A stretch of 25,860 nt of DNA, taken from NCBI RefSeq assembly GCF_006345805.1, contig NW_021836003.1, positions 1-25,860 of the forward strand, written 5' to 3'. Positions within the stretch are counted from its first letter, which is position 1. Each line of letters opens with the position of its first letter. A program made the position numbers and the translations under genes. Shown here one piece after another: positions 1-25,860 of this stretch. Under the pieces are notes generated by a model. The model made no database searches, had not been told where the DNA came from, and saw only the letters and a program-made list of their open reading frames with translations. Origin of the DNA: Octopus sinensis. Its lineage: Eukaryota.

Positions 1-373
1 TGGACACCCTGCGGGATGTCTTAAGGCTGTATCATGAATGTCTTAAGGCTGTATCATGCGCGGGGACATAGAAATAATCGGACTGAATACCCGATCGCGC
101 GGTTAAACCATTGGGAGTGAAGGACTCCTAGCCTTTGTTAGGGCATCCTTCTAGGAGAAGGTTACTCAGGTAACTGAGATAACTCCGACATAAAACCTGC
201 GGCTCAGTGGTTACCGATGATGTTGACTTATTCTTCTTTTCGGATTATGGCTGCTGTTGCTTAGTGAGTGGGATTGACTCAGTGCACAGCCTTTCCTCAC
301 TTTAAAGAAAAATCTTCTTGCACAGGCATTGCACGATAACAACATTGATTAAGCTTCGTGCAATGGCCATACT
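1..373 (+). mobile_element. Partial copy of dispersed repeat (probable non-autonomous RTE-derived element)
   Basis: Near-identical to about 16485-16896; runs off the window start and lacks the 3' end seen in the second copy. Confidence 0.6.
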
Positions 374-1304
374 ATTTTTCAATTCAAACATATACGATTA
401 TTATCCTTCGTTGACAAAATCTGTCCTGAAATACGCTTGAGACAATATTTCATGCTCACAGGTCCAATCGCTTCTTTCGAATTCGCTGAATCCTTTCACG
501 TGAATGTGGGAGTCAAGGACTCTGCAGAAATAAGTCACAAAGTGGGCCTATTTATATTAAAATCGTTGCACACGGGATTCCATTTTGTATCCAGCTATTT
601 ATACAGCGTCGACAACTTCCACAAATTCTTTAAAGAATTAGGGTTTACAAACACAATGAGGACCAACCAAAAGTAATTGTTTCTTTTAAGATGTCACCTT
701 TTAATTATTTAGATCGATACATTGTCCCTTTAAAAACCAACAGAAAAATTACTATTCATACAACATCTACACAATTACAATATATATACACACGTTATCG
801 AACCACTCAAAAGCCATAATTAGAAATAAATTCCAGAAAGTATTCGAATATCTTTGAATGAAGAGATTATCATATACAAGTCGGAATACTACCAGAAAGC
901 TCTAAGATGAAATGGATTTACAGAAGGAATAAAATACCATCAAAACATCCAGAATCTGCCGACTTAACAAAGAGAAAGAAAAGCAGGGTGGTATAATCTA
1001 TCCTACAATATACAGGTCATAACATGCATTACTAAAACATTTTTAAACTTATACATAAGTATATCTTAAATTTCTCAACCAAAATAATATAATAATATAA
1101 AAATATTCTCCTCGGTTTCCAAGAGTTTCTGCACAATGAGCCACAATGTCCACTAAATTTGCTGCAGGTCAACTAAACTACGTCTAATCGCAACTGCTTT
1201 ATTAGAAAATATTGCCCATTAAAATGAAATGTAGTTAATACTAACCCATCAGCCTTCCAAATTTATTTTTTTTCTTTCAAACTGCCATTTCTTTTTAAAA
1301 TCAA

Positions 1305-1610
1305 CTAGCAGTATCGCCCGGCGTTGCTCGGGTTTGTAAGGGAAATAACTATATAAGCATTTTTAGAGAGTTACTTCCCTTATATAAACCGAGCAAAATA
1401 TGCATTAAAAAACGAAAAAATGATGGTAATTTTTTTTAAATCGTAGACTCATCGTAGACGCGCGCTAATACCCAGAAAGGCTCGATATGAATCACGACTA
1501 TAAGATACCCGCTTTTAGTTAAACTGCACCACAAAATGTGGGAGTAGTTAGGAATCTAAATCGGAGGAGACAGACTCTCACACACACAACTTCAGTTTTA
1601 TATATAAAGA
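1305..1610 (-). mobile_element. Non-autonomous Helitron, family H1
   Basis: On the minus strand starts TC and ends CTAG with a subterminal CCCG..CGGG hairpin, sits between A and T, no TSD; reverse complement of 4092-4398. Confidence 0.8.
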
Positions 1611-1705
1611 TGTAACAACACAAACACTCTTTTAGTAGCCGTAATAAGAAAACTGATAAGTTTTTGTCATTAAACATAAAATTCCTTTCAAAAAAGTTCT
1701 AGTGA

Positions 1706-1759
1706 TGGGGACGTAAACACACCAGCATCGGTTGTCAAGCAATGATAGAGGGACAAACA

Positions 1760-1811
<52 letters not shown>

Positions 1812-1980
1812 CATATACGACAGGCTCCTTTCAGTTTCCGTCTACCAAATCCACTCACAAGGCATTGGTCGGCCCGGGGCTATAGCAGAAGACACTTGCC
1901 CAAGATGCCACGCAGTGGGACTGAACCCGGAACAATGTGGTTGGTTAGCAAGCTACTTACCACACAGCCACTCCTGTGCC
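1706..1980 (-). mobile_element. tRNA-derived CORE-type SINE family A, 3' truncated
   Basis: Head with A box TGGCTGTGTGG, B box GGTTCAGTCCC, CORE-like CTTGGGCAAGT, internal (TA)/(CA) tract. Confidence 0.85.
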
Positions 1981-2012
1981 TATATGTCAATTCTTCTATA
2001 TCTACTCTGAAA

Positions 2013-2229
2013 TACTCCTTACTCTTTTACTTGTTTCAGTCATTTGACTGTGGCCATGGTGGAGCACCGCCTTTAGTCGAGCAAATCGACCCCAGGACTC
2101 ATTCTTTGTAAGCCAGGTACTTATTCTGTCGGTTTCTTTTGCCGAACCGCTAAGTTACGGGGACGTAAACACACCAGCATCGGTTGTCAAGCGATGTTGG
2201 TGGGTACAAACACAGACACACAAACATAT

Positions 2230-2267
<38 letters not shown>

Positions 2268-2441
2268 TATACAAATATACGACAGGCTTCTTTCAGTTTC
2301 CGTCTGCCAAGTCCACTCGCAAGGCTAGGTCGGCCCGAGACTATAGCAGAAGACACTTGCCCAAGGTGCCACGCAGTGGGACTGAACCCGGAACCATGTG
2401 GTTCGTAAGCAAGCTACTTACCACTCAGCCACTCCTACGCC
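2013..2441 (-). mobile_element. SINE family A, full length
   Basis: Same head and body plus tail GGTGCTCCA..ATGGCC..CAGTCAAATGACTGAAACAAGTAAAAGAGTA. Confidence 0.85.
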
Positions 2442-2511
2442 TACTATTTCATAATTTAATTATATGTACAAGTAAGTATCCGATTATTTTAATGAATTTT
2501 TTTCTTTTTTT

Positions 2512-2766
2512 TTTTTACTTGTTTCAGTCATTTGACTGCGGCCATGCTGGAGCACTGCCTTTTTAGTCGAACAAATCGACCCCGGGACTTATTCTTTGTA
2601 AGCCCAGTACTTATTCTATCGGTCACTTTTGCCGAACCGCTAAGTAACGGGGACATAAACACACCAGCATCGGTTGTCAAGCAATGCTAGGGGGACAAAC
2701 CACACACACACCAAACACACACACACACATATATTATAATATTATATATATATATAATATATATAT

Positions 2767-2804
<38 letters not shown>

Positions 2805-2981
2805 TATATACATATATACGACGGGCTTCTTTCAGTTTCCGTCTACCAAATCCACTCACAAGGCTTTGGTCGACTCGAGGCTATAGTAGAAGACACTTGC
2901 CCAAGATGCCACGCAGTGGGTTCTGAACCCGGAACCATGTGGTTGGTTAGCAAGCTACTTACCACACAGCCACTCCTGCGC
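2512..2981 (-). mobile_element. SINE family A, full length
   Basis: Homologous to other copies; expanded internal (TA)n. Confidence 0.85.
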
Positions 2982-3349
2982 GTCAAATAAAACGTGTCAG
3001 CTTGCATAAAATGGTTACAATTACATATCCGTTTAATTATTCGAGAGACTTTTTTTTAATGATATAAAACCACCCTTTCATTTTACTCAGGTACGAATAT
3101 TTGTTTGAGATAATGCGTTTGTACACTTGACGTACTGACGTGTATAAAGAAATGTGTTTATATGAGAATATATGTAAGTTTTTAATACGGATGTTCAATT
3201 CACTATATTTAACTACAAGCGTACCTATTCTGTGCAGCGGCAGACATGAAGTCATTAAATTCCAAGTTGGTATTAGTCGTTTGTTATGTGTGTTTGTGTG
3301 TGTGTGTGTGTGTGTATAAATATGTATACGAACATGTATACATGAAACA

Positions 3350-3445
3350 ATGTTTATACATATACACATATATATAATATACACATATATAATTTAATTA
3401 TATATATATGTATATATATTTATGTATATATATATATGTGTGGTA

Positions 3446-3501
<56 letters not shown>

Positions 3502-3586
3502 GTATGTATATATATATGCATATATATATATATACGCACACATACACAGACATGAAGGAATGCCTGTACATGCATACTTATACGTG

Positions 3587-3617
<31 letters not shown>

Positions 3618-3735
3618 TCATGCATATATATCAGATACATAATTCATATATATGTATATCTCTGCTTGTGTGTGTGTGTGTGTGTGCGTGCGCTCACGTG
3701 TAATTATGTAAACGTATCTATATATATATATATAT
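3350..3735. repeat. Compound (TA)n/(TG)n microsatellite region
   Basis: Direct inspection. Confidence 0.9.
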
Positions 3736-4091
3736 TCATTTTGTTATATTTGAATTATATTTTTATTTTTATTTTAGTTTAAATTCTTATCAGTTTTTTT
3801 CTTAACCGTATTCGTGGATTTTGACCTTGAAGCCTTAAACTTTAATGTTGTTTTCTTTATCTTATACGCTTTTCGCATTTAACGTGTAAAGAAAGACCTC
3901 CCATTCTTGTCAAAATCGCCGTGTTAAGAATTCTGAAACCCTTTCTACTCACCATGCACTTCTCCATATCTTGTAACAAGTGACTAGCAGGCAGAAACAA
4001 ACACACACACACACTCTAGTGTGAGTATGTGGTTTGTGGGGTCGACCGCGTCCTCCGCTTCATTTTTTGTAAATCGCTCATTCTCATTTAA

Positions 4092-4398
4092 TCTTTATAT
4101 ATAAAAGTGAAGTTGTGTGTGTGTCTGTCTCCTACGATTTAGATTCCTAACTACCCCCACATTTTGCGGTGCAGTTTAACCAAGAGCGGGTATCTTATAG
4201 TCGTGATTCATATCGATCCCTTCTGGGTATTAGCGCGCGTCTACGATGAGTCTACGATTTAAAAAAAAATTTACCATCATTTTTTTCCCATTTTTAATGC
4301 ATTTTTTACTCGGTTTTATATAAGGGAAGTAACTCTCTAAAAATGCTTATATAGTTATTTCCCTTACAAACCCGAGCAACGCCGGGCGATACTGCTAG
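4092..4398 (+). mobile_element. Non-autonomous Helitron, family H1
   Basis: A|TCTTTATATATAAAAG ... CCCGAGCAACGCCGGG hairpin ... CTAG|T. Confidence 0.85.
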
Positions 4399-4527
4399 TT
4401 GTATATATTTTAATTGTTTGTTTATTCATACATTTCGTCTCATTCGATACCCTGACCCCAACGTTTGTTTTGTCTGTCCTCCTATCGTCCCCCCTTTTTC
4501 TCAACCTTATGGTAAATAAAGAAATTT

Positions 4528-4547
4528 TCTCTCTTTCTCTCTTCCTC

Positions 4548-4578
<31 letters not shown>

Positions 4579-4584
4579 CTCTCT
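4528..4584. repeat. (CT)n microsatellite
   Basis: Direct inspection. Confidence 0.9.
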
Positions 4585-4830
4585 AGCTCACCTTCCTCAC
4601 TACGGCTATTTACCCCTTTCAACTTTAAATAACTATAAGGTTTCAATTATGGATATACCCATATACCCATATACCCAAACACTAATAAGATCTTATTTTA
4701 CAAAACATTTAATCTACTTCTATTTATAGACTCTAAAATTCTCGTTGCAAATATTTAAATATTTAAATGTTCTTCTCTGACATGAGGTTGTCTCGACATT
4801 TTAATATATATATTAATCAAAGAATATTGT

Positions 4831-5074
4831 ATTATAGACCCTTTTCGACCAATCTTTACAAACAGTTTTGCACAGGGTATTAGATAATCTAATATTAGAT
4901 GCCAGCACTGTTAAGTAACACTACGTGCTCTTCAGAGATGGGAAGTATGGAAAAAAATTTGGCACCATCTCTGCAGAGTACATTGTCTTACATAACCGTA
5001 CTGCTATCTAATATCGGTTATCTAATACCTAATGCGAAACCAAATGCTAAGATTGACTGAAATAGATCTATAAT
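4831..5074. repeat. Diverged long inverted repeat (about 110-bp arms, 23-nt loop)
   Basis: 4831-4941 aligns with the reverse complement of 4965-5074, e.g. GGTATTAGATAA/TTATCTAATACC and CAGAGATGG/CCATCTCTG. Confidence 0.85.
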
Positions 5075-5167
5075 GTTGTATATTTTAATTAATATACCCA
5101 CTATATAGTGGGTATATTACGAGTGCACATTTTTTGTGACATAGACTTTTTAAATTATATATATATA

Positions 5168-5467
5168 TCACGTGATCACGTGACCGACCAGGCTATCAGA
5201 TGCTGCTACACATCGCTGGTCACAATGCGCTTCGCATTGATTTAGCCTTCAAATGACGCCACCCCGCTGGCTAAGCGAGCAGGCCAACAGAAGAAAGAGT
5301 GTGAGAAAGTTGTTGCGAAAGAATACAGCAGGGATCGTCACCACCCCCTGCCGGAGCCTCGTGGAGCTTTTAGGTGTTTTCGCTCAATAAACACTCGCAA
5401 CGCCCGGTCTGGGAATCGAAACCGCCACCCTACGACCGCGAGTCCGCTGCCTTAACCACTGGGCCAT
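5168..5467 (-). mobile_element. tRNA-derived SINE family B
   Basis: Minus strand TGGCCCAGTGGTTAAGG..GGACTCGCGGTC..GGTTTCGATTCCC head; head and body shared with 15590-15885. Confidence 0.8.
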
Positions 5468-5470
5468 ATT

Positions 5471-5546
<76 letters not shown>

Positions 5547-5571
5547 CATATACAAATATATACTTGAATAT

Positions 5572-5969
5572 AGGAGGAGTGGCTGTGTGGTAAGTAGCTT
5601 GCTTATCAACCACATTGTTCCGGGTTCAGTCCCACTGCGTGACATCTTGGGCAAGTGTCTTCTACTATAGCCTCGGGCCGACCAATGCCTTGTGTGTGGA
5701 TTTGGTAGACGGAAACTGAAAGAAGCCTGTCGTATATATGTATGTATATATATGTATGTGTATGTGTGTGTGTTTGTCCCCCTACCATTGCTTGACAACC
5801 GATGCTGGTGTGTTTACGTCCCCGTCACTTAGCGGTTCGGCAAAAGAGACCGATAGAATAAGTACTGGGCTTACCAAAGAATAAGTCCCGGGGTCGATTT
5901 GTTCGACTAAAAAGGCGGTGCTCCAGCATGGCCGCAGTCAAATGACTGAAACAAGTAAAAGAGTAAAGA

Positions 5970-5972
<3 letters not shown>
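5572..5972 (+). mobile_element. SINE family A, full length
   Basis: Head-CORE-microsatellite-tail, ends AAAAGAGTAAAGAGTA. Confidence 0.85.
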
Positions 5973-6038
<66 letters not shown>

Positions 6039-6164
6039 AATGGAGGGAGTGGAACAGTTAAAATCTAGGCCAAATATTTTCGGGACCACTTTACTATGTC
6101 GTAGTAAAGTATCCCCAGCTTAGATGCAATGAAAATACTAATAATTGCTGCTGCTGAGATAAGC

Positions 6165-6290
6165 ACAAAGCCAGAAAAAATTTGGGAAGGGGTTAGTCGA
6201 CTAAATCAACCGGGTACCTGTCTCGTAATTTAGTTTATAAACTTTATAAAGGGTGAAAAACAAAGTTGACATCGGCAGCATTTAAACGTA
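6165..6290 (-). mobile_element. Degenerate SINE family D fragment
   Basis: Diverged reverse complement of the 10749-11700 unit (AGTCGACTAAATCAACC, AAAGTTGACATCGGC). Confidence 0.55.
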
Positions 6291-6644
6291 ATGAGAGGCA
6301 AAAGAAAAACTGTAAAACTGCTCAAATTGGATTCAGCCTGATCCAATGTCCTGCGTAGTGTTCTGCTGGATTACAGAGAGATAAGTAAGTTCTGTCGTTT
6401 AGCAACTTACTCTTTTACTTGTTTCAGTCATTTGACTGCGGCCATGCTGGAGCACCGCCGCCTCTTTAGTCGAGCAAATCGCCCCCCCCCCCAGGTGCTT
6501 TGTAAACTTAGCACGTATTCTATCGGTTTTTATTTTGCCGAACCGCTAAGTTACGGGACGTAAACACGCCAACATCAGTTGTCAAGCGGTGTTGGGGAGA
6601 CAAATACAGACACACAAACATATACACACATACATATAAATAAT

Positions 6645-6715
<71 letters not shown>

Positions 6716-6807
6716 TTAGAGACAAAACCACTATTATGCAAATCAAACAAGAAAGACTTAATCCAATACATAAAAAATTTTATATAAATTAAATAAAATT
6801 AAGTTAT

Positions 6808-6852
6808 CCACTACAATGTTTCTTGTCACTTCTAAGGACATTCATCAGGTGG
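6808..6852 (-). ncRNA. Minimal type-I hammerhead ribozyme motif (inverted copy)
   Basis: CCAC-CTGATGA-A-TGTC-loop-GACA-A-GAAA-CATTG-TA-GTGG on the minus strand; stem III one A shorter than in the plus copy. Confidence 0.7.
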
Positions 6853-6957
6853 TTTTCAGACCTTCTATTCAATTTTAAATTATGAAGTACTTACTTCATA
6901 ATTTAAAATTATGAAGTACTTACTTCATAATTTAAAATTGAATAGAAGGTCTGAAAA

Positions 6958-7003
6958 CCACCTGATGAATGTCCTTAGAAGTGACAAGAAACAATTGTAG
7001 TGG
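6958..7003 (+). ncRNA. Minimal type-I hammerhead ribozyme motif
   Basis: Stem I CCAC/GTGG; core CTGATGA (6962-6968); stem II TGTC/GACA; GAAA (6988-6991); palindromic stem III CAATTG; GUA triplet ending at 6999. Confidence 0.8.
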
Positions 7004-7187
7004 ATAACTTAATTTTATTTAATTTATATAAAAATTTTATGTATTGGATTAAGTCTTTCTTTGTTTGATTTGCATAATAGTGATTTTGTCTCGAATTAAT
7101 ATTATATAATATTTTACTATAAAATTGGATTTAATCCTAAATCTGATTTTTTTCCCTGTAATTTTGGATTTATTCCCTAATATTTAT

Positions 7188-7222
<35 letters not shown>

Positions 7223-7262
7223 TATATGTATATATATATAACAATATATATATATATATATA

Positions 7263-7320
<58 letters not shown>

Positions 7321-7625
7321 CGACGGGCTTCTTTCAGTTTCCGTCTACCAAATCCACTCACAAGGCTTTGGTCGGCCCGAGGCTATAGCAGAAGACACTT
7401 GCCCAAGGTGCCACGCAGTGGGACTGAACCCGGAACCTTGCGGTTGGTAAACAAGCTACTTACCACACAGCCACTCCTACGCCTATTTAACTTGCTGACT
7501 TAAGTACATTTCAAAGGAAGGGTCTGAATCGGAGGGTATTTCGGGGAAGGAGACATAAACGAATTCACATACACAATTTTCAGCGCGCCAGCGTTCTAAT
7601 AATTCATTTATTACTGTATAACAGA

Positions 7626-7638
7626 ATTATTATTATTA

Positions 7639-7694
<56 letters not shown>

Positions 7695-7883
7695 ATCATC
7701 ATCATCATTATTATTATTATCATTATTATTATTATTACCATTATCATTATTATTATCATTATCATCATTATTATTATTATCATTATTATTATCATTATTA
7801 TCATTATCATTATTATCATTATCATTATTATTATTATTATCATTATTATCATTATCATTATTATCATTATCATTATTATTATA

Positions 7884-7933
<50 letters not shown>

Positions 7934-7949
7934 CATCATTATTATTATT

Positions 7950-7999
<50 letters not shown>

Positions 8000-8073
8000 T
8001 TTCATCATCATCGTCATCATCATCATTATTATTATTATCATTATTATCATCATCATTATTATTATTATTATTA

Positions 8074-8116
<43 letters not shown>

Positions 8117-8143
8117 TTTCATCATCGTCATCATCGTCATCAT
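7626..8143. repeat. (ATT)n/(ATC)n compound trinucleotide repeat
   Basis: Direct inspection; source of the poly-Ile/Met ORF. Confidence 0.95.
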
Positions 8144-8252
8144 CTCAAGATGCCATTGCAAGTGAAGCCTTTAAATTGTCTGAAACAGCTGTAGTCTAAG
8201 ACAATGTTTTTGTTTTTTTTTATTTCAGATCGTATCGACTGGTTAAAGCGCA

Positions 8253-8405
8253 ATGGATTTCACCCCAACAAAAGAGTCTGAGCGCACAGTTTCGGTGGAA
8301 TACACGCCGCCAACACCTCCGTTAACGCCACAAAAACACAAACAACTGAACAGTTCTTTGAATGTGAAGTATCCTGTCATCTGTGCTTCTAGAAGCCAAG
8401 TCGAG
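8253..8405 (+). CDS. Coding exon 1 of uncharacterised S/P/T-rich protein (exon begins 8229; MDFTPTK...RSQVE)
   Basis: Acceptor tttcag at 8228 after a poly-T tract, in-frame TAA upstream of ATG 8253, donor GAG|gtgcgt, phase 0. Confidence 0.8.
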
Positions 8406-8420
8406 GTGCGTATGTCTCTC

Positions 8421-8813
8421 TTTACTCTTTTACTCTTTTATTTGTTTCAGTCATTTGACTGCGGCCATGCTGGAGCACCGCCTTTTAGTCGAGCAAATCG
8501 ACCCCGGGACTTATTCTTTGTAAGCCCAGTACTTATTCTATCGGTCTCTTTTGCCGAACCGCTAAGTAACGGGGACGCAAACACGCCAGCATCGGTTGTC
8601 AAGCAATGCTAGGGGGACAAACACACACACAAATATATATATACATATATACGACAGGCTTCTTTCAGTTTCCATCTACCAAATCCACTCACAAGGCTTG
8701 GTTGGCCCGAGGCTATAGTAGAAGACACTTTCCCAAGATGCCACGCAGTGGAATTGAACCCGGAACCATGTGGTTGGTCAGCAAGCTACTTACCACACAG
8801 CCACTCCTGCGCC
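8421..8813 (-). mobile_element. SINE family A, full length (intron 1)
   Basis: Homology to other copies. Confidence 0.85.
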
Positions 8814-9004
8814 TATATACATTTTTTTTGTTTATGGGCCCTTTTCAAGGCTCAGGTTCATGGGCCCGGTTTCCCGGTTTCTGTGGCGCATGTTTTTATT
8901 TTTGTCTTTTTTTAGTTTTTTTTTTTTTGCAAGGTGAAGAACATTAAGAGTATAAGGGGAATATATTTACTTTCATATTTCACCCACGGTTCGGTTTTGT
9001 GGTT

Positions 9005-9070
<66 letters not shown>
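9005..9070. repeat. (GATA)n microsatellite
   Basis: Direct inspection. Confidence 0.95.
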
Positions 9071-9240
9071 CATGTATAAATGTATTGTTAGAAACTCATG
9101 CAAAAATGTGAAAAAATGTTGATAAAGAAAACACATTTGTGTTTTCAAAGCGATGTATTGATATAAAAAACTGTTTGACATAGACATATCATAACACATA
9201 TATATATACATACATACATACATCCTATATAATATATAAT

Positions 9241-9275
<35 letters not shown>

Positions 9276-9279
9276 TATA

Positions 9280-9790
9280 ATAACAAATTAATAAATAAAA
9301 CATATGTATATATACATACATATATGTACGTACCTACATCTATATGTATATATTCATGCATATATGGGTACAGGACACCAAAAAAATGTCGAACACAATG
9401 AGAAACAAAAACATAAAAACAAAACCATGGAAATGGACATTTTTCTTAAACAACGAAAAAATAGAGTACAAGATATACAACACAAGGAAAATTCCCCTTC
9501 TTAAGCCGCCTCTGCTTCGTCTACTCCGTGTTTCGAAGATAAAGGCGAGACACGACTTCCTTGAAACAGTCCTTCCCGCAAAGCAAATTAAATAAAATTT
9601 GGGATTTTTTGCGGAGGGCAAAAGTGGTATCAAGAACAGGACAGTAAAAGCAATACAAATAAAAATAGTAAAAGACAGGACAAGGAGAATAACAGTAACA
9701 CAAACCGTTAGGGCTGTTAAGCCTGAACGAAAGGAAAAATTATTTTGAACGCTTTGAGAACGGCTTGAGAAAGAGACAGAAAAGGCCGTC
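9280..9790 (-). mobile_element. Probable Penelope-like terminal fragment adjoining (TA)n
   Basis: T-rich minus strand ending in a (TA)n tract like the other PLE-type fragments; only partial hammerhead-like words; single copy in the window. Confidence 0.35.
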
Positions 9791-9799
9791 TATTCTTTC

Positions 9800-10149
9800 T
9801 TTCTTTACTTGCTTCAGTCATTTGACTGCGGCCATGCTGGAGCACCGCCTTTAGTCAAGCAAATCGACCCCGGGACTTATTCTTTGTTTGCCCAGTACTT
9901 ATTCCATCGGTCTCTTTTGCCGAACCGCTAAGTGACGGGGACATAAACACACCAGCATTGGTTGTCAAGCAATGCTAGGGGGACAAACATAGACATACAC
10001 ACACACACATATATATATATACATATATACGACAGGCTTCTTTCAGTTTCCGTCTACCAAATCCACTCACAAGGCATTGGTCGGCCCGGGGCTATAGCAG
10101 AAGGCACTTGCCCAAGATTCCACGCAGTGGGATTGAACCCGGAACCATG
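9800..10149 (-). mobile_element. SINE family A, head truncated
   Basis: Homology to other copies. Confidence 0.85.
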
Positions 10150-10748
10150 ATATATATATATATATATATATATATTATTATATATATATAAATATATATA
10201 TATAATCATACATACACAAAGAACGAAAGAAAGAAAGAAAGATTACATATGCATATGTGCGATTGAGTGCAATGTCTTCTCTATCCTAGCTAGCTTTAAG
10301 GGTAACGTCTTCAGTTTCCTAATTCTTACCATCGTCACTGCCACCATCCACAACGACATTACCATTATCTTCGGCACCACCAGCATCATTCTCCTCATTA
10401 GTATCATCTTTATGCAACATCTTTACCTTTGTAATCGTCATTAGAACGGCTCACTTAGGTTACCCCGTTTATGTGTTCAAATCCCGGTAATTTATATTCA
10501 AGTTAAGGGACTCTGTGACATCAACTAATACGACAGGTAACGTTATCATTTACTTCGTTATTCTTACATCTATGAACGATTTTGTCTCAAGTTCCCTGGA
10601 GAATGATAAAATGAATACCAGTTATATACCAGGGAGGAATTTCATTCTAGCTAGAAAAACTAGTGGTTGGTACACGGGGATAAGCTTCGCGTATTCTAAA
10701 CCCAGAAGCATTGTCTATAAAGCTTCTCCCGATTGTTTAACTTGTTAA

Positions 10749-11700
10749 GGCGGCGAGCTGGCAGAAACGTTAGCACGCCGGGCGAAATGCTTAGCGGTAT
10801 TTCGTCTGCGTTACGTTGTGAGTTCAAATTCCGCCGAGGTCGACTTTGCCTTTCATCCTTTCGGGGTCGATAAATTAAGTACCAGTTACGCATTGGGGTC
10901 GATGTAATCGACTTAATACCTATGTCTGTCCTTGTTTGTCCCCTCTGTGTTTAGCCCCTTGTGGGTAATAAAGAAATAGAAATAGGTATTTCGTCTGCCG
11001 CTACGTTCTGAGTTCAACTTCCACCGAGGTCGACTTTGCCTTTCATCCTTTCGGGGTCGATTAAATAAGTACCAGTTACGCACTGGGGTCGATATAATCG
11101 ACTTAATCCGTTTGTCTGTCCCTGTTTGTCCTCTCTGGTTTTAGCCCCTTCTGAGTAGTAAAGAAATTGGTATATCGTCTTCTGTCTTAACGTTCTGAGT
11201 TGAAATTCCGCCGAGGTCGACTTTGCCTTTCATCCTTTCGGGGTCGATTAAATAAGTACCAGTTACGCACTGGGGTCGATATAATCGACTTAATCCGTTT
11301 GTCTGTCCTTGTTTGTAACTCTCTGGGTTTAACCCCTTCTGGGTAGTAAAGAAATTGGTATTTCGTCTGCCGTTACGTTCCGAGTTCAAATTCCGCCGAG
11401 GTCGACTTTGCCTTTCATCCTTTCGGGGTCGATAGATTAAGTACCAGTTACGCAATGGGGTCGATGTGATCGACTTAATCCGTTTGTCTGTCCTTGTTTG
11501 TCCCCTCTATGTTTAGCCCCTTTTGGGTAATAAAGAAATAAGAAACGCTAGTATACCGGGCAAAATGCTTAGCGGTAATTCGTCTGCCACTACGTTCTGA
11601 GTTCAAATTCCGCCGAGGTCGACTTTGCCTTTCATCCTTTCAGGGTCGATTAAATAAGTACCAGTTACGCGCTTGGGTCGATGTAATCGACTTAATCCCT
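10749..11700 (+). mobile_element. Tandem array of five units of tRNA-related SINE family D
   Basis: About 185-190-bp units, each with GAGTTCAAATTCC (B box-like) and GCCTTTCATCCTTTCGGGGTCGAT..AAGTACCAG. Confidence 0.85.
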
Positions 11701-11773
11701 CAGAAATGAGTACGTTTCATGTGTTACGCATCATATGTCCATTCTAATAATATCTGTCTACATTTTTCGATAG

Positions 11774-11966
11774 GAAAGCAAGATGAGAAGAACTAACGCA
11801 ACGGACAAATCTTCATCGTCATTTTCATCTTCATCGTTCCCATCATCATCATCATCGGCGCTCGAGAGTTCAACCTCACCATCCGCAGATAGCATCATTC
11901 CTAAGATCTTCACGGCAGCCCCTCCAACCACACTAGTTTCCCCCCGAGACACAATGTTAACCTACG
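11774..11966 (+). CDS. Coding exon 2 (ESKMRRTNATDKSSSS...RDTMLTY), Ser-rich
   Basis: Acceptor tag at 11773 (phase 0), donor G|gtaagt at 11967 (phase 1), open frame. Confidence 0.85.
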
Positions 11967-12135
11967 GTAAGTCTATCAAAACCATTCACCATTAAAAACA
12001 CAATCTCGAACATGCAACCTGCAACCCCTCTTCACATTTTCCCCTTAAAAATATATATACCTATCGGAAATTTAAGTCTTTTATCTTCAAAAGTTTTGCT
12101 CCTTCTTAGACTAAAGATGAAAATAATCCTTTCTA

Positions 12136-12619
12136 TTGGGTTGTCCGGAAAGTTCATGCCAATTTATAGTAGCTTACCTTTCGACTTATTTTAGAACATG
12201 GTTGAATCCATAAAATAGGATTTGACTACACCTCCATTTAGAGCACAGTTTAAGCTATCTTTTCGTGGAAGAAGGTTTATGTTCCTATAACCTGTGTTAA
12301 TTCTGTAACCCTTTAAAATGGAAGATAAGAAAGTTCATTTTCGGCACTTAATGCTTTGGGAACCAGACAAAAATTGCTGCAGCTCGGTTGGGATGTGTTA
12401 CCCTACCCTCCATATTCACCAGATATTGTTCCTTCGGATTTCCATTTATTCGGGTCTCTGCAGAATAGTCTTAATGGTAAAAATTTCAATTCCTTGGATG
12501 ACGTAAAAAGGTCCCTTGATGAATTCTTTGCCATGAAAACACCTCAGTTCTGGGAAGTGGGTATTTTCAAGTCAAAGGCAAGATGGAGACGCATTATGCA
12601 ACAAAATGGTTCATATTAA
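12136..12619 (+). mobile_element. Internally deleted mariner transposon relic
   Basis: TA plus TIR-like TTGGGTTGTCCGGAAAGTT; N-terminal MEDKKVHFRHLML fused out of frame to C-terminal LGWDVLPYPPYSPDIVPSDFHLF (YSPDLAPSD motif). Confidence 0.9.
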
Positions 12620-12866
12620 AGAGTTAAGGCTTGACACACTTCTGACTTAATACAAAGCCGCAATGCATGACTGTATTAGATTAAATGGCAACAAGATTTT
12701 GCAGCCTACATTTCCTGTGTATCAACATTAACACTCTCAGAAGTTTATGGCTTAAACGTTCAACATTTAATTTCAAGTTCTAAGTTCCGTAAGCAGTTTA
12801 TGTTACATGTTCTGTTATAGTTTTGAATTTTGATTTTCATGGCAGTAATTTTACTTCTATGTTCAG

Positions 12867-13993
12867 GCATGTTTCAAGAAGACGAAGACAGATACGATGA
12901 AGAAGAAAGTAAAACCTTCAAATTGCAAGACCCTCCCAAGAGAAAAGCAAAAACTTTTACCAAACCACTCGACATGAAAGATGAGTTTGATTGCTCCCCT
13001 CAAAAATCGTCACAGGACGGTACCTCGTCCAGCCCTTCACGGGCCAAAAGCCAGACGTCCATAACTCAATACATGATACGTACTTCACCTCAACATGGAG
13101 CACGTCTAAGAAGCAAATCCTGTCAATCCCCTTTACCTCATTCCCCTTATACGATACTGGCTCAATCGCCTTGCACTCCGTCGAAATGTGCGAAAAGCAA
13201 CGATGGCGGAAACTTCTTCTTTTCAGATCTGCCTACGGGAGAATTGAACACGGCTGTCTTTTCCCACGACAAAAGAAACAGAAAACGTCCGGTCGATATG
13301 AGTTCCATGAACGACAAGGAAATTGTGGAAAATTTCACAGATCTCAATATGGCGTCACCTCCTCCAATAACCGTGGATAAACTACCGGCCAGAGAAAGGT
13401 GTCGATCATCGCAAGACGACTCAGATTATTACACTATGGCGAACAAATCGTCTGCAGTTACTCCGCCATCACCTCGTTTAGTGAAGAGTGCCTGCGAACG
13501 TAGACAAAAGACTGCAGAATCGCCGGTCTATAAAGACTGCTTCAGGAGGACATCATGCAGATGCTACGAGGAGAATACTTCCGGCGGATATAGCAATCGT
13601 AGCTTCTGCAAGCAGGCGAATATATTAGAAGAGGAGTCGATATTATGTCCAACAGAGAGGAGCGTTTTTCATGGACACGAAAGCTCACAGGAATCTCGTC
13701 AACAAAATATGAGGTTTGATCAAAGGCCATGTCCAACAGCGGTATTTGGTCATTCCCTATCGGGGTTAGTTCCAGTTGATTATATACACGATCCAGAACA
13801 TCCTATCCCTGATGAGTTCCCTTACGAATCCACTTTCGTGCCCTCCTACGACAAGAAGGGAATATACAGAAAGGACGAGATGTACAACAGAATTCAAGCG
13901 TTGAAGGAGGACAGCGACGCTGGTAAAGTCATGTTTAGACGTTGGTCGAATAAAGACGTCACCCGAAATCGATCGTGCGATAACCAACTCTGG
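12867..13993 (+). CDS. Coding exon 3 (GMFQEDEDRY...SCDNQLW)
   Basis: 1127-nt open, non-repetitive frame; acceptor ttcag at 12866 (phase 1), donor TGG|gtaagc (phase 0). Confidence 0.9.
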
Positions 13994-14147
13994 GTAAGCA
14001 AATACTTTGTCTTTCTGGAGTTTTTTGTTTTGTTTTGTTTTGCTTTGTTTTATCGAAATTACGAGAATTTTTTTATGCAACAAAGATTAATGCCCTCTAA
14101 ATAGCATTTGAAATGCGGAGACTATGCAAATGCGCGCAAACCCACCA

Positions 14148-14475
14148 TGTGTGTGTGTGTGTGTGTGTGTGTCTGTGTGTGTGCGTGCGTGTGTGTGTGT
14201 GTGTGTCTGTCTGTGTGTGTGTGTGTGTGTGTTTGTGTGTGCGTCTCTGTGTGTGTGTGTGTCTGTCTGTGTGAGTGTGTGTGAGTGTCTGTGAGTGTGT
14301 GTGTGTGTGAGTGTGTGTGTGAGTGTGTGTGTGTGTGTGTCTGTGAGTGTGTGTGTGTGTGTGTATGTGTGTGTGTGTGTGTCTGTGTCTGTGTCTGTGT
14401 CTGTGTCTGTGTGAATGTGAGTGTGTCTGTGAGTGTGTGTGTGTGTGTGTGTGAGTGTGTGTGTGAGTGTGTATG
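14148..14475. repeat. (TG)n compound microsatellite
   Basis: Direct inspection. Confidence 0.95.
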
Positions 14476-14944
14476 TCTTAGGTATTACTTGATACAGCAT
14501 CTGATCGTGGGACCCCGGTTGAGGAGTTCCGGAATTTTGATGTGTATGGAACCACCTCTTTGACAGTAGTATTGTTCCAAGGTCTACGCTGACCCAAAGT
14601 GGCAGCACCTGTCAGGGTCCCAGCTTTCGGTTAAATGACATGGGAATCAAGGACCTCTAGTTCTCGTTAGAACTTCCTTCTGGGAGAAGGGAAAACCCTA
14701 TAGATATAAATAAATAACAAACATAAAGTGCAGTTGGTTTCTGGTCACCTCAATCTTAGTTGTGCCCACAAGCGTAGCTGTGGTGGAGGCCGGTAGGGGT
14801 GGTCCGTCCCGGGCAGAACTTTTAAAGAGGCACGAGTTTGGGGTCTGCTGTATGTAATATGTGTTTTTAGTGAGGTCCACGGGCGGCAAACGGAAAGGCC
14901 ACTCCGGGAGGCACACTAGCTACGCGAGTGGTTGCGTCACTGTC

Positions 14945-15188
14945 GAGGCGCGTGGCTTAGTGCTTAGGGTGTTGGATTCATGATCGTAAAATTGTGGTTT
15001 CGATACCTGACCCGGGTGACGAGTTGTGTTCTTGAGCAAAACACTTCATTTCACATTGTTCCAGTCCACTCAATTGGCAAAAATGAGTTATCCTGCGACG
15101 GACCAGCGTCCCGTCCAGGTGGGGGATATATACACCACGAAACCAAGAAACCGGCCCTTATGAACCGATATGGCTCGAGTAGGTAACT
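14945..15188 (+). mobile_element. tRNA-derived SINE family C (CORE-like middle; CTGCGACGGAC..CGTCCCGTCCA tail)
   Basis: A/B boxes TGGCTTAGTGC and GGTTTCGATACC, CTTGAGCAAAACACTT, tail shared with 15790-15885. Confidence 0.7.
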
Positions 15189-15371
15189 ATTTTTATAATT
15201 GTGCCGCTGATGTTAAAGCCGATTGCGCCTAAAAGTGGGTTCAGTGTTGGACAATATTTCATCCGCTTAAAACAATTTCCCGGAGAGGACCTTCTTGCGC
15301 TCAGGGAACATTTGCTTGCACATGCTGCGGTTAAAAAGTAGTCTTACCCACCTCATGAATTGACTTCCGTC

Positions 15372-15406
15372 ATGCATGCATGCGTGTATGTATGTATGTA
15401 TGTATG

Positions 15407-15438
<32 letters not shown>

Positions 15439-15582
15439 CATGCATGTATGTATGTATGTATGTATGTATGTATGTATGTATGTATGTATGTATCTATCTA
15501 TGTATGTATGTATGTATGTATGTATCTATGTATGTATGTATGTATGTATGTATGTATGTATGTATGTATGTATGTATGTATG
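15372..15582. repeat. (TATG)n microsatellite
   Basis: Direct inspection. Confidence 0.95.
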
Positions 15583-15589
15583 ATATAGT

Positions 15590-15885
15590 GGAGGCACATG
15601 GCCTAGTGGTTAGAGTAGCGGACTCGCGGTCGAGGGATCGCGGGTTCGAATCTCAGACTGGGCGATGTGTGTGTTTATGAGCGAAGCACCTAAGCTCCAC
15701 GCAGCTCCGGCAGAAGGTAATGCCGAACTTCTGCTGACTCTTTCGCCACAAACTTTCTCTCACTCTTTCCTCCTGCATCTAGTAGCTCACTTGCGACGGA
15801 CTGGCGTCCCGTCCAAGTAGGGAACCTATACGCCAAGAAACCGGGAAACCGGACCTTATGAGCCAGGCATGGTTCGAGAAGGAAC
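15590..15885 (+). mobile_element. tRNA-derived SINE family B with alternative tail
   Basis: TGGCCTAGTGGTTAGAG..GGACTCGCGGTC..GGTTCGAATCTC head. Confidence 0.8.
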
Positions 15886-15889
15886 GTAT

Positions 15890-16315
15890 GATATATGATG
15901 TTTGAGTTTAGTTTAAGTTCCTTTTGAGAGAGCTCAAGCCAGCTGCTAACAAAGGGACAAGACTTTGAGAGTTAAGAGAGTTCCCCGTGTTTGTAGATAA
16001 GTGGTTGAGCTGGTGTCGTCTGTCGGTGGTTGAACTGTCGATACATATGCCCACGTGTGTGCATTTATTCGCTTAAAAATCTCAGATGGACAATGCTTGG
16101 AAAGCCTTACAGATCTTCACTGTGCCACTAATAGACTTGATTTGAAGAATCTGCATCAGTTTCTTTTGCCCTTTTTCTGTGAAACCAAGTGTTTCTAGAA
16201 TTTTGTGAAAATTTATTGGTACATAACCTAATGTACCAGTGATGAGTGGTACAAATGAAAATTCATTGCCAGGGTACAAGAGTTTTAAGTTCCGCATTAA
16301 TTCGCCATTAATGTT
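15890..16315 (-). mobile_element. 5'-truncated RLE-type non-LTR retrotransposon (R4/Dong-like), ORF end plus 3' UTR
   Basis: GELMRNLKLLYP..FSFVPLITGTLGYVP..LETLGF resembles the VPIVIGALG segment after the restriction-like endonuclease; bounded by TATG repeats. Confidence 0.65.
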
Positions 16316-16366
16316 ACGTATGTATGTATGTATGTATGTATGTATGTATGTATGTATGTATGTATG

Positions 16367-16920
16367 TTAGGTCACTTTCGAGTGCTACTGGTAACATGTA
16401 ACCCAGTACAAACTGTTGCATGGTCGGGTCGTCGGCGACTAAACCGGCAACCCCACCAAGCTTGTTTGGTGAGGAGGGTGTTTATTGGACACCCTGCGGG
16501 ATGAAAAACAAAACCCGTCAAAGGGCGGAGGAACTCTTGAGAGTCAACGGCCATCCAATAAATGTCTTAAGGCTGTATCATGCGCGGGGACATAGAAATA
16601 ATCGGACTGAATACCCGATCGCGCGGTTAAACCATTGGGAGTGAAGGACTCCTAGCCTTTGTTAGGGCATCCTTCTAGGAGATGGTAACTCAGGTAACTG
16701 GGATAACTCCGACATAAAACCTGCGGCTCAGGGGTTACCGATGATGTTGACTTGTTCTTCTTTTCGGATTATGGCTGCTGTTGCTTAGTGAGTGGGATTG
16801 ACTCAGTGCACAGCCTTTCCTCACTTTAAAAAAAATCTTCTTGCACAGGCATTGCACGATAACAACATTGATTAAGCTTCGTGCAATGGCCATACTCGAT
16901 AACGAGGGGGCAGCCACCAA
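16367..16920 (+). mobile_element. About 550-bp non-coding retroelement, probably a bipartite RTE derivative, followed by (TATG)n
   Basis: Second copy at 1-373; GGGCATCCTTCTAGGAGA resembles RTE 5' UTR words as I recall them (not verified); 3' hairpin CTCGATAACGAG before the microsatellite. Confidence 0.5.
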
Positions 16921-17487
16921 ATATGTATGTATATATGTATGTATGTATGTATGTACGTACGTACGTATGTATGAATGTATGTAGGTATGTACGTACGTAC
17001 GTATGTATGTACATACGTATGTATGTATGTACGTACGTACGTATGTATGTATGTATGTATGTATGTATGTACGTACGTACGTATGTATGTACGTACGTAC
17101 GTACGTACGTATGTATGCATGTATGTATGTATGTATGCATGCATGTATGTATGTATGCATGTACGTACGTATGTATGTATGTATGTTTGTATGTATGTAT
17201 GTATGTATGTATATATGTATGTATGTATGTATGTATCTATGTATGTATGCATGTATGTATGTATGTACGTATGTATGTATGTATGTACGTACGTATGTAT
17301 GTATGTATGTATGTACGTACATACGTATGTACGCATGTATGTATGTATGTACGTACGTACGTATGTATGTATGTATGTATGTATGTACGTACGTATGTAC
17401 GCATGTACGTACGTATGTATGTATGTATGTATGTATGTATGTATGTATGTATGTATGTATGTATGTATGTATGTATGTGTATGTATT
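16921..17487. repeat. (TATG)n/(TACG)n compound microsatellite
   Basis: Direct inspection. Confidence 0.95.
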
Positions 17488-17531
17488 TATCAGTCTACCT
17501 ATTTCTAATTTCATATTGTTTCCCTTCTCAG

Positions 17532-18198
17532 GATTCCGATCTCCTACCATCGCCTCCATCTCACAACGAGGTCGTCCATTCGCCGACCATGTTGCCACCG
17601 CTGCCACCGTCGCCGTTTAACCTCCACCACACAACGCCCAAAATTTCCCATCTGACGTCACGACACGCCAGCACTTACATTTCTCCAGTCTCGAAGATAT
17701 CGCCCGCCGGGCATGCGCAGTCGTACCGCCCTTCTACATCAACCGGCGACCTTTGCCTCGACCGTAGCAGTCAGCCATCGGAAGTACGATTCGAAGAAGG
17801 ACCTGGAAATTCCTCGCATCCACATGAATATCTGGCAACACCTCTTGAAAGTCCGTCGCGGATACGTCGGAAACAGCCTCAACTAATACCTTCCCCCAGC
17901 AATCCGTTCATCTTTCCCAGCCAGCAGCAGCAGCAGAAGCCGAAGCAGCAGCAGTATGATACGAGTCATTCTACACCAGTCAAGTCTCCGGCTCCGCCAT
18001 CGCAGGTCCCATCGTCGCACTCACCCGCCAGTTTCCATCAGTCTCCTTGTCATATCGGCTGTCAGCATCGAGGGTCGCCGTCTTCGTACGGCTGGGCACC
18101 CGGTGATCTGCCGTGCCATCAATCGCGAGTTCACGACTGCGCAGATCGCCAGCGCAACGGAGTGGCGAAAAGGCGGTTGTTTTGCAGACAGTCGGAAG
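17532..18198 (+). CDS. Coding exon 4 (DSDLLPSPP...AKRRLFCRQSE), Pro/Ser/Gln-rich
   Basis: Acceptor ttctcag at 17531 (phase 0), donor AAG|gtacag at 18199 (phase 1), GC-richer open frame. Confidence 0.85.
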
Positions 18199-18479
18199 GT
18201 ACAGTCGGTTTTCCAACGTAGCATGTATATGTACGTGTGTGTGTCTGTGTGTGTATGTGTGTGTACGTGTGTGTGTGTGACAGACAAACAGACAGACGGA
18301 TAGCAAATACAAAGAAAGGGAGAGAAATTATATACTTGGGTGTCTTTACATACAGATGTATTTGTCTGTTAGTATCACTATGCCTCTTCATATTACGTCT
18401 GCACAGACTTGTCTATATGTATGTGTATGCATATAAATATAATACCTACACTTATATACACACACTCATATATATATAT

Positions 18480-19242
18480 GGCGCAGGAGTGGCTGTGTGG
18501 TAAGTAGCTTGCTAACCAACCACATGGTTCCGGGTTCAGTCCCACTGCGTGGCATCTTGGGCAAGTGTCTTCTGCTAAAGCCCCGGGCCGACCAAAGCCT
18601 TGTGAGTGGATTCGGTAGACGGAAACTGAAAGAAGCCCATCATATATATATATGGCGCAGGAGTGGCTGTGTGGTAAGTAGCTTGCTAACCAACCACATG
18701 GTTCCGGGTTCAGTCCCACTGCGTGGCATCTTGGGCAAGTGTCTTCTGCTAAAGCCCCGGGCCGACCAAAGCCTTGTGAGTGGATTTGGTAGACGGAAAC
18801 TGAAAGAAGCCCATCATATATATATATGGCGCAGGAGTGGCTGTGTGGTAAGTAGCTTGCTAACCAACCACATGGTTCCGGGTTCAGTCCCACTGCGTGG
18901 CATCTTGGGCAAGTGTCTTCTGCTAAAGCCCCGGGCCGACCAAAGCCTTGTGAGTGGATTTGGTAGACGGAAACTGAAATAAGAGTGTCGTATATATGTA
19001 TATATATACATATATATATATGTGTGTGTGTGTGTGTGTTTGTGTTTCTGTGTTTGTCCCCCTAGCATTACTTGACAACCAATGCTGGTGTGTTTACGTC
19101 TCCGTAACTTAGCGGTTCGGCAAAAGAGACCGATAGAATAAGTACTAGGCTTACAAAGAATAAGTCCTGGGGTCGATTTGCTCGACTAAAGGCGGTGTTC
19201 CAGCATGGCCGCAGTCAAATGACTGAAGCAAGTAAAAGAGTA
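18480..19242 (+). mobile_element. SINE family A with triplicated 174-bp head
   Basis: Heads start at 18480, 18654 and 18828; single tail. Confidence 0.9.
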
Positions 19243-19347
19243 TATATATAATGTGCACTAACCTTATTCTCGTTTTCCATGTTTTTTCTTTTATTTCCTC
19301 ACTGTCCAGCGTCTTGTTTGTTTGTTTGTTTTTTAACATATATAACA

Positions 19348-19750
19348 CTAGCAGTATCGCCCGGCGTTGCTCGGGTTTGTAAGGGAAATAACTATATAAG
19401 CATTTTTAGAGAGTTATAGCCAAAAAATAGCAAAAAAAGCATTAAAAATGGAAAAAAAATTATGGTAATAAATTTTTAAATCGTTGACTCGTCGTAGACA
19501 TTTTTAGAGAGTTACTTCCCTTATATAATAGCGAAAAAAATGCATTGAAATGGAAAAAAATGATGATAAATTTTTTTTAAATCGTAGACTCATCGTAGAC
19601 GCGCGCGCTAATACCCAGAAGAGCTCGATATGAATCACGACTATAAGATACCCGGTTTTGGTTAAACTGCACCGCAAAATGTGGGAGTAGTTAGGAATCT
19701 AAATCGTAGGAGACAGACACACAACCTTGCTTTTATATATATATATAACA
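19348..19750 (-). mobile_element. Non-autonomous Helitron H1 with an internal duplication of about 100 bp
   Basis: Same CTAG/hairpin end as 1305-1610; CATTTTTAGAGAGTTA..AAATCGT.GACTC.TCGTAGAC occurs twice. Confidence 0.8.
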
Positions 19751-19959
19751 TAAACAGAGCCTGAAAGATTAATTTAAGTTACATGGCGTACTTTATAAAT
19801 ATGCTTATTCAAATATCATAAAACCATAAAACAATTAGTAACTCTTTGGGTTGTGTATTAAATAGATGTGTATGTGTGTTTTCTCTGCGCGTATGTGCGT
19901 GTCTGTACATCGCTAGCCGCTACACACATTTTTTTCTCTCCTTGTTTTTTTCTGTGTCC

Positions 19960-19995
19960 CTTTCTGTAGAAGAGCGTAGGCTCGAAACGTAAAAG
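19960..19995 (+). ncRNA. Hammerhead-like motif with variant core in a PLE-type fragment (about 19865-20095)
   Basis: CTTT-CTGTAGA-A-GAGC-GTAG-GCTC-GAAA-CG-TA-AAAG; A6 replaced by U. Confidence 0.6.
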
Positions 19996-20151
19996 ACTTT
20001 TTTCAATTCCTGAGCGTTATACTAATACATGTTTGCTTTGTACACCACCTGTCTTCGTCTTTTGTGCTTTTCTTTTCGTAAACTCTCCCTATGTATATAA
20101 TACTTGATATCAGCTAAAAGTAGTACCTTGCTTTTTTCTCCCCCTGATCAG

Positions 20152-20469
20152 AAACAAAACACAGCTCCACTGACGGCGAAGCGAGCCACTGCTGTCATCA
20201 TTTCCCTGATGACCATCGTTTACTCTACCCAGAATCCCCATCATCATCATCCTCTTCCGGCAGCCAACACCGTAGATCTCATTACGAAAGCAGCGACGCT
20301 CACTTCACATTTAGCGGTAGATCACCGTCTTCGCAGCTCCAAGGCCCACCATTGCCGCCTTGCAACTGTTGTACAGGAAGGTGCAGCGTGTCACATCATC
20401 CCAACAGTCGTTGTTGTCTACAGCGTTATCATTCAACTTCTGCTGCCTATTCACAGGATGACACTTACA
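20152..20469 (+). CDS. Coding exon 5 (ETKHSSTDGEASHCCHH...PPCNCCTGRC...YSQDDTY); frame differs from the listed 20104 ORF
   Basis: Acceptor ttttttctcccc..cag at 20151; phase-1 frame open throughout; donor A|gtaagt at 20470. Confidence 0.85.
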
Positions 20470-20768
20470 GTAAGTAACCAATATATCTTTCCTTCTTCCG
20501 ATACCAAATCATCTTAGATTGTATCTTCAGCCTCTGCTACGCAAAACTGTACATTTTAAAATCATCGTGCTTGAATTTTATCCTTCCTTCATAATTTTAA
20601 GAGCCTAATGAAGTTGAAACTGCATAGTGAGTATATATGAGGAGTTATTTATATTAAAATTAATACACTTCACCGGTTTCACATGCGTGTGATTTTCAAA
20701 AGTGTAAATTTTGAAAATCAACCGATTATGAAACCGATTAAGAGTATTAATTACATTATAAATAAATA

Positions 20769-20883
20769 GGTGCAGGCATGGGTGTGTGGTAAAAAGCTTG
20801 CTATCCAACCACTTAGTTCCATATTCAGTCCCACTGCGTGGCACCTTGGGCAAGTGTCTTTCCCTATAGCCTCGGCCCGACCA
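20769..20883 (+). mobile_element. SINE family A head only, diverged
   Basis: Homology to the family A head. Confidence 0.75.
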
Positions 20884-21030
20884 GCACCCCTCGTGTATAT
20901 ATATATATATATTAGAAGGTTTGGAGGTGATGTATAGGTATTATATATTAGAAGAAATATGGTATTCAGAAATCTGGATGGTTTTATATTTACAGATTTT
21001 TATTAATACGTCACATGTTTTTATAAATCA

Positions 21031-21073
21031 TTTATTAGCGCTTGCATCTATTCTAGTAGAATCTTCAGATTTG
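21031..21073 (-). ncRNA. Degenerate hammerhead motif in a PLE-type fragment (about 20912-21075) between (TA)n tracts
   Basis: Minus: CAAAT-CTGAAGA-T-TCTA-CTAGAA-TAGA-T-GCAA-GCGC-TA-ATAAA; GAAA altered to GCAA, weak stem I. Confidence 0.45.
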
Positions 21074-21269
21074 AATATATATATATATATAAAATAAATA
21101 AATATATATATATATATATGTACACGCATATATACTTACACACATATATATACACACACACATGCACACACACGTATGATTATACACACATATGCACACC
21201 CATATTGGCAGTATTAATTTCTTGTCACATTTGCGAACGCCACTGTATTATTTTCTCTTTTCATTGCAG

Positions 21270-21277
21270 ATATATGA
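21270..21277 (+). CDS. Probable terminal coding exon (N-I-stop) followed by 3' UTR
   Basis: Strong acceptor ttttctcttttcattgcag at 21269; phase 1 gives A|AT ATA TGA; a nearby AG at 21280 would give a longer C-terminus. Confidence 0.5.
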
Positions 21278-21334
21278 CAGAGAAGGAACCGAAAAGGGAT
21301 TTTCCCCTAATAACTTATGAGGATCTCGTTGGGC

Positions 21335-21618
21335 AGCTGAGCTGGAATTATCTGGGAGTAATGGGGTAAACTCGAGAGGTAACTGGGTTTAACTGGAATT
21401 CACTGGTCTCGACTTGTTAGCTAGGTTTGTATGGGGTTAGTTGGGGTGACCTGGAGACAATTGGGGCTCACCAGTGATAAATTAAGTTAAATAAGGTTAA
21501 CTGGATTACCCGAGTAAAATGAATATATATGAGGTTACGTGGATTCGACTGAGGTTAACTGGTGTGAACTGAGGTCAACTGAGGTCAACTGAGGTCATTG
21601 AGGTAATGGGTTTCACTG
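21335..21618. repeat. Degenerate 10-bp minisatellite (approximate consensus AACTGRGGTY)
   Basis: Periodic CTGG/CTGAGGT words; exact GAGGTCAACT units at 21571-21597. Confidence 0.65.
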
Positions 21619-21839
21619 TCCAAGCCACCATACAAGAAATATCTAATATTCAGGGCCGGGGTGGACAAATCAGTGACGTTTGAACAGCAGACATATAGTA
21701 TAAGTATGTGTATGTGTGAGTCTGCGTGTGTGTGTATGTTTCTGTGTGTGTGTGCCCGTGTATGTGTGTGTACCTGTGTGTGTGTGTGTGTGTTACCTGG
21801 AGCTGAACATCCGAACGATTAAAAAGGTTTTTCTCATTC

Positions 21840-21877
<38 letters not shown>

Positions 21878-21985
21878 TATATACCGGAGTAAGCACTTAA
21901 ATGTGAATCTAGGGGGAAAAAAAGAGTACTCAAATACCAGAGGTAGAGTAATATGCTTTATTTAAAAGCAGCAGAAATATAACAA

Positions 21986-22026
21986 AAGCTGTTACTCGGA
22001 GATTCACGTTCCCGTTCGTCGGACAG

Positions 22027-22029
<3 letters not shown>
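21986..22029 (-). ncRNA. Hammerhead motif with CCGACGA core in a PLE-type fragment (21884-22030)
   Basis: Minus: AAGCTGT-CCGACGA-ACG-GGAA-CGT-GAAT-CTCCGAG-TA-ACAGCTT; 7-bp stem I. Confidence 0.65.
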
Positions 22030-22114
<85 letters not shown>

Positions 22115-22162
22115 GATGTATATATAATATATATGTATATATATATATATAATATATATATA

Positions 22163-22219
<57 letters not shown>

Positions 22220-22289
22220 CATATATACACACACACGTATATATATATGCACACAAACATATATATATACACACACGTACATATAAACC

Positions 22290-22500
22290 TTTTTATTAAA
22301 GCTGCAAAACTATCACAGAACTGTTACTCAGCTGTACGTTCCTTTCGTCCGACGATAGTGAAAGTGAAACTCTGAGTGACAGGTCAGTTGTAATTTTGCA
22401 GTTTTAATAAAGAAAAGAAAAAAGCATGTTACTCTATCTTTGGTATTCGAGTACTATTTTTTCCACTTTGTTTTGCACTGACGTGCAAACCTGAGTACTT
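22290..22500 (+). mobile_element. Related PLE-type fragment with short inverted arm and degenerate hammerhead (22347-22382)
   Basis: Diverged reverse complement of 21884-22030; GT-CCGACGA..GAAA-CTCTGAG-TG-ACAG. Confidence 0.6.
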
Positions 22501-22580
22501 ATATATAATATAATAATATATATCTACAGATACATATTCGTATGCACACACACACACACACACACACACACCACACACAC

Positions 22581-22641
<61 letters not shown>

Positions 22642-22828
22642 CGGGAGTCCCAGATGAACCTACCTCACGACAGGAGACGCAGATGCGGGCAGCAGCATCG
22701 AACTCCCTTGTTGATCAAGTGCCACGTATCAGAGGTGGATTCATATATTAGTGTAGCTCATTCAGCGGTGGTGCCCCAGCATGGCCGCGGCCTTCGGGCT
22801 AAAACATTCTTAAGGATTTAAGGATTTA
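22642..22828 (+). mobile_element. 3' end of a CR1-group LINE (ORF2 C-terminus, 3' UTR, tandem tail)
   Basis: VPDEPTSRQETQMRAAASNSLVDQ..stop 22751, then hairpin and TAAGGATT x2 tail; clade assignment from recall. Confidence 0.65.
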
Positions 22829-22864
22829 TACATACATACATGCATACATATCAAAGGATCAGAG

Positions 22865-23080
22865 GTCCTTCCAAAAGCCATAGACTAATAAAGCCGTTTT
22901 TCCGGATTGTGTGGTGTATATATTCTCACCTGGACCGGACACCGGTTCATCGCAGGATTACTCATTTTACTTTTTATTTTTTTATTCTTTCATTTTGGGT
23001 TTTTTTTTCTTTTTTGTTTTTTTTTTTGTGGGGGTGGGGTGCCAGCTGAATGGACTGGAGAAACATGTCCGACCCAGCGA
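22865..23080 (-). mobile_element. Degenerate SINE family C fragment
   Basis: Reverse complement of the CCAGTCCA.TCA..TGGC and CCTGCGA..TCCAGGT segments of 14945-15188. Confidence 0.55.
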
Positions 23081-23230
23081 ACTTTCACTTTTGGTAGCCT
23101 GCGATCATCTCGTACACACGTTCGCACGCACATACACACACAGATACGGGTGTGCAGTAATTCATGTGCACAAACAGAGAATAATTTATACTTACGGAAA
23201 GTAAGAAAGAAAGAAAGAAAGAAAGAAAGA

Positions 23231-23259
23231 TGGTAGACGGAAACTGAAAGAAACCCGTC

Positions 23260-23308
<49 letters not shown>

Positions 23309-23522
23309 AGCGTCTTTGTGTCTGTGTTTATCCCCCAGTACCTCTTGACAACCGGTGCTGGTGTGTTTACGTCCCCATAACTTAGCGCTTCGGCTTAAGT
23401 CACCGATAGAATAAGTACCAGACTTAACAAAAAAAAAGTCCTGGGGCTGTTTCATTCGACTAAAAGTTTTCCAAGTCGGTGCCCCAGCATGGCCGCAGTC
23501 TAATGACTGAAACAAGAAAAAG
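23231..23522 (+). mobile_element. SINE family A, 5' truncated
   Basis: Body and tail homology. Confidence 0.8.
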
Positions 23523-23663
23523 TGAATTATGATTTTATTCAACGTATTCCCCTCTCTGGTTCACACACTTATTGCAGCGGTCCTTCAGTTTCTCGGAAGG
23601 TTGGGCCTCCGACCAGGCCTTTCGTGACACCCTTAAAACCAGGAGCTTTTCAGCATCCCCTCA
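23523..23663 (-). mobile_element. Mariner-derived MITE fragment
   Basis: Reverse complement homology to 24476-24640; TIR next to TA. Confidence 0.7.
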
Positions 23664-23737
23664 TATGTGTGTGTGTGTGTGTGTGTGAATTAGTGTGTGC
23701 GTACACACACACACATACACATACATATATATATATA

Positions 23738-23800
23738 CAGCAGTGGTGCCCCAGCATGGCCGCGGCCTTCGGGCTAAAACATTTTTATGGATTTAAGGAT
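23738..23800 (+). mobile_element. Very short 3' end of the same LINE as 22642-22828
   Basis: GTGGTGCCCCAGCATGGCCGCGGCCTTCGGGCTAAAACA identical to 22768-22806. Confidence 0.75.
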
Positions 23801-23823
23801 ACAATATATATATACACACACAC

Positions 23824-23863
<40 letters not shown>

Positions 23864-23962
23864 ATATATATACATACATACATTATGCGTAGGTATGTAT
23901 GCATATATATATTTGGTAATACAAACAGAAAAATAGAACTCCAAATTTGACTATATATATAT

Positions 23963-23994
<32 letters not shown>

Positions 23995-24108
23995 CCGTAA
24001 TAATGAAGGGTGAAATTAATTAATTTGGAATAATTATCAATTACACCAAGTAGTCGTCGGCATGTAAAAGCCTCATTCGAGGAGAATTTAAGTAATACTA
24101 AGCAATAA

Positions 24109-24303
24109 AGGGTTTAGCAACGAATTGCCTTACCACATACCGAATTTAGAAATAGCAGTCAAAGAGTTATAGCTATTTTCTTCACTAAAAAGGGAGATCT
24201 TGTTTTTACTGAGATCTCCCTTTTTAGTAGAAGAAATAGCTATAACTCTTTGACTGCTATTTCTAAATTCGGTATGTGGTAAGGCAATTCGTTGCTAAAC
24301 CCT
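24109..24303. repeat. Near-perfect fold-back (about 92-bp arms, 11-nt loop) in a (TA)n-embedded element (about 23995-24305)
   Basis: AGGGTTTAGCAACG...GGGAGATCT / AGATCTCCC...CGTTGCTAAACCCT. Confidence 0.9.
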
Positions 24304-24475
24304 ATTATATATATATATATATATATATGTTTTATTCACTCGGCCAAAGTTACAAAATTTCTTCAGAGGTCGAGAGTTTTATGCATTGGCCTCTCATCAG
24401 ATTTGACAAGTATCAATGCACGAAACTCTCTGTTCTTGAGTCACTTATCAACTTCTGCCGATTAATAAATCCATA

Positions 24476-24692
24476 TGAGAGGGTTCTGAAAAGTCCCTGG
24501 CTTTAATGGTGTCGTGAAAGGCCTTGTTGAAGAACCCGACCTTCAAATTTCTTTTACAGAACTTAAAATAACTGAAGGACCGCTGCAACAAGTGTGTGAA
24601 TCTGAGAGGGGAAAATGTTGAATAAAATCATAATTCACTGATCTTCCTGTATTTTCTTTTACCCAAAACCAGGAATTTTCAGCGCCTCCTCG
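24476..24692 (+). mobile_element. Mariner-derived MITE
   Basis: Imperfect TIRs GAG..CTGAAAAGTCCCTGG / CCAGGAATTTTCAG..CTC; retains transposase C-terminus RCNKCVNLRGENVE*. Confidence 0.75.
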
Positions 24693-24772
24693 TTCATATG
24701 AGTGGGAAGTACGTATAAAGTACAAAACTCCCATACAATATTCGGCTACACACGTACGACCCAAACATCATA

Positions 24773-25148
24773 TCTATATATATATAAACGGCAAAATGTT
24801 TGTCTGTCTGTGTGTGTGCGTGTCCTTTATACAAATCCACAATTTTTCAGTTAGTGGGCTCACACTTTCTATGGTTATTCAAAACCGTCGAACGGTGGTT
24901 GTGCACATCTTTACATTTCCCCAGTCATCCCGCAAAGCCATTAAAAAATCAATAGAAGTGACTTCTTTGTGAATTTTCTATCCAAAACCCAATGAAAATG
25001 CCCGAAACTTGATACGCCAATTGAATGCCAGCTAGCTGTATGTGATTGGTCGGAAATTTGGACAGTACTCGCGTGTATGTGCGCACGCAAGCAACTGTAT
25101 ATGCATGCACTAGCACTATGACCCGACGTTGCCGGGTCATAGTGCTAG
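24773..25148 (+). mobile_element. Non-autonomous Helitron, family H2
   Basis: A|TCTATATATATAAACG ... GACCCG/CGGGTC hairpin ... CTAG|T. Confidence 0.75.
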
Positions 25149-25389
25149 TCGATATATAAAAGAGCAACACTAAGGGGAAATTACTCGTGCCTCAGATAGT
25201 ATCTCACCACTCAATAACTTCAGAGGAAATAGGATAACGCGCGCATGCGTATATCTGTTTCACTACTACAGACTTTTGGATAAAATTTAGTAGTCAACAA
25301 CACGATTTCTGAAGGAATGAAAAGCAACAATGGTAACTAATTCCTCAACATAGGAACAATTCTTGGCATTTGGAATAAGAGCTAATTAA

Positions 25390-25530
25390 TGGTACTTGAC
25401 TGGTACTTTATTCTATTGACTCTGGAAGGATAAAATGTAAAGTTGACCTCTGCGAGATTTGAACTCAGATTATGAAGAAGCGGATCAATAAGACAACGAA
25501 TTTTATCCGACGTTCTAACGATTCTGCCAA
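25390..25530 (-). mobile_element. Degenerate SINE family D
   Basis: CTGGTACTT..AAAGTTGACCTC..TTTGAACTCAG..CTAACGATTCTGCCA is the reverse complement of the family D unit. Confidence 0.65.
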
Positions 25531-25663
25531 TAATAATAATAATGATAGTGAGTGACGTTTATAATACTGCTAATAATATTAATAACTAATAAATAATTAT
25601 AAATTAATTCTTGGTTTGTTTGTTTCTTTGATATTGATTACACTTCATGAGGAATGATATTTA

Positions 25664-25860
25664 GATGCAGGAGTGGCTATGTGGTAAGTAGCTTGTTTAC
25701 CAACCACATGGTTCCGGGTTCAGTCCCACTGCGTGGCACCTTGGGCAAGTGTCTTCTACTATAGCCTCGGGCCGACCAAAGCCTTGTGAGTGGATTCGGT
25801 ACGCGGAAACTGAAAAGAAGCCCGTCGTATATATGTATATATGTATATGTGTTGTTTGTG
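25664..25860 (+). mobile_element. SINE family A, runs off the window end
   Basis: Head, CORE-like segment and internal microsatellite. Confidence 0.85.

What the first reader, a model, noticed from the sequence alone, without database searches (positions are those of the whole stretch)
6711..7190. Two opposed hammerhead ribozymes in a 390-bp fold-back nested inside a SINE
Seen: complete type-I core on + (6958-7003, predicted GUA cleavage after 6999) and a mirror copy on - (6808-6852); the centre is a tandem pair of 29-bp units, each itself a hairpin; the insert sits in the (TA)n of a family A SINE. Established: Penelope-like elements carry minimal hammerheads with palindromic stem III that cleave as dimers, and often have inverted terminal copies. 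Inference: transcription from either strand includes one ribozyme, but the long duplex would sequester it, so cleavage competes with dsRNA formation. The A.A mismatch at the base of stem II is atypical.
Basis: partly seen in the sequence, partly recalled or inferred. Interest (0 to 1): 0.75.

Follow-up and report, generated by a model that had tools for sequence, protein, structure and literature searches.

The report
Spliced Penelope fold-back with twin hammerheads
This hairpin is two back-to-back ends of a Penelope-type jumping gene, each missing exactly the gene's 1.1-kb intron and so likely copied from its spliced RNA; it is probably a dead by-product, but its many sister copies, some starting at the ribozyme's predicted cut site, give genomic clues to how these elements copy themselves.

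Summary
Both hammerhead cores, the 390-bp fold-back, the 29-bp tandem and the SINE (TA)n target are present, though the minus copy lacks one helix-III base. The insert is a head-to-head pair of terminal repeats (pLTRs) plus tail of an RT/GIY-YIG Penelope-like element with Hydra-clade motifs. A near-full-length copy was found (L167). Opposed hammerheads in such inversions are already described.

The genome has 183 exact spliced junctions against 82 intron acceptors. Spliced copies keep only 16-37 nt of exon 1 (49 of 52 measured), and a single origin is rejected (p-AU 7e-19). They are likely reverse transcripts of the spliced sense mRNA's 5' end, which argues against the antisense-template model. 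Also, 15 of 17 true 5' ends at five tested positions lie at or one base before the predicted cut site, a suggestive footprint of in vivo cleavage. The ribozymes at this locus are probably inert inside the duplex. The scan earlier reported a spliced Penelope fold-back in another genome (e1-9506236).

The parts
6407..6640 (-). 3' half of the host SINE (target element)
   Evidence: aligns with intact copies at 5570-5970 and 8420-8880
6641..6712 (.). (TA)n target, left; the exact insertion boundary is hidden in it, no TSD can be read
6697..6904 (-). inverted arm: spliced pLTR copy ending at the family's first fixed 3' end (equivalent of 7112), no tail; left boundary uncertain by about 14 nt of TA
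   Evidence: 17 of 20 inverted arms in other top copies end at 7112
6808..6852 (-). type I hammerhead, helix III palindrome broken by a 1-nt deletion (private mutation or assembly error)
   Evidence: self-duplex -2.3 vs -6.4 kcal/mol for the intact palindrome
6862..6889 (-). exon 1 remnant (28 nt) of the inverted arm; splice junction at 6862/6861
6871..6939 (.). head-to-head junction with a 29-bp duplicated junction unit (antisense-sense-antisense-sense switching)
6918..6948 (+). exon 1 remnant (31 nt), identical to the sequence before the GT donor in intron-bearing copy L036; start near the inferred transcription start
6948..6949 (+). exon-exon junction; a GT-AG intron of median 1114 nt lies here in long copies
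   Evidence: 25 of 26 loci GT..AG
6958..7003 (+). PLE-type type I hammerhead, intact core, palindromic helix III, predicted cut after 6999
6949..7112 (+). exon 2 part of the pLTR (5' UTR of the element), ending at the first fixed 3' end
7113..7190 (+). one-sided tail (~78 nt); in full elements it runs on ~46 nt to the ATG of the RT-EN ORF
7191..7320 (.). (TA)n target, right
7321..7483 (-). 5' head of the host SINE (tRNA-derived look is from recall, not tested)

Best explanation
The insert is a head-to-head pair of terminal-repeat copies of a Hydra-type Penelope-like retrotransposon, both lacking exactly the element's 5'-UTR intron, and was likely made by reverse transcription of the 5' end of its spliced sense mRNA into one cut in a (TA)n tract. 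Shown: the parent element with RT and GIY-YIG-type ORF, the GT-AG intron in long copies, its precise absence here and in many sister copies, two fixed 3' ends (7112, 7190), and 5' ends clustered 16-37 nt before the junction. Inferred steps: (1) the pLTR promoter starts the mRNA about 27-37 nt before the donor and the cap-proximal intron is spliced; (2) the element protein cuts both target strands and primes internally at the two 5'-UTR sites, as shown in vitro for the anole PLE; (3) each cDNA can run only 190-270 nt to the RNA's 5' end; (4) the two cDNA ends join through short AT-rich matches, with slippage giving the 29-bp duplication; (5) ORF-bearing copies keep the intron because they derive from the downstream pLTR of read-through RNA, where it follows a 4-5 kb exon and is poorly spliced. 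The hammerhead is predicted to cut as a dimer in the parent RNA; at this locus it is probably inert.
For: Family of at least 874 arms. Parent L167 has acceptor-hammerhead-tail-ATG-ORF of ~830 codons with one stop and Hydra motifs. 25 of 26 loci with both boundaries read GT..AG. 183 exact spliced junctions against 82 acceptors, controls 0. On contig C1, 64 of 64 listed arms were examined: 12 clearly and 5 likely spliced, 7 intron-retaining, 1 ambiguous, 39 truncated earlier (by eye; script one search gave 14/7/43 with some miscalls). Exon 1 remnant is 16-37 nt in 49 of 52 measured, mode 27; 0 of 64 spliced sites run into the ORF. Spliced copies occur in several subfamilies next to intron-bearing kin, and one clade is rejected (p-AU 7e-19, 109 rows). 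D. virilis has a 5'-UTR intron 46 bp after the start (PMC2377424, passages) ending at helix I (PMC4209133). Internal priming at two sites, cutting of both strands and use of uncut RNA come from PMC11167929 (parts 1-2 of 4).
Against: No RNA start site or spliced transcript was observed directly. In this subfamily both intron ends share AGGT, so a DNA deletion could give the same junction (only AG is shared in the A-type subfamilies). Three spliced copies keep 41-72 nt of exon 1, and L032 has an imprecise junction with ~200 nt upstream. Two-primer joining and single-cDNA snap-back are not separated by these data. The tree rests on 154 columns with weak support, and both arms of one insertion are counted. 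Pfam and PDB gave no RT or GIY-YIG hit for the parent protein; its identity rests on motifs and homologues. The RIKWK motif departs from the clade's RWK, and the unit (5.6-6.1 kb) is about twice the usual Hydra length.
Confidence: 0.8

Rival explanations
1. Same spliced template, but one cDNA primes at 7190, runs to the 5' end, snaps back on itself and makes the inverted arm as second-strand synthesis that stops at 7112.
For: Palindromic, AT-rich junctions and local strand switches in the centre; self-priming is the reading of PMC3846280 (Discussion read), although there on an antisense template.
Against: Fold-back on one cDNA should make the inverted arm begin next to the sense arm's 5' end. 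Many pairs are strongly offset, e.g. L002, L007, L027, L029, whose inverted arms start at 7010-7043 while the sense arm starts at 6907-6927. 7112 is also used as a lone 3' end, so it behaves as a priming site.
Confidence: 0.25
2. An independent non-autonomous family (SINE- or MITE-like, or a retrozyme) that lost the intron once and spreads as a palindrome whose ribozymes act as a cleavage-versus-dsRNA switch.
For: High copy number and 92-97% identity of the top copies; one subfamily is mostly spliced in my sample (26 of 32 identical motifs).
Against: Each copy has its own centre. Single origin is rejected. No tandem units of retrozyme type at this locus. The antisense arm is transcribed first in either direction. 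The minus ribozyme has a broken helix III.
Confidence: 0.06
3. The intron was removed at DNA level by microhomology-mediated deletion, so no spliced RNA is implied.
For: AGGT at both intron ends in G-type subfamilies; one imprecise junction with long upstream sequence (L032).
Against: The same exact junction appears in A-type subfamilies with only AG shared. The element sequence stops 16-37 nt upstream in 49 of 52 cases, whereas a deletion would leave the 2-kb 3' UTR attached.
Confidence: 0.05
4. The palindrome at this locus is a long-read fold-back chimera.
For: No listed short-read contig spans this centre; the 1-nt gap in the left arm could be an assembly error.
Against: The arms differ at several places. 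The tail is one-sided at the family's fixed site. The SINE continues correctly on both sides. Fold-back joints of the family appear in short-read contigs of two other runs.
Confidence: 0.03

Closest known systems
EN+ Penelope-like insertions with inverted 5'-truncated pLTR and one-sided tail (PMC8557442 Fig. 2 legend, passages read; Pen2a_Av in PMC3846280, passages and Discussion read)
   Same: head-to-head arms, palindromic junction, tail on one arm only, (TA)n target, hammerhead in the pLTR
   Different: no ORF between the arms; both arms are precisely spliced; tail ~78 nt instead of 30-40; both 3' ends lie in the 5' UTR, before the ATG
Hydra clade of PLEs, including Hydra-1_Obim (PMC8557442 section 11, supplement parts 2 and search hits)
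   Same: C-terminal EN, DKT, GLYRDD, CxCX5C linker, CxxC..E..N..CxH, (TA)n target, canonical hammerhead often with an unpaired 10.1-11.1
   Different: a different family from Hydra-1_Obim (different hammerhead and protein, compared by eye); 5.6-6.1 kb unit with ~2 kb 3' UTR and a 1.1-kb intron; N-rich insert; no intron noted for the clade in the parts read
PLE hammerheads (PMC4209133, parts 1-2 of 4 read)
   Same: short helix I, palindromic helix III, predicted dimer; dual motifs on opposite strands 100-700 bp apart are described there; intron end next to helix I as in D. virilis
   Different: no G10.1-C11.1; splicing here changes only the flank 9 nt upstream of helix I, not the helix
Anolis Poseidon PAc mechanism (PMC11167929, parts 1-2 of 4 read)
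   Same: two internal priming sites bounding the tail; AT-rich target; uncut RNA used as template
   Different: there no RNA reads began or ended at the cut site and priming sites are not like the target; here ends are TA-rich like the target, and some genomic copies start at the cut site
Metazoan non-LTR retrozymes (PMC7229834, passages; bioRxiv 10.64898/2026.07.22.740005, part 1 of 5)
   Same: non-coding, type I hammerhead, PLE pLTR origin
   Different: not a head-to-tail tandem; no sign of a circular intermediate; derives repeatedly from autonomous masters

Membership tests
EN+ Penelope-like element (derivative) | pLTR belongs to an element with one ORF encoding RT and C-terminal GIY-YIG EN | tested here: met
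   L167: 90% identical pLTR followed by an ~830-codon ORF with one stop; RT and EN motifs shared with five homologues, three tagged PF26215; no direct Pfam or PDB hit
EN+ Penelope-like element (derivative) | inverted 5'-truncated pLTR and one-sided tail | tested here: met
   20 of 29 other top copies have an inverted arm; 17 of 20 end at 7112
EN+ Penelope-like element (derivative) | hammerhead in the pLTR, sense strand | tested here: met
EN+ Penelope-like element (derivative) | intron retained in genomic copies | tested here: not met
   met by long copies (82 acceptors; 25 of 26 GT..AG), not by this copy or the 183 spliced junctions; this is the variant feature
EN+ Penelope-like element (derivative) | target-site duplication | tested here: inconclusive
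   both ends lie in (TA)n
Hydra clade | DKT motif, CxCX5C linker, CxxC and CxH flanking E and N | tested here: met
   SDKT, CTCRDKSKC, CYLCSNE..LN..CRH against the definition
Hydra clade | RWK motif | tested here: inconclusive
   RIKWK in L167 and L169; homologues have RWK or RWR
Hydra clade | (TA)n insertion | tested here: met
Hydra clade | placement in an RT tree with reference PLE clades | not tested
   reference proteins were not available as stored sequences; compared by eye with the supplement
Type I hammerhead, dimer type | core CUGANGA / GAAA / UH | tested here: met
   both copies; 141 of 144 parsed sites have CUGANGA, though sites were picked with a core pattern
Type I hammerhead, dimer type | self-complementary helix III with covariation | tested here: met
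   ACAAUUGU 92, ACGAUCGU 28, ACGAUUGU 13 of 144; copies, not independent events; not met by the minus copy
Type I hammerhead, dimer type | paired 10.1-11.1 (usually G-C) | tested here: not met
   A.A here; Watson-Crick in 50 of 144; PMC3088659 (passages) lists this as the most conserved helix pair and reports a U.U exception
Type I hammerhead, dimer type | self-cleavage | not testable with these tools
   indirect only: 5' ends at 6999-7000
Non-LTR retrozyme | head-to-tail tandem units each with a hammerhead | tested here: not met

The most novel reading that the evidence does not exclude
This family is a genomic record of the Penelope cycle. Hundreds of precisely spliced solo and head-to-head pLTRs show that sense mRNA, primed internally at two 5'-UTR sites, is the template, and that inverted ends form from it. 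Intron retention in full copies is then a matter of position (downstream pLTR in read-through RNA), not of an antisense template. The excess of copies that start at the hammerhead cut site shows that the ribozyme cleaves in vivo despite an unpaired 10.1-11.1.
Probability: 0.5. Interest if true: 0.7.

Novelty: new variant of a known kind. Interest (0 to 1): 0.5.

Why it matters
Two questions about Penelope-like elements are open in print. One is why their genomic copies keep introns: PMC3846280 proposes an antisense template and says experiments are needed, and PMC8557442 calls the significance unknown. The other is whether their hammerheads cut in vivo: PMC4209133 notes no in vivo evidence, and PMC11167929 found no reads at the site. 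This family carries spliced and unspliced copies side by side with countable ends, so both can be tested from genomes plus one RACE and one cleavage assay. The locus itself is probably an inert by-product, and the opposed-hammerhead layout is known.

Tried and rejected
Rfam scans: no hammerhead hit, only below-threshold miRNA-hairpin matches. Pfam and PDB scans of the parent ORF and homologues: nothing relevant. The protein atlas was not available for this protein. Sequencing runs: no RNA holder listed; contigs of four guessed-RNA runs laid on L167:300-2000 covered exon and intron pieces but listed no splice joint, which says nothing either way. An extra 5' G from cap copying was considered; the G can come from the inverted arm in most cases, so it was dropped. 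The apparent pile-up of 5' ends at 7004-7012 is partly an alignment effect of subfamily differences and AT-rich microhomology and was not used. The loose intron census was replaced by the strict one. Two rows mislabelled as intron-bearing were dropped. One global alignment (window against L036 exon 2) failed on a missed anchor and was ignored. Literature: searches found no report of spliced genomic PLE copies or of copies starting at the hammerhead cut site. The 2003-2006 Arkhipova and Evgen'ev papers and the Terminon paper were not read and may bear on this; PMC2377424 says only that the 'majority' of PLEs contain introns. The bioRxiv retrozyme supplement could not be seen.

Full report
Observation. 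The + hammerhead spans 6958-7003 with the predicted cut after 6999. The minus copy at 6808-6852 is one base shorter in helix III, which lowers the predicted self-duplex from -6.4 to -2.3 kcal/mol. The whole region folds into one hairpin at -283 kcal/mol. The flanks are the two halves of one SINE, split in its internal (TA)n. Rfam has no hammerhead hit here.

It is a repeat with Penelope-type ends. A DNA search of the own genome gave 2151 candidates, 40 scored, 92-97% identical. A 27-base pattern has 874 exact matches. Of the 29 other loci fetched, 20 have an inverted arm upstream of the sense arm, each with its own junction. 17 of these 20 end at window 7112, while the sense arm runs ~78 nt further to 7190 (sense arms were selected for covering the query). 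This is the inverted pLTR plus one-sided tail drawn for PLEs (PMC8557442, passages). Opposite-strand hammerhead pairs 100-700 bp apart are already reported (PMC4209133). The 29-bp tandem parses as a duplicated junction unit, and L004 and L006 have similar scars. Short-read contigs of two other runs show fold-back joints of the family, so the layout is not a long-read artefact, although this locus's centre was not itself spanned.

The parent element. Walking upstream led to RT and endonuclease fragments, and a protein search to long frames. L167 reads: inverted pLTR, intron acceptor, hammerhead, tail, ~46 nt, ATG, ~830 codons with one stop, 3' UTR, exon 1, intron, hammerhead, tail. The protein has SDKT, GLYRDD, CxCX5C, YIG and CxxC..E..N..CxH, aligned with five homologues at 33-40% identity. 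These fit the Hydra clade definition and are collinear by eye with Hydra-1_Obim, which is a different family. RIKWK departs from RWK, Pfam and PDB gave no hit, and no reference tree was built. Hammerhead-to-hammerhead units are 5.6 kb (L174) and 6.1 kb (L170). An octopus host is my inference from the recalled SINE, not a tool result.

Both arms are spliced. Long copies have an intron exactly between window 6948 and 6949. Of 26 loci with both boundaries, 25 read GT..AG, median 1114 nt. The genome holds 183 exact matches to the joined junction and 82 to the acceptor, with reversed-pattern controls 0 (counts are arms, and the patterns differ slightly in stringency). Among 152 distinct hammerhead sites in my loci, 64 were spliced, 85 were called intron-type (2 of them wrongly) and 3 were other. 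Of 52 spliced sites measured, 49 keep 16-37 nt of exon 1 (mode 27) and three keep 41-72; 12 could not be measured by the script. None of 64 continues into the ORF, against 16 of 85 intron-type sites, a figure inflated because ORF loci were fetched on purpose. In a census of all 64 pattern matches on contig C1, I read 12 as spliced, 5 as likely spliced (their exon 1 donor was not in my loci), 7 as intron-retaining, 1 as ambiguous and 39 as truncated before the junction (the script gave 14, 7 and 43). On an exon 2 tree the spliced label needs 18 changes, at least 7 forced by strong branches (111 rows). After dropping the two mislabelled rows it needs 15, at least 4 forced, and one spliced clade is rejected at p-AU 7e-19 (109 rows). 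Spliced copies therefore arose repeatedly.

How it likely works. In D. virilis the pLTR promoter starts 46 bp before a 5'-UTR intron (PMC2377424, passages). The anole PLE protein cuts both target strands and primes at two internal sites that bound the tail, using uncut RNA (PMC11167929). Applied here, a spliced mRNA primed at 7112 and 7190 can yield only 190-270 nt of cDNA. Two such cDNAs, one from each target strand, joined at their ends, give this insertion. An antisense template, proposed to explain both intron retention and head-to-head ends (PMC3846280, Discussion), cannot give GT-AG-precise loss. Full copies would keep the intron because they come from the downstream pLTR, where it follows 4-5 kb of ORF and 3' UTR. 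That last step and the two-primer joining are inference; single-cDNA snap-back remains a rival.

The ribozyme. Helix III covaries between subfamilies (ACAAUUGU 92, ACGAUCGU 28, ACGAUUGU 13 of 144 parsed; 120 perfect palindromes), as expected for a dimer. These are copies, and the compensatory change may be one event. Position 10.1-11.1 varies (A.A 59, A-U 29, U-A 21, A.C 19, A.G 9, U.U 5, other 2), and 15 of 26 published Hydra rows are unpaired there. At this locus the antisense arm is always made first and the duplex outweighs the local fold by over 200 kcal/mol, so cleavage is unlikely.

A possible cleavage footprint. Three C1 copies began exactly at the predicted 3' product, so I tested five positions genome-wide. 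True 5' ends: 0 of 1 hit at 6997, 7 of 9 at 6999, 8 of 9 at 7000, 1 of 4 at 7001 and 1 of 4 at 7002; the other hits were point changes in longer copies. An end at 7000 looks like 6999 when an A precedes it by chance. 15 of 17 ends at 6999-7000 compares with 37-41% expected (p 2e-5 to 9e-5). A conservative recount, 12 of 15, gives p 0.0009-0.003. In L234 both arms start exactly at 7000. Caveats: the test was post hoc, one locus was also in the discovery set, base composition was assumed, 6998 was not tested, some ends are blurred by microhomology, and RT pausing at helix III would give similar ends.

Novelty and score. Precisely spliced genomic PLE copies and cut-site starts were not found in nine paper searches, with key older papers unread. 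The scan itself noted a spliced Penelope fold-back in another genome (e1-9506236; I had reached this reading before the look-up) and cut-site starts for a Naiad family in this genome (e1-8669002, seen after my test). These are unchecked notes, not support. Verdict: new variant of a known kind, interest 0.5.

Noticed in passing
L167:1709-1731 (also L059): Four TTAGGG-type telomeric repeats sit right at the intron donor of this near-full-length copy.
   Followed up: no
L167 ORF, alignment A3 columns ~503-590: An ~85-aa asparagine-rich insert after the RT thumb, absent from five homologues; P0001 has its own N-rich insert further on. Like the N-rich inserts of Adineta PLEs (PMC3846280).
   Followed up: no
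L032 / L042 (G000:C13:52457798): An intron-less copy with an imprecise junction (six bases short of the spliced form) and ~200 nt of upstream sequence; may be a DNA deletion or another splice.
   Followed up: partly
L132:4327-9600: Five hammerhead cores of different subfamilies within 5.3 kb, including a spliced fragment and one with a long helix II.
   Followed up: no
L059, L061, L066, L069: Partial tandems of about 1.45-1.5 kb that restart upstream of exon 1 from the middle of the intron.
   Followed up: no
L179, L193, L201, L205, L210: More distant subfamilies with longer helix II and a likely spliced junction whose exon 1 ends in AAT or AAG; their donor side was not fetched.
   Followed up: partly
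L167:8420-8800: A SINE of the same family as the window's host SINE sits inside the intron part between the inverted and sense arms.
   Followed up: no
window 5575-5966 against 6407-6640 and 7300-7478: A second SINE copy lies inverted to the host SINE (93% over 179 nt), so read-through RNA could form a further long duplex.
   Followed up: no
window 12827-14104 (+): A 425-codon stop-free frame of ordinary composition with no Pfam hit, perhaps a host exon.
   Followed up: partly
window 18466-18983 and 10796-11539: Tandem arrays of SINE-like units: 3 x 174 bp at 99% and 4 x 190 bp at 88%.
   Followed up: no
L036:4291-4707 (-): A fragment of another PLE-type endonuclease with a CxxxxCxxC linker (Neptune-like, by the motif in PMC8557442) near a family copy.
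   Followed up: no
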